Shown piece by piece: positions 1 through 64,000 of a stretch of DNA of 64,000 bases. Below the pieces are notes generated by a model. It made no database searches. It saw only the letters and a program-made list of their open reading frames with translations, and was not told the origin of the DNA. Position numbers and translations under genes: made by a program. Positions within the stretch are counted from its first letter, which is position 1. Each line of letters begins with the position of its first letter. The stretch comes from Thecamonas trahens ATCC 50062 (Eukaryota > Protista > Apusomonadida), in assembly GCF_000142905.1 (NCBI RefSeq), contig NW_013657679.1:572114-636113 (forward strand), written 5' to 3'.

Positions 1-1194
1 GCGTGGTACTACGGTATGCTGCGGTCAGGAGGGCGCAAGCCGGCCATGTATGCGGACGAGATCGACGACGACGACGAGGTGCTGCGGCTGGCGGACGCGC
101 ACACCAACGTGGTGGGAACGGCACGGCTTGGCTCCATCAGCCACGTTGAGGTGGTGGGTCGACAGGTGGTGCTCGGCGCCGAGGCGGTCCATGTGGCCGA
201 TCTGGACACGGGCAAGTGCCGCAAGGTCGGTGCGCACTTTTCCGAGATGAACTCGATGGCGCTGTGGGGCGACGAGGGTGTGGTGTCGGCCGGCGCCGAT
301 GGGCGAGTCTGCTTTACTGTTCTCGGGAGCGATGACGGGCCAAGCCACGGCTGGTCGGCGGCGTGCAGTGACGACTGGCTCCGGCGGGTTGTGCCTGTGG
401 GTGGGAGGGCGGTGGCGTCGTCGCGGGCCAAGGAGCTGTTTGTACTTGACGCCGAGACTGGGGCGGTGACGGATGCCACAGCACAGCTGGATTCGATGGC
501 ATGGACACTCGCCGAGTTTGAGCCGCAGACCGTGGCGTGTGGCTCGGCGGACGGCACAGTTGCAGTGTGGGATCTGCGGGCGTCCCTGGCTCAAGGCCCA
601 GCGGCGGTGGCCAAGGTCTGCTCCGACATGGTCTCGTGCCTTGTGGAGATGGAGAACGGGTGCGTGGTGGCGGGCGGCTTTGACGGCAGCCTCGTGACGC
701 TCGATCCACGGGCACTGACAGCCGGGCCGTGTGCGGTGCTGCGGTCGCACTCGGCGCGTGTGCTGCAAGTAGAGGCGTATGCAGGAGGAGTTATCTCGTG
801 CGCAGCCGATTGCAGCCTGCTGCGATGGGACGGTGAGAGCACGAGGCCGAGCGTGGGATTTGAGACTCCTGGGGCGCGCGGGTGGCAGGCTGACGACGGA
901 GACGAGGGCGTGGGCGCGGCGGCGATGGCGTCCTCGCGCCCGCTGTTTGCACAGGCGTTTGCGGTAGCGGCGGACGCGGGTGTGGTGGTCGCCAACGCCG
1001 CCAACTCGCCGCAGGTCGGCGTGTACTCGGCGGCGACAGGCCACCTCCTGCACAAGGTTGGATCGCGCGGCCCGATGGCGCGGACCACGCTGCCAGCGGC
1101 CAACGACGACGTGCTGGTGACAGTGACGAGCATGTTTGTGGTGGCGTACGACGTGGCAGGCATGGTCGCCGAGTCGGTGCTTGGTGTGAAATGA
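1..1194 (+). CDS. WD40-repeat beta-propeller protein, probably 5'-partial
   Basis: WD40 signatures: VVSAGADGRV, VACGSADGTVAVWDLR, VVAGGFDGSLVTLD, HSARVLQV..VISCAADCSLLRWD. Frame is open from base 1 (AWYYGMLR...). Confidence 0.8.
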   Translation, partial: AWYYGMLRSGGRKPAMYADEIDDDDEVLRLADAHTNVVGTARLGSISHVEVVGRQVVLGAEAVHVADLDTGKCRKVGAHFSEMNSMALWGDEGVVSAGADGRVCFTVLGSDDGPSHGWSAACSDDWLRRVVPVGGRAVASSRAKELFVLDAETGAVTDATAQLDSMAWTLAEFEPQTVACGSADGTVAVWDLRASLAQGPAAVAKVCSDMVSCLVEMENGCVVAGGFDGSLVTLDPRALTAGPCAVLRSHSARVLQVEAYAGGVISCAADCSLLRWDGESTRPSVGFETPGARGWQADDGDEGVGAAAMASSRPLFAQAFAVAADAGVVVANAANSPQVGVYSAATGHLLHKVGSRGPMARTTLPAANDDVLVTVTSMFVVAYDVAGMVAESVLGVK

Positions 1195-1434
1195 AAGCGC
1201 GTGCGCGCGTGTGTGTGTGTGTGTGTTTGGCGGTGATGAGGTGAGCGGAGCGAGCGCCTGTTTTCAGAAGGCTGTGCGCGCGTCGGTACCCCAGCTAGAG
1301 CCGTTGGCGGCGCTGGGCGAGGCCGACCGCTTTGGCGAAAGGGCCATGTACGCTGGAGTCTGCAGGGCCGACGGGATGCCGCCGCGCGGAGACTCGAGGA
1401 GAAAGACGGCCCCGAGGTTGAGCGGCTGGCGGCG

Positions 1435-2429
1435 NNNNNNNNNNNNNNNNNNNNNNNNNNNNNNNNNNNNNNNNNNNNNNNNNNNNNNNNNNNNNNNNNN
1501 NNNNNNNNNNNNNNNNNNNNNNNNNNNNNNNNNNNNNNNNNNNNNNNNNNNNNNNNNNNNNNNNNNNNNNNNNNNNNNNNNNNNNNNNNNNNNNNNNNNN
1601 NNNNNNNNNNNNNNNNNNNNNNNNNNNNNNNNNNNNNNNNNNNNNNNNNNNNNNNNNNNNNNNNNNNNNNNNNNNNNNNNNNNNNNNNNNNNNNNNNNNN
1701 NNNNNNNNNNNNNNNNNNNNNNNNNNNNNNNNNNNNNNNNNNNNNNNNNNNNNNNNNNNNNNNNNNNNNNNNNNNNNNNNNNNNNNNNNNNNNNNNNNNN
1801 NNNNNNNNNNNNNNNNNNNNNNNNNNNNNNNNNNNNNNNNNNNNNNNNNNNNNNNNNNNNNNNNNNNNNNNNNNNNNNNNNNNNNNNNNNNNNNNNNNNN
1901 NNNNNNNNNNNNNNNNNNNNNNNNNNNNNNNNNNNNNNNNNNNNNNNNNNNNNNNNNNNNNNNNNNNNNNNNNNNNNNNNNNNNNNNNNNNNNNNNNNNN
2001 NNNNNNNNNNNNNNNNNNNNNNNNNNNNNNNNNNNNNNNNNNNNNNNNNNNNNNNNNNNNNNNNNNNNNNNNNNNNNNNNNNNNNNNNNNNNNNNNNNNN
2101 NNNNNNNNNNNNNNNNNNNNNNNNNNNNNNNNNNNNNNNNNNNNNNNNNNNNNNNNNNNNNNNNNNNNNNNNNNNNNNNNNNNNNNNNNNNNNNNNNNNN
2201 NNNNNNNNNNNNNNNNNNNNNNNNNNNNNNNNNNNNNNNNNNNNNNNNNNNNNNNNNNNNNNNNNNNNNNNNNNNNNNNNNNNNNNNNNNNNNNNNNNNN
2301 NNNNNNNNNNNNNNNNNNNNNNNNNNNNNNNNNNNNNNNNNNNNNNNNNNNNNNNNNNNNNNNNNNNNNNNNNNNNNNNNNNNNNNNNNNNNNNNNNNNN
2401 NNNNNNNNNNNNNNNNNNNNNNNNNNNNN
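1435..2429. other. assembly gap (N run)
   Basis: Run of N. Confidence 1.
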
Positions 2430-2934
2430 CGTTGGGAGCAGAGGCAGGAGCGCAGTGTCAGCGGCTTCCCCCGGTGGTCTGCAGAGCTCCGACTTGCCCA
2501 GTGTCAGCGGCTTCCCCCGCCCCTGCGCCACCGGTCCCTGCGCCACCGGTCCCTGCGCCGCCTGCCACCACCCCGACAAGGCCATCCACGGCCATTCCAG
2601 AACCGACACCAGACATGCTCTCTGCGACCAACTCTCCAGCTGCAGAACGTGTCCCACGTAGAGTCAGGTGTGGGACCCTGGTGCGCTCTTTGCTCTCTAG
2701 GGTAGGGGTAGGGGGTAGGGTAGGGTGGGTGGGGGAGGGGGGGGGGGTCCCCCGTGCCAATGCGACCGCCTGGAGACGGTTCCCCGCGGGTGACGGGTGC
2801 CGGCACAGGGCGCGCCATTGGGCCATCCCTCCTCCTCCTCCTCCTCTCCCTCGCCGTCTTTCCCCTCCCCTCCACTCCACCCACCCCCACCCCCACCTCC
2901 ACCCCTTCCCACCCACCCACCCACACCCTCCACC

Positions 2935-4860
2935 ATGGCTGGACGACAGACTTCTGTGGCTATGTCCGAGGTCCAACGCAGCCTCCGCAGCATGGCCTGG
3001 GAGCTGCGCAAGTGGCGGACGGGCGCAGCGGCGGTGTGGGCGCTGGCCGCGGCAGCGCTGACGGTCACCCTCGCCTCGGCCACACCCTCGCTGCTCTGGC
3101 TCTGGCCACCGTACTGGCTGAGACTCGCTCTTCGCTTTCTTCCGCTCACATGGCTCTTTGCCCGCTCGGCTCCGGCAAGTCTCGCCCATGGCTCCTTTGC
3201 AGATGGCGCGGTGCCTGCTGAGATCCATGGGGTGACCCCTGCGCTCGCTGGCGTCCTTGTCGGCGGCGTGCTGGGCGGGACGGTTCTGGCGGCGGCGGCA
3301 GGCTTTGCGCTTGTCCGCTCGGCGCTCCGGCTTGTTCCGCTCAATGCGGTTGACTCGTCGGCTCGGTACCTCCGACCCAAGTACGTGCTGTTTGTGGGCG
3401 TGTTTGGCGCACTGACGCCGCTCGCTACCTGGGCCATGCTCTGGCTCCGCGGCTCGGAGCTGGCCAGCCCGCTGCTCGCCATCGACGCCTCGCCGCCCGA
3501 CGCCACGCTCCGGCTGGAGATGACGTGCGTCGACGAGCGGTTTGTGTACATGTTTGTCCACTCGGGAGTCCTTGGCCTTGTCTTTGCCGCCGCCCACCTT
3601 GGTTTTGAGCGCTACCAGCTCGCCTTTCCGCGCCTGGCCCTCTCGCGGCGGTTCCGGATCCGGGCTCTTGTCCCAGGCCTTCTGGTCCGCTCGGCGAAGC
3701 TTGTGGCGCTTGTCTCGCGGCTTGTGGCCGGCGGGTGGATGGCGGTCTCGCTGGCGGCGCACGGTGCGTCGCTGGCGGGCGCCGCCGCCGTGGCGCCGTT
3801 CCTCAACGCTGCCACCGGCATGCCGGTCTACGCGCTGCCGCTCCTCGGCACGCCGCTGTGCGCCACGCCTGCGCGCTGGTTCGACCCGATGCTCTCGCTG
3901 CACATTGCGGCGGCGTCGGTCCTTGTGGTTTTCATCTTTGACTTGACCAACTCGATGGCCGAAGTCTTTCTCACCCAGCCTCACGCGTTTGTGGGCGGGA
4001 CTCACTCCAACTCGTCGGCGCTTCTCATTGCGGCGCTCGAGTACTATGACGACCCGCTTGTCCGCCACCTTGCCTTCCTCGACCTGCACATGGTGGCCGA
4101 GTTTGACGAGCGCCGCCGCATGGCGCTCTTTCTCGATGACTCGGGCAAGGCGTGGACCAAGCTCCTCCGTCGCCTGCTCGAGGTGGTTGACGGGCTCACC
4201 ATCCAGATGGCAGCCTGGCGGGTCCGCGAGACCGAGGCCCTTGCCGCCGTCCGCGCCGGCCCGTACACCACCTCGACCCTGCTGTACTGGTGGTTCCAGC
4301 GGCATGTGAACCCACTCGCCAAAGCCTCCGGCGCCGCGCCGTACGGCGACGACACCTCGTACGACGCGTGGCTTGCGGCGCGGATGCCCGACCCCTCGCA
4401 GACTGCCTCGCTCTGGGCTATTCTCGGCGACGCCGTCCGTGTCCGCCCTCTTCTTGCCGCCCTCTTCTACCGCTCGCCGGCGGCACACACCCGCTCGCTC
4501 TTTGACGACCTCTACCTCCAGCTCTGGTGCGTAGGCGCGCTTGGCAAGCTTGCCGCCGCCGCCAAGACCGACGACGCCTACGGCATTGTCCAGCGGACAC
4601 TACCGGACCTCACTTCGGCGCTCCTCGCCGTCGCCGTCGAGCTCGACGAGCAGATGTCCACCGTCTCGGTCCTCAACCCGCCGCTCACCGGCCCGCTCGA
4701 GGGCCACCAGCTCGTCCGCCCGCAGACCCTCGCCCTTGGCTCAGTCCTCAACACCTCGCTCTACCTCATCGTCACGACGTACTACGCCTCGCTCCGCACC
4801 TTTGCCTTCCCCACACACTACGCCGCCAAGCTTCAGCAGTACGCAGACTTTACCATCTAG
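2935..4860 (+). CDS. NDC1: Transmembrane nucleoporin NDC1 (TMEM48) homolog
   Basis: N-terminal multi-TM region, then NDC1 motifs DPLVRHLAFLDL, RRMALF, ALGKLAAAAKTDDAYGIVQRTLPDL and LNTSLYLIVTTY. ATG at 2935 in CACCATGG context. Confidence 0.85.
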   Translation: MAGRQTSVAMSEVQRSLRSMAWELRKWRTGAAAVWALAAAALTVTLASATPSLLWLWPPYWLRLALRFLPLTWLFARSAPASLAHGSFADGAVPAEIHGVTPALAGVLVGGVLGGTVLAAAAGFALVRSALRLVPLNAVDSSARYLRPKYVLFVGVFGALTPLATWAMLWLRGSELASPLLAIDASPPDATLRLEMTCVDERFVYMFVHSGVLGLVFAAAHLGFERYQLAFPRLALSRRFRIRALVPGLLVRSAKLVALVSRLVAGGWMAVSLAAHGASLAGAAAVAPFLNAATGMPVYALPLLGTPLCATPARWFDPMLSLHIAAASVLVVFIFDLTNSMAEVFLTQPHAFVGGTHSNSSALLIAALEYYDDPLVRHLAFLDLHMVAEFDERRRMALFLDDSGKAWTKLLRRLLEVVDGLTIQMAAWRVRETEALAAVRAGPYTTSTLLYWWFQRHVNPLAKASGAAPYGDDTSYDAWLAARMPDPSQTASLWAILGDAVRVRPLLAALFYRSPAAHTRSLFDDLYLQLWCVGALGKLAAAAKTDDAYGIVQRTLPDLTSALLAVAVELDEQMSTVSVLNPPLTGPLEGHQLVRPQTLALGSVLNTSLYLIVTTYYASLRTFAFPTHYAAKLQQYADFTI

Positions 4861-4869
4861 CAAGCTTGC

Positions 4870-7743
4870 TTACACCTCGACGTGCGCAATCTCGTCTTGG
4901 ATGTGGTGGAGGCCGTCGACCGCCGCCCGCTGCCGGCGGGCCATCTCGTCGCGGAGCGCATGGACCTGGTCACGCGCCGCCCCAGCCTCGCGGCGGAGCT
5001 CGGCAATCTCGCCCTCGGTTCGCGTCCGGAGCTCGGCAAGCGTCCGCTCCGCCGCCGCCGCCCGCGCCTCGGCGTCGGCGGCGCGCGTCTCGGCGCTGCG
5101 CAGATCGCGACTCACCCGCCGCGTCTCGTCGCGGACGGCGGCGATCTCGTCTTCGGCGCTGCCCTGGCTCTCGCGGAGGACAGCGAGCATCGAAGTGAGC
5201 TTGGCATTGCGCGACTTGAGCTGGTCGCGCTCGGTGGCGGCCTCGTCGCGGTCGCGGGTCAGCGAGTCTACCCGCGCGGCAAGCTGCGCGCGATTTGCGC
5301 GGCTCTTCTCCAGTGCGCTCTGCCACTTGCCGACCTTGTCTTCGGTCTGGGCCACGTACCGCTCAAGCTCGGCCGCCGTCCGAGCCTTGGTCCCCAGCCG
5401 TCCGCGCAGCTCGTCGGCCTCGGCTTGTGCGTCGGCGAGCTGGGCATCCGTCTGCTCCTTAAACTGCGCAAAGAGCTTGGCCTCTGACGCGAGTTTGGTC
5501 CGCAAGCTCTCGATCGAGGCCTCGCGGAGTGCAATCACCCCGCGCAGCCGCTCGGCCTCGTCGAGGGCGCCGGCTGAGTGGCTCTTTTTCGCCTCGCGCG
5601 CCGCTGCCAGCTTGCTCGACGTCGCCTTGAGCGCAGCCTCGAGCTTGGCCACCCGTGCCTTGAGGCTGCGCTTGGTCTCGCGTGCGGCCCGTGCGGCATC
5701 GAGCGCCTGCTCGGCAGCCTGGTCGTTCCCAGCGGCGAGGGCGGCGATGCGTGCTTCCGCCCGCGCCAGCTGCGACTGCAGCTCGTCGCGCTCGCGGACC
5801 AAGGTCGTCGCCCGCGTCTCGGCAGCCGACACGCTCGCCTTGAGCGCAGCATTGGATGCCTCAAGGCTTGCCAACGCCTCGTTCATCTGGCTCCTGGGCA
5901 CTCGAGTGGCGACTGCCTCGTCGTGAGTGGCGGCGAGCTGGGCCATGCGGGCCTCCAGCTGAGCCTCGCGGGCCGCAGCCGACTCGCGCTCGGCGGCCAG
6001 CTGGGCCTCAAGCTGCTCGCTGCGGGCCATCTCGGCGTCGAGGCGGTTGATGAGGTCTGCGGCCTCATCCTTGAGGCTTTTGTGCACGTTGGCTGCTGCC
6101 GCGGCCTTGTCCGACGCCTCAGAGTGCAGCTCGGAGAGATGGGCGTGGAGCTTGCCGGTGTGGTGCGAGAGAGCCTCCTGGAGCTTGGTCGAGTGCTCGT
6201 CGGTCATGTCGCGGACTAGCCGCGCGTGGTCGGCGCGGAGCTCGGCAATGGTCTGGGTGTGATCGGCGTGGGTTGCGTGGAGCGTGGCTTGGGCTTGCTT
6301 GATGGCCTCCTGCGCTTCGGCACGGACCGCTGCGAGCTCGGCCGTGTGGTCGGCAGCCGCTTGTGCCGCCTTGTCCTGTGCCTCCTTCAGCAGCGCCTCG
6401 AGGGTGGCGACCCGGCCCGACGCTGACTCGTGGGTATCGGTGAGCTTGGAAGCGTGCGCGTCTTCGAGGGCCTTGACGTCGGCGCGGTGCTGTTCCCGCG
6501 CAGCGTCGAGCGCCGTTCGCAGCGACGCGATCTCAGTGCGGGCTTCGGCGAGCGCAGCCTCCGCCGATGCCGCGCGCTCGGCAGCCTGAGCTACCTTGGC
6601 GTTGGCTCGCTCGAGCATGGTCTGCAGACCGGCGGCCTCGCTCGAGGCGTCGTCCTTGGCAACCCGGAGCAAGCGAAGCTCGCGCTGGGCCTCGCGACCG
6701 GCAGCAAGCTGGCCTTCGATGGCGGCAACCTCGGTGCGGAGGTCGGCCGCAGTGTCGCGAGCGCGGGCAAGCTCGTCGCGCAGCGCATCGTTGTCAGCAC
6801 GGGCGCGGATGAGATCTGCAGAACGGGCGGCGGCCTCGGCCTCCTTTTCCAGCAGCCGCTCGCCGGCCTCGGCTGCGCGCCGCTTGGTGTCGGCGAGCTC
6901 GTCACGGAGCGCGTTCTCGTCGCCGACCTGGGTCCGGAGCTCGGCCACGAGTTCGTTGAGGTGGCACTTTTCCGACCGGTGGACCGCGTCAAGGTGGCGG
7001 TTCTCCGCGCGGAGCGACTGGATCTGCAGCTCGAGCCGATGCACCTTTTCCAGCCGCGACTGCGCTACCTTGGTTTTGCCCGCCAGCTCCGACTCGAGCT
7101 TGGCGGCCTCGGCCTTGGCGGCCGTCTGCGCCTTGTCCTCGGCATCGGCCGAGCGAAGTGCCGAGACCTCGCGCTCAAGCGACGACATGCGGGCAAGGAC
7201 GACCGGCGAGAGCGCCTCGGCGGCTGACATCCGAGCCGCTGCCCGCGCTCCCTCGTGCGCGGCACGGGCGGCAGCCGACAGGGGCGACGCCGGCGGTGGT
7301 CCGGTCGCTGTCAGGTACGATGCAAATCCCGGCGAGGCCGGCATCGGCCCAGAGTCTTCAGGCGCGAGTGTAATAACAAACTTGCGTGCCCGCGATGGGG
7401 TCGGCGACGCTGTAGCGCCCGGATCAGCCACCTCGGGCTCGCGGGCAAAGAACGGCGACGAGGCCGACGGCGAGTCGTACGTCGACGGAGGCGGGTGCGG
7501 CATCGGCGATCGCAGCTGCGACATGTTGAGCGAGCGCGATGCCCATGCCATGGCTGTAGGCGATGAAGGTGTCACCGCTGACGTGTCAAACCCGTCCAAT
7601 CCGGCCTTTCTGTCTTTGTCCTCCTGTGAGTCGGCTGACCGTTGGGCTTGGCGCGCTTCGTCCAGCAAGCAAGCTTGACGAGGGGGGTGCGTAGAAGGAG
7701 ACCCAACGTACCGCACAAGAGAGTCCCGAATGGCCTCGGCCAT
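4870..7743 (-). CDS. Long coiled-coil protein (957 aa), possibly centrosomal/cytoskeletal
   Basis: Uninterrupted ORF with Ser/Pro-rich head and ~750 aa of A/E/L/R heptad sequence; no family recognised. Confidence 0.7.
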   Translation of the reverse strand: MAEAIRDSLVRYVGSPSTHPPRQACLLDEARQAQRSADSQEDKDRKAGLDGFDTSAVTPSSPTAMAWASRSLNMSQLRSPMPHPPPSTYDSPSASSPFFAREPEVADPGATASPTPSRARKFVITLAPEDSGPMPASPGFASYLTATGPPPASPLSAAARAAHEGARAAARMSAAEALSPVVLARMSSLEREVSALRSADAEDKAQTAAKAEAAKLESELAGKTKVAQSRLEKVHRLELQIQSLRAENRHLDAVHRSEKCHLNELVAELRTQVGDENALRDELADTKRRAAEAGERLLEKEAEAAARSADLIRARADNDALRDELARARDTAADLRTEVAAIEGQLAAGREAQRELRLLRVAKDDASSEAAGLQTMLERANAKVAQAAERAASAEAALAEARTEIASLRTALDAAREQHRADVKALEDAHASKLTDTHESASGRVATLEALLKEAQDKAAQAAADHTAELAAVRAEAQEAIKQAQATLHATHADHTQTIAELRADHARLVRDMTDEHSTKLQEALSHHTGKLHAHLSELHSEASDKAAAAANVHKSLKDEAADLINRLDAEMARSEQLEAQLAAERESAAAREAQLEARMAQLAATHDEAVATRVPRSQMNEALASLEASNAALKASVSAAETRATTLVRERDELQSQLARAEARIAALAAGNDQAAEQALDAARAARETKRSLKARVAKLEAALKATSSKLAAAREAKKSHSAGALDEAERLRGVIALREASIESLRTKLASEAKLFAQFKEQTDAQLADAQAEADELRGRLGTKARTAAELERYVAQTEDKVGKWQSALEKSRANRAQLAARVDSLTRDRDEAATERDQLKSRNAKLTSMLAVLRESQGSAEDEIAAVRDETRRVSRDLRSAETRAADAEARAAAAERTLAELRTRTEGEIAELRREAGAARDQVHALRDEMARRQRAAVDGLHHIQDEIAHVEV

Positions 7744-8045
7744 GCACTAGTCAAGGTAGAGTGCGGGTAGCGATGACGATGGATGAGTGTGTGAGAGAGA
7801 GTGCGTGTGTTGGTGGCGGGTGCGGCTGGGGGTTGTGGCGGTGATCGTGTTCGCGATCGTGATCGATCAAGCGGTGGAGGATGGGGACGGCGGGGGAGTG
7901 CGGGGATTGCGGGAGAGAGCGCCCAAAAAAAGGTCGTACTTTTTGGAGAGCACGTCAGTCGGGCACGCGAGACAGGTTGGAAGGAAGGTCCGGGGGGGGG
8001 GGGGGGGGGTGGTGGTGGAGGCTGAGCATACCGCACTCTGCTAGT

Positions 8046-9878
8046 ATGGACATGGCTACAGCAAAGCAGGTGGCAATGGTGGGCGCTGTGGTGGGATGCG
8101 TGTGCGTGGCGGCGGCGTGGGCGAGCGAGACGGTGCCGGTGGTGCCGGTGGCCGGTGAGGGGATCGCGAGCGGTGGCGGGAGCAACGCGACAGGCGGGGA
8201 CGGTCTGGTGGTTGCTGCTGCCGATGCTGCGGCTGCTGTAGTGAGCGGAGTCGGGCTGTGGCTGGAGAACATGGTGGAGGCGCAGACTGCCGGGCTGCGG
8301 GCTTGGCAGATCGGGCTGGTCTCGATTCTGGGCTACGTGGCGGTGTGCTGGGTGGTGCGGGTGGTGAGCGCGCCCGAGCCGCTGCTCGCCCGGGCCAAGA
8401 AAGAGATTTTCCGGCTGGCCAAGACGGTGCCTGCGGTGCGGGCGTACGTGGACGGGCAGATTGAAAAGCAGCTCGAGTCGATGGGCGCGACGCTGTTTGA
8501 TCCGCTTCCGGAGGAGCCGATGTACTACGCGTTGCCGGATGCCGGGCTGCCTGTGGCTGACGTGCTTGCGGCGACGGACCGGATGCTGGTCAAGGGCCAT
8601 GTCGACTGGGCGGGCGGCAAGGTGTCCGGCACGGTGTACCACGGCGGCAAGGAGTGGACCGAGTTTATGGGCGCGGTGGTGGGCAAGTACATTTGGACGA
8701 ACCCGCTGCATGCCGACGTCTTCCCGGGCGTGCGGCGGATGGAGGCCGAGGTTGTGGCCATGACGCTCTCGATGTACAACGCGCCGCGGACGGCGGGCGG
8801 AGTGATGACGACCGGAGGAACCGAGTCGATTCTGATGGCGTGCAAGGCGTACCGCGACCGCGGGTACGAGCGCGGGATCAGCGCGCCAGAGATGGTTGTG
8901 CCGGACACGATCCACGCCGCGTTTGACAAGGCGGCGGGCTACTTTGGCATCCACATGGTGCATGTGCCTGTGGATCCTGTGACGCGGGCGGCGGACGTGG
9001 GCGCGATGGCTGCGGCTATCAACCGCAATACCATTTTCATTGCCGGCTCTGCGCCGTCGTATCCGCACGGCGTGGTGGACCCGATCCAGGAGCTTGCGGC
9101 GCTGGCGGCGTCGCACGACATCGGGATGCACGTCGACTGCTGTCTCGGTGGCTTCCTTGTCCCGTTCATGGCCGACGCCGGGTACCCACTCGCCGAGGTC
9201 TTTGACTTTCGTGCTGCCGGGGTGACCTCGATTTCCGCCGACACCCACAAGTACGGGTTTGCGCCCAAGGGTGCGTCGGTGGTCATGTTCTCGACGCAGG
9301 CGCTGCGGCACTACATGTACTTTGTGGCGCCGGACTGGCCTGGAGGAATCTATGCGTCGCCGTCGATTTGCGGCTCGCGGGCTGGCTCGGCCATTGCCGG
9401 CACGTGGGCGGCCATGATGGCGCACGGGCGGGCCGGGTACGTGGCGTCGACCAAGTCGATTGTCGAGACGACGCGCAAGATTGCCGCGGGCGTCGCGGCC
9501 ATCGACGGGCTCTTCCTCTACGGCTCGGGCGAGGTGTGTGTCGTCGGCTTTGCTTCGAACATTTTTGATATCTACCTGCTCTCGTCGGCCATGTCCAAGC
9601 GCGGATGGAACTTGTCGACGTGCCAGCAGCCGTCGTCGCTCCACCTGGCGGTCACCGTCCCGCACACCCAGCCCGGCGTGGCGGACGAGTTCCTGGCGGA
9701 TCTTGCAGAGTGCACGGCTGTGCTGATGAAGGACCCGATTGCGCCGCGCGACGGCATCGGGGCCATCTACGGCATGGCCGAGTCGATTCCCGACCGCTCT
9801 CTCGTCTCGCAGATGGCTCATGGCTTTATCGACGTCATGTACCGGGTCGACACCACCCAGGGCGACCATCTCGGCTGA
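8046..9878 (+). CDS. SGPL1: Sphingosine-1-phosphate lyase (PLP-dependent)
   Basis: GKVSGTVYHGG, WTNPLHADVFPGVRRMEAEVV, TTGGTESILMACKAYRD, HVDCCLGGF and SISADTHKYGFAPKG (PLP lysine); N-terminal TM segments. Confidence 0.95.
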   Translation: MDMATAKQVAMVGAVVGCVCVAAAWASETVPVVPVAGEGIASGGGSNATGGDGLVVAAADAAAAVVSGVGLWLENMVEAQTAGLRAWQIGLVSILGYVAVCWVVRVVSAPEPLLARAKKEIFRLAKTVPAVRAYVDGQIEKQLESMGATLFDPLPEEPMYYALPDAGLPVADVLAATDRMLVKGHVDWAGGKVSGTVYHGGKEWTEFMGAVVGKYIWTNPLHADVFPGVRRMEAEVVAMTLSMYNAPRTAGGVMTTGGTESILMACKAYRDRGYERGISAPEMVVPDTIHAAFDKAAGYFGIHMVHVPVDPVTRAADVGAMAAAINRNTIFIAGSAPSYPHGVVDPIQELAALAASHDIGMHVDCCLGGFLVPFMADAGYPLAEVFDFRAAGVTSISADTHKYGFAPKGASVVMFSTQALRHYMYFVAPDWPGGIYASPSICGSRAGSAIAGTWAAMMAHGRAGYVASTKSIVETTRKIAAGVAAIDGLFLYGSGEVCVVGFASNIFDIYLLSSAMSKRGWNLSTCQQPSSLHLAVTVPHTQPGVADEFLADLAECTAVLMKDPIAPRDGIGAIYGMAESIPDRSLVSQMAHGFIDVMYRVDTTQGDHLG

Positions 9879-9918
9879 GGGAGTGAGGTAGAGGACGCAT
9901 GATGCTCACGCAAGGTGC

Positions 9919-11094
9919 TCACGCGTCAAGCACATCGTCCACCAGCTGCAGCATGACATCAAACGAGACAGCCTCGGCCGAGAGAAGCTGCGCCTCGACC
10001 CGCATGGGCGAGACGGCGTTGATGCACGGGATGCCCGTCTCGAAGATGCGGGCGCGAAGGTCGAAGCCGAGCAGCTGTGCCGAGGCCGTGGCCTGCGACG
10101 AGGCGACAAGCGCAGCCTTGCTGGCAGCCGGCGAGCCGCTGGCCGGCGGCGAGGCGAGGAGACGGGCAGCAACAATGTGGGCGAGAAAGGCCAGATACGA
10201 GGTATGTGCGAGCGGCGCCGCCGTCTCTGCGCAGTGCAGGAGGAGCGGCACGAGGTAGGCGTCGACAGCGACGGCCGAGACGGTGTCGAGCGAGACGCCA
10301 CAGGTAGCGAGGGCTAGCGGAGCAATCGCGCACGCATTGGCGGCGGTGCAAAATGCCTTGACCCGGGCGAGCGCGAGCTCCAGCTTGCGGACGATCTTCT
10401 TGGCCGACTTGTCGGACGCGGCGGCGGCGGCGAGATCGGCGGCGGTGGCAGCGCGGAGGAGGGACAGGCAGGCAGCCGCGAGGGCCGGATCCGACGTTGC
10501 CGGCTCGTCCGGCCCGCGCAGGTACGGCGCGTTGGCCACAATGTACGCAAGCGCGGTCGGCCCATCCACGTCGCCGGCGTCGACGCGGGCGGCGAGCTGA
10601 ACGACAAGCGCAACGCCGGCGAGCGCGCCCGTGGCAGCAGCCGCCAGGACGGCAGACCACGGCTGGTCGTCGAGCGGAACAGCCGAGCCGAGGTGAGCGG
10701 TGCTATCGCTGGTCAGCGGGCCGGTCCAGGTCACCGACTCGTCCGAGATGGGCGCCGACGGGCGCGGTGTCCACGGCCCGCGGAGGAGGACATGGGCAGC
10801 GTCTGCATGGGAGGCCGTAGCGGACAAGGGAAGCGCCAGGTCTTCAAGGGCATGAGCAAGCCGCGAGTCGTCAGGCGGAGTGTCTGCAGCAAAGTAGCCG
10901 GCCTTGACACACTGCCACACGGCGTCGACCAGGCCCGGGAGGTCCTTGCGGACGACCGAGGCCGTCTCGGCCGGCAGCGAGTCGACGGCGGCGGCGGTGG
11001 CCGAGGCCACATGCTCGCGCAGCGGGAACAAGCTCATCTGGGCCAGGACTGACGAGGCAAGGGCCTCTGCCAGCTGCTGTGTCACCTCTGTCAT
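9919..11094 (-). CDS. Hypothetical helical protein (~391 aa)
   Basis: Open frame from ATG 11094 (MTEVTQQLAE) with coding-like GC3 bias; no recognised domain. Confidence 0.6.
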   Translation of the reverse strand: MTEVTQQLAEALASSVLAQMSLFPLREHVASATAAAVDSLPAETASVVRKDLPGLVDAVWQCVKAGYFAADTPPDDSRLAHALEDLALPLSATASHADAAHVLLRGPWTPRPSAPISDESVTWTGPLTSDSTAHLGSAVPLDDQPWSAVLAAAATGALAGVALVVQLAARVDAGDVDGPTALAYIVANAPYLRGPDEPATSDPALAAACLSLLRAATAADLAAAAASDKSAKKIVRKLELALARVKAFCTAANACAIAPLALATCGVSLDTVSAVAVDAYLVPLLLHCAETAAPLAHTSYLAFLAHIVAARLLASPPASGSPAASKAALVASSQATASAQLLGFDLRARIFETGIPCINAVSPMRVEAQLLSAEAVSFDVMLQLVDDVLDA

Positions 11095-11301
11095 GAGGAA
11101 TGTGTGTGTGGTGGGGGGGGGAGGGGTGGCGGTGGGGACGGTGGAGTGGGGTGGGGTCAAGTAGGGTAGGGCGGTGGATGGGCGGATGGGGGGGACGGGG
11201 AGGGGGCGGTGGGTTGTTGATGGGGACGAGGGGGGGGGGGGGGGCGCACAGAGCTGCTCAACCGGATACAAGGGCGATACTGCGGTGGAGAGGTTGGCGA
11301 T

Positions 11302-11401
11302 NNNNNNNNNNNNNNNNNNNNNNNNNNNNNNNNNNNNNNNNNNNNNNNNNNNNNNNNNNNNNNNNNNNNNNNNNNNNNNNNNNNNNNNNNNNNNNNNNNN
11401 N
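11302..11401. other. assembly gap (100 N)
   Basis: Run of N. Confidence 1.
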
Positions 11402-11707
11402 CGACGGCGGCGGGCTCGGCGGCGGGTTGGGCGGCGGCGGCGGCGGTGATGTGCAGCTTGTCCCGTTGGCAACACACATCGAGGTAGGCGCGAGGCAGAT
11501 GTGGCCATTTTCACAGCAGCTGCCGCTGTCCGGGTTGACGCAACCGGTAGCGGTTCCGTTTGGCGCCATGCAGCACTGCTCCACGATGCCACAGGTGATG
11601 TGGACAGGGCCCGGACAGCGGACCGACTGGCCGGCCACGGCAGGTGGCATGGCGACAGCGGCAAGGACCATGACAAGAGCCATGGCGAGCAGATGACCCA
11701 TAGACAT
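11402..11707 (-). CDS. Secreted/surface Cys-rich protein with poly-Pro stalk, 3' end in gap
   Basis: Signal peptide (MSMGHLLAMALVMVLAAVAMPPAVAG), 10-Cys module with two CC pairs, then SPPPPPPNPPPSPPPS. Confidence 0.65.
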
Positions 11708-11919
11708 GGGCAGGATGAGTAAGGGAGGGGGGACGGGGATGAGTGTTTGTGTGGAGGGGGGGGGGAGGGGGGAGGGGGGGAGGGGGGGGGGGAGGGGGGG
11801 AGGGGGGCTGGCTATGCGACATGGCTTCCGCGCCCAGCCACACGCCCCCTCTCCCACCCTCCCTCCCTCCCCACCAACATCACCACCACCCCACCCCCCT
11901 CCACCGACGACGGGCAGGC

Positions 11920-13734
11920 ATGTCCATGGCGGAGAGTGTGGGCCAGAGTTTGGGCAAGGCTGGAGGAGGGAGGGGGTCGCCAAGGCGGAGCCGGCCGCTG
12001 CGGTTGGCGCCACTGGGGGGGACGGTGCGGAGGCAGGGCGTGGACGGCTCATCACGGCGGCAAGGGGGAGGCGGCGGCGATGTGGAGGATATGCAGGCGG
12101 TGAAGGACGACATCGAATCTATCCATGCCTATGTCGACGCTCTGGGCGAGTCGACGCCCGAGGCCAGCGCCGTCGGCGTCAAGCTGCCCGGCTCGAGGCT
12201 GGCCAAGGTTCCGCAGCGGCTGCCGATGGTCGGGCCGACGTCGGCACAGCTGTACCAGCATCTGTCGCTGCTGGTCCTCGCTGCCACCGATGCGACGGCA
12301 CGGGTGGAGCTGGCGTCGGCATCGGTGGCGGCCGGGTCCGGGTCAGGCGGCGGCTCGCGGGCGGCATCGCTCTCGCCGTTCAAGCGGATCATGTCCGGCC
12401 GGCCGTCGGGCTCGGGCAGGCTCACCCTTTTCTACGCCATCATGCGGCGGATTCTCTCGCTGCGGCATGCGCTCGAGGCCGAACTCGCCGAGCGCCGCAG
12501 GCTGGAGGTCCTGCTCCGCGACGCCAGCGCCCGTGAGGCCGCCGCCGCCTCGGCCAAGAGCTACGGCGTCGACCCGGTCGCCGAGCTTACCCGGAGGCTG
12601 GAGACCGCCTCGGCTGCCAACGCCTCGCTCCGCGCCCAAATCGAGGAGCTACGCGCAGAAATGGCCCACGCCAAGGACGCTGTCATCGCCCACGAGTCCC
12701 GGCTTGCGGCGGCCGCTACGGCGGCGCGCACAGATGGCAAGCATCGCAAGCGCAAGTCCCGCCCAAAGCCGGCTGTCCTCAACGCCGAGGCTCAGACAGA
12801 GCCTGATCCGGTGATAGCGGAGCTCGAGGCTACGCTGGCGCGTGTCCGCACTGAAGCAGACACCGCCGCTGCTGACGCCGCTGCCCAGGTGGCGGCCTCG
12901 TCTGCCGCGTCTGCCGCTGCCGCCGACGAGGCTGCCACCGCGCAGGCCCGCGCCCAAGCCTCAGCCAGCGAGGTGCTGCGTGTCCAGCGCGGAGCGGCAG
13001 ACGATGTCGCTGCCGCCAATGCAGCGGCCGCAGAGCTGCGACTCCAGCTTGCACACGCACACTCGGAGCTCGCCGCTCTCCGCGAGCACGCTGACGCAGT
13101 CACGGCCCGGCGTGACGAGCTCGACGCCGAGCTCGAGCTCGCGGTAGCCAAGGCGCGCGCCGAGGCCGAGGCCGCATCTGCGCTCGAGCGCGAAAAGCTG
13201 GCCGCCGCCAGAGACGTGGCCGAGACCCGCGCCCGCGCGGCCGAGAAGCTCGGACAGAGCCACGCCAAGGATGCGGCTCGGGCCGAGGCGCGCGCGGCAT
13301 CGCTCACTCGCGAGCTCGAGTTGATGCGAGCCGAGTCGCGCGACATGGTCGCCTCGTTCGAGCACCAGATGCAGGAGGCGCTCAAGTCTATCCAGGCCTC
13401 TAGCGAGACTGCGGCGCCGGCGTCTGAGCTGAGTGGCCTCCGCTCCACCGTGGCGGCGCTCGAGTCGCGGCTGACCGAGCTCGCCCGCGAAAAGGCGGCG
13501 TCCGAGGACAAGTTCCTCGGCGCGGTCGATCGGATGAAGGCTCACATTGCGCGGGTTGAGCGTGAGCATGACCAGCTCAAGACCGCACTGGCACAGAGCA
13601 AAAAGGTCAACGCCGCGCTCCGCAAGGAGCTCGCGTCGGCCGACGGCGGGAGAAGCACGCTCGAGTTTGCCGAGCTTCGCTCCAAGCTGCATCGCATGCA
13701 GAAGCGGCTGGCCGAGCTCGAGGGCGCACCTTAG
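11920..13734 (+). CDS. Coiled-coil protein (~604 aa)
   Basis: Long ORF with heptad A/E/L/R composition and a basic patch (KHRKRKSRPK). Confidence 0.65.
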   Translation: MSMAESVGQSLGKAGGGRGSPRRSRPLRLAPLGGTVRRQGVDGSSRRQGGGGGDVEDMQAVKDDIESIHAYVDALGESTPEASAVGVKLPGSRLAKVPQRLPMVGPTSAQLYQHLSLLVLAATDATARVELASASVAAGSGSGGGSRAASLSPFKRIMSGRPSGSGRLTLFYAIMRRILSLRHALEAELAERRRLEVLLRDASAREAAAASAKSYGVDPVAELTRRLETASAANASLRAQIEELRAEMAHAKDAVIAHESRLAAAATAARTDGKHRKRKSRPKPAVLNAEAQTEPDPVIAELEATLARVRTEADTAAADAAAQVAASSAASAAAADEAATAQARAQASASEVLRVQRGAADDVAAANAAAAELRLQLAHAHSELAALREHADAVTARRDELDAELELAVAKARAEAEAASALEREKLAAARDVAETRARAAEKLGQSHAKDAARAEARAASLTRELELMRAESRDMVASFEHQMQEALKSIQASSETAAPASELSGLRSTVAALESRLTELAREKAASEDKFLGAVDRMKAHIARVEREHDQLKTALAQSKKVNAALRKELASADGGRSTLEFAELRSKLHRMQKRLAELEGAP

Positions 13735-13751
13735 TGAGCGGGCTGAAGCTG

Positions 13752-15302
13752 TTACTCGTTGTCGTCTCCAATCTGGAACCACTCGATGGCATACCGCTTG
13801 CGGGCGTACTCCAAGACCCACACCCGCGGCGGCTGGCCGCATTCGTCATGTGCTTGCCGGAGCCTGGCCATGATGGCGGGGCTGACGGCGACGTCGCACC
13901 GGGTCGCACCGGTGACGTCGTCGGTTAGCTGTGGGTAGCGCGGGCGAGGCGACGCCAAGTCGACCGTGCACGCACTCCGATGGACACGAAAGACGAGCAT
14001 GGAGGTGTTGGGCCAGGTGGATTTGGCAAAGACTGGCTCACCATCGCCACCGGCGGTCGCGAGAGGAATGCTGGTACATTGCCACATGCGGTGGCCCTGA
14101 CGGTCGCGCTCGCTGATGGCAAAGATGATATGGAGCTCGCCGTCTTGGGAGATGACGTCGCCGGACGAGAGCATGGAGACACGATCAAGGTATGCGTTGC
14201 CGAGCTCGGCCACCTCGGGCTGCAGTTGTTCAAAGCCCGACGCGTCCAGGATCTTGAGATGCGGCAGCGCGGCGATGACCTCCGGCACGGTGTTCCCCGA
14301 GTGGAGGGAGCAGTGACTTGTGTCAAGCTCCTCGAGTAGGGGCGCTTGGGTCGGAAGCGCGGTGAGCGCGATGGCATCGATTTGTGTATGCGCCAGCTTC
14401 AGGCACTTGAGATGCTTGCGGAAGAGACGGCAGGTGAGAATCTCGGTAAAGAAGATAAAGTCGGGTGTGCACCCCAGAGCTGCAGCCTCGGCGGCCACGT
14501 CAAGTGTGCGGAAGAGGCTAGCATCGGCTCCAATTCGGGCCCACTGTAAGCACACCCGCCGCACGCGAAGCCGATCAACCAGTGGCAGCAGACTGAAGAT
14601 CTCCAGGAGCAACTCGTCCGGGAGGTCGGCAACCACGCAACTGCCGTCTGTGCTCGCGGCGTCCATGGCGGCCGACTCGAGCTCATGCTCGACTCCTGCA
14701 ATCTCGGCCAGCGCACCAAGCACGACAACGTGCCGTCCTGCGCCTTGCTCTGGCACTGCGGCGGCGCGATCGTGGACGGCCGCCAGCGCACGGGCGAGAC
14801 CGGTCATCAGGCTGGCCTTGGAATCGTACTCACCGAAAGCCTCGTTCCCGCCGCTCGACCACCAAGACGACTTTGTCAGCCGTGGCAGGCTCCCCAGAAT
14901 GGGCGAGCTCGTTACCCAGTAGTTCACGCCGTACTCCAGGACGGTGAGCGAGAGGATCAGCACGCGCGGGATGCGGCGGAGGCACGGATTGACGAGGAGA
15001 AACGGGGCCAGCTGCTCGGCCACCAGATTGATGACCTGCACCTTCTTGATCACCTCGGTAGTCTCGACGTTGGCGAGCAGCTCGACGACGTCCAGCTCGT
15101 CACTCAGCGTATATCCCGTATCATCGCTGAAGTCAAAGGGCTCGGTGTCTTTGCCTGACGGCCGGATCACTACCACGACGAGCGCCTCCGGGTCGACCAC
15201 CTCCACATGGGTGACTGGGGTGGGAACGGTGAGTGTGTACGGTTCGAGCAGGCGGACAAGGCGGGTAACTGCTGTGATGGGGCTCGGCGACCAGGCTGCC
15301 AT
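13752..15302 (-). CDS. F-box/LRR protein with internal F-box
   Basis: F-box LPDELLLEIFSLLPLVDRLRVRRVCLQW followed by LRR-like LKCLKLAH, LEELDTSHC, LKILDASG. Confidence 0.8.
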   Translation of the reverse strand: MAAWSPSPITAVTRLVRLLEPYTLTVPTPVTHVEVVDPEALVVVVIRPSGKDTEPFDFSDDTGYTLSDELDVVELLANVETTEVIKKVQVINLVAEQLAPFLLVNPCLRRIPRVLILSLTVLEYGVNYWVTSSPILGSLPRLTKSSWWSSGGNEAFGEYDSKASLMTGLARALAAVHDRAAAVPEQGAGRHVVVLGALAEIAGVEHELESAAMDAASTDGSCVVADLPDELLLEIFSLLPLVDRLRVRRVCLQWARIGADASLFRTLDVAAEAAALGCTPDFIFFTEILTCRLFRKHLKCLKLAHTQIDAIALTALPTQAPLLEELDTSHCSLHSGNTVPEVIAALPHLKILDASGFEQLQPEVAELGNAYLDRVSMLSSGDVISQDGELHIIFAISERDRQGHRMWQCTSIPLATAGGDGEPVFAKSTWPNTSMLVFRVHRSACTVDLASPRPRYPQLTDDVTGATRCDVAVSPAIMARLRQAHDECGQPPRVWVLEYARKRYAIEWFQIGDDNE

Positions 15303-15505
15303 GGCAGGCAGCAGGTGTGCGTTGGGTGGGGTGGGGGCGGGTGGCTGTGTCGAATGGAAGGGTTTGTGAACCGCATGCCGACGACGGCGGCGGACCGGCA
15401 GCGGCACGACGACGATGGAATGAATCACGAGCGCAAGAGCGGAGCGGCAGGTCTGTCGTTGTCATTTGGTGTGCTGAGCGTTTACGGAGCTTGTGACAGG
15501 AGCGA

Positions 15506-16768
15506 TCAGCGGCGCTTGGAATGGCGCGAGAGCTTCTTGCTCCCGCGGCCGCCCTTCTTGTTGGCGGCGCGGGCGGCGAGGTTCTCGGTACGCTTGGCCT
15601 GCTTGTCGCGGGCAGCCTTCTCGACGACGGCCTTGCGTTCGGCCCATTCCTTGGCGGACTTTGCCTTCTTCTTCTGGTCGCGCTTGATGGACTTGCGCAG
15701 CAGCTTGGGGTTGTCCTTAATCTTGACGCCCTGCACACGCTTGAGCGTCTTCTGCCACTCCATGTCCTCGACGATGGCCTTGCCCTTGGCGCCGCCCTCT
15801 TTCAGCAGGCGGGCCTTCTCGGCCTCGGCCCGCTCGGCCTGCTCGAGCAGCTTGCGCTTGTTGACCTTCTTGCCGGCCACCAGCGGCTGCAGCAAAGAGG
15901 CATCCGACTTAAAGTCAAAGTTGGAAAAGGCGAGCTCGCCCGAGGCCGTCGCCTCACGGGCCTCGCTCGCCAGCCGCTCCACGTCCATGGCGACGGGCTG
16001 GCCAGCGGCCTCGGCATCGCCCGAGCCGCTGCCGCTGCCGGCGGCGGCGGATTCCGAGGCAGCCTTCTTCTCCTTCTTCTCCTTCTTCTTCTCCTTCTTC
16101 TTCTTCTTGGCCTTGGTCGGGAGGCCGGCCTCGCGAAGCTTCTTCTTCTTGGCCTCGCGATCGCGCTTCTCGCGCGACAGATCGCGCTGCTTGCGCTTCT
16201 TGGTGGGCGGCTCAAAGTCGTCGTCGTTGTTGAGCAACGCCTCGGACGCCATGCCAGCACCATTGCCTCCTGATGTCTGACCCTCCTCCTCGCCCTCTCC
16301 GCTCTTGGCCTTCATCGCCAGATACCGCGCCGTCTGCCAGTCACACACGCCCGGCAGCATCTGAGCCACCCGCGGCTTGGCCACTCCGGGATACTCGCTG
16401 CTGTCGAGGTACGCGTTCGGCGGGAACATGTCGACCATGTTATCAAAGACTACCACCCCCAATCCGCCAGCATCATCCATTCCACACCATCTTCTCCTGT
16501 GAGTCCTTCTCCGCCCCCAAGCACTCTCCTTGCCTTGCCCCCCTTTGGCCATGCCCGTCCTCCCGAGTCACCAGCCCCCGTCCGTGGTGGATGCCAAGCG
16601 GATCCGTCTCATCCTGGCCATTCGCCATCCTCCAGTTGGAGGAGGAGGAGGAGGGGGGGGGGAGGGGGGGAGGGAAAGAAAGGGGGAGGGGGGATGGTAT
16701 GTGTATGTGTATGTGTGCGTACACCGGCATGCTGCCCGGATGGACGTCTGCAGCTCTGTCTCCTGCAT
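15506..16768 (-). CDS. SURF6: SURF6/RRP14 nucleolar protein, 2 exons (16768-16723, 16449-15506)
   Basis: SURF6 C-domain WQKTLKRVQGVKIKDNPKLLRKSIKR...WAERK...KRTENL. A GTACGC...TAG intron (16722-16450) restores an RRP14-type N-terminus IRAACRFFDNMVDMFPPNAY. Confidence 0.9.
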
Positions 16769-16946
16769 AGTCACACCCAAGTTCAGTCAAGTGGTGGCTG
16801 AGAGGAGGAGACGGAGGCGGCGACCGCTTGCCGCTTGGAGTTGGGGAGGAGGGGAGGGGGGGGGGGGAGGGGGAGGGGGGCATGGGTGGTGGAGGTGATC
16901 GGATGGGGGGTTGGCCAGGGGATGGGGATCAGGAGGGGGGGGGGGG

Positions 16947-17092
16947 NNNNNNNNNNNNNNNNNNNNNNNNNNNNNNNNNNNNNNNNNNNNNNNNNNNNNN
17001 NNNNNNNNNNNNNNNNNNNNNNNNNNNNNNNNNNNNNNNNNNNNNNNNNNNNNNNNNNNNNNNNNNNNNNNNNNNNNNNNNNNNNNNNNNNN
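16947..17092. other. assembly gap
   Basis: Run of N next to a poly-G tract. Confidence 1.
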
Positions 17093-17370
17093 CCTTGCCA
17101 TCGGAGCAAGGGGAAGGGGTGGTATGTGATAGTTGCAGTCGGGATCTTGTCTGCTGTTACAATGGCGGCAACTCTTCCCGGTCCCCCCCCCCCCCCCCCC
17201 CCCCCCCTCCCCCCTCTCCCCCCTCTCCCCTCCCTCCCCCCCCTTCCCACCTCGCCCCTTCCACCCCCACACCTCTACACTCCAACTCACCCACACCAGG
17301 CCGATAGTATTCCTGGTGAGCGAGCCTTCTGTGTGGACTGAGGCAGCAAGCGCTGGCGTTTGAGTACGAG

Positions 17371-17823
17371 ATGGAGGGAGGCCGGCTGAAAGTGGCCGAG
17401 GCGGTGTCGGCGGCGCTGCATGCGCTGATGGTGGAGGAGATGATGCGTGTCATGGCGATGGAGGCACCGACGCCGGTGGATGTGGCCGAGGCCTTTGTGA
17501 TAGCGCCGGATGTTGTAACGGCGGCGCGTGAGGCTGGGCTCGACGATAGCGAGGACCTGGCCGCTCTGCGCGAGTACATGAGGGCGTTGGAAGAGGAGAT
17601 GGTCTCGGTCCTCTCGCGATCGCTCTTCCAGCGGCAGCGGTATGTGTACTCGGAGCTGGGCGGGATTGTGATGGACGTGTCGTCGCTGGTGGGCGCGCCG
17701 ATGGCGATGCTCGTCGAGCCCGAGCTGGCGGTGGTGGCGTGGACGAAGCCGGCGCTGCACGGCCGGCCGATGCCAAGCGGCGGCGGCGGCTCGATCCGGC
17801 TGCGGCATTACTCGCGGCTGTGA
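17371..17823 (+). CDS. Hypothetical protein ending in PTS1-like -SRL; 5' end uncertain
   Basis: 150-aa ORF with strong GC3 bias; ends ...IRLRHYSRL*. Confidence 0.55.
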   Translation: MEGGRLKVAEAVSAALHALMVEEMMRVMAMEAPTPVDVAEAFVIAPDVVTAAREAGLDDSEDLAALREYMRALEEEMVSVLSRSLFQRQRYVYSELGGIVMDVSSLVGAPMAMLVEPELAVVAWTKPALHGRPMPSGGGGSIRLRHYSRL

Positions 17824-17843
17824 GAGCAGGGATACAATGTCGT

Positions 17844-19489
17844 TTACAGCTCGGCGGCCTGGTCGGGGAAGATGGTGACATACGTGGCAAAGGCAAAGGC
17901 GAGGAGGCCAATGGTGAGGACGGCGTAGGCGACGGAGCGGCCGGAGAAGATGGTCGAGTACGGCGTGACCTGCGAGCCCTTGCCCCAGCGCGAGACCATG
18001 TAGTTGTGGGAGAGGATGAGCAGCATGGGCGGGATGATGAGCTCGAGGAAGAAAGCAAAGAGGCCGGTGATGGTGAAGATCTCGTTGAGGTTGCCGGTGT
18101 AGAGGCCGAGGCCGAGCGGGGGATGGCGGCGATGAAGCGGAAGAGCAGCTGGCAGAGGCGGTCGGAGGCGCCGGTGAGGCCGCGGAAGGAGGCGATGAGC
18201 GCGTTGGGCGCCGAGTGGAAGAGGTTGTCGCCGAGGGTGACGCAGATGAGCGGGTAGACGGTGAGCATGTCCAGGGTGGGGAAGAGCATGACCGAGAGCT
18301 TGACAATGTACGCCCACCAGAGGGTGTGGCCCTCGCCCCAGCCGCCAGCGCGGCCGGTGTACGAGTTCCAGTTGAGGGTGATGAGCGGGGTGACGCCCGA
18401 GCCAAAGGCCATGCCGCAGAGCGCGCCGATGAGGAGGTAGCAAAAGGCGGCGACGGAGATGCCGGCGGCGGTGAGGCCGAGAAGCGAGCGCTTGGGCGTG
18501 ATGGGCTGGATGACGTTGGGCATGTTGTAGTGGACGTTGAGGGCAACGGCCGAAAAGGTAAAGGCGGTGCCAAAGCCGGACCACTTGACATGCTCGGTGG
18601 CGTGCGAGATGTATGGCGCCGATGTCGATGACGACTCGGGATCAAAAGTGTTCGGGTACTTGAGCGCCACGCCTGCGCTGATGACGAGGACGCAAAAGGC
18701 GCAAAACCGGTAGACGGTCATGATCATCTGCAGCCACTTTTGCTCCGCGACGTCGCGGGTCGAGACGATGACGACAAAGATGCCAAAGGCGGTGACCCAG
18801 AGGTAGTACCCGGTCTGGCACGAGTGGCTCGGGTCATCGTAGATGGAGCAGTCCTTGGAGAGCGCGTACTTGAAGAAGAGCGTGTCGGCCGACGAGGCAA
18901 AGACGGCAACAAACGACCAGAGCACACCGTAGCAGTACAGCGCCATGACCACCTGAGTGAAAACCTGCATGCGGACGCCGCCAAACAGGCGCGAGGCCGC
19001 CACGAAATCGAACCTTCGATACCCGATGCGGTTGCGGGGATAGCCAGCGGCATCGGCCTCGGAGGCGGTGCCTGCGGCATCGAGCGTCGACTCGGTTCGC
19101 CCACGGCCGGCAACAGAGCCTGCCTTGGCTGAGGAGTACTCGTCGGCTTCTGCATCGCCTCTGGCGGCGTGCGGGTGAGCGTGCGGGCCCGAGTTGACGA
19201 GTGATGATGACTCGGTGAGAAGCGGCTTGCCCGAGTCTGTGAGGGCGAGGACGCCCTCTGCGCGGGCAAGGACCTCGACGACGTAGAAGACACAGACGAG
19301 TGCGAGAAAGGCAAAGATGATGACGCAGATGGTGGTCAGTCGCCAGCCGGCCTTGTAGTAGGCAAAGGGAATGGAGAAGACGCCTGTGCCAATGATGTAG
19401 TTGATCATGGTCCCAAACCCGACCAGCCGCGAGTACGTCTCCACCTCTTCTGTCCCGCCAGTCACGCGTGGCACCTCATACGTCGGCAT
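17844..19489 (-). CDS. TMEM104/SLC38-like amino-acid transporter with 1-nt frameshift at ~18118-18122
   Basis: YSRLVGFGTMINYIIGTGVFSIPFAYYKAGW is an Aa_trans/TMEM104-type start, with ~11 TM segments. The frame switches at IAAIP|PLGLGLYTGN within a C5 run. Confidence 0.85.
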
Positions 19490-20288
19490 GTAGTCACAAT
19501 GTCCGAGTTAGAGTGGTTGTGGATGGGCTTGTCTGCTTCTCTTGTCGCGAAGTCGAGTCTGTCTTGTCTTTGCCCTTGCCTGTGCGTCGAGTCTGTCGCC
19601 GTGTGTGTGTGACACTTTGCCCGCCAATTCGAGTACGTCACACGACGTCATCAACACGACATGACACGTTGCCCGACTGCCGGCCTATGTGGGCGATGCA
19701 CACGTTGCTACACAAAGGTGAGCGTGACCGAGCGGGAGGCAGAGGCGATGCCATCGGCGGGGAGGAGGGTCAACGTCGACACGGCCAGGTTGGCCAGGGG
19801 GCGAGATGCACGAGATCTCTTGCCGCCCAGCAATGGTGTCGTGAGCGAGATGTCGCTGCTGTCAGCGAGGGTGGCAAAGGACACGGGGCCGTTGGCGCGT
19901 GATCCGATCATCGGCGAGATACTCCAGGTCGATCGGGACGGGCGCTGGCATATCGGCCAGCTACCCCCATCACTTCCCCATCGCGATGATCGCCTTTGTC
20001 TTGCGTGATCTCATGCTCTCGCGTGCGCGCTCGTATCTGGGATGAGCATACAGGTTGGCCCGATTCAACCGCATTACAGCCAGCAAAGCTGCAACATGCT
20101 CGTGAACAACCCTACATGTAGCTGTGATGACCTTCCACCCTCTTCCACACGGCCAGCAAGAGCCCGGTAGCTTGGCCGGTGGAAGGCTCGAAACGGCTTC
20201 TTTCTCAGAATTTTTTCGGCTTCTCCAGTTTCCACCAGCGGCTGTCTCACGCCTGTGCCCAGTGCAGCACAGAACACCCGACTCCATC

Positions 20289-23200
20289 ATGGCAGCACAC
20301 ATGGTCACCCTGAACAGGACAGATCACGCGTTCTGCATGTACTCAGCTGTGACGTCACGTGCGGAGCCTTTGCTCTCTGACTTTGTGAAGGGTGTATTTG
20401 CAGCGGGTTTCTCGCCGGTGGCCGACCGGACCTGGTTCCAAGCGCTGAAGACGACGCTGACACGGACCATGAGCGTGCACTTGAAGACGGTCGACGATGT
20501 GCTTGATGTATACTCGGCGACTTTTCTCCTTCGCAAGCAGTTCAAGCTCGTACTGGCCGTACTCGGCTGGTTGCCCGAGTCTGAAAACGCCGCGCACCTG
20601 CACAAGGCTGTCGACACCATCTTCTACTCGCGCAACTGGATCTCCCACGGCTCACTGCGCCTAGGTGAGGCCGAGCGCGCCGTCAACGCGCTGAAGCATA
20701 TACTGCGCACCATATCGCCTTTCCGGCTGGAATCTGTGCTTGAAGCAGTGCGTGGTGTCGAAGAGAAGTATGCCCCAACACCGCTGGCCGACGTGACCGG
20801 CGTGCTGGCGCAGGTGTGCGCCGGACTGGTCGCCAGGCCGTCTGAAATCGACGCGCTAGAGTGGGTGAAGGACCAAGCGGATGAGGTGACTCTGTCCGAT
20901 GTCGAGTACGCGTATGTGGTGATGCGCCGTGGCTTTGCGGAGCTATTCAACGCGTTCCGTTCTGTACTCCATGATTGCCGAATCACCAAACCTGACGAGG
21001 CGCATGTGCTCTGCTGCTTTGACTGCAAAATGATGGTGCTCAAGTGCCGAGACTTTCCTTTCGATACCGAGGCGCAGCTGAGTAACAGCGAACGAGCGAG
21101 CAAGGATGCCTTGACTACTCACTTGGGCAAGGAAGGGTGCACCGCGTGCGCCGAGACGGTCGCATGGTGCTGCCACGATGTGGCCTCGCTCAAGAATCAC
21201 CTCGACAAATGTACCATTGGCGACTCGGCATGTGGCAACGGCATGGGCGATCTAACCATTGATCTAATGGCACTCGTCAAGCAGCGCCATAACATGGCGC
21301 ACGGTAGTGCTGACGCAACGGGATGGGTCGTCCTCAACCGTCTGGGTGCGCTGAAGCGGGTACTCGACGCGCTGGCAACCAGGACATACCTTTCCGACGA
21401 CCGTGCATCGCATGTTGGCGCATGCGCCGCAAGTGTCGCGAACGAGATGGACCAGCTCACGAGCGTGCTGCGCGACTCTGTAGGTGGATGCGTGGAGGAG
21501 CGCATTGAGGCGGTGTTGGAGCAGCTCGGGTCAAGCTTTCAGCCTGTCGTCATCAAGTGCCCTGTGGTGAAGGCAACACCACTCCCAACGAACATCGACG
21601 CGGCACAGCACGCCCTGGGCGGATGTCTCGTTTGCGTCTGGCATGGCAAGATACCGCAGTTGTCAGACGGCGCAGCCAGAGACACCATGCTCACCCAGCT
21701 CCGCGTGCTGCGCGTCGCAGTCGCCAAAGAGCGCAAGACGTACCGTTTGCGCAGCTTGACTGAGATTGCGGCCAAAATCCACGAGCTGGCGAACAAGAGC
21801 AAGACCGACAAAGCCAGAGCTGATCTCGAGAGCATGCTTCAGCTGGTGGGCGTGTCGACTGAGATGTCGGATGACGAATTGGGCGAGACTGTGCTAAGCT
21901 GGATAGACTCGCTCGACGTCTGTGTCTGCCATGCACCCGTGCGCTCAGCGATCGTTGAGCCGGCCACCTGCTCGTGTGAGAAGGAGCTGCTTGCATTGGT
22001 GCCGAAGCGCGAGCGCGCGTTGTTTGGACGAGATCGCATCCAGGCGGCTTGTGTGGCGCTCAATGACGACGAACTCCCGACGAAGTTTGCGAGGCTGGCG
22101 ACTTTTCTGCAGGCCATGGACTGCGAGGTGGCTCGGGATGTGTTTGCTAGATCTGGCAAGGTGATTGCCCGCGTTATGGCGATGAGGACTACGGTGCCGT
22201 TCGGATTTTTGCGGCGCGAGATCGCTGGCGTGGACGCAAAGTACGTTGGTCGGCACGACAAGGTGAAGCAGCTCACAGACGCTTTCGAGGCCGCCGCCGC
22301 TTCTGATGGCCGCGGGCCGGTTCAAGCATTCATGGTGTGCGGCGAGACAGGAATGGGCAAGACAACGACGGTCGTTGAGGCGCTGCGACAACATCACCGC
22401 AATGGGCGCGTGTTGGCGGAGAAGGGAAAGTGGGTGCTGCACATGCGTGTGCAGGGGCGGATGGTTCACGAAGCACTCGATGAGCTTGCGGCGATTGCTC
22501 GTGAGCAGCGCGCCGCACTTGGTGTGGCAGCAGACGTTGTAGACGACGGCGAGTATGTGGAGAGCCTGGTGAAGTTCTGCCGTCGCGATGAGACGGTGTG
22601 GGTCCTCGTTGTTGACGATGTCTTGGCCTGCAGTGTGTGGAATGAGATCTGCGGCAAGTTTGCTGGTGTGCCCGGCGGTGTAGTGGTGGGTACATCGCTT
22701 GCGGACGAGTCGGTCTGGGCCGAAGCGGCCGTTGACATTGTGCGGCTGGAGCCGCTCACCCGTGATGAGGCCAAGGTGCTTGCCAAGCGGGTTGGGCTTG
22801 ACCTCGAGCCTGATGTCTGGGACGAAGTTGCAGCGTTCTGTGACAAGACATTGCAAAACCTGCCGCTCGCGGTGCGGCTGTTTTTCACCCAGGCAAGAAA
22901 CCGGTGCGGAGTTGAAATCCAGAGCCTAATGCAGGACCCTGTGTTTGTTCTCGAGGGCGGCGAGGAGCATTTGCGCGGGGTACTCGGGACGATGCGCTTG
23001 GCGCTGCGTGGACTGGATGACAACGCCCGCGGGATGATGGCTGTACTTGCAGTGATTGATGTCGATCGCGTACCTACGTTCCTGCTCGACGGACGCGTGA
23101 TCGACGGTCTTGTAATGGAACCTGTGGATGGCGTTCCGCTGTCGAAGGGGTTGGCGGCTGACCGCGCGGCACTGGTGCTGCGCCAGGAGGGGCTTGTGCG

Positions 23201-24872
23201 ACTTATGAGCGACGAACGTGGGCGTGTGTGGTACCAGACCCACGCACTGATTCGCGAGGCTGTGCGTGTGGCTCTAGGTGGCGATGTTGTGAGCAATGGT
23301 GGGGTAGTGGCGAGTCGGCTGATCGGCGCGCGCGTGAAGTACGACGGTGAACGCGTTCCGGAGTTGGTGTTTGGCGAACTGGCCGACGTTCTGGAGACGG
23401 TCTGGCGGGCGAACTGGCCAGAAGCAGATGTATGGGTGTTGTCGGTTGGTGAGCGGCTGGCACACGCGCATGTCATGCTCGATCGCGTCATGGGGTGGGC
23501 CGACGCGGGAGTCGCGCGACATGACAAGGACGAATGCTCCCTGGTGTCATTCCGCAACTTGCGTGGCCGGGTCCACCAATCACGGGGCCAGTACGGTGAG
23601 GCGCTGGCCGAGTACCGTGCAGTGCTTGCTGTGGGCGAGCGGGAGGACGTACTCGGCCCCGAGCATCCATCGACGCTGACGACGCGGCACGGCATTGCTG
23701 GCGTGCTGGAAGCACAGGGCCAGTACGCCGAGGCGCTGGCCGAGTACCGTGCAGTGCTTGCTGTGCAAGAGCGGGAGGACGTACTCGGCCCCGAGCATCC
23801 ATCGACGCTGACGACGCGGCACAACATTGCTGTCGTGCTGGAAGCACAGGGCCAGTACGCCGAGGCGCTGGCCGAGTACCGTGCAGTGCTTGCTGTGCGC
23901 GAGCGGGAGGACGTACTCGGCCCCGAGCATCCATCGACGCTGACGACGCGGCACGGCATTGCTGGCGTGCTGGAAGCACAGGGCCAGTACGCCGAGGCGC
24001 TGGCCGAGTACCGTGCAGTGCTTGCTGTGCAAGAGCGGGAGGACGTACTCGGCCCCGAGCATCCATCGACGCTGACGACGCGGCACAACATTGCTGGCGT
24101 GCTGGAAGCACAGGGCCAGTACGCCGAGGCGCTGGCCGAGTAGCGTGCAGTGCTTGCTGTGCGCGAGCGGGATGACGTACTCGGCCCCGAGCATCCATCG
24201 ACGCTGACGACGCGGCACAACCTAGCCGTCGCTGCTCTTCTTGGTGGAAAGTCGCACGCGGCGCTTTCGCTGCGCTGTTTGATGGATCATGCTGGGATTG
24301 ATGACGCCCTCGTACTGGTAAGCTGTCTTGCAGTCGTGCACTGGAATGGTGCATGCGACATGGCGTCGACCGTCGCTCATCACTTTCCACATGTCCTTGA
24401 AACGCCTCTCGTTGGCGATACACAATCCGAGAGCACTTGGATTCTGACACACCTGATCCTTGCGGTTGTTCTTGTGGCAGGCAAGTTCCGTGATCATGCT
24501 GCCGCTGCCGACCACCTGGCTGCGGTTGTCGACCTCGTAGGCGATCGTGGGCTTCCTATTCATTCACGACTGCTCGACAACCTTGGGTTCTCGGCCTTGT
24601 GCTCTGCTCCAGACGTGCTGACTACAAGGATCCGCCGCTATCGCAAGGAGCACAGACGGCGCACGAAGCACGGTGAAGTGCTTGCTCCGCCTCCATTGTC
24701 ACTCGACGAGGTCATTGTTGCGCTTCGTGCGCGGTTTGGTGATGATGGCAGTGGTGTCGCCGAGGCCGAGCCAAGTGATCAGGCTAAGGGCAAGTCGAAG
24801 ATGAAGAGCAAGAGCAGGAACAAGAAGAAGAAGAAGGCCAAGAAGAAGAACAAGGGGCAGCGGCGACGATAA
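20289..24872 (+). CDS. NLR-like STAND protein: HEPN-HEPN - NB-ARC-like ATPase - TPR repeats; in-frame TAG at 24141-24143
   Basis: R-x4-H motifs RNWISH and RHNMAH; YVGR; Walker A GETGMGKT (22341-22364); Walker B WVLVVDDV (22599-22622); NLPLAV; YQTHALIRE; five 44-aa TPRs (LGPEHPSTLTTRH). The frame continues past the TAG to 24872. Start could be as far upstream as 20127. Confidence 0.85.
23585..24221 (+). repeat. Coding tandem repeat, ~4.8 x 132 bp (44-aa TPR units)
   Basis: Units start at 23585, 23717, 23849, 23981 and 24113; near-identical at the nucleotide level. Confidence 0.97.
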
Positions 24873-25153
24873 AACTGTATTGCCATCGACCGTCTCGCCA
24901 ACCCACGCGTCTATCCGCTTGCGCCATCACCGGCAAAGTTGAGAAGGGGGTACCTACCCAGCTGCCGATCTACCAATTGATGCCGTCGGTGTCGAGGCGA
25001 CTGGGGTAATAGGCGAATGATAGGGTGGCTTTAATGGCCCAGCTTCGTTGTCGTCCATCGCCCGCTGCCCGTGCGACCACCCGCCGACCAGCCACCAGCC
25101 ACGAGCCTTGGTGGACAAACACACTTGTCTTTGCGGCTGTCGACAGAGGGACC

Positions 25154-25228
25154 ATGCTGCGGATGACCCATATCAGCCTGCCTGTTCTGGGCCAGGCCTC
25201 TGCTGTACGGGGCGTGATGCAGCCTGTG

Positions 25229-25260
<32 letters not shown>

Positions 25261-25855
25261 CAGGGGGCCATCCCGGACCGACGCGGCGGAGGGGTGAAGC
25301 GGGGTCTGGGAGGGGGAACGGGGGGACTGACAGTGGATGGAGGTGTGGACCGGGGTGTAGCGGAGTGTGTCGAAGCGGGCAGCCAAGCCACTGCAGGTGC
25401 TGGTGGCCAAGGATGGAGTGGAGGTGGCCGGGCGGGCGCGGGTGCGCGGCGAGCGGGTCGGCGTGGCGGCTGGCTTTATGCGCAACAAGCTGTACCCTGC
25501 GGGCGATGCGGTGTATGACACCGAGGTCAACCGGGCGCTGTTTGCGCGCGAGGAGGCGATCGAGGCGGCGACCAAGGCGGCGGCTGGTGAGCGGGCTGCA
25601 CAGGCCGAGGCCAATGCGAGCGCGGCCAAGGCGGTGCTGGAGGTGGCGGCGGGCAAGGGCGAGCTTGCGGTCGCGCTGGAGCCCGGACGGAACGGCGCCA
25701 ACGTGTTTGGCGTGGCCAAGGCTGTCGGCGACGGTGCAGCTGGCGATGCGAGTCTGATCTCGCTGCTCGGCCTGCCCAAGGCTGTGCTCGGCCAGGGCGT
25801 GCACGAGGTGGCTATTGCCGGCTCGGCAGCCAAGCTGACGGTTCGGGTCGGGTGA
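25154..25855 (+). CDS. Mitochondrial ribosomal protein bL9-like, 2 exons (25154-25204, 25361-25855)
   Basis: L9 N-domain GERVGVAAGFMRNKLYPAGDAVYDTEVN. A phase-0 GTACGG...TAG intron gives a presequence-like MLRMTHISLPVLGQASARSVSKR. Confidence 0.8.
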
Positions 25856-25884
25856 GGTGCTTCGTAAACGATAGGGATCGCGAT

Positions 25885-27180
25885 TTATGCGCGACGTGGA
25901 TCGAGGAGCGCGGCGTGGGCGAGCGAGGCGAGATCCTGGAGTCGTGCGGCGCGGGAGGCGCGGGTGTGGGCGAGCGAGTCGACAAAGGCGATCTGGTCGT
26001 CGTCGAGGACCAGCGCCGACCACTGCGCGGCAGCGGTGTCGCAGGAGAACGGCCGCAACGGAGCAAGCTGAAAGGCGTCGTCGGGAGCAGACGTGTTGGC
26101 GGAGACGGCGAGGCGCGTGGCGCGGTCACGCTGCAGGGTGGCCACAAAGATGGCGGCAAGCGAAGCCGGCGTAGTGAGCAGGACCGAGAGGATCTCCTTC
26201 TTGGTCGCCACCACCCGGCGGCGGCGCTCGGCGTCAGCAGGCGTGTCATCGGCAGCTGCCTCGGCAGCCGCCTCAGCAGTGAGTGCGGTGATCTGTACGA
26301 GGAGCTGCGAGATGCGAGTCGAGGAGAAAGCGACGCGGATGCGCCACCCGAGGACAGCAGCAGCAAGGCGGTCAGTCGAGCTCGGGGCAAGCGCCTTGTC
26401 CTGGCGCGGCGTCTCGTCGTCTGACCAGGCCACAGCGGCCGTAAAGTCAGCGGCACCCGACGATGACTCGAACACGTCGGAGATATCCGCGGTGACAGCG
26501 GCGCCAGCGATGGAGGCAGAATCCGAGTCCGACGTGGTGGGGTGTGGCTCGGCATGGGTGTCTGGCCAAGCCACGTCGTCCACGCCAGCATCCGCTCGCC
26601 GCCACGACTCGCCAGCCGACGCCAGGCAGTCGACACCGACAGGCGCACCGTCCACACTGCCGCCTGCACCAGCATCCACCCGCTGCCAAGACTCGCAAGC
26701 CGCATCCAGGTGAGCAATATCAAGCCCGTCGTCTCCAGCCTCCGACCCGTCGTCTGCGCCAGCATCCGCTCGCCGCCACGACTCGCCAGCCGCCGCCAGG
26801 CAGTCGACACCGACAGGCACGCCGTCCACGCTGCCGTCCATGCTGCCGTCTGCGCCAGTATCCGCTCGCCGCCAAGCACTTGCACCTTCCACCACATCTC
26901 CAGCCCCAGCCCCAGCCTCCGACCTCTCCTCCGACCCGACACTGTTGTCGGCCTCGGCGCCACCCTCACCGCCCTGGCCACTCTCACCCCGCCGCCACCC
27001 GGCTGCTGCAGCCACAATCGCATCCATCCCCAATCCCTCCTCCATCCCGCCATGCCCACTGCCGCTGGCGTCTCTCTCGTCGCCTTCCATTCCGCCGCTC
27101 GACTGCACAACCACGCGACGAGTGCTTCGCCCGCCGGCTGCTACCTCGCTCCATCGCTCCCGCGCGCCATGGGATCCCAT
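25885..27180 (-). CDS. Hypothetical protein with acidic internal repeats
   Basis: 431-aa ORF; repeated (E)SW(R/Q)R(A/V)DAGA and DGxPVGVDCLA units; helical C-terminal half. Confidence 0.5.
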   Translation of the reverse strand: MGSHGARERWSEVAAGGRSTRRVVVQSSGGMEGDERDASGSGHGGMEEGLGMDAIVAAAAGWRRGESGQGGEGGAEADNSVGSEERSEAGAGAGDVVEGASAWRRADTGADGSMDGSVDGVPVGVDCLAAAGESWRRADAGADDGSEAGDDGLDIAHLDAACESWQRVDAGAGGSVDGAPVGVDCLASAGESWRRADAGVDDVAWPDTHAEPHPTTSDSDSASIAGAAVTADISDVFESSSGAADFTAAVAWSDDETPRQDKALAPSSTDRLAAAVLGWRIRVAFSSTRISQLLVQITALTAEAAAEAAADDTPADAERRRRVVATKKEILSVLLTTPASLAAIFVATLQRDRATRLAVSANTSAPDDAFQLAPLRPFSCDTAAAQWSALVLDDDQIAFVDSLAHTRASRAARLQDLASLAHAALLDPRRA

Positions 27181-27199
27181 CGTTTATCCCCACACCACC

Positions 27200-27931
27200 T
27201 CACATGACGTTCCAATCGCCGGTCTTGCGGTACTCAACAAGGACACGCCGTGCTGCGCGGGCTACCCTTTTGTCGGCGTCGTTGTGGAGGATCTCGATGG
27301 CGGCGATGACGTCGGCTTCGAGGCGGAGCGGCGAGCCGTCGCAGAGGTTGTGAAGAACCTGGTAGCGGACGTCCGGATCGGGGTCGTTCACCATGGCCAT
27401 GATGCGCTTCCAGAACACGTCGATGTCCTTCTTGACGTGGCAGGGGCAGAGCTCGCGGAGTGCCAGCCGTCGTTCGCGCGCATCGACCGCACGAGTGCCC
27501 TCCATGAACACCTCGAGGCTAACCGCGCACGAGCCGCTGGCCTCGGCAACCCGGTCGTTCACCTCACCAAGCGAGAGCGGCTTGCCCGAAACAGAGTCGA
27601 CGCACGCGAGGGCGTACGGATGGCTGCTGTCGGCGATGGCGATCGAGGCGGCTGGTTGGCTCTCGGCTCGCGCGCAGGACGCGGCAGCCACGCTCGCCTG
27701 CGCGGCGCGGAGCACAAACTCGGCCGCGGCGGCCACCGCAGTGTCTTCGTCGACGCCGGCGTCAGCGAGAAGCTCGCTAAATGCATCCATCCAGTCGGCA
27801 GGCACCGATGGCTCGTCGGCGGCCTCGGCAATCAGCACTGCCAGTGCCTCCATCAGACCGGCCTCTGCCGGCGGAGCGCGCGAGAGCACGTGCGAGAAGA
27901 CATCAGACGCTAGATCCAAACTCACCTCCAT
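27200..27931 (-). CDS. HEAT-repeat protein with CPCH motif
   Basis: LRELCPCHVKKDIDVFW, MVNDPDPDVRYQVLHNLCDGSP and LHNDADKRVARAAR are HEAT-like repeats. Confidence 0.75.
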   Translation of the reverse strand: MEVSLDLASDVFSHVLSRAPPAEAGLMEALAVLIAEAADEPSVPADWMDAFSELLADAGVDEDTAVAAAAEFVLRAAQASVAAASCARAESQPAASIAIADSSHPYALACVDSVSGKPLSLGEVNDRVAEASGSCAVSLEVFMEGTRAVDARERRLALRELCPCHVKKDIDVFWKRIMAMVNDPDPDVRYQVLHNLCDGSPLRLEADVIAAIEILHNDADKRVARAARRVLVEYRKTGDWNVM

Positions 27932-28138
27932 GGCTACAGAATGTATGCTCAAAAGGAATGTGCACTCGGGTTTCACTCGGCCGCGCGCAGTATGCGACGC
28001 GGTTTTGCCGCGACGGCAGTCGGAATGGTCGGAAGGCTTCGGCGTGTGGAATACTCGGCCGAGCTGGTTGCCTGGCAACGGGCGAGCCAGCGACTCGAGA
28101 CGGCACGACGCGATGAGGGCGGCACGTTTTGGGGACGA

Positions 28139-28616
28139 CTACGAGGAGGATGCGGGCGCGTCGGCATCTGTCGGCTTCTCCGGGTTGTGCTTGAGAAGGT
28201 AGAGGGCGAGGTACTCGACGGGGTTGACAGGCCGCTCCTTGACCAGCTGGTTCATGCCCTGCAGCAGCAGCGGGACGACCGTCTGCTCCAAGTACGCCCG
28301 CACGCCTGCGCCTTCTGGGTTGATCGACTCTTTGACTGCCAGCGGCGCCACCATCGACGGCAGCACCATCGCCGGAGCCACCGTCTCTCCGCCGGTTGCC
28401 GTCGTCGTCTCGTCGCCCTCGGTCGTAGCCGCAGGCACCGGGTTGGGATCGCCTGCCCACAGGAGAAGAAGGGGAGGAAGGGGAGAGGGTGTGAGTGAGA
28501 TGGAAGGGAGGGCGGGGAAGGGAGGGAGGGGGGGAGGGGGGTCAAGGGGGTCAGGGCGGGGCGGGGCAAGACGGAGGCGGGGCAGTGTGCTGCGGACAGG
28601 CCTGGGCCGTACTCAT
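28139..28616 (-). CDS. DPY30: Dpy-30 (COMPASS subunit), 2 exons (28616-28613, 28452-28139)
   Basis: [41 protein letters not shown] 4-nt first exon ATGA plus a GTACGG...CAG intron gives MSDPNPVP. Confidence 0.9.
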
Positions 28617-29074
28617 GGTATGAGGGAGGTTGAGGAAGGTAAGGGTGTGGAGAAGATGTGTCTGTGTGTGGGGGGAGGGGGGAGTGTGGGGAGGGGAGAG
28701 GAGGAGGGAGGGTGAGGGGAGAGAGGTATGGGGAAAGGGAGCCCTGTCGCAATGGTGTGTGGGCTGCCGGTGGTGGTGGTTGGTGGTGGTTGGTGGTGGT
28801 TGGTGGTGGTTGGTGGGCAAGGACCAAACTTGGGCGCAAAGTTGGGCGCCAACTCGGGCGCGCCAAGGTCACCGCCACTGGCTTCCCGCCACCGCTCTCC
28901 CTCTTTCCCGCCACCAGTACCCCGCCACACCACCACTACACACATACGCATACACATACGCACCCACACCCACACACACAAACACACACATTTATACATA
29001 CATACACACATACACACATACACACACACGCACACACACGCATATACATACCCCCCCTTCCCAGCACCCTCACC

Positions 29075-30811
29075 ATGGCACAGGTACGCCTCTTCCGCTC
29101 CTCCTCCCCCGCTCCCCTCCCAGCCCCTCCCCGCCCCCTTCACTCACACACTGTGCAACAACAGCATACACCGGTGCCGCGGCTATCGCTGGAGTTTGCC
29201 AAGGTGGAGTACCAGCTCAAGCTGGCGCTGCAAGCGACGACGGTGGAGCTGGACGAGGTGGCGGCCATCGGCAACCCAAACCTCTCGCTGGCCTTTGAGG
29301 CCCGGGCGGCCGAGATGATGACGCTGTACGCATGGGTCGACGCCGCGCTGGTGGGCGATCTCAACTCGGTGGACGAGGTCATGGCGCGCGGGTTCCGGTT
29401 CCAGGACGCTGGCATGCTGTTTGCTGTCGGCTCTATCGTCATTCCCGACGGCGCGCCGCGCGACCACCAGTACATGCTCTGCAAGATTGCCGTGGGGCGG
29501 TCGTACGTGGTGGAGGAAGAGGCGCTGCAGGCGGCGCGGGTCGAGATCCCCGAAGGCTACGACTCGATCTATGTCCACTCGGCGGCGTCTGAGGAGGCGC
29601 ACGTGTACCACCACGAGTACCTGCTGCAGGACCCGGCCCAGGTCCTCCCGCTCTTCCTCGTCAACTTTAAGTTTGACCCCGCGTCCGAGGCTGCAGCCGG
29701 TGTCACGCTGTGCGAAGTGTGCGAGGAGGCCGAGGCCACGCTCTACTGTCAGCAGGACGACGCGCGGCTGTGCAAGGAGTGCGACGCCGAGATCCACTCG
29801 GCCAACAAGCTTGTCCAGCGCCACACGCGCTCGGAGCTCGGCGCCGTTCCGCTCGCCTTTGGCGACTGCGCCTACCACCCAGGCAACTCGGTTGAGTACT
29901 TTTGCCCCATCGACCACGTCCCGGTCTGCGTCCACTGCAAGATGATCGGCTCGCACGCCTCGGGCGAGGCCGCCTCGCACAAGCTCATCACCATCCGCGA
30001 GGCCTATGCCGCCGCCCTCGACGCCGCCAACCGCGACGACCCGACCGTTGGCTCCAAGCGCTCCGACATTCTGAAGAAGCTCTCCGGCATCGACTCGTCC
30101 CTCCGCGCCGTCCAGGCCAACGCCGCCGCCGCCGAGGAGCGCATTTACGAGCTCCTCCAGGCTGCGCTCTTCCAACTGCAGGTCTCGACCCAGGCCAAGC
30201 TCGCCCTCCTCCTCGGCGACGAGCTCGAGATGCGGCGCCAGCTCGGTGAGCTCGAGCACATGGACGCGTTCCTCACCTACCAGCGCTCGGTCCTCAAGCC
30301 GACCAACTTTCTCGAGGCCTGGAACAAGCACCTGCTCCTCCGCGCCGAGATCCACGACACTGCGCCCGAGTCGCTCCGCCCGCTCTCGGACGTCCAGGCC
30401 GACCTGCAGGTGGTTGGCGAGGTGGTTGTCACCACCGCCTCGGCCCAGGGCCCGGGCCAAGGCATGCCGCCGGTGGATCACGCCCGTGCCGCCCACGACC
30501 TCGACATGCGCGCCATGCTCGCCTCCAAGGCCTCGTCCAACTTTCGCGCCCTCGTCTTCCGCGACTCGCCGGCCCGGGTCCCCGACCCGGCCGACCGCAA
30601 CCCGGCCGCTGCTATCGAGTCGTCCATGATTGCTGCTGGCGACCTCGGCCGCTCCGACTACGGCCCGCGCCACGACGACTCGGTCCTCCGCGCCCACAAC
30701 GATTCGATGCTCTCGTCGGTCCCGCACTCGGCCGCAAAGCCGGTCGTCAAGTCGACCACTGACCTCTGGTCCGAGTCGCTCAACCGCCACTTTGCCGCCC
30801 ACCCGCGCTGA
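29075..30811 (+). CDS. Degenerate PARP/ART-fold domain + two B-box zinc fingers + coiled coil; probable intron 29084-29164
   Basis: PARP-like NPNLSLAFE, RGF, MLCKIAVG, GYDS, HEYLLQDPAQVLP; B-box1 CEVCEE..YCQQDDARLCKECDAEIH..HTR; B-box2 CAYH..YFCPIDHVPVCVHC..H..HKL; coiled coil. Confidence 0.8.
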   Translation: MAQVRLFRSSSPAPLPAPPRPLHSHTVQQQHTPVPRLSLEFAKVEYQLKLALQATTVELDEVAAIGNPNLSLAFEARAAEMMTLYAWVDAALVGDLNSVDEVMARGFRFQDAGMLFAVGSIVIPDGAPRDHQYMLCKIAVGRSYVVEEEALQAARVEIPEGYDSIYVHSAASEEAHVYHHEYLLQDPAQVLPLFLVNFKFDPASEAAAGVTLCEVCEEAEATLYCQQDDARLCKECDAEIHSANKLVQRHTRSELGAVPLAFGDCAYHPGNSVEYFCPIDHVPVCVHCKMIGSHASGEAASHKLITIREAYAAALDAANRDDPTVGSKRSDILKKLSGIDSSLRAVQANAAAAEERIYELLQAALFQLQVSTQAKLALLLGDELEMRRQLGELEHMDAFLTYQRSVLKPTNFLEAWNKHLLLRAEIHDTAPESLRPLSDVQADLQVVGEVVVTTASAQGPGQGMPPVDHARAAHDLDMRAMLASKASSNFRALVFRDSPARVPDPADRNPAAAIESSMIAAGDLGRSDYGPRHDDSVLRAHNDSMLSSVPHSAAKPVVKSTTDLWSESLNRHFAAHPR

Positions 30812-30856
30812 CCACCGGCCCCGGAACCCTCCCCTCTCCCCCCTTTCCCCCTCCCG

Positions 30857-31284
30857 TCAAACAGGCTCGACGCCCTGCGCAAGTGTCTCAGGAAGCTCCA
30901 GCCAGCCCATCGCCCACGCCAACACGCCCACGGCGGCGGCCACCACACCGGCCACCACCGCCGTCCGCCGAGCTTCGCCCATCACCTTGCTCTGCGCCGC
31001 CCGATTCTCTGCCAGCTGAGCCTCCAGCACAGGGATCTGCTCCTCCAAGTGTCGATAGCTGCACTCCCCGCACCCCAGACCATCCACAGCCATCGACGCC
31101 ATCATCCACACGTGAGTCCTTCCCCCCCCCCCCCCCCTTGCCGCCCAGACCGTGATCCCCTCTCTCCCCTCTCCTCTGCACCGTACTGCAGCTTGGACTC
31201 TGTCCTGGCCATACGGACTCTCGCATTGTGGACCTCCTTCTCCAGCCTATTCTCCTCCTTCCGCAATGCCTCCAGTCCGTCCAT
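30857..31284 (-). CDS. Small tail-anchored coiled-coil protein (~99 aa), 2 exons (31284-31187, 31058-30857)
   Basis: A GTACGG...CAG intron joins MDGLEALRKEENRLEKEV... in frame to ...TAVVAGVVAAAVGVLAWAMGW. Confidence 0.65.
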
Positions 31285-31474
31285 GGCTCTGTAACAAGTC
31301 GAGTGATGGCGAGGCGAGTGCGAGAGAGGCCGCCAGAGGTGGTCGAGGTGGCCAGGGTGAGTGACGGGCAGAGCTGGCGACCGGTCACCGCAACAGTCAC
31401 AGCCTCAGTCACAACCATACTCATCTCGTTGAAGACGTGGGTGTCAATTAGAGGAGCGCGAGTTTGTTCGTGAC

Positions 31475-33007
31475 ATGGGGAACAACGCAGGAAAGCCGGC
31501 GGGTGGGTCTGCTGGGGCGGCGGGTGGCGGTGGCGGCGGGACAGACCGGCGGCGGGAAGAGGCCAAGACGCCGACAGGGACGGTGGTCGCAGACGAATCG
31601 GAACGTGGTCTGCACTCGGAGATCGGCGGGAGACAATTGGAGCGCCGGAAAGAGGCAGGGAGATCGCTGCCGGGTGATGTTGGAGACTCGGGCCTGCCGA
31701 CCATCGTCTGCGCGGCGTGTCGAGAGGCTGTTCCGATGGACTCGCTGGAGAGCCACTCGGCGACGTGTGTCCCGCAAAGGAGGCGCGGGTCGCGGAAGAG
31801 CTCGATGAGCTCGCGACCCAGGGCGACAAGCTCGGGCGGTGAGAGGAGCGGAAGCGAGAGCAGGAGCGAGAGCGAGGCGGCTGCGGATGGCGACGGCGCG
31901 ATCGAGTCGAGCAGCGATGGGTGCTGCGGCGACGCAGCCGATTGGCGAGCCACGGTGTCCGAGGCCACTGTGGCCGAGGTAGACGACGCGGCGTTGGCGC
32001 TTGTGGAGGCACTGGTGAGCGCAGTGTCCGAGTGGGCAACCGACGGCGCGGTGGCGCCGGATCCTGTGCTGGAGGCGCTGGAGGCGTTTGCGGCGGCGCT
32101 GCCGGCGGCCTCTGCGGCGCAGGCTGCTGCCCATCCGCTTGTGTGCATTGTGTCACTGCTGACCGACGCGCTGGCGACGTGTGCGGGAAAAAGAGCATCG
32201 AACGCGGCTTACCTCGCGCAGGGCATTGTCGATCTCTGCGCTCTGAGTGTCCAAGCGCTTCGGGCGGCAGTCCTGCGGCAGTCGGCGGAGCTCACTGCCC
32301 GGCAGGAGAAGCTGATGGAGACGCTCGCCGAGTTTGTGCCGCTTGTGCCATCGGTCACCTACGCTGAGGTCTCGCGGGCGCTTGATGATGACCCCGAGTA
32401 TCTGCAGGCCACCTTTGCGGCACTCCTTGTCACGTCACCGGCAACACTGGTGTCGGCCGAGGATGAGGCTGAGCCGTCACCGGTGCCGCTGCCCGAGCTC
32501 GCGGCATCGCTCTCGCTGGATGAGGCCAGCAGTGACAGCGAGGAGCCGTGCGATGGTTCAAGCGACAAGGCGTTGAGTGTCGAGTCGGCCGCCGAGGCGG
32601 GAGACGAGCTGGATGCGGCGTCGCTCTCGGCCGAAAGTCGCGGTGAAGAGTCGCTGTCAGAAAGCGGCGGCGACAAGCCGAATGCACCGTCGCTCTCGGC
32701 CGAGAGCAGCGACGAGAAGTCATTGTCGGAGCGCAGTGATGGCGCTACGGCGCCGGCGGTTGTGGTTGCGGCGCCGACCACCACAGTAGGTAGTGGCGGT
32801 GATGCTGCTGTGCTGCTCCCTGCCCTGCACGACTCGGACGATGAGTTCTTTTCGTGTGCGACGGTGGCGCCTGGTGTGGGCGGGTACCTCGCGAGCGCGC
32901 CCGATGGTGGGTTTGGCATGGCTGTGGTCGCAACGCGCGCGCCGTCGCTAGAGTGGGAGCTCGATGCGTTTGACGCTGCGCCGACGCCAACGCCGGATCA
33001 TCCGTAG
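31475..33007 (+). CDS. Putatively N-myristoylated protein with C2HC zinc finger and acidic Ser-rich tail
   Basis: MGNNAGK start; CAACREAVPMDSLESHSATC; repeated (A/S)LS(A/V)ES units. Confidence 0.6.
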   Translation: MGNNAGKPAGGSAGAAGGGGGGTDRRREEAKTPTGTVVADESERGLHSEIGGRQLERRKEAGRSLPGDVGDSGLPTIVCAACREAVPMDSLESHSATCVPQRRRGSRKSSMSSRPRATSSGGERSGSESRSESEAAADGDGAIESSSDGCCGDAADWRATVSEATVAEVDDAALALVEALVSAVSEWATDGAVAPDPVLEALEAFAAALPAASAAQAAAHPLVCIVSLLTDALATCAGKRASNAAYLAQGIVDLCALSVQALRAAVLRQSAELTARQEKLMETLAEFVPLVPSVTYAEVSRALDDDPEYLQATFAALLVTSPATLVSAEDEAEPSPVPLPELAASLSLDEASSDSEEPCDGSSDKALSVESAAEAGDELDAASLSAESRGEESLSESGGDKPNAPSLSAESSDEKSLSERSDGATAPAVVVAAPTTTVGSGGDAAVLLPALHDSDDEFFSCATVAPGVGGYLASAPDGGFGMAVVATRAPSLEWELDAFDAAPTPTPDHP

Positions 33008-33053
33008 TGCGTCTGGAGTGTCTGTCTGTGTTTACCAACGCATGTGCGCTCGA

Positions 33054-33161
33054 TCAGTTCTTGACGTTGCGGGCAGCAACGTAGTGGTAGAAGATGATGA
33101 GGCCAAAGATAGAGATGCCGAGAAAGTTGGCAAAGTAGCCGAGCTGGGTATCGGTGATCAT
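33054..33161 (-). CDS. OST4: Oligosaccharyltransferase subunit OST4 (35 aa)
   Basis: [35 protein letters not shown] matches the OST4 pattern MITDxQL..FAN.LG...L...YHY. Confidence 0.93.
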
Positions 33162-33392
33162 AGCAGCTGTAAACCGTCGCCAGCAGTCACCATACGTTGC
33201 CAGTCCGTCGCAGCCACGCACCGTCACAGTTACATCGACCCATCCCAAAGCCACGACACATGTACGCCCATGACAAGCAGTAGCCACCAGCAGCAGTAGC
33301 AGCAGCAGTAACAGCAGCAGCAGCAGCCCCAACACGTCCACCAGCAGCATGCCGACCACCACGACCACCACGACCACCACACCAGCACCAAC

Positions 33393-33393
<1 letters not shown>

Positions 33394-33469
<76 letters not shown>
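33394..33469. repeat. (CA)n microsatellite
   Basis: Near-perfect CA run, preceded by CAG/CAC trinucleotide runs. Confidence 0.95.
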
Positions 33470-33472
<3 letters not shown>

Positions 33473-33679
33473 ACGTCCACACCCAGTGAGTCCCCCTCCC
33501 TTCCCTCCCTCCCCTCCCTCCCCCTCCCTCCCCTCCCTCCTCCCTCCACACACACCGTACCCGGTTCCCGAAGAGCACGTGGTGACCGTCCCGTCCCCCC
33601 CACCCACCCACCCCCCTCCCCCCACCCCCACCCCCCCACCACACACACATTGCCACCTCACTCCCCTTCCCACCCTTCC

Positions 33680-36037
33680 ATGGGTGCGTCCGAGTCCCGC
33701 GTGGCACTACGTGGCGCTGTGGTGGCTCTACTTACCCATGCCCGCCCACAGCCGAACAAGCTCCCTGCCAGCCCGGTGCCGTCGCCGCCTGGCGCCGCCA
33801 GTAAGGGATCCATGCCCACCCTGCTCGCTGCCTGTGACTCGCGGGCGGACGTCTTTGCCATGCTCACTCCGCCAGAGACACGCGAGTTGAAGGATCACGC
33901 TCCACATGTCCTCGCTGGCATGCTGGCCGCCAGTGTCGAGGTCCTCCTGGCCACACAGCTGGCCATGGTCCCGCTCGATCGCCTGGTGGCCCTCCTGGTC
34001 TCCTCCTGGGGCATGGATGCTGATGTGGCCGAGGCTGCGCTGGTGGCCGGTTCTGGATTGGCTGAAGCGGCTGGTCCGCCGGCTCGCGGTGCGCTGATGG
34101 CTTCACTGGCGCTGATTGCGCGCATCGTCCCGCTGCTGTACGAGGACGGCCGCGACGAGCTCGCGTCGCGCATCCTGTGGCGGGCCCGGTTCGGCACGCC
34201 GCTGGACGGCGTGCGGAGCTCGGGCGAAAGTGATGGCGGTCGCGGCAGCAGCGAGGAGGCTGGCATTCCCGGCGTGCTCGACGACTCGGACTGGGTCGAG
34301 CCGCCGGTCCCGTTTGGGGTTGTCCTCATCCACGCTCTTCTCGCTGCGGCGTTTGTGCCCGGTCTCGGTGCGCCGGCTTGCGCCGAGGTCGAGGCCGAGG
34401 CGTATACAGCGTGGCTGGAGGCGTGTGGCCCTGCTGCTGGACCCGACGCTGATGCCACCGTTGAAGCTGTCGGCGAGGCGCTGGCGTGGGGGAATGGGCT
34501 CGCGGCCGAGGCCGACGAGGTGCTCGAGCTCCGGCGTGGAGTGCTCGACGCCGTGCTGGCGCTCAGCTCGGCGTCGCTCTACACCTCTTCGTCTGCACTG
34601 TTCCACGTCGAAAACTTGGTGCTCCGGCAGCTGGCGTCGCCGCATGCTGGCCGGCTCACGCGGGAGCTGGTAGTCTCGGTCTACAACGTGGTGGCATGCC
34701 GCGGGCCGGCACTGACCGGCTCGTGGTCGCTCGGCTCGCTGGTCACGTCAGCGCAACTGACCCAGATGTCGGCTAGTCCGGAGCGGGCTATGCTGCGGGC
34801 AGGTATGGGCATGCTAGCGCTGCTCCTCGGCTACCTGCCGCGGGAGGACGTAGCTGCGGTCCACGGGCCCGACGCCGAGGTCGGTGTCCACTCGGGCGCT
34901 GCTGATCCGGTGCGACACAACCAGGTGCGGAAGGAGGCGAGCCGGGTGCTAGCTGGCGATGCGCAGCTGGCAGACGCGCTCCTCGCCAGTCTTGTCAACA
35001 TTGTGCACGTCTCGGCGTGGTGCGGGCTCGGCGAGTGGACCATGTTTGAGCAGGCGTTGTTCCTTCTGTGGCACTCGCTCGAGGCTTCGCCGCCGCTGGC
35101 GCTTCGGCTGGTGGAGGCAAGCACGACTGTGTGTGCGCTTGTGGAGGCGCTGGCGTCGCTGCTTCTCGCAGCACGGTCGCACGTCGACCACCACGGGCTC
35201 ATCCACGTCGGCGCCTTTGTCCTGCTCCGGCTCTCTGCCGAGCGCGGCTTTGGCGTAGCGCTCAACACGCCGTACGCCGGTGAGCTCCCGCTGGCGCTGC
35301 CTGCCTTTGACGGCACCTACGCGGATGTGCTTGTTCTCACCGTCCACACGCTTGTCCTCAGCCGCAACTCTGACATCGATCGGGTCCGTGGCACGCTCTT
35401 TACTCTCCTCGTCAACGTCTCACCATATCTACGCGGGCTCTCGGCCACGGCGGCGTCGCTTCTGGTGGCGCTGGTGGTTGGCCTCGCTAAGCCGTCGCGG
35501 ATGCTGGGCAGCCGAGCCGGGCCAGCCGATGTCATGCTCCTCCTCGAGCTCTTTGCCAACATGGTGCAGTACCAGTTTGATGCCAATGGGGCGGTTGTCC
35601 ACGCTCTGCTCGACGCCGAGGCACCGCTGGAGGTGCTGGCGGCGAGCATCGAGCCACCGGTCCATCCGCCTGTGCCTCAGGTGGCCGGGAGCAATGCACA
35701 CTTCCGGGCGGCGTGGAAAGATAGCATGCTCATTCCGCTCAGCATTGTGCTGCAGACAATCAAGGCGATGGCGCCGTGGGTGGCCGAGTATGTGGCTGCA
35801 ACCGGGAATGCGGATCCGGGCGCGATCCGCGACCTGCTGCAGGCGTCGACAGTCGTGGGCCTGCTCCCGCCTCCGCAGCCAATCATGGTCCGCCGCTACC
35901 GTCGGTCAGAGCGCAACGACCTGTGGCTTGCGCGGTTCCTCTGGTCGGTCCTCTTTCTTGCTGCCGACGACCCGCCGATGTTTATGGGCTCAATTATCCG
36001 CCTCTTCCGCTACTTTCCCAAGACCTCTGGGTTCTAG
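33680..36037 (+). CDS. HID1: HID1 (Ecm30/dymeclin-superfamily Golgi protein)
   Basis: [86 protein letters not shown]. Confidence 0.9.
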
Positions 36038-36658
36038 CTGTTTGTCGGGGCCTCGGGCTTCCACACCTTTGAATGAAACAGCTCGGGCGCGAGATTGCCC
36101 GAGACCAGCTGGACGTCGGTGACAATGCCGTCGGTCAGCTCAAGTGGAACAAAGTGGTCGATGACGGCGTCGATGCGCGCGTTCTCGCCAGAGAGCGAGA
36201 CTGCAAGCAGTGTGTGTGTCGGCAGGAGCGGGCCTTGGTACAGTTTGCCCTTCAGATCCAGTTGGACTAGGGCATGCTCCGGGTACTCGCTGCTCGCACG
36301 CTCCGGATCCGGCCGCTCGGCCTTGAACTTGCCTAGCACGCCGGCGTCGCCCGTTAGTGTGAGCTTGGTATCGGCGATCTGGCACATGATGACTGGCGAG
36401 CTCTTGAGCTTGCCAAACTCCAGCGATGCCGTCGACGGCATCTCCTTCTTGCCCCGCTTCTTTGGGGTGCCCTTTGCCACCGTCGCCGCCACCGTCATTC
36501 CTTCCTTGTCACCGCCACCCGCCGTCAGCGATGCCTGCGATGCCTGCGAAGGTGGCAATGGCGACTCGTCGTCGCCGTCATCGTTCTCCACAACTGCCTT
36601 GTCCGCCGGGGCAGGCGCCGCCCTAGCCTTGGGCTTGGCCGGCGCCTTCTTGGCCGAT

Positions 36659-36690
<32 letters not shown>

Positions 36691-36933
36691 TTTCTTGGCC
36701 ATACTCGTTTTGGCCTTCTTCTTGGGCCGCCGAGCCAGAAAGTCGTCCTCATCGCTGTCCCATGCGCTGCCGCCGCTGCCGCTGCCGCCACCGCCGCCAC
36801 TGCCACCACTGCCACTGCCGTCACTGGGTGCAAAGCCCTCCGAGTCACTCCCGCCTCCACCCTCGCCGTCGGACAGGTCAGCCAGGAGAGTTGCTGCCGC
36901 CGCCGCTGAAGCCCGTCGTCTGCGCTTCACCAT
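36034..36933 (-). CDS. BIN4/MIDGET-like topoisomerase VI accessory protein
   Basis: Disordered K/A/P-rich N-terminus; C-domain [12 protein letters not shown]...[40 protein letters not shown] resembles plant BIN4 (LSGDxGAVGR..LDLKG.IY..AKIEAIM.DFI). Confidence 0.7.
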
Positions 36934-37462
36934 GGTTGTCGTCAAGTGTCGGGCCGCGGACCAGGTGCTGTGGGGGGGGGAGGTGAGAGAGAGATGACTC
37001 ATCGGTGAGATCGGAGCGAGGCAGGGGAGGGGGGTGGGGATGTGCGGGATACACACGGGAGAAGGGGCGGCTGGAGGCGTTTTGTGCTTGTGGGTGCTCT
37101 CTGCAAAGGTTGAGAGTTGACAAGACAAAGTTGCATGCGATCAGTGATCAACATGAACTTTTTTTGGATGTTCTCTTTCTTTGCACCTTGATCTCTTCCC
37201 AAGTGCTCCATCGCACACATCATGGGCCGATCCCCCCTCCCTGTCCCTCTCCCTCTCCTTCTCCCCCCTCTCCCCCCCTCTGAAGTCCACTCTCCTTTCC
37301 TCCCACCATTCTCTCCCATGCACCCCCCCCCCCCCACGTACGAGCGATCCGCGTGTCCGATCCGTCCGTCAACGCGGCACTGGCAGGAGAGGGCGAGCCG
37401 GTCTGGACGTGGCCTGTGGAGGTGCTAGGCACACACCACTCGGAGCACTCGCCACTGGAGGC

Positions 37463-38260
37463 ATGTTCCGGCTGCTTGGGTCTTCGACTTCGCGGACGGT
37501 GATGGGCGCGGGCCTGGCGCGGGCCGGGCTGAGCGGGGCGCGGGCGTATGCGGCTGGCCGGCGGCGCGGTGGCGGCGGCGGACGCGGACGTGGGCGTGGT
37601 CGCGGGCGCGGGCGTGGGCGTGGTCGTGGGCGCGGTGGCGGCGGGATGGGGCGCGGTGGCGGCGGGATGGGGCGCGGCGGTGGCGGCGGTGGCGGCAGCG
37701 ATGTGCGGCGGAGCGGGTCGGACGTACTGCCGTATCGGGTCAATGACGAGGTGGAGGCGGCGGAGGTCCGGCTCATCGACGGCGAGGGCGAGAACCGCGG
37801 AGTTGTCCCGCTGAGCGAGGCTGTGGAGGTTGCGGCTGCGGCCGGGCTGGATCTTGTCGAAGTGGCGCCGAACGCCAAGCCGCCGGTCTGCAAGGTGGTC
37901 TCGTTTTCGGAGCTCGTGGCGGCCGAAGTCCGCAAGGCTCGCGAGGTGGCCAAGGCGGCCAAGGAGGCCAAGGCGGCGAGCTCGGGCGCCGGGCTCAAGG
38001 AGATGCGGCTCACGTCGACGATCGACGACCATGATCTGTCGACCAAGATGCGCAAGATGCAGGGCTTTCTGGAGAAGGGCGCGCGTCTCAAGGTGACGGT
38101 CCAGTACCGCAAGCCAGCGCGACTGTACGATCCGGCGCCGCTGGAGGCCAAGCTGGAGGAGGTGACCGAGGCGCTGGCCGAGTTTGGCGCGCCCGACGGC
38201 TCGCTGCGGAAAGAGGGACGTAACCGGGCCATGTACTTTGCGCCCAAGGGCTCATCGTGA
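37463..38260 (+). CDS. MTIF3: Mitochondrial translation initiation factor IF-3
   Basis: RVNDEV...EVRLIDGEGENRGVV...GLDLVEVAPNAKPPVCK, KEMRL..IDDHDL.TK..FLEKG; presequence MFRLLGSSTSR. Confidence 0.9.
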   Translation: MFRLLGSSTSRTVMGAGLARAGLSGARAYAAGRRRGGGGGRGRGRGRGRGRGRGRGRGGGGMGRGGGGMGRGGGGGGGSDVRRSGSDVLPYRVNDEVEAAEVRLIDGEGENRGVVPLSEAVEVAAAAGLDLVEVAPNAKPPVCKVVSFSELVAAEVRKAREVAKAAKEAKAASSGAGLKEMRLTSTIDDHDLSTKMRKMQGFLEKGARLKVTVQYRKPARLYDPAPLEAKLEEVTEALAEFGAPDGSLRKEGRNRAMYFAPKGSS

Positions 38261-38348
38261 GCAAAGCAGTGTAAAGACGATTCGTTAACACGGTGTAACC
38301 GGCATACAAGGCGTGTTACTGGAGTGTGTGGGCTGTCTTGGAGCGCAT

Positions 38349-39197
38349 CTATCGGGTCTGCATCATCTCGGGGCTCCCGGGAGTAACAGCGATGGCCGGG
38401 GAGCCGCTGGCGACAATGCCACGGGGAACAGGCGGGCGGGAGGTGACAGCACCCGACGGATGGCGGATGACGGCGGATGTTGCGGACATGGAGGCTCTGC
38501 TGGGAAAGTCGGCGCGCGAGAGCTGGTCATCTGTGAGCGACGGGGCAGTGGGCGGTGGGATGACGACGTAGTGCTTGTGCGCGACGAGCCAGGATGCAAG
38601 CGGGTGAAGAGCAAGGAGGGCAAACGCGGTGTAGACGCCGAGGCGGGCGAGGGTGGCACGGAGGCGCTCGCGGTTGTCGCTGCAACTCTCGGGCGAGTCG
38701 ATGGCGAGGTCGCAGCGAGTGTTGGTCACGTTGAGCTCTGAGGCGTGGGCAACAAAGAAAAACGAGCCGACAAGGCCCAGCCCAATCGAGGCAGCAAAGA
38801 AGACACAGACGGCGATGAACATGCCCTTGTGCTCTTCGGCGGGCTCGGGCGAACCCAGACTCGAGGACTGTACCATGCCGCCGGCACTTGTTGCGATCGA
38901 CACGCCCGATGCGATGTTGGACATGCCCGTGGCGAGGGATTGGATGCGGAACTCTTCGCTGACGGCAGGTGGATGCGAGTCGAAGCGTTGCATGCTAAAG
39001 GTGGGCCCATCGCCATCGGTATCATTCTCGACAGACTTGCTAGCCTTGCTAGCCTTGTGGACGACAAAGCCGCCGATGGCGAGGACGAACACTTGGAGGG
39101 CGTAGAACCACGGCGAATCGGCCGTGTCGTGGCGCGGGTGCTCAGTTGCGGCTGATGATGCGAGCAGTGCGAGGCAGCAGACCTACCACGAGCGAAC

Positions 39198-39229
<32 letters not shown>

Positions 39230-39240
39230 GGGCGAGATGG

Positions 39241-39276
<36 letters not shown>

Positions 39277-39369
39277 CGAACGAGAGACAGAGAGAGAGCG
39301 GGCGAGCGGGCGAGATAGCGGGCGAGCAGGCGAGCAGGCGAGATAGCGGGCGAGCAGGCGAGCAGGCGA

Positions 39370-39445
<76 letters not shown>

Positions 39446-39670
39446 AGTAAGTAGCAGCCGATTGCGCCTTGTCTGACTCGCCCCAGCCCCACCCCTTACA
39501 CCCCTTCCTCCCTCCCTCCCTCCCTCCCTCCCTCCCTCCCTCCCTCCCTCCTCCCCTCCCTTCCCCTCTCCCCTCCCTCCCTCCTCTCCCTTCCCCTCTC
39601 CCCTCCCCCGCCTCCACCTGCGTACCAACTGCAAGGCCAAAGCTATGCCAATAAGCACATTGTTATCCAT
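38349..39670 (-). CDS. Hypothetical ~4-TM membrane protein, 2 exons (39670-39626, 39182-38349)
   Basis: A phase-0 GTACGC...TAG intron containing a CT microsatellite joins MDNNVLIGIALALQL to VCCLALLASS...; four hydrophobic segments, with a 2-Cys loop between TM3 and TM4. Confidence 0.6.
39198..39440. repeat. Compound (GA)n/(GCGA) microsatellite, intronic
   Basis: Long GA dinucleotide runs. Confidence 0.95.
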
Positions 39671-40829
39671 GCCGAGACCACTCCTGGCCCCACAGCGAAG
39701 CCGAGTCGGGTGACTGGCCCTTTGTCTAGCCATGCCTGGCCAAGGCGGTTGGCAGGGAACGGCGATGTGGCGCCAGCCGAGCACACACTGCGTCAACCAC
39801 CACCACCATCACCACCACCACCACCATCACCACCACTACCACCATCACCATCACCATCACCATCATCGGCATTGGCATCGGCCTCCTCATCTCGGCAGCG
39901 CTCGTCGGCGCCGCCGTTGCTACCGGCTTGGTCGTCCACAAGCGGCGCGAGAGCAGGCTGAGCAATGATGGCTCTGTCGCCATGCCTGCTGCCAGCACAA
40001 CCACAGACAGTGCCGGTGACTCTGGGCTCGCCGCCATCTGGGCTCGATAAGGCCGAGCTCCGTAGTCGCGTCTCGCACAACAGCTGAAAGTTACATGGTG
40101 CTGCTCTTCCCGACCTCACTTGATCCCACCACCACCACCGCCACCACCATCATCATCATCATCATCATCACCATCTCCCATCCCCATCCCCATACAGAGG
40201 ATTTCGCTATCACTCCCTCCTCTCCCTTCCCCTCTCCCCTCCCCCGCCTCCACCTGCGTACCAACTGCAAGGCCAAAGCTATGCCAATAAGCACATTGTT
40301 ATCCATGCCGAGACCACTCCTGGCCCCACAGCGAAGCCGAGTCGGGTGACTGGCCCTTTGTCTAGCCATGCCTGGCCAAGGCGGTTGGCAGGGAACGGCG
40401 ATGTGGCGCCAGCCGAGCACACACTGCGTCAACCACCACCACCATCACCACCACCACCACCATCACCACCACTACCACCATCACCATCACCATCACCATC
40501 ATCGGCATTGGCATCGGCCTCCTCATCTCGGCAGCGCTCGTCGGCGCCGCCGTTGCTACCGGCTTGGTCGTCCACAAGCGGCGCGAGAGCAGGCTGAGCA
40601 ATGATGGCTCTGTCGCCATGCCTGCTGCCAGCACAACCACAGACAGTGCCGGTGACTCTGGGCTCGCCGCCATCTGGGCTCGATAAGGCCGAGCTCCGTA
40701 GTCGCGTCTCGCACAACAGCTGAAAGTTACATGGTGCTGCTCTTCCCGACCTCACTTGATCCCACCACCACCACCGCCACCACCATCATCATCATCATCA
40801 TCATCACCATCTCCCATCCCCATCCCCAT
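39577..40829. repeat. Tandem duplication, 2 x ~617 bp (39577-40193, 40213-40829), 19-bp spacer
   Basis: Identical ORF sets offset by 636 nt; sequences match by eye. Confidence 0.93.
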
Positions 40830-40953
40830 CCCCATCCCCATCCCCATCCCCATCCCCATCACCTCCTACACCCGTCCACCCCAACCAAAGGCGAGTCAGT
40901 CACAGGCCACCTCTCCCCCACCCCACTCCCCCCCCCCCCCCCCTACCCCCACC

Positions 40954-42525
40954 ATGCCCCCACCCACATCACTACCTCAGTCTGCACCTGAAGCAGAGAT
41001 ATCCGCCTTTGAGGCTGTGGCAAAGCTCGACGCGGTCGGCCTCCGCAGGGCCTTCCACGAGAGGCGAGGTGGGCAGGGTCAGACGGGCAAGACGAGCAAG
41101 ACGGAGACGACGGCGACGAGGGTCAAGAAGGGCGGAAGGGGGTACTGGGCGGGCGTGCGGACTCGGTGCGAGAGGGAGGAGAGCCTGCTGCATGTGGCCA
41201 TTCGGCATGTCGACAACGATGGAGTGTATCCGCTCATTCTCGACTATCTGCTGGCGGAGGACGTCGATCTCGATGCCGTCACCGCTCTCGGCGACACTCC
41301 GCTACACTACGCTGTCGCCTACGCCAAGCCCATGGTTGTCAAGTGGCTGCTTGTTCACGGCGTTGATGTGTGGATCCGCAATGCGCTCGGCGAGCTGGCC
41401 GTCGATCTCTCGGTCAAGCTCGCCTCGCGCGAGTCGGGCATCGACAACGTCCGCCAGGAGGTCACCGGCCTCTTGCAGATGTGGATGCCCGAGGACAAGA
41501 CCACGCTTGTCCGCCTCGCTGCCCAGTGGAAAGACTACCTCTTTGCTACACGCTCGCGTGCTATGGCATCGCTCTGGTCGGCAGCGCTCCTTGCTCTCCG
41601 CGAGTACGACTTCTTCCGCTTTTCTGCTGCCGTCGACTCGGGCCTCGACGTCAACGAAGCTCGCGACGAGACAGGCTTGACCTTGCTCATGGCTGCTGCC
41701 CGCGCCGGCGCCTTGCGCTGCGTCACGTTTTTGCTTGAGCGTGGTGCCTCGACTGGACGGACCGACGCCGACGGCCGCACCGCCCTCCACTTTGCCATCC
41801 AACCGGCTGCCACCGACGAGCACGTCGCTGTCGTCGCCGCCCTCCTCGATGCCGGCGCGTCACCGCTCGTCTGCGATGCTGTTCTCTGTGACGATGGCAC
41901 GAAAAGCGGCGCCACCCCGCTTGCCGCTGCTCTTGCGCTCCGCGACACTCGCCCGCTCGACCGCATTGCTTCTCTTCTCAGCGATGCCGAGCGCGCCGCT
42001 GCCCGCCCGGCCGGAGGCAGCTCGCTGGCCTCGGCGCGCGGCCTTGGCCGCTCCGGTAAGCGCAACACTCCCCGGTCCAAGAGGTCCAAGCGTGCGAAGC
42101 GGAGCACGCGAGGGAAGCGCAACGTCAGCCCACGGCGACGGGTCCTCTCCCCGCACCACACGGCAAAGTCATGCCGGCGGCGGCGACGGCGCAAGCGCGG
42201 TGTGGCCAAGCCGCGACCGACCGCCGCCGCCCTCCCGCCTCGGCCCAAGCGCCGCACCGCACTCGATGCCATGGACGACGAGCTGTATGAGCAGTCGATC
42301 AAGGACAAGTTCAGCATCGGAGATCGAGTGGTTTACAAGGGCAACAAGGCGACGGTGAGGTATGTCGGCCGCCCGCTGTTTGCTGACGGCGTCTGGGTTG
42401 GCCTGGCGCTCGATGAGCCGCGCGGCCGGCACCATGGCGTTGTTGATGGCAAGCAGTACTTTCGCGCCAATGTCAACTGTGGCATTTTTGCCCAGCCAGC
42501 TGCTGTGGTCCGGCTAGCGAGCTAA
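40954..42525 (+). CDS. Ankyrin-repeat + CAP-Gly protein (CLIP3/4-like architecture)
   Basis: Ankyrin GDTPLHYA, GLTLLMAAA, GRTALHFA; C-terminal CAP-Gly IGDRV..TVRYVG..GVWVGLALDEPRGRHHGVVDGKQYF..GIF. Confidence 0.88.
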   Translation: MPPPTSLPQSAPEAEISAFEAVAKLDAVGLRRAFHERRGGQGQTGKTSKTETTATRVKKGGRGYWAGVRTRCEREESLLHVAIRHVDNDGVYPLILDYLLAEDVDLDAVTALGDTPLHYAVAYAKPMVVKWLLVHGVDVWIRNALGELAVDLSVKLASRESGIDNVRQEVTGLLQMWMPEDKTTLVRLAAQWKDYLFATRSRAMASLWSAALLALREYDFFRFSAAVDSGLDVNEARDETGLTLLMAAARAGALRCVTFLLERGASTGRTDADGRTALHFAIQPAATDEHVAVVAALLDAGASPLVCDAVLCDDGTKSGATPLAAALALRDTRPLDRIASLLSDAERAAARPAGGSSLASARGLGRSGKRNTPRSKRSKRAKRSTRGKRNVSPRRRVLSPHHTAKSCRRRRRRKRGVAKPRPTAAALPPRPKRRTALDAMDDELYEQSIKDKFSIGDRVVYKGNKATVRYVGRPLFADGVWVGLALDEPRGRHHGVVDGKQYFRANVNCGIFAQPAAVVRLAS

Positions 42526-45500
42526 ACATAGCCGGAGAGATCGCCGGCTGACGGCGACATGATACGCAGCGCGTCCGAGGCGAGGACTGATGCCGAAGAG
42601 ACGTTGAGCAGGCCCGAGTCGTCACACGACAGCACATCGCTCCTCGACAGCGACGCTTCGACCGAAGCCGGCGAGTCACCGGTGGCGGCGGCGCGGGCTG
42701 CCTGCCGACGCGCGAGCTCAGCTTGCAGCGCCCCGGCGGCTGGCTTGGCTGGCGTTGCCGCCTCGGAGCTGGATGCAAAGTGAAGGATAGCCTCGGTCTC
42801 GCCGCGGACCAGCGGCGAGCGGAGCGCCGTCTCGGCTGCGGTTGTGCCGCGCCACGACATGGCCTGATGCCGCTTGACTAGATCGAGTACCACGTTTTCC
42901 ATAAAGTCGAGCTCGATGTCAACTCGCGCGGCGTCCTCCATCGACGCCGTCAGCGACTGGTGCAAGTCGACAAGCTGCGCCATCGAGACGTAGAGCAGCT
43001 TGCGATACAGGATTGCGGCCCGCGCGCCCTCAATCTCGCCCGACTCAAGAGCCGTCGCCAGCAGCGAGCGCAGCTCCTGAAGCGTCGAGTACCCTTGCCG
43101 GGTCCGGGCGTGGAACTTGAGCTGCGGACAGTACTCCTCAAACAGCACGTTGAAGAACCGCCAGTGCTTGTGGACGACCTTGAGCAGCTGGCTTTGCGCC
43201 TTTTTGGTGACCAGCTCGGCGTGGACGTTGCGGTAGACCGGAACAAACGAGTAGCACCATGCAGCCTGGACGTCAGCCAGGCCGTGGCACATGGCGCGGA
43301 AGCCCTTGACGTCAACCAGGCTCTGTCGTGCCGTGTCAGAGTGCAGCAGCGCATCAGCCCAAGCCGACTCGAGCCCCCGGGAGCCGCAGTCACTGCTGCA
43401 CGCACTCCGAGCTCGTCGAGCACTGCCCCAAACTGCGCCCGCGACACGGTGCCCGGCAGCGCGTTGGCAGCCGAGTGAACGTTGGCAAAGGCGTGGAAGG
43501 CTTCCGGCACCCGCTTGCGAAAGGCCGAGACAAGGAGAATAAACTCCTCCACAAGCATAAAGAGGAACTCGTGGAGCCGGACCTTGCGAAAGACGTAGCT
43601 CGCCGGGATGCCGCGGTTGTGCGCGAGCCAGGTAGAAGACCGCGTGACGGCAATGTCATCCTCGGTGGCCTCCCGCGCCCGCGCCTCGACCCGCGCCCAG
43701 AATGGGGCAGCCGCCGCAGCTGACCGCTCACCCAGAACCCGCTCAGCGACTGCGCGTGCCCGCAGCAGACACACATACTGCTTACCGGACGTCCGCTGCG
43801 AGGGGCGAAAGTAGGCGATGCCGACCTGGAGCTCCACGGCGAGCTGCCGCGCCTCCAGGTACTTGTCCAGCGCCTTGACCGACCACACCTCTTCCATAAA
43901 CTTAGCAAAGGTGTCGATCTCGAGGTTACCCTTGCGAAAGTGCTGCGCCGTGACAATGACTGCGCCCAGATTGCGCGAGACCAGCGTCGACGTTCCGTAC
44001 TTGGACTTGAGGAACCGGTACACAAACTCGGGCAGCGTGGCGTGCGGCAGCGACGCCTTGTCCAGCAGCGCGTCCGCAACAGCCTTGTCGGCGTACACCT
44101 TGCGCACAATTCGCAGGAGCCAGTGCAGATGTTTGGGCGTCTGGTTGAGGTTCTGCGCGAAAATCTCCACAAGCATCCGGTTGCGGGCTCGGAACCGCCG
44201 CAGCCGCTTGCGCGCCGTCTTGGACTTGAGCGGCGATAGCCGGCTCGCAACCCGCGCCCACGGGGAGGCGCCAGACTGACGTTGTTCGCGTGTGAGTAGA
44301 TGAGTAAAACAAAAAGGGGGGGAGGGGGGAGGCAGGCACGTAGACAACGGAATCGGAGGGAAGATAGGGAATGTGAGTCCTGCACGCTGCAACGCCGACG
44401 ACGTCTTGGCGACAAGCGCCAAGAGTGCGAGGGCGAGCAGAAGAGCACCAGGCTCGCCCGCGGTGGAACGCACTGCCGCCACAAGGACAGCATGCTCGCG
44501 GGCTCGGCTGGGCTCGGCAGGGACGGCGTCGCGCCTGCCTCCGGGAAGCCCAACGCAAAACGCGCAGCCGCCCGATCAAGCGGGCGGCAACGGGCTCCAC
44601 GATGGAGGACAGGCGCGCATTAATATACCACGGTCATGACTCAGAGTCGCTCCAACCCACAGTACGCGGTACTGCGCACGACTGCGCGCAAGCGCGCAGT
44701 CGTAATGGAGGCCACCTTAAGAACCATGGAGAAAGGGAGGGGGAGGTGAGGAGAAACGTTAGGGAAAAGGACATAAGGGCGTACCTTGCGACGGGAATGG
44801 CGTGGCTGCTCGCGCGGGGTCTGCGGCGAGGCGGCAGTCTCGCTGTCGGCGGCCGGCGATTCTGTGGCGGCTTCGGGATTGGGTGACCTGCGACGGCGTC
44901 GCTTGCGTCGGCTTGACGGGGTGCCCTGATCGCCGGCGTCACCGCGCGGCGATTGCGGCGGATGCGCAGCGGCGGCAGTGGACAGGGGCTGGCTTGAGGC
45001 GGACGAATCCTCCACGGACGTGTCCATCTCGACGGCTTCGGTCTCGGCGAGCACTGAGAGCGGATTGAGCGACTCGAGCTGAGCGGCGAGGGCGTCGTCG
45101 TCGTCGTCATCGTCGTCGTCGTCGTCGGCTTCACCGGCAAGACGGACCGCCTTGCTGATCTGGTGGTCGGCAAGGTACTCTGTGACCCGGGTCTTAAACG
45201 ACTTTTCGTTGACCTCCTCGTCCGGGTTGGGGTGCTCCCACTGGACGCCGACGTCGACGGTGGCGCGGCGGGCGGCCGAGTCGGCGTCTGGCCCGGACCG
45301 GGGCTTGCGGCGGGCGACGCTGGCACCCGAGCCTCTGCGGCGGCGATTCCCGCCGCGGATCGAGCCACGGCGGGGCGAGCTCGTCGGCGAGCCGACAGCG
45401 GCTGCTGTTGCTGCTTCAGCGGCCGTAGCCTTGGCCGCTGCCTTGGCCTTGTCGTCGGCAATCATCTGCTTTTCCTCGAGCCAAGACTCGATGTGGCACT

Positions 45501-48500
45501 GGACCGAGACTGAGACACTGTCGGGCTTGCCGCCGCCAGACGGCGTCTGGGTTGCCATGTCGCGTGCGAGACCGAGCATCCGCTTCTTGTTGACGGTCCG
45601 GCTCCTACCGGCCGACTTGGCAGTGGACGGCGTGGTCGAGTCGCGGCCGTCGCTAGCCAGCGACGCGTCGCTGTCCGACGCCAATGCCGATGATGTGGAG
45701 AGGCGGCGGGTCTGGGTCTCGCGCTGACGGGTGGCTGGCTTGGCGAGGACGGCTACGTCGGCGGTCTCAATGTCATACCGCGCCATGCGAGCGTCGAGCC
45801 GCTGCTGGGCCGGCGACTTGCGCGAGCCGCTTGAAGAGGCCTTGGTGTCCGAGCTACCGCGGGAGCGGCGGAGCCTCGTCCGCGACTTTGACCGCCGCGG
45901 CTGCGGATCGAGCGCGGGGTGAGTGGGCGAGCCGGGTTCGACCATTGACGCTCGGCGGGTGGTCGAAGGAACAGCAAGTGAGGCCGAGGGGCGAAGACCG
46001 ACTGCGTCTGCGCCGGAGACCGACTGCTGGACGCGGACTGCGAGCGACGAGACCTTGGCAACCTTGGCACGGAGGGCATGAACCTGGGCGTCACCGAGCT
46101 GGCGGACGTCGGTGGCCGCCGTCGAAGTCAGTAGTGCATGGGCCGATGAGACGACCGACTCGGCAGCTGCGGCGTATGCGTCTGGGTCTTCCTTGGGTCG
46201 AGCATGAGCAGCTCGCGATGGCGCTGCTGCAGCTGGGTGGATGCTACCGCAAGCTGCATGCGGCTTGACGGCGGTGTCGAGTCATTGCCCGATGCCGGCG
46301 ATGTCTCGGGCGATGTCTCGGGCAATGTCTCAGGTGATAGAGGCGTGGCAGCTGTCGCGGGCTGTGGTGGAGGCTTGGACTCGGCCAGCTGGGCGAGGCT
46401 GGGAATGATTGAGGACGTCAGAGTGGCGACGAGCTCGTCGGTGGCCTGGGTCATCTTGGCCGGCAGCTGGTCGTCGTCGTCGTCGTGCCACGAGTGAATG
46501 GTGGTGTCGCCCGAGGCAGCACGTTGGAGCTGCGGCGGAGGGGCGGGCGAGGCTGGGGCGGATCGGGCGAAGCGGGGCAGATCGCGCGACGACGATGCGG
46601 CGAGGTGGGTGTTCGACGAAGAGGTGGCGGCGTCACGCACAAGTTCGAGGCCTGACGGCTGGCGGGTGGCAAAGGAAAAGTCTCTGCGGAGACGCGGGGG
46701 CGGGGCGTGGTGGTCGCTGTCAAAGGCGACGTCCTCGGCGGCGATGAGCGAACACTGGACAGCGGTGGAGACGGATGTGGTCAGCATGCCCGACGAGGCA
46801 GCTGGGTGGAGCGAAGCTGTCGACGATGAGGCGGCAAGGATGGCGCCCATGCCCGACATAAGCATCTCGGGCGGGGTCTGGACAGCCACGGAAGTGGAGG
46901 TCTCGACTTGTGGGAGTGAGGCGTGGCGCGAGAGGTAGCGGTCCTTGAGTGACTCTGTCCGAGGGAGCGTGGGGCCTTCCGGGCCGAGGATGTCGGCGGC
47001 GGCGGCGTCTTCGGGCGACTCACCGTCGCCGTAGGCGACGGCTTCGCGGACCCTGCGGGCGACGGCGCGCAGTTTCTGGACAATGTACTCATCCATGTTG
47101 TCGACGTCTTCAAAGCGGGCGAGCTCGAAGAGCTGCAGCCAGTTGTCGTCGTTCTGGACGAGGCCCTTGACCAAGATGGCGTCGTGATCGACGTCGTCGA
47201 CGGGCGGAAGAACAACCTGGGCGCCCATGGGCTTGTCCATCTCGACGGTGCGCGCGCGTGCGCGTGCGGCAAACTCACCGAGGACCTCGAGCGAGTCAAA
47301 GGTGCGCCGGTAGAACGCTTTGGACTCGTTGATGGCCTCGACACGGGCGGCGAGCTCCTCGTTGAGAACTGCGGCGGGCGTGCCGGCGCGCGAGGGGTCG
47401 GCGGAAGCTGCGGCCTTCTCGCAAAGGATGCGCTGACGGGCAAACTCTTCTTTGTCCGCGACGAGGCGGGCGATGTGAGAGCGGAGCTCTTCGGCGTCGT
47501 CTTCGGAGAGCAGCTGGGTGCGAAAGTCGACGTAGCCGGCCTCTGTCTGGACAGACACGGAGGTGGCCGAGTCTCTGACGGCGGCGGCAGCGGCGAGCTG
47601 GGCGGTGGCATCTGCGAGCTCGTCTTTGAGCTTGTTGAGAGCTTCACGGGCGGCCTGAACCGCGTCGAAGTTTGCATCGCGCTCGGCCTCGAGCGTGGCG
47701 AGCTGGGCGCGGAGGGCGCGGAGCTCGGGAGGCTCTGTGGTAGTGATGCGGACGAGGGAGGTTTCAGCGGCTTCGACCCGGGCGCGAAGCGCGAGAGCGG
47801 CCTCGCGCTCAGTAGCCAGGGCCAGCTCGGTGCGCATGAGCTCGGCCTCTTTGGCCTCTTCGAGAGCGGCGTACTTTGCTGCACGGGCGGCGTCGCGGGC
47901 GGCCTCTCCAGAGACGAGCGCAGCGTGAGCGGCGGCGAGGGCAACATTGCGGTTGCGGAGGTCGGCGACCTCGGTCTCGAGGGCGGCGTGGAGCGACGAG
48001 GTGCCTGTGAAGAGAGAGACGTAGCGGTTGCGAACGCGCTCGAGGAGGACGCCGCGTTCGGCGCAGTGGACGTGGACCTGGCGGACGATTTCGGAGAAGA
48101 CAATGTCCCACACCTCCATCTCGGCGTACACTTCCGAGGGAGGGCGGTCGGCTGCTGCTGTGTTTGGGAGCCGGTCGAGCATAGCGTCCAGGACCGAGGT
48201 GAGGTGGAGGACTTCAGCCCGCGACGACGGCGCTGAAGTGGGGAAGGCCAGAATGGAGGTACCAAGAGCGTTGATCTCGTCCTCGACCGGCGAGTAGAGG
48301 TGGAACTCTTCCGGAATGCGCGACTTTGGGGGCGGGAGCGCAGGAGGCGGGGCGGGGGCGGCGGTCACGCCCGAGTGGCCCGGTCCGGCTGGCTTGGACG
48401 GCCAGCTGGCGCGTTCGCGGGCAGCCTCGCGCTCGACAAGAGCAGTGATGACAGCCATGTTGCGCGAGGCTTTGAACCTGCGGCGGTGAGCCGGGAGCGG

Positions 48501-48710
48501 CGGGTGCGAGGGCCCCGGATGGGAGGGCGGGACCGGGAGTGGGCCCTGGCCAGCGGACGCTGCGTGTTCGTCGGCCTCGTCAGCGAGCTGGGTGCGAGCA
48601 TGCGGGAGGAGGACGGGGAGGACGGCCGACGGGGTGAGGAGCGGCGAGGAGAGCGGCGGGGAGAGCGGCTGCCGCTGCGGGGTAGTGTCCAGCGGTGGGA
48701 GGGTGGTCAT
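42522..48710 (-). CDS. Large ciliary-type protein with axonemal dynein light chain (AXDND1/DNALI1-type) domain; two frameshifts (~46196, ~43376) and a probable intron 44784-44276
   Basis: RAEVLHL..LDAML..WDIVFSEIVRQVHVHCAERGVLLERVRNRY, coiled coil and low-complexity middle; C-terminal WLLRIVRKVYADK..TLPEFVYRFL..KYG domain. Fragments join if single bases are restored in homopolymers. Confidence 0.65.
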
Positions 48711-49046
48711 GGGTTCAGGTGGCAGTGGGGAAGGGGCCCCGGTCCCAAGCAGCGGGGGTGGCGACGTGAGGTGTTTGCACCGGGATGGCGAATTATGTAT
48801 GCAGAGGGGGAGGGGGAAAAGGAGCGACGGTGGTGCGGGGAGGGTTTGGAGGAGCCGTTTGATGCGGGTGCCAGGATGCAGAGGAGGGGAGGGGGAAGTG
48901 TGTGGAATGGGTGATGTGGCGGGTTGGGGCGGGTTAGGGAGGATGGGGGGAGGGGGCGCTCACCATGAGCGCGGTCGCCGGCCAGGAGGCAGCAGGGTGA
49001 GGGGAAATGGGAGAGTGGAGAGATGGCTCGGTCTCGCGCCGGCGAG

Positions 49047-49559
49047 TTACTTGCCGGTGGAGCCGGCCTCCTCGCACCACTCGTTCTCCTTGCGGACCTG
49101 TTCCTCCTCCTCGGGGGTAAAGTCGTTCTTGATGTTGAAGGTCTGGCGGATCTGCTCCGGCGACTTGCCCTTGATCATGTTGGCCACGGTCTTGCAGCAG
49201 AGGTCGAGGAGACCCTTGATGTCGAGGTAGTTGGCGGCGAGGATGAGCTCAAAGAGCACGGTCTGCTCCACCTTGCAAAAGTCGGCATCCCAGGGGGTGA
49301 TGTCGTCGGTGCGGCGGGTGCGGGCGTCATCGTCCTCGGGCGGAGGCGGGTCGTCCTTGTGATGGGTGCACCACTCGACAACCTTGGTGAGGATGGCGTG
49401 GGTGACGTTGGCGAGCGGAATGCCGTTCTCCAATTGGTCCTTGGCAAGGTCGTCCAGAGTGTTCTGCAGAGTCTGCGACTTGCGGACAATGTCCTCCGGC
49501 ACCTCAATCGTGTGGCCGTCCGAGGAGATCAGCTTCACCATGTCGTGGTCGCCAGACAT
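49047..49559 (-). CDS. SKP1: SKP1 (SCF adaptor)
   Basis: [66 protein letters not shown]. Confidence 0.98.
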
Positions 49560-50870
49560 CGTTTCTCGTCGCCCTGTGGGTGGTTGGGAAGGGGAAGGGG
49601 GTGTGAGTGACACAATCGGGTGGTTGGTTGGCGAGTTGGCGGCTTGGGCAAAAAAATGCCATCCACTTTCAAGCCACAGGCGGCGACTCGACGAGCCAGT
49701 TTGGGGGCCCAAGCCGGCGCATACGGCGTTGTTTGAGGCGCGGATGGAGACTGGTAGCAAGAGCACGACACCCGCCTCCTTCCAGGCATGGTCGCCACAC
49801 AAAAGGGCGGCGGGTCGGTGCAATACACAAAATGTTCCACGCCATGGCGGCTGGCAAGCGCCACTCGGCCGACCGGCGGCCGGCGACCGCAGGATTCTGG
49901 TTCCTGCCGCACAAGCGGCCCCGTCGCGAGGGGTCGCAGGCACGCCTAAACGGGTACTCGAGGCCACAGGGACACCACCAAAGAGCAGAGCGAGTGCAGA
50001 AACGGTAGGTCACACGATGGTTACCGCCGTTGAGCGACTGGAGCTACGATACGCTCACCATGGCGGTTGGCAGAGCTCTCAGAGGGGTCGGCCGAAGGGT
50101 GGGGGGAGGCTTCCTCTGCGACAAAAAAACGCCATATGCCGCCGAGTGGAAGGTTGTGGGGACGAGACGGGGGCGGGGGCGGCTGGGGCGACACTAGCTC
50201 CTGGCGCTTCCACAAACCGCCGCAGCGCTTGGGTAGCAACAAGAAAAACAACAGACGAGCCGAGTGCATAAGCTCGAGCAAGGACGGGCTTTCACAAGGC
50301 GGTGTGAGGCTGTGGGGAGGAAGAGCTGCGGCGTCTGACGGGATGGTGCAAGGGTGCAGCGCTTGGTGGCTGGCGTTGTCGCTACGCGTGTCACCCAAAT
50401 TCTGCGCCGAGTTGGAACGGGGGGGAGGGAGGGAGGGGGGGACTCTACACACCGAGGCATGTATAGTATTGCCACGGCGAACACGATGCGGGTAGAAGAG
50501 CAGGTACCAGGAGCAAGGCAAGAATGCAGCTGTTTAGGGTATGGGTCATATGATGGAGAGGCAAAACATGGCCAAGGTGTGTTGGTTGCATGACGTACCG
50601 AAATGGAGTGGTGTGTGAGGAAACGAGGTCATAAACGAGCGACCATTGGGAATCGTTCGTTGGGAGGTTGAGGAAGCTAAGAACCATTGAGAGTCAGTCA
50701 TACCATCAAATGCGACAGGGGTGAGGGTGGGGCGGGGGGGGCGGTGGTTGGCTGGTTGGCTGGGCAGGTGGGCAGGTGGGCAGGCGGCGGGCAGACATCG
50801 GCACATCGCTCTGACAAGGAGAAGGAGCGGCGCGAGTGGGAGGAGAGACAGGTGAGGCTCCTTGTGAGGG

Positions 50871-52562
50871 ATGTCGACCGACTCGTTAGACTCGTTCAAC
50901 TCGTCTGTGGGTGATGCCTGGTCGGCGTATGCCAAGGACAAGGCCGAGGACGCGGCGAGGCGGCGGGCCAAAGCCAGGGCCAAGGAGCGGTCGAGTATGG
51001 CGCGCTCGCGGGCAGCACACGCGGCAGTGGGCATGGAGAGAGGCGGCGAGGGAGGGCGGAGCCGTAGAGGGCCAGCGAGATCTGGTGCGGGCATGTACGG
51101 GGCTGGAAAGGGCGGGCTAGGCAAGCGGGCAGGCGGTGGCGTGAGCGGCGGAGCTGCAGGCGGCGGCGGCGGCGCTGGCGGGATGGGCTACGCCGGGGTG
51201 CTCTCGTCGGAGGGATCGTTCTCGTCGCGCGGTGGCGGAGGAGTGTTTGGCGCCGATCCGCTCTCATCGGATGCATGGAGCCGGCGGTCGTCTGTGGCGT
51301 CTGCGGCGTCTGCGATCTCGTCTGCAGGCGCCGAGTCTGCCGACTCGATGTTTGCCGGCGTTGCCGACCGTGCGCGGTTCTTCCTCTTTGCCTCGTCATG
51401 GCGACGGTTCTGCCACCGAATTGTGACGTCGACGGCGTTCAAGACGGTGATCTTTGCAGTCATTATCCTCAACACGCTCATTATCTCGCTGCAGACCTCG
51501 CGGCAGGTCCGGTTTGCCACGGCATGGTACTTTGCCATGATCGACTCGGTCTTTCTCGGCATTTACACCCTCGAGCTCTTGCTCAAGCTCTACGTCTTCC
51601 GACTCAAGTACTTTCGGTCAGGATGGAACTGGCTCGACGCGGTCATTGTGGTCCTCTCATACCTTGAGTACGTCCAGTTTCTGGTCGTCTCGTTCTCGAC
51701 GATCAACCCGCGCATTTTCCGGCTGCTGCGCATTTTCCGGGCCTTCCGGGCGCTGCGGGCGCTCCGAGTCTTGCGGACGATTTCGTTCCTCAAGCACCTG
51801 CAGATCATTGTGTCGACGCTGCTGTCGTCCATTCCTGCGCTCGGCTCGACGGTCCTCATTCTCGGCCTTGTCCTCTACACCTTTGCCATCATCGGACGCT
51901 CGCTCTACGGCGAGATCTATCCGCGGCGGTTTGGCACCCTGGGGCGGGCCTTCTTCTCACTCTTCCAGCTCATCACGCTCGACGACTGGTTCGAGTTCTA
52001 CGACACCATCAAGGACCGCGACCCGACGGTCCTCATCTTTCTCCTCGTTTTTATCGTGCTCGAGGCCTTTGTCCTCCTCAACCTCGTCATTGCCGTCCTT
52101 GTCTCGAATCTGACCGAGGCGTCCAAGGCTACCTCGCGGTTTTACCGCAAGAAGCGGCGGGCGCGTCGGGCGGCCATTGCTGATGCGGTCCAGGGCGGCG
52201 CAGCGGGCGCCGCTGTCGCCGCCGCCACCGACCCGGCCGATGGCGATCCGCTGGCGGCTGCGGCTGCGGCTGCGGCTGCAGGCGCCGCCGCCGGCGCGCT
52301 CGCCCACCGAACGGCGTCGCGGCACTCATCGCACGCCTCGTTGCTCGGTGCCGCCGATCCGTTTCCGCTCACCGATGGCCGCGACCTCAACGCGTACTAC
52401 CCGTCGCTGGCGGTCCCGCTCCGCGACAAGCAGCTGATGTCGCACTTTTTCCAGCTAGCAGCCTCGCTCGAGCACAACCTCGATGTCTACCAATCGCAGC
52501 AGCGGTCGCTTGATGACCTAGTTGATCTCGGCGAAGAAGTCGAAGATGAGGTCGGGCTGTAG
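50871..52562 (+). CDS. CATSPER1: CatSper alpha subunit, CatSper1-like 6-TM Ca2+ channel
   Basis: S1-S6; S4 RIFRLLRIFRAFRALRALRVLR; pore FQLITLDDW (51975-51989); C-terminal coiled coil HFFQLAASLEHN...LDDLVD. Confidence 0.85.
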   Translation: MSTDSLDSFNSSVGDAWSAYAKDKAEDAARRRAKARAKERSSMARSRAAHAAVGMERGGEGGRSRRGPARSGAGMYGAGKGGLGKRAGGGVSGGAAGGGGGAGGMGYAGVLSSEGSFSSRGGGGVFGADPLSSDAWSRRSSVASAASAISSAGAESADSMFAGVADRARFFLFASSWRRFCHRIVTSTAFKTVIFAVIILNTLIISLQTSRQVRFATAWYFAMIDSVFLGIYTLELLLKLYVFRLKYFRSGWNWLDAVIVVLSYLEYVQFLVVSFSTINPRIFRLLRIFRAFRALRALRVLRTISFLKHLQIIVSTLLSSIPALGSTVLILGLVLYTFAIIGRSLYGEIYPRRFGTLGRAFFSLFQLITLDDWFEFYDTIKDRDPTVLIFLLVFIVLEAFVLLNLVIAVLVSNLTEASKATSRFYRKKRRARRAAIADAVQGGAAGAAVAAATDPADGDPLAAAAAAAAAGAAAGALAHRTASRHSSHASLLGAADPFPLTDGRDLNAYYPSLAVPLRDKQLMSHFFQLAASLEHNLDVYQSQQRSLDDLVDLGEEVEDEVGL

Positions 52563-52571
52563 CCTTCCGCT

Positions 52572-53672
52572 TTATTGCGCCGGCGTGTACTCAAAGACAC
52601 CGCTGGCGACGGCGTCGCCGCTCGGCACGGTCCACACGTGCTCAGCAGCGCCGATGTACCCGGGGCTTGGCTCGACACGAAGCACAAGCGGCGCGTTTTG
52701 TGGGACGGCCAGCTCGCCGGCCCACACGCCGGTGATCATCGAGCGCGAGAGCTCTGTCCACGGGCCGGCCGCGCTTGGCGCGGCGTAAACGGCGGCAGCG
52801 GCGGTGAAGGGCTCGTTGGGCGCGCCGCCGAGCAGCTCGACCCGGGCAGCAGCCGGCGAGGTGCGGTCAATGCGAATCGTGGCGGCCTGGGTGTAGACAT
52901 AGGTCGGAACGGCGATGTTGCCGAAACAGCTCGCCATGAGCCGGTCCATAAAGGCGTCGGTGTAGTCGGCAAAGGTGAGGATGGCCTGATCGTCGAATGG
53001 AGTCGGCTGCAGGTTGGCGATTACCATACGCGGGCCGAGGTCCAGATGCTCAAACATGTACGTGTGGAGCGAGGAGCCGAGGACGATGACGAGGTCAGCC
53101 ACAGCGAGGGCGTCGCAGGCGGCTTTGAGCGGGCCGTACGGCACAGTCTCCCCGTAGCGGACGCCGAGCCGCTTGAGCCGTCCGCCGCACGCGGCGTCGT
53201 CGCACCGGCGCTTCATCGGCGGCACAATGACGGATCGGCGGTAGCGAGCGCCGCACCGGAGGCAGTCCTCGACGTACGCGTTGCCAAAGAGCTCAGCAAG
53301 TGCAGTTGGCGGCGTGCCGGCGCGAGCGTGCAGGTTGTCGTGGTTCGAGGTGACAACCATGTTGACCCGGGTGCGATCCGGCGCACTGGCGAGCGCTGCC
53401 AGCGCGCGATGCGCGTACGTTGGCATGGCGTAGTCAAGCTTGTGTTCCTGCACACCGAGCACGCCTGTCTTGCGCAGTCCCGAGTCGCCCTCAAAGTCCG
53501 GCACCGATGCCGAGGTCGAGATGCCCGCTCCGGTGAGAAAGACAATGTTGCGCGCGTTGGCGACGACGTCGACAAGACGGGTGTACTTGGCCTCGAGCAC
53601 GTCGTCGGTCTCGCGGGCTTCGCGCTTGACCATCGGTCGGCTGCTAGAGAGTGATGGAGCGGATGATGACAT
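52572..53672 (-). CDS. Class IV (SIRT6/7-like) sirtuin with atypical active site
   Basis: FLTGAGISTSASVPDF, PTYAHRAL, VVTSNHDNLH, ELFGN..EDCLRC..CDDAACGG, VLGSSL, IANLQPTPFD. Confidence 0.85.
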   Translation of the reverse strand: MSSSAPSLSSSRPMVKREARETDDVLEAKYTRLVDVVANARNIVFLTGAGISTSASVPDFEGDSGLRKTGVLGVQEHKLDYAMPTYAHRALAALASAPDRTRVNMVVTSNHDNLHARAGTPPTALAELFGNAYVEDCLRCGARYRRSVIVPPMKRRCDDAACGGRLKRLGVRYGETVPYGPLKAACDALAVADLVIVLGSSLHTYMFEHLDLGPRMVIANLQPTPFDDQAILTFADYTDAFMDRLMASCFGNIAVPTYVYTQAATIRIDRTSPAAARVELLGGAPNEPFTAAAAVYAAPSAAGPWTELSRSMITGVWAGELAVPQNAPLVLRVEPSPGYIGAAEHVWTVPSGDAVASGVFEYTPAQ

Positions 53673-53861
53673 GCTTGGGCGGAGGAAGGCGGTGTGTGTG
53701 ACCGCAATGGACTGGCAGCAATGCCCCGCTCTGCTAGGTTTTGGTGGTGCGGGCCTGCGAAGGAATGGCTCGGGCTTGCGAAGGAATTCGGGTTTGGAAG
53801 AATTGGCGCGCGTGCTCGCTCAGTTGGCGGCAGAGCGGGCGTGGCACTTGACGGCAGGCAC

Positions 53862-55121
53862 ATGGCTGGACGCAACAGAGGCACCACGCGGCGGGGACCT
53901 TCAGGAGGGCTCAGCCGCGGAGGCTCCAGCAACGAGACGGTGCCGTCGGGGACTATGCTGCGCGAGTCGGAGCGTCTGGCCGAAGAGGCCAAGGCCATGG
54001 AGGAGCGGTTGGCGGCGCTGCGGAACGCTTTGGCGCGCGACAAGGAGGAGCGGGTCCGGAGGAGCCAGGCGGCGCTGGAGCGAGCGTCTGAGGCGCCGCG
54101 GGGGACGGTCGACTCGATCTGGCGCCATGGCTCCAAGCATGGTCCACTTGGCGCCCATGGCGAGGTGGTGCGGGCGGATGCGGCGAAGCGGATGCAGCGC
54201 GGGAAGGCAGTCGGGAAGGGGAAGGGCACAGGGAAGAGCAAGGTCTCGACTCTGTATGGGGCAAACAAGACGTGGGCACCGCTGGGTGGAAGTGACGACA
54301 ATGTCGCGGCGGCGGAGCAGGCGTCCGAGCCTGTGGCGGAGCAGGCACCGGAAGCGAAGACTGGATCAGATCTGCTCAAGGCGCTTGATGCGTGGCCAGT
54401 GACGGCACCCAGGCCGGTGGTGGCTCCGGCACCAGTCCCGATGACGGCGCCGGCGCCGGTCCCGATGGCGGCGCCGGTCCATCCTGGGGCAGAGAACCCG
54501 TTGTTGCGCGGGAGCTATGATGAGCAGGCGGCAGCGGCCGAGTTTCAGGATGCCGTCCGCGAGTGGCGGGCCGGGCGGGCAGGCGCGGCTGGGGAAGGAG
54601 GTGGAACCCATCCGCTGCTCCAGGGCAGTTACGACGAACGCGCAGCAGCGGCAGATTTCCAGGACGCTGTTCGTGAGTGGCGGGCCGGCCGGACAGGCTC
54701 GGCTGGGGAAGCAACAGCGACAACAACGGCGACAGTACCGGCGACAGCGACGGCGACAGCGACAGCACCAGCATCACCCAATCCGCTGCTTCAGGGCTCG
54801 TACGACGAGCAGGCGGCGGCGGCCGAGTTCCAGGCAGCGGTCCAGCAGTGGCGGGCTGGGCGCGGCGCAACAGCTGGAGGTCCGGACCGTGAAAACAGCG
54901 GCGAGCAGGGAGCGAGCTCGAGTAGCGCGACGATCGTGACAAGCTCGACTAGCACCGGAACAGCAGCGCCGCCACTGCGACAGAGCAATGCCCAGGCCAG
55001 GAGCGCCGGCTCGGGGCCTAGGACTTACTACCAGAAGCTTCTGGCCAAGCAGCGCGCCAAGGAGCTGGCGGCGCTACAGGTGGAGGTCGAGGAGCTCAAG
55101 GCGGCTGGGCGGCTGGCGTGA
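53862..55121 (+). CDS. ZBBX-like protein lacking a B-box, with a triplicated GSYDE..FQ.AV..WR motif
   Basis: AMEERLAALR...DKEER..IWRHG resembles the ZBBX N-terminus; 3 x (N/H)PLLxGSYDExAAAAxFQxAVxxWRAGR. Confidence 0.6.
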   Translation: MAGRNRGTTRRGPSGGLSRGGSSNETVPSGTMLRESERLAEEAKAMEERLAALRNALARDKEERVRRSQAALERASEAPRGTVDSIWRHGSKHGPLGAHGEVVRADAAKRMQRGKAVGKGKGTGKSKVSTLYGANKTWAPLGGSDDNVAAAEQASEPVAEQAPEAKTGSDLLKALDAWPVTAPRPVVAPAPVPMTAPAPVPMAAPVHPGAENPLLRGSYDEQAAAAEFQDAVREWRAGRAGAAGEGGGTHPLLQGSYDERAAAADFQDAVREWRAGRTGSAGEATATTTATVPATATATATAPASPNPLLQGSYDEQAAAAEFQAAVQQWRAGRGATAGGPDRENSGEQGASSSSATIVTSSTSTGTAAPPLRQSNAQARSAGSGPRTYYQKLLAKQRAKELAALQVEVEELKAAGRLA

Positions 55122-55140
55122 GTGCGGCGACGGACGAGAG

Positions 55141-57228
55141 CTACGGGTCGAGGCTCCGCCAGACCCAAGTGGCAAAGTACGGATCGTCCTCGCACTCGAC
55201 AGCCGCTTTGAGCCAGGCCGGGACCTCGGCGACGATGTGGGTGAGCTGCGAGGTCCGCGCGAGCGCGGCGTGAAAGACCTCGAGTCCGTAGCGGGTACTC
55301 GGGTGCGGATGGACAACAAGCGCAAGACCGCCAGGCGTGAGGAGTGAGGCGAGGACAGCAGCCGTGCCTGCGCCAGTCTGGGCGTCGTAAACGGGATCGG
55401 CAGCGAGAACGAGGTCAAAGGCGGCGACTGACGACGGCGACGACCAAGCAGCAGCCTCGGTCGCCCACGAGCTCGAGTCCCACGCGAGCGGGAGTGAGGC
55501 TACAACTTCATCGGTCGGTCGCGAAAGATACAGGTTGACGTCGAGCCACTCGGCCGGAGCGCCGGGAAGCGTGGTGGCAACCAGTGCCGCCGGCTGGCAG
55601 TGCGCGGCAACGAGCGAGACGAGGCCGCAGCCGGATCCCAGCTCGAGGACGGTGCGGTTGAGGACCAGCGAGGGGTTGGCGTGGACAATGCGCGCGAGGA
55701 TGACCGCGGGCGCGGAGCCGACACGCAGCCAGCGCGGCGCGGCCTCGGGAACAGCGCAAGCGCGGGCGCCTGCTGAGCTCCGCCGCGACGAGGCGCCAGA
55801 GCTTCGCCGCGGCGAGCCAGAGCTCTCGCTCAGCTCGCTGAGGAGCTCGTCAGACTCGGCCGGCGCAACAAGGCTCAGTGGCTTGTGACGGGCGGCGCGA
55901 AACGGGATGAGTAGCCGGAGATCCAGCTGACGCCCAGGTGTGCTCGACGAGAGTGCAAACGGGCGCTCGCCGTGGCGCATGTGGACAAGGCCAAGCGACG
56001 ACGAGGTGAGCGACGACGGGTTGAAGAATCCGGTCCCAGCACCAGGCGCCAGCTGGCACGCAGTCAGCTGCTCCACAAGCGCCTCCAGCTCGGATGGGTG
56101 CAGCGAGTCGTCGATGACGTGGCGAAGATAAGAGCCAAACAAGCCCGAGTCACCGATGGTCCCGAGGTTAGCGGCGTCGGAGCGCGAGGCCGTCACCGCC
56201 GACGCGGCCTCCTCGACCTGGCTCAGCATGGCCTCGAGGTTGGCGACCGAGAACCGCTTGCTGGCCCCACACAGGCGCGCGCCGCGCGGATTCAGCAGCC
56301 CGCCATCGCCAGCATCGTCGAGCGTGAGCTCGAGCGCGTACACCGAGGCCCGGGCCGACCGGTTGATGGCGTCGTCAAGAGCCTCGCTTGAGCCCAGTGG
56401 CGGAGCCGCCGAGGTCTCGTCGCCAGCCGACAAGCCGCTGTCCGATGCCGAGTCTGTACTTGCGTTGGAGCCAAAATTGCCCGCAGCGGCGAGCAGAAAC
56501 GATGGCAGGTGGACCACAAAGCCGGCAGGGAGGCGGAGCCAGCGGTTTGCGGCTGTGGGCGGGGAGGCTTGCTCATCAACAAAGGCCGGAATAGTGTGCG
56601 GGGCGTCGACCTCCGCCATTGATTCGGGGCTCCAGTTCTGGGCACTCCAGATCTCGTGGAGAGGCACGTGGCGGAATACAAATCGCATGACGTGGGCTGT
56701 GGCGAGGAGGCCGGCCCACTCGTGGCCCGAGCCCGTGTCGGACGGCTCGATGTCGGGCAGCGGCTCGACAACGAGCACGCTCAACTGGCGGGCACGACGC
56801 TCGATCGATTGCGGGCCCTCACCGGCAAGCAGGGCGAGGATAGGCAGAGCGCCGGCGTCGAGGACCGCGGATCGGGCCTGGGGATAGGCCTCACACAAGC
56901 GAATGAGAGCCTCCATGACGCCGTTGGCCAGGTACTCGTCACCGAGCATGGAATCGAGGGCCAAGAGCTGGACAAGGAGTGCAGCCATATCTGCCACAGC
57001 ATCCAGGCGAGCATCCAGTACTTCTTCACACACATCGTCGGCTTTCGAGGAACGAGAGCTCGTGCCGACACTCCTCGGCGTGGAGAGGAGCAAGCACGCC
57101 TTGCCCACGGCCGAGACAAGAGCATTACGGGTGGTAGGGAGAGAGGGCGAGGTGGTGAGAGCAAGAAGGGCAGCCTCCTCCAGGGCGTCCACAGCAGCAG
57201 CAAAGCCGCCGCGAACAACTGCCGTCAT
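55141..57228 (-). CDS. Seven-beta-strand SAM methyltransferase (METTL21/Methyltransf_16-type) with ARM-like N-terminus; may extend into the gap
   Basis: VLELGSGCGLVSL (motif I), LAW, FDLVLAADPVYD (DxxY); ARM-like GVMEALIRL..VLDAGALPILALL. Confidence 0.75.
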   Translation of the reverse strand: MTAVVRGGFAAAVDALEEAALLALTTSPSLPTTRNALVSAVGKACLLLSTPRSVGTSSRSSKADDVCEEVLDARLDAVADMAALLVQLLALDSMLGDEYLANGVMEALIRLCEAYPQARSAVLDAGALPILALLAGEGPQSIERRARQLSVLVVEPLPDIEPSDTGSGHEWAGLLATAHVMRFVFRHVPLHEIWSAQNWSPESMAEVDAPHTIPAFVDEQASPPTAANRWLRLPAGFVVHLPSFLLAAAGNFGSNASTDSASDSGLSAGDETSAAPPLGSSEALDDAINRSARASVYALELTLDDAGDGGLLNPRGARLCGASKRFSVANLEAMLSQVEEAASAVTASRSDAANLGTIGDSGLFGSYLRHVIDDSLHPSELEALVEQLTACQLAPGAGTGFFNPSSLTSSSLGLVHMRHGERPFALSSSTPGRQLDLRLLIPFRAARHKPLSLVAPAESDELLSELSESSGSPRRSSGASSRRSSAGARACAVPEAAPRWLRVGSAPAVILARIVHANPSLVLNRTVLELGSGCGLVSLVAAHCQPAALVATTLPGAPAEWLDVNLYLSRPTDEVVASLPLAWDSSSWATEAAAWSSPSSVAAFDLVLAADPVYDAQTGAGTAAVLASLLTPGGLALVVHPHPSTRYGLEVFHAALARTSQLTHIVAEVPAWLKAAVECEDDPYFATWVWRSLDP

Positions 57229-57277
57229 TCCTACGAGGTAAGGGGGTGGGGGGGGGTGAGGGAGGTGGGGGGGGGGG

Positions 57278-57649
57278 NNNNNNNNNNNNNNNNNNNNNNN
57301 NNNNNNNNNNNNNNNNNNNNNNNNNNNNNNNNNNNNNNNNNNNNNNNNNNNNNNNNNNNNNNNNNNNNNNNNNNNNNNNNNNNNNNNNNNNNNNNNNNNN
57401 NNNNNNNNNNNNNNNNNNNNNNNNNNNNNNNNNNNNNNNNNNNNNNNNNNNNNNNNNNNNNNNNNNNNNNNNNNNNNNNNNNNNNNNNNNNNNNNNNNNN
57501 NNNNNNNNNNNNNNNNNNNNNNNNNNNNNNNNNNNNNNNNNNNNNNNNNNNNNNNNNNNNNNNNNNNNNNNNNNNNNNNNNNNNNNNNNNNNNNNNNNNN
57601 NNNNNNNNNNNNNNNNNNNNNNNNNNNNNNNNNNNNNNNNNNNNNNNNN
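57278..57649. other. assembly gap
   Basis: Run of N next to poly-G. Confidence 1.
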
Positions 57650-57897
57650 GGCTAGTTAGTCGGACCGAACGACGACCCCCCTACCCCCCCCCCCACCCCC
57701 CATCCATTACCAAGAGTCGACAAGGCGCAAGGCAGGCATGTTGGGAGAAAATCCATGGGGGATGGGCGAGTGGCGGTCGGGGCCAATGTCCCCCCCCCTC
57801 TCCCTCGTCCCCATCAATGGCATCCCAGGAGGTGCTCAAGTGTCCGCAGGGATGAGGGGTGGAGAAGCGGCCAGACCCGACTTGAGAAGCAAGGCTT

Positions 57898-58626
57898 ATG
57901 TTTGGAAGACAGAGTACAGGGTGGACAGCAGTCGGGGTGCGTATGCTTGCGTCGCGAGTGCGACAGCATGTCAATCCGCTTGCGTCGCACTTTGACTATC
58001 CCCCAGCACTCCCTGCTGCCTGGGACGAGGTCCTGGCCGATGCCCAGGGTCTGCCGCTGGTGGTGGACGTGGGATGCGCGGCTGGCGGATGGATGGTGGC
58101 TCTGGCCAAGAAGCGGGTAGATGTCAACGTCATTGGTTTGGAGATCAGGAGGCCTGTGGCCAAGGCTGCGGCTGCCGCCACCGATGAGCTGGCCAACGCG
58201 TACGCCGCCTGGGGCAACGTCCTGCCGGAGCGAGCACCGGCGCTTATCGACGCTCTGCCGCGTGAGCCAGCGCTGATCACCTTCCACTTTCCGGATCCGT
58301 GGTTCAAGAAGAAGCACACCAAGCGGCGCGTGGTCAATCCGGGGCTCGCCCGCGCGCTTGCCTCGCGCCTCGCGCCGGGCACCGGCATCTTTGTCCAGAC
58401 CGACGTCCTCGAGCTGTTCGAGGCCATGGACGAGGTGTGGAGCTCGACGCCGGGCTTTGAGCGGAGTACCGCGCTTCCGGATCTGTTTCCGGGCTCAGTC
58501 TTTGCCTCGGGCGCCTCGACCGACGGATCGGTCAACGCCACTGGTGTGGCGACCGAGCTCGAGACCCGATGCCTCGCCCGAAACATGCCCATCTACCGCG
58601 CCCTGTTTGTGCGGAGCGCGCTTTGA
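57898..58626 (+). CDS. trmB: tRNA (guanine-N7)-methyltransferase, bacterial TrmB type
   Basis: RVRQHVNPL, VDVGCAAG, GLEIR, FPDPWFKKKHTKRRVV, QTDV, TELE. Confidence 0.9.
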   Translation: MFGRQSTGWTAVGVRMLASRVRQHVNPLASHFDYPPALPAAWDEVLADAQGLPLVVDVGCAAGGWMVALAKKRVDVNVIGLEIRRPVAKAAAAATDELANAYAAWGNVLPERAPALIDALPREPALITFHFPDPWFKKKHTKRRVVNPGLARALASRLAPGTGIFVQTDVLELFEAMDEVWSSTPGFERSTALPDLFPGSVFASGASTDGSVNATGVATELETRCLARNMPIYRALFVRSAL

Positions 58627-58633
58627 GTCGAGT

Positions 58634-59632
58634 TTAGGCGAGAATCTCGTCGGCGTCGAGCTCGACTTGGATGGTTGACGCGTCTTTGGTCACACCGTGG
58701 ACGTCCTTGTCGGCAAAGCCGAGGGTGATGTGAAAGTCGTGCGCGGGAAAGCCGAGGCGGGCGAGCGCGTCGTTGGCTGATGGCCAATCGAGGACAAGGA
58801 ACCAGGTCGTGTTGTCTGCCTCGCACGCCTTGCCGATGCCACGCGGCATCCAGTCGTCGGCGAGGACGCAGTCGACGTCGATGCCTTCGAGCTCCGGGTC
58901 AGGCGCAGACGCGAGGTCGGCCGGCTCGGCGCGGCCTGTCAGCTTGTCCAGAACAGCGGCCATAGCATCATGCCACGCAAGCTCGCTGTCGGCCTTTTCG
59001 CGGACGAGAGCCACAGCGGCTTCGGTGTCGGCCTTGGAGAGGAGCGTGATGTGGTAGGCAGGGCCGTCGCGCTTGGCACGGGCCGCCGCCGCCGCCGCCG
59101 ACAGCAGCCCGGTCTCCTGCGCTACTGTCGCCGCCCGCACCGCCGCCCGATTGACCGCCGGGCCCTCGAGTGCCACGTACCGGGCCCGAGTCAGTGACAC
59201 GCTCTCAAACACGGTTGCGCCGCCGTCGCTCTCGCCCGCTGCGCCGTGTGTGACCACGATCCGCCTGTTCGGCTTCTTGCCGCGCGACTCGTGGCCAAGG
59301 CAGAGCGACTCTGCGATGGCGTGGACACGCCTCCGCTCGCCAGGCTTGAGATTGGCCGGAAACGCGAGTTCGGCCTCTGTCCCGCTTGTCTTGAACGCCA
59401 CCAGCTTGTCGTATGTCGCGCCGCCGAACTTGTCCGTCGGCCGATCGATGTCGTCCACCTCGTTCGGATCGTACGCCACAGTCTGTCCCGCGCCAGTTGC
59501 GATCAAGATGAGTCATAGGTCCAATCCCCCCCCCCCCCCCCCCCTCTTCTCCTCCTTCTATCGCTCACCTCACCGAGGCCTTACCCTGGGCAGACGACGA
59601 CAATGCCGACGGATGACCTTGTCAGCTGACAT
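58634..59632 (-). CDS. R3H domain + 2H phosphoesterase, probable intron 59584-59483
   Basis: R3H: FPANLKPGERRRVHAIAESLCLGHESRG. Two HxT motifs: YHITL and FHITLGF..DVHGVTK. Confidence 0.8.
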
Positions 59633-59898
59633 GACCGCAGACACAGGAGACGCAACAGGGCAAGCCACAGACGTAGCAGAGGCAATGAGACAGTGGGGCA
59701 GAGGCAGTGAGGCACGCGCAAAGGGTGAAGAGAGGTTGAGTAGGGAGGGAGTAAGAGGGGGGGGGGGGGGGAGGCTCAGCCAAGTGTGGCTCTGTGTCGG
59801 TGTGTCAGTGTGTCTGGTTGTGGCTCTGCTGCATCCCCTTTATCTTGGCCTCATTCACAACACGGCAGAGACCTTCCATTTCGGTTTCTTTTTTACCA

Positions 59899-59950
59899 CA
59901 CACACACATACACACATACATACATACATACATACATACATACATACACA
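59899..59950. repeat. (CA)n/(TACA)n microsatellite
   Basis: Direct reading. Confidence 0.9.
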
Positions 59951-59981
59951 TGCACATGCCCAGCGGGCCGAGCTTTTGAAA

Positions 59982-62762
59982 TCAGCGCCGCCGACGCCGC
60001 TTGCGGGGTGGTGCCGCAGCTTCGGAGGAGCTGCTTTCGCTAGCTTCATCATGCTCGGCATCTTCGTTGTGGCCATCGCTGGAAACGTCGCCGTCATCGT
60101 TGGGGACAGCAGAGGAAACGTCACCGTCATCGTTGGAGACATCGCCATCGCTGGCAGCCGAGCCGCTGCCATCGCCGAGGATGGCGGCGTTGAGCCGGCG
60201 CAGCTCCTCGGGGTCCATTGGCTCGAAGCGGTTGTTGTCGTCGTCGTCGTCGTACGAGTACTCGCCGGCGGCGGCAGCGGCGGCGGCGGCCTCGGCCTCG
60301 GCCTTCATCGCCTTGCGCTTGGCCCACGCCTTGCGGTCCTTGACCAGCTGCAGCATGTCGCCGCCGCGGCCGTCCTCGCTCTGCTCGAGGTACTCGGCGA
60401 CCGTGATCTGGCCCGAGAGACCGGCGGCGCGGATCTTGTCCTTGATCTTGCGCTCGAGCTTGCGGGCGCGGAGCCGCTGGCGCTGCTTCTCCTTGTCTTG
60501 GGCATCCTCGCGCGCCATACGCTCCTGCAGCCGCGCAATGCGCTCGGCGCCACGGACAATCTCCTCGTCCGAGCCCGAGTCCGAGCCTGAGAACATAATC
60601 TTGCCCTCCGCAAAGTCATCGATCCGGATGCGCTTCTTGGCCTTCTTGTTCTTCTTGGCTGCCTTGCGCGCCGCGCGCGCCTCGGCTTGCAGCTCCTCGA
60701 ACGAGAGCGTCTCGCCGGTCTCAACCGGGCCGGCCGCGGCCAGCTCCGGATCAAGCTCGTGGTCCTTGCGCTTGAGAACCAGCAGGCCATCATCCGACTC
60801 GGGATCGGCCGACGACGACGACGACGACGACGACGAGACCACCGCCGGGATCAGAGTCTTCTTCTTCTTACGCCGCTTGCGCTTGCGCTTGCGCTTGCGG
60901 CCGGTAGCATCGTCCGCGCCTGCCGAAGCGCCCGCGTCCGAGCCCGCGCACTCTGACTCGTCGTCGGACGTCTCGGCACCCGAGTCGGTGCCCAGCAGCG
61001 CGAGCATCTGCTCCATCTTGTGGGCCTGCGACCGCGATGAGTTCTTTTTGGCCTTGGCCCGCGCCAGTGACTCGGCCGCCGTCCGCGACGAGCGCAGGAA
61101 CTTGAGCTTGGGCCGCGAGACGAGGCCGAGCGAGGCCGCAAACTCGTCGAGCGGGAGCGCCGCCACATCAAAGACCTTCTTGTTCTGGGCCACAAAGACA
61201 GAGCGGACGTACGACTTGTAGGCGCGGATGGCGCGCTCCTTGATGGCCACGTCGCGGGAGCAGAGCGACTGCAGGAAGCCGACCACATGGTTGAGCTTCT
61301 CCGGGTTGGCCTTCACCTGGGTCAGCGGCACCTTGGCGCTCTGCAGCTGGGCGAGCAGCGCGTCGACCTCGGACGGGAGCAGGACCAGCAGGGCACGACC
61401 AGCCGACCGGAACCGGGCCGTCCGCCCCACGCGGTGGATGTACGTCTTGACCGAGTCGGGCGCGTCGAGCGAGATGACCCACGAGACGTCGTTAAAGTCG
61501 AGTCCGCGCGCTGCAATGTCGGTGGCGAACAGGACCGCCGACTTGCCGCGGTTGAACGCGTTGTACACATGCATCCGCTTGGCCTGGTTCTGTTTGCCAT
61601 GCAGCTCGAGCAGCGGCACGCCCGGCCGCATGTGGCGGAACGCCTCGTACACAAACTGCACCTGCTTGCACGATGAGAAGAAGACCAGGGTCTTGGCCGA
61701 CAGGTGATTCTTGATGAACGACATCAGAAAGTCTAGCTTGTGCTGCAGCTCGAGCACCATGTACGACTGGACGAGCGCGTCGGGCGTCGTCACGTCGGCG
61801 GTCTCGTGAACAGCCACAAACTCGGGGTCCTTCAGCGACAGTCGCGCCAGCTGCTTGACCGACGACGTTTGTGTCGCTGAAAACAGCAGCGTCTGCCGCT
61901 CCGACGGCAGGTTGGCCAGGATAGCGTTGAGCGTCGTCTTGAAGCCCATCTCCAGCAGCAGATCGGCCTCGTCGAGGACAAGAATCCGCACCCGCGAGGC
62001 GTCAAAGTGTGGCGTCTCGTCCATGTGCTGCAGCAGCCTCCCGGGCGTCGCCACCAGCAAGTTCATCCGCAGAATTCGCACCTGCTCCGCCTCAAAGTCC
62101 TTGCCGCCAATGACCAGCCCGGCCGAGAAGACATGGCCCGAGCCGACGGTCCGGAGGACTTGGAAGATCTGCGCCGCCAGCTCGCGGGTAGGCGAGATGA
62201 CCAGCGCCCCAAGGCCATCCATGTGCGACCAGCGCGCCCGGAAGAGCGTCTCCAGCACAGGAATGAGAAAGGCAAGCGTCTTTCCAGACCCCGTCTTGGC
62301 CGCGCCCAGCACATCGCGCCCGGCCAGCGCATGCGGCACCGCCGCCCGCTGGATGTCGGTCAGCTTGGAGAAGCGACCCCTCTTGAGGCCAAGCTTGGTC
62401 GGTTCCGACAGCGGCATGTACCGGAAGAACCGTGGGAACATCGACGAGTCATTGCTAGACCCAGCTAGCTTGGAAAGTGGTGTTGCCTATCCCCATACCA
62501 CCGCCCCAAAGCCATCCATGTCAGTCCCCCTCCGCTCCCAGGTCGACCCGGCTTCAGGATGGTCTGTTTCGTTCCCATCCATCTCAGCACCCCCCCCCCC
62601 ACACACACACACACACACCCACACACACACCCTCACACGTACACCACGAGGCGGAGTCGACTGGGCAACCCTCCGCTCTAGCTCAGCCATCATCTTCTCC
62701 TGGGAAATCTGTCGGGATTTGCGAGCCTCCCGGCTCCGAGCCAGCTTCCTCTTGCGGACCAT
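59982..62762 (-). CDS. DDX10: DEAD-box RNA helicase DDX10/Dbp4, 2 exons (62762-62643, 62486-59982)
   Basis: GAAKTGSGKTLAF, DGLGALVISPTRELA, HVFSAGLVIGGK, DEAD, SATQT, HRVGRTAR; phase-0 GTACGT...TAG intron. Confidence 0.93.
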
Positions 62763-63073
62763 GGCGCCGCTGGTTGAGAGAGTCGAGTGGAGGAGTACCA
62801 TGAGCGACGGCCTGTCGTGCTCACCATCATCACCAGCCAGCACGATCACGTTCATGATATTGGTAAGGTACCGGCCACAGACCACATGGAGTGGCTTACA
62901 CCTTAGTCGAACACCTGTATTGCGTGCGGTTCATGCAAGTCGCTGATCATGCCCATCCCAGCCGGTAGGAATGCCTCTCACTCGGCAGCCGCGAGCCTCC
63001 TTCGATGGATGGCATCAAACCATGAGTTGGTGGTCCTCGCAAGAGATGCACGTCTATCTCAACTGGTGTGGCC

Positions 63074-64000
63074 ATGATCGATGCGAATGATAGCCAGCCA
63101 CTGCCTCAGCTCGAAGCAAATGACGTCACTTGCCCTGCCACCGTGGCTGATGCTGATACTGGTGGCCACTCGACTCCAAGCAAAGGGCTGAGCATGGCAG
63201 GGGTGCTCCCAGTGGTTGTGGATGCCATGGTTGATGCCATCGACACCTCGTCCTTGCTCCAGGCATACTGTCCCTACTGCTCTGTCTACTCGAGCTGTAT
63301 CGAAGACATTGCCCAGCGTATGTACCATGCCTGTCCCCCTCCTCTCCCTTCCCCCCCCCCCCCCCCCGCCCCTCACCTCGTCCGTTGGGCTCCGGCGTGA
63401 GAGAGCGCGGAGACAAATTTCAACATTTTTACGCAGCGCTCAACCACGACTCACACCCACCATCCAACGACATACACTCGCTACTGCTCCTTGCTGCTCC
63501 TTGCTGAGCACTACAGAGACGCAGCATGGCTTGGCTTGCCTCAACTGTGGTGGGGCATACTCGGTACCGGCCCTGTCTTACGCTATAGCTCTCATTGTTC
63601 AGGGTACCAGTGCTGACCCGCACTCGCCGTTTCAGAGTACGTCAAAGTTTGGCCTCTTGCCACGGCCATGGAGATGATGACAAGTGTGGGGATGGAGAGA
63701 GGCGGGATCAAGAGAATGGGGGAGGAGCATGGGTGACTCACTGTGCCATGTGTGGGGCTACGTGTGGGGCTACAGTTGATCTCGCTGGTGACTGGCTCGA
63801 GTCGGTCCTTGGCGGGGATGCCCAGTTTGTGTACAACTGCATGTGCCAAGCCGAGGCTGCGCTTGCTGATGCTGGCATCAATGGCTCGGCATGGGATCTG
63901 CTCGATGAGGTCATGCAGGGCTTCTTTGTTGGCGCTGACTTTCGGCTGCAGTGTCTCATCAAGGACGGCGTGCCCATTCCGTTGGCACGACGCGAGCGGA
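63074..64000 (+). CDS. Possible multi-exon hypothetical gene running off the window
   Basis: ORF ending at a GTATGT donor (63318); coding-like frame after CAG at ~63776 (DLAGDWLESVLGG...LIKDGVPIPL). Exon structure unresolved. Confidence 0.3.

Follow-up and report, generated by a model that had tools for sequence, protein, structure and literature searches.

Does a single reading frame of the flagellate Thecamonas trahens encode an immune-type receptor whose sensor would switch on an RNase built from two HEPN domains? The window (the whole 64,000-nucleotide stretch of contig NW_013657679.1 that was analysed) holds on its forward strand, as is the case for every feature given below, an apparently intronless receptor gene of 1284 amino acids (20289..24140, starting at the first ATG and running up to an in-frame TAG), and a protein database record exists for the identical 1284-residue product. 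From the N to the C terminus, the protein comprises a HEPN domain (HEPN 1), a candidate second HEPN domain with a Cys/His insert (HEPN 2), a Cys-rich linker, an NB-ARC-type STAND NTPase, and a TPR array. The tripartite layout of NLR and Avs-like proteins, with an N-terminal effector, a central STAND module and C-terminal repeats, is present, and the succession of effector, NB-ARC-like STAND and TPRs proposed by a sequence-only reading of the locus is real. Our preferred interpretation, to which we give slightly better than even chances, is a single-copy NLR-like receptor gene combining a Swt1-clade HEPN dyad with STAND and TPR modules, with a sensor-activated RNase as the proposed mechanism.

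The two R-x4-H motifs reported previously were confirmed in place, R115-N-W-I-S-H120 at 20631-20648 and R333-H-N-M-A-H338 at 21285-21302. The whole protein contains four R-x4-H occurrences versus 2.9 expected from its composition, a count that alone is not above chance. These two rise above it because R115, N116, H120, R333, and H338 are invariant across the window protein and five homologs in a six-sequence alignment, at an identity of only 23–24%. The five distant homologs (E 2e-7 to 7e-4) were the only ones returned by an exhaustive phmmer search of 1.84 billion representatives, and both R-[N/H]-x3-H motifs are kept in all of them, position 334 being N or H. Conservation of the motifs in homologs, the lack of which the sequence-only reading had named among its refuting conditions, is borne out in 5/5 homologs, and the search for relatives that it had proposed also gave a copy number of one for the HEPN module, a second copy having been looked for throughout the genome and not found. 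The search and the alignment together indicate that the family is real but rare.

The first region (~aa 8-145; 20310..20723) was delimited from an AlphaFold model, the invariant motif and the Pfam HEPN_Swt1 matches of the homologs. The model contains helices at residues 10-40, 48-61, 99-119, and 125-142, with an insert at 62-98 and a pLDDT mostly of 74-87 over the block, and R115-N116-x3-H120 falls at the end of helix 3 (99-119); the HEPN topology was judged here on secondary structure and helix order, and the structural searches gave no match specific to this domain. The equivalent regions of all five homologs match HEPN_Swt1 (E 4.2e-5 to 0.18; 12.5-24.3 bits), covering up to model positions 6-112 of 115. 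None reaches the gathering threshold of that family (PF18731; 27.5 bits), so that the domain is a relative of the Swt1-like clade and not a PF18731 member. With the same profile, neither the window protein (E up to 1) nor the whole genome gave a match. The identification of this region as a Swt1-like HEPN, already put forward from the letters alone, is supported by this transitive profile evidence, all of it sub-threshold.

The second region (~aa 200-400; 20886..21488), defined from two AlphaFold models and the invariant R333 and H338, is weakly supported as a HEPN domain. Its predicted helices span residues 204-233, 320-338, 345-363, and 370-397, with short helices and the Cys/His insert at 237-307, and R333-H334-x3-H338 ends the helix 320-338. 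In the two models (pLDDT 74 and 78.5) each motif closes a long helix ahead of an inter-helix loop, with the insert upstream, which is how HEPN domains have been defined (PMC3710099). The residue after the arginine is N or H, that is, a polar position, and a polar residue there has been linked to catalysis (PMC3710099). A structural search of 48,161 chains with domain 2 placed the C-terminal domain of yeast Swt1 (4pqz_A) at rank 3, with Z 7.4 and 127/136 residues aligned, and the top 50 also included the Roquin HEPN region (Z 6.9) and Cas13 HEPN regions (Z 6.3-6.5); helical bundles need Z of ~8-13, and all of these matches lie below that range, within noise, the Swt1 score being level with those of bromodomains, ferritin-like proteins and other four-helix bundles. 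A Foldseek check of both models against the PDB, suggested with the original proposal, found no match for either. Weak Pfam matches were obtained to HEPN_MAE_28990 (E 0.045) and RiboL-PSP-HEPN (E 0.34), and in an embedding search the nearest named clusters carried HEPN_Swt1, HEPN_DZIP3, and DUF4559 (the last two, the CXorf38/DZIP3-like families, at 0.85-0.88), all to be taken as leads only. The HEPN 1 and HEPN 2 profiles aligned collinearly in hhalign (P 0.006), with a probability of only 6%. What holds of the earlier assignment of this region to HEPN is the topology and the invariant motif; the resemblance to Swt1 at Z 7.4 is within noise, and the Pfam E values of 0.045-0.34 are weak.

Within domain 2, a Cys/His cluster (aa 230-308; 20976..21212) is formed by C230, H239, C243-x2-C246, H278, C284-x2-C287, C294, H304, and C308. 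It contains two CxxC knuckles, its residues are invariant (10/10) in the six- and seven-sequence alignments, and it probably binds zinc.

The HEPN module is followed by a Cys-rich middle region (aa 401-640; 21489..22208) with nine cysteines and no Pfam match, which is alignable in part to homologs P0003, P0004, and P0005. The STAND P-loop NTPase of the NB-ARC type (22209..23288) contains YVGR (22242-22253), which is in place as first quoted, followed by the Walker A motif GETGMGKT (aa 685-692; 22341-22364), the Walker B motif WVLVVDDV (22599-22622; VLVVDD at aa 772-777), the GLPLA-like NLPLAV (aa 857-862; 22857-22874), and an MHD-like THA within YQTHAL (23232-23249; Q-T-H-A at aa 983-986). The last four of these motifs occur in NB-ARC order, which is also the order in P0005, with whose STAND region the domain is collinear. 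Pfam AAA_16 is over its cutoff (39-43 bits vs 32.6), whereas NB-ARC is just under it in the protein scans (21.2-22.2 bits vs 23.5) and scored 23.4 bits in the genome scan, where, with its in-frame neighbours, it was taken as over the cutoff at 24. The TPR array (23571..24230), defined by Tandem Repeats Finder, per-codon comparison and Pfam TPR_10/TPR_12 (E 1e-36 to 1e-41), consists of five units of 132 nucleotides (44 residues) that are 95% identical at the DNA level, that is, homogenised. Among units 2-5, most differences fall at unit codons 22, 41, and 44, and unit 5 has further ones at codons 15 (a stop), 25, 42, and 43. All the STAND motifs quoted in the initial description were recovered behind the HEPN region, as it had stated, and the TPR array was confirmed.

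The HEPN-HEPN-STAND layout is common to the two homologs having enough sequence. In P0005 a HEPN module is followed by a P-loop STAND, collinear with the window protein; at the P0003 locus a HEPN exon is followed by a GTACGT-type intron and then by a P-loop/TPR exon, the exons being searched separately and unjoined. NB-ARC loci number at least 21 in the genome; the N-terminal regions of 14 of them were scanned and carry TIR, kinase or Ank-TIR heads, which supports a wider NLR-like repertoire. Axonemal and rootlet genes are found in the same window, and the host is a flagellated marine unicell with GC-rich DNA.

The frame is interrupted by a TAG at 24141..24143, inside TPR unit 5, at a position where the other four units have TAC (Tyr). 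Past the TAG the frame stays open to 24872 (24144..24872), encoding the remainder of unit 5, ~200 residues without a family match, and a Lys-rich tail; the stop shortens the array and cuts off these last 243 codons. The GC content by codon position of this segment (0.71/0.45/0.55) is still coding-like; of positions and frames drawn at random from the GC-rich window, some 15% are likewise open for 243 codons, and the open frame by itself therefore proves little. A paralog of the segment was searched for in the genome and not found. Contigs from four public runs do not span the TAG, and the expression signal consists of only four short contigs from one metatranscriptome, in which DNA carry-over is possible. 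Between residues 1 and 1000, the differences from wild relatives in public runs are synonymous in 11 cases and non-synonymous in 7, against an expected non-synonymous share of 73% (p 0.002); by this measure the region is under purifying selection relative to the wild relatives. The word complete, used for the STAND ATPase by the sequence-only reading, which did not stress the break in the frame, is too strong for the receptor: with the premature TAG in unit 5, an entire product would depend on read-through, on an intact allele, or on the TAG being a sequencing error. The assembled copy may be truncated, or the TAG may be an assembly error within a near-identical repeat.

A mechanism can be proposed from the families to which the modules belong. 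A ligand would be recognised by the TPR array, the STAND module would exchange nucleotide and then oligomerise, and oligomerisation would free the HEPN domains at the N terminus, or bring them together, to give an active RNase that needs no metal. Each catalytic site would consist of two R-x4-H motifs, contributed by both domains of one chain or by equivalent domains of neighbouring chains, and the resulting RNA cleavage would kill an infected or stressed cell or stop its growth. A 454-residue AlphaFold model has a pTM of 0.71, a value that hints that the two domains pack in a defined way and carries no distance between the motifs. A more specific version, which we put forward tentatively, is a small, protist-specific NLR family with a cis dyad of catalytically intact HEPNs, a zinc module in the second, and a Cas13-like intramolecular RNase that would be held off by the NB-ARC and switched on by a ligand on the diversifying TPRs.

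Other explanations bear either on the N-terminal module or on the gene as a whole. Only domain 1 might be a HEPN, with aa 200-400 forming an unrelated zinc-binding helical domain that keeps its R-x4-H for some other reason and builds no tandem-HEPN site. Such a module would fit the failure of aa 200-400 to give a significant HEPN profile match in the window protein or its homologs, the Foldseek null, the structural matches within helical-bundle noise, and the low hhalign probability. We nevertheless regard it as unlikely: its motif agrees with that of domain 1 in the R-[N/H]-x3-H form and in closing the third core helix, and the insert is at the usual HEPN site; the HEPN regions of Swt1, Roquin, and Cas13 all appear within the top 50 of the 48,161 chains; a HEPN with an inserted zinc ribbon, the CXorf38 type, has already been described (PMC3710099); and Swt1 proteins have a HEPN dyad. 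Less probable still is a non-catalytic role of the HEPN-like domains, of the sort proposed for Swt1 itself, in which they would serve in RNA binding or sensing, or as adaptors, in an RNA-sensing or scaffolding STAND protein. Inactive HEPNs are marked by loss of R-x4-6-H, while here the arginine, the polar residue, and the histidine are invariant in both domains at ~24% identity, and intact motifs match the lineages listed as active (PMC3710099). In favour of a non-catalytic module, the nearest named family is Swt1-like and the eukaryotic Swt1 dyad is listed as inactive (PMC3710099), it has been suggested that HEPN-NLRs may be cytoplasmic RNA sensors (PMC8662601), and the conserved zinc-type insert could bind nucleic acid.

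With regard to the gene, a pseudogene or decaying allele in this strain, with a genuine TAG and a non-functional product, regardless of the role of the ancestral gene, is a possibility of some weight, although we think it rather unlikely. The stop falls where 4/4 other units have TAC, GC3 drops from ~0.70 to 0.55 past it, the gene is a singleton, and at 0.71 its GC3 falls below the 0.76-0.86 of the conserved neighbours. On the other hand, 1284 codons precede the TAG without interruption, residues 1-1000 bear the mark of purifying selection, a product ending after 4.3 TPR units could still function, and the TAG lies in a 95%-identical repeat, a type of site prone to assembly errors, and is spanned by no independent contig. 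It is highly improbable, finally, that the gene encodes a housekeeping protein with STAND and TPR modules like those of NPHP3 (nephrocystin-3), with a ciliary or other cellular role instead of one as an immune or cell-death receptor. TPR_NPHP3 is matched below threshold (51 bits vs a cutoff of 100), NPHP3_N is matched by the STAND region of P0005 and the downstream exon of P0003, and the organism is flagellated, with axonemal and rootlet genes in the window; however, NPHP3 lacks HEPN domains and is widely conserved, the receptor family amounts to about five clusters in the 1.84 billion representatives, and homogenised repeats varying at few codons, together with the many TIR- and kinase-NB-ARC genes, fit conflict-type receptors.

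The proposed receptor has clear precedents. HEPN domains fused to NACHT/STAND modules were described in 2013 in cnidarians, cephalochordates, and bacteria (PMC3710099), and HEPN-NLRs were later reported in nine invertebrate taxa and in corals (PMC8662601, PMC10236652), so that the receptor is a variant within a known class and the novelty implied at the outset was overstated. The layout has been annotated so far only in invertebrate animals and bacteria, and is found here in a marine single-celled flagellate. The invertebrate proteins (CXorf38/DZIP3-like domains with NACHT or NB-ARC) share with it the N-terminal Swt1-clade HEPN, the STAND module and the C-terminal repeats, and in corals NB-ARC proteins are paired mostly with TPRs, as here (PMC8662601, PMC10236652). 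They have one HEPN and are animal, whereas the present receptor has two in tandem and is from a unicellular flagellate. The CXorf38-type HEPN has an inserted zinc ribbon, and HEPN 2 appears similar in its Cys/His insert and two CxxC knuckles, but the CXorf38/DZIP3-like families (PF15112, PF18738), listed in Pfam as DUF4559 and HEPN_DZIP3, match neither the window protein nor its homologs, leaving a resemblance of layout without membership. Swt1 (a eukaryotic endoribonuclease with a PIN domain and a HEPN dyad; PDB 4pqz) has a dyad of the same clade, and among Pfam families HEPN_Swt1 matches the homologs best; in Swt1, however, R-x4-6-H is partly lost, the HEPNs are listed as inactive and the PIN domain cuts (PMC3710099), whereas the present receptor keeps both motifs intact, lacks a PIN, and joins the dyad to a STAND-TPR module. 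An N-terminal HEPN with STAND has also been described in bacteria (PMC3710099). These bacterial proteins and the Avs-type antiviral STANDs share the N-terminal effector, STAND NTPase and C-terminal repeat or sensor, and the logic to be expected is alike, with an effector activated by oligomerisation upon ligand binding. PADLOC models gave no match, and unlike the bacterial proteins the gene is eukaryotic, with a spliceosomal-type intron at a homolog locus and a homogenised TPR array as sensor in the style of fungal and animal NLRs.

Cas13 forms one RNase site from two HEPNs in cis, and RNase L and Ire1 form HEPN/KEN sites by dimerisation; these are the two known routes by which a pair of R-x4-H motifs makes a HEPN active site. 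Either arrangement could suit a tandem-HEPN STAND protein, and RNase L, in which a repeat sensor is coupled to HEPN activation via oligomerisation, parallels the proposed logic. There is no sequence relation to these enzymes, Cas13 reaches only Z 6.3-6.5, and the switch here would be the STAND module, not guide RNA or 2-5A. Fungal NB-ARC-TPR NLRs have an NB-ARC-type NTPase with GLPLA-like and MHD-like motifs, and their repeats are highly similar and vary at few positions; the TPR_10/TPR_12 units here are near-identical at the DNA level. To our knowledge, no HEPN dyad is among the N-terminal domains described for fungal NLRs.

HEPN-NLRs have figured in domain surveys of invertebrates and bacteria for more than 10 years, and the papers cited here report no biochemical test of one. 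The receptor described here is a compact example with clear catalytic candidates, R115/H120 and R333/H338, in a unicellular marine flagellate whose genome also encodes NB-ARC receptors with TIR and kinase heads. If the TAG is real, the locus would be a record of birth-and-death turnover among such receptors. A cis-dyad RNase, if confirmed, would give eukaryotes a single-chain counterpart of the abortive-infection RNases, and it would be the first HEPN-NLR whose mechanism can be put to the test. Should the dyad prove to be a STAND-gated RNase, RNA-degrading NLR outputs would exist beyond animals and bacteria, a second natural route to a single-chain two-HEPN site would be known besides Cas13, and protist innate immunity to marine viruses would become directly testable.

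The receptor frame on the forward strand starts at the ATG at 20289 and remains open for 1284 codons, to 24140, where it is broken by a TAG (24141–24143) behind which the same frame is open again to 24872. All of the motifs quoted in the sequence-only reading were found at their positions. The P-loop STAND module is recognised by Pfam at residues 650–865, with 39–43 bits for AAA_16 (cutoff 32.6) and 21–22 bits for NB-ARC against a cutoff of 23.5, and the order of its motifs, GETGMGKT (Walker A), VLVVDD (Walker B), NLPLAV (GLPLA-like) and Q-T-H-A (MHD-like), provides an NB-ARC signature. A strong TPR_10/TPR_12 array follows from about residue 1090. The STAND ATPase and the TPR array proposed for this frame are thus both present; the STAND ATPase is complete in its motifs, as described, and the array is interrupted by the TAG. 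The GC3 of the gene (20289–24140) is 0.71, compared with 0.76–0.86 for those genes in the window that are well annotated, and the 20–22 kb interval is the least GC-rich of the central window (0.587). Both observations fit a gene that is younger or has little codon bias, and are alone no evidence of transfer.

The TPR array occupies 23571–24230 of the forward strand and is built of five 132-nt units with 95% DNA identity. Among units 2–5 the main variable positions are unit codons 22 (G/Q/R), 41 (G/N) and 44 (G/V), where every difference changes the amino acid; this is the pattern of homogenised, diversifying repeats. In unit 5, codon 15 reads TAG in this assembly, where the other four units have TAC, and codons 25, 42 and 43 are also changed. 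No contig in four public runs spans 24036–24199, since the assemblies break within the TPR repeat. Behind the TAG, the GC content by codon position is still coding-like, with a lower GC3, and about 15% of random frames in the window are open for 243 codons. The Lys-rich, AAG-rich tail at 24692–24872 is matched by very many unrelated contigs from RNA and DNA runs, at a depth in the thousands, and coverage there is therefore uninformative on the receptor gene.

The number of R-x4-H motifs in the protein (four, against 2.9 expected from its composition) is by itself no excess over chance. Homologs were sought by an exhaustive phmmer search of 1.84 billion cluster representatives, which gave six matches, five of them real (P0002, P0003, P0004, P0005 and P0007; E-values 1.8e-7 to 7.4e-4); the remaining match, P0006, was rejected as spurious, being a repetitive protein in which one short stretch was matched seven times. 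Word-indexed searches with the single sequence or a profile retrieved only the receptor itself and P0004. In the resulting six-sequence alignment, where identity to the receptor is 23–24%, both motifs on which the tandem-HEPN proposal was built are conserved, as R-[N/H]-x3-H. The invariant residues are few: W49, D73, R115, N116, H120, V210, L326, R333 and H338, together with C230, R231, D236, H239, C243, C246, H278, C284, C287, C294, D297, H304 and C308. Between the two R-x4-H motifs, the conserved residues form a Cys/His cluster that contains two CxxC knuckles.

A degenerate DNA pattern for the heptad T-R-N-W-W-A-H hit at least 120 loci in metagenome contigs, and the matches listed contain two family members (L054 and L084). 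One unrelated metagenome contig, L136, encodes at 2077–3042 a clear HEPN_Swt1 protein (50 bits) carrying this heptad, so that the sequence found in the homologs of the receptor is common to a Pfam-recognised Swt1-like protein. A profile comparison with the L136 protein merely recovered the motif used for fishing and was not counted as support.

The first domain (HEPN 1, about residues 8–145) is assigned with good confidence to the Swt1 clade of HEPN domains. The Pfam model HEPN_Swt1 finds no match in the receptor itself; it is matched by all five homologs, over up to model positions 6–112 of 115, with E-values of 4.2e-5, 4.3e-4, 1.7e-3, 0.09 and 0.18, all under the 27.5-bit cutoff. These matches are consistent with one another, and all lie in the part of the homologs aligned to residues 8–145. 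An AlphaFold model of 454 residues calculated on the homolog alignment (pLDDT 73.9, pTM 0.71) contains helices at 10–40 and 48–61, an insert, a helix at 99–119 ending in R115…H120, and a further helix at 125–142. The HEPN core has been described as four helices, with an insert separating the second from the third and with a polar residue after the arginine that contributes to catalysis (Anantharaman et al. 2013, PMC3710099).

For the second domain (HEPN 2, about residues 200–400) the evidence is weaker than for the first but coherent, and we consider it quite probable that it is a HEPN domain as well. In both the 454-residue model and a second AlphaFold model of residues 196–405 alone (pLDDT 78.5), a helix at 204–233 is followed by short helices and the Cys/His insert, by a helix at 320–338 ending in R333…H338, and by two further helices at 345–363 and 370–397. 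Pfam gives only HEPN_MAE_28990 (E = 0.045) and RiboL-PSP-HEPN (E = 0.34), both at the motif. When domain 1 and domain 2 are compared profile to profile with the insert removed, they are collinear, helix 1 with helix 1 and motif with motif (P = 0.006, with a probability of only 6%). In an exhaustive VIA-align comparison of domain 2, the C-terminal domain of yeast Swt1 (4pqz_A) ranks third of 48,161 chains (Z 7.4, RMSD 3.7, 127 of 136 residues aligned), and the top 50 include the N-terminal region of Roquin (Z 6.9) and HEPN regions of Cas13 (Z 6.3–6.5); bromodomains and other bundles score as high as these matches, which all lie under VIA-align's own level for helical proteins. An embedding search with residues 190–410 has HEPN_Swt1, HEPN_DZIP3 and DUF4559 as its nearest named clusters (0.85–0.89), which serve as leads only. 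A HEPN dyad with a putative zinc insert in its second member fits the known variation.

The Foldseek check for HEPN folds yielded no PDB match at E ≤ 0.001 with either the 454-residue or the HEPN 2 model. With the whole 454-residue model, VIA-align retrieved only generic helical bundles, with the HEPN region of AbiA at Z 6.6, and a shape search of the ESM Atlas returned only noise. Sequence and profile searches of the PDB gave nothing informative, and PADLOC nothing relevant.

The arrangement of the receptor recurs in two of its relatives. P0005, a 1043-residue protein from a metagenome, also has the N-terminal module, with a P-loop STAND module behind it (NPHP3_N, E = 1.9e-6; NB-ARC, E = 3.9e-4), and is collinear with the receptor from the G-R-H before the P-loop through the MHD-like motif. 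At L028, the locus of P0003 in a public run, the gene that encodes the HEPN module stops at …L-V-G-R, exactly where a GTACGT splice-donor-like site occurs; the following gene call opens with a P-loop (AAA_16, NPHP3_N) and shows a weak match to TPR, the two pieces having been searched separately. Within L028 3560–3760, the P-loop exon lies about 120 nt on, which defines a putative intron at a place where the receptor gene has none. The L028 gene is adjoined by a CFAP77-like flagellar gene, indicating that this relative also comes from a flagellated eukaryote. The other three homologs are cut, on contigs of 1.7–2.2 kb; P0005 and L028 alone are long enough, so every homolog with enough sequence has the HEPN-HEPN-STAND layout.

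Comparison of residues 1–1000 with a marine-metagenome relative and two other runs revealed 11 synonymous and 7 non-synonymous differences, where a non-synonymous share of 73% is expected (binomial p = 0.002). The count comes from low-depth contigs, with 15 further differences outside it, and leaves out sites in the TPR units, where cross-mapping between units is possible. This synonymous excess is a sign that purifying selection acts on the HEPN and STAND parts in the population. The helical stretch before the TPR array (23327–23617) is covered by one marine-metagenome contig that differs at 8 of 291 bases, the 7 differences listed being 1 synonymous and 6 non-synonymous, a divergence higher and more protein-changing than that of the HEPN and NTPase parts. 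In one metatranscriptome, four short contigs match the NTPase part (22201–23221) at 98–100% identity, which is no proof of transcription.

The genes of the window are ordinary eukaryotic ones on both strands, mostly long uninterrupted frames, and the public runs containing the stretch are those of a cultured organism and of marine and estuary metagenomes. The products encoded in the window include an axonemal dynein light chain, a rootletin-like protein, a DEAD-box helicase and an ion channel. Some 4 kb downstream from the receptor, a 717-residue frame (28658–30811) encodes a TRIM-like protein, in which a pair of B-box zinc fingers is recognised (E = 1.9e-14). The genome contains at least 21 NB-ARC loci, with frames of up to about 2400 residues. 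N-terminal regions were scanned at 14 of them, giving TIR at seven, protein kinase at five, ankyrin plus TIR at one and WD40 at one. About ten NB-ARC loci, among L031–L041 on contigs C49, C97, C71, C59, C17, C57, C22, C70, C64 and C67, lie roughly 2–12 kb from a contig end, suggesting subtelomere-like clusters of NLR-type genes. A protein search with the receptor NTPase did not retrieve the other NB-ARC loci, the receptor NTPase being too divergent. Paralogs of the N-terminal 640 residues, which the earlier reading had wanted sought, were found nowhere in the 28.7-Mb genome by protein, family profile or HEPN_Swt1; a HEPN_DZIP3 profile also had no match, a blank that means little given that its control gave no signal anywhere. 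By these searches, the HEPN-headed receptor is the sole one of its type in the genome. Elsewhere, contig C45 (300193–305300, L003–L017) carries a very long array of near-identical 42-residue TPR_12 units, interrupted by an N run (assembly gap) and followed by a C-terminal region without annotation.

The domain order of the receptor, the conservation of its catalytic-type residues and the recurrence of its layout across the family are shown directly; its mechanism can be inferred from what is established for STAND and HEPN proteins. In STAND proteins, ligand binding by the repeats converts a closed ADP state into ATP-bound oligomers, in which the N-terminal effectors are gathered. HEPN RNases work without metal and require two side-by-side R-x4-H motifs; RNase L, Ire1 and Csm6 pair these by dimerising, and Cas13 does so in cis. 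In the receptor, the pair might be formed by HEPN 1 and HEPN 2 of one chain, the intramolecular RNase first envisaged, or by like domains of neighbouring chains. The pTM of 0.71 for the 454-residue model suggests no more than that the two predicted domains are packed in a defined way. Complex prediction of HEPN 1 and HEPN 2 as two chains scored 0.24 against a mark of 0.34, which is evidence neither way.

HEPN domains joined to NACHT/STAND modules were described in cnidarians, cephalochordates and bacteria in 2013 (PMC3710099), followed in 2021 by HEPN-NLRs from nine invertebrate taxa (PMC8662601) and in 2023 by the finding that coral NLRs have many DZIP3-like HEPN domains at their N-termini (PMC10236652); the general idea of a HEPN-NLR is therefore already known, from annotation only. 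What is new here is a rare sequence family without recognition by any curated model, a tandem of HEPN 1 and the candidate HEPN 2 in which each domain keeps an intact motif, the conserved Cys/His insert, and the occurrence of this family in a unicellular marine flagellate, beside NB-ARC receptors headed by TIR and kinase domains.
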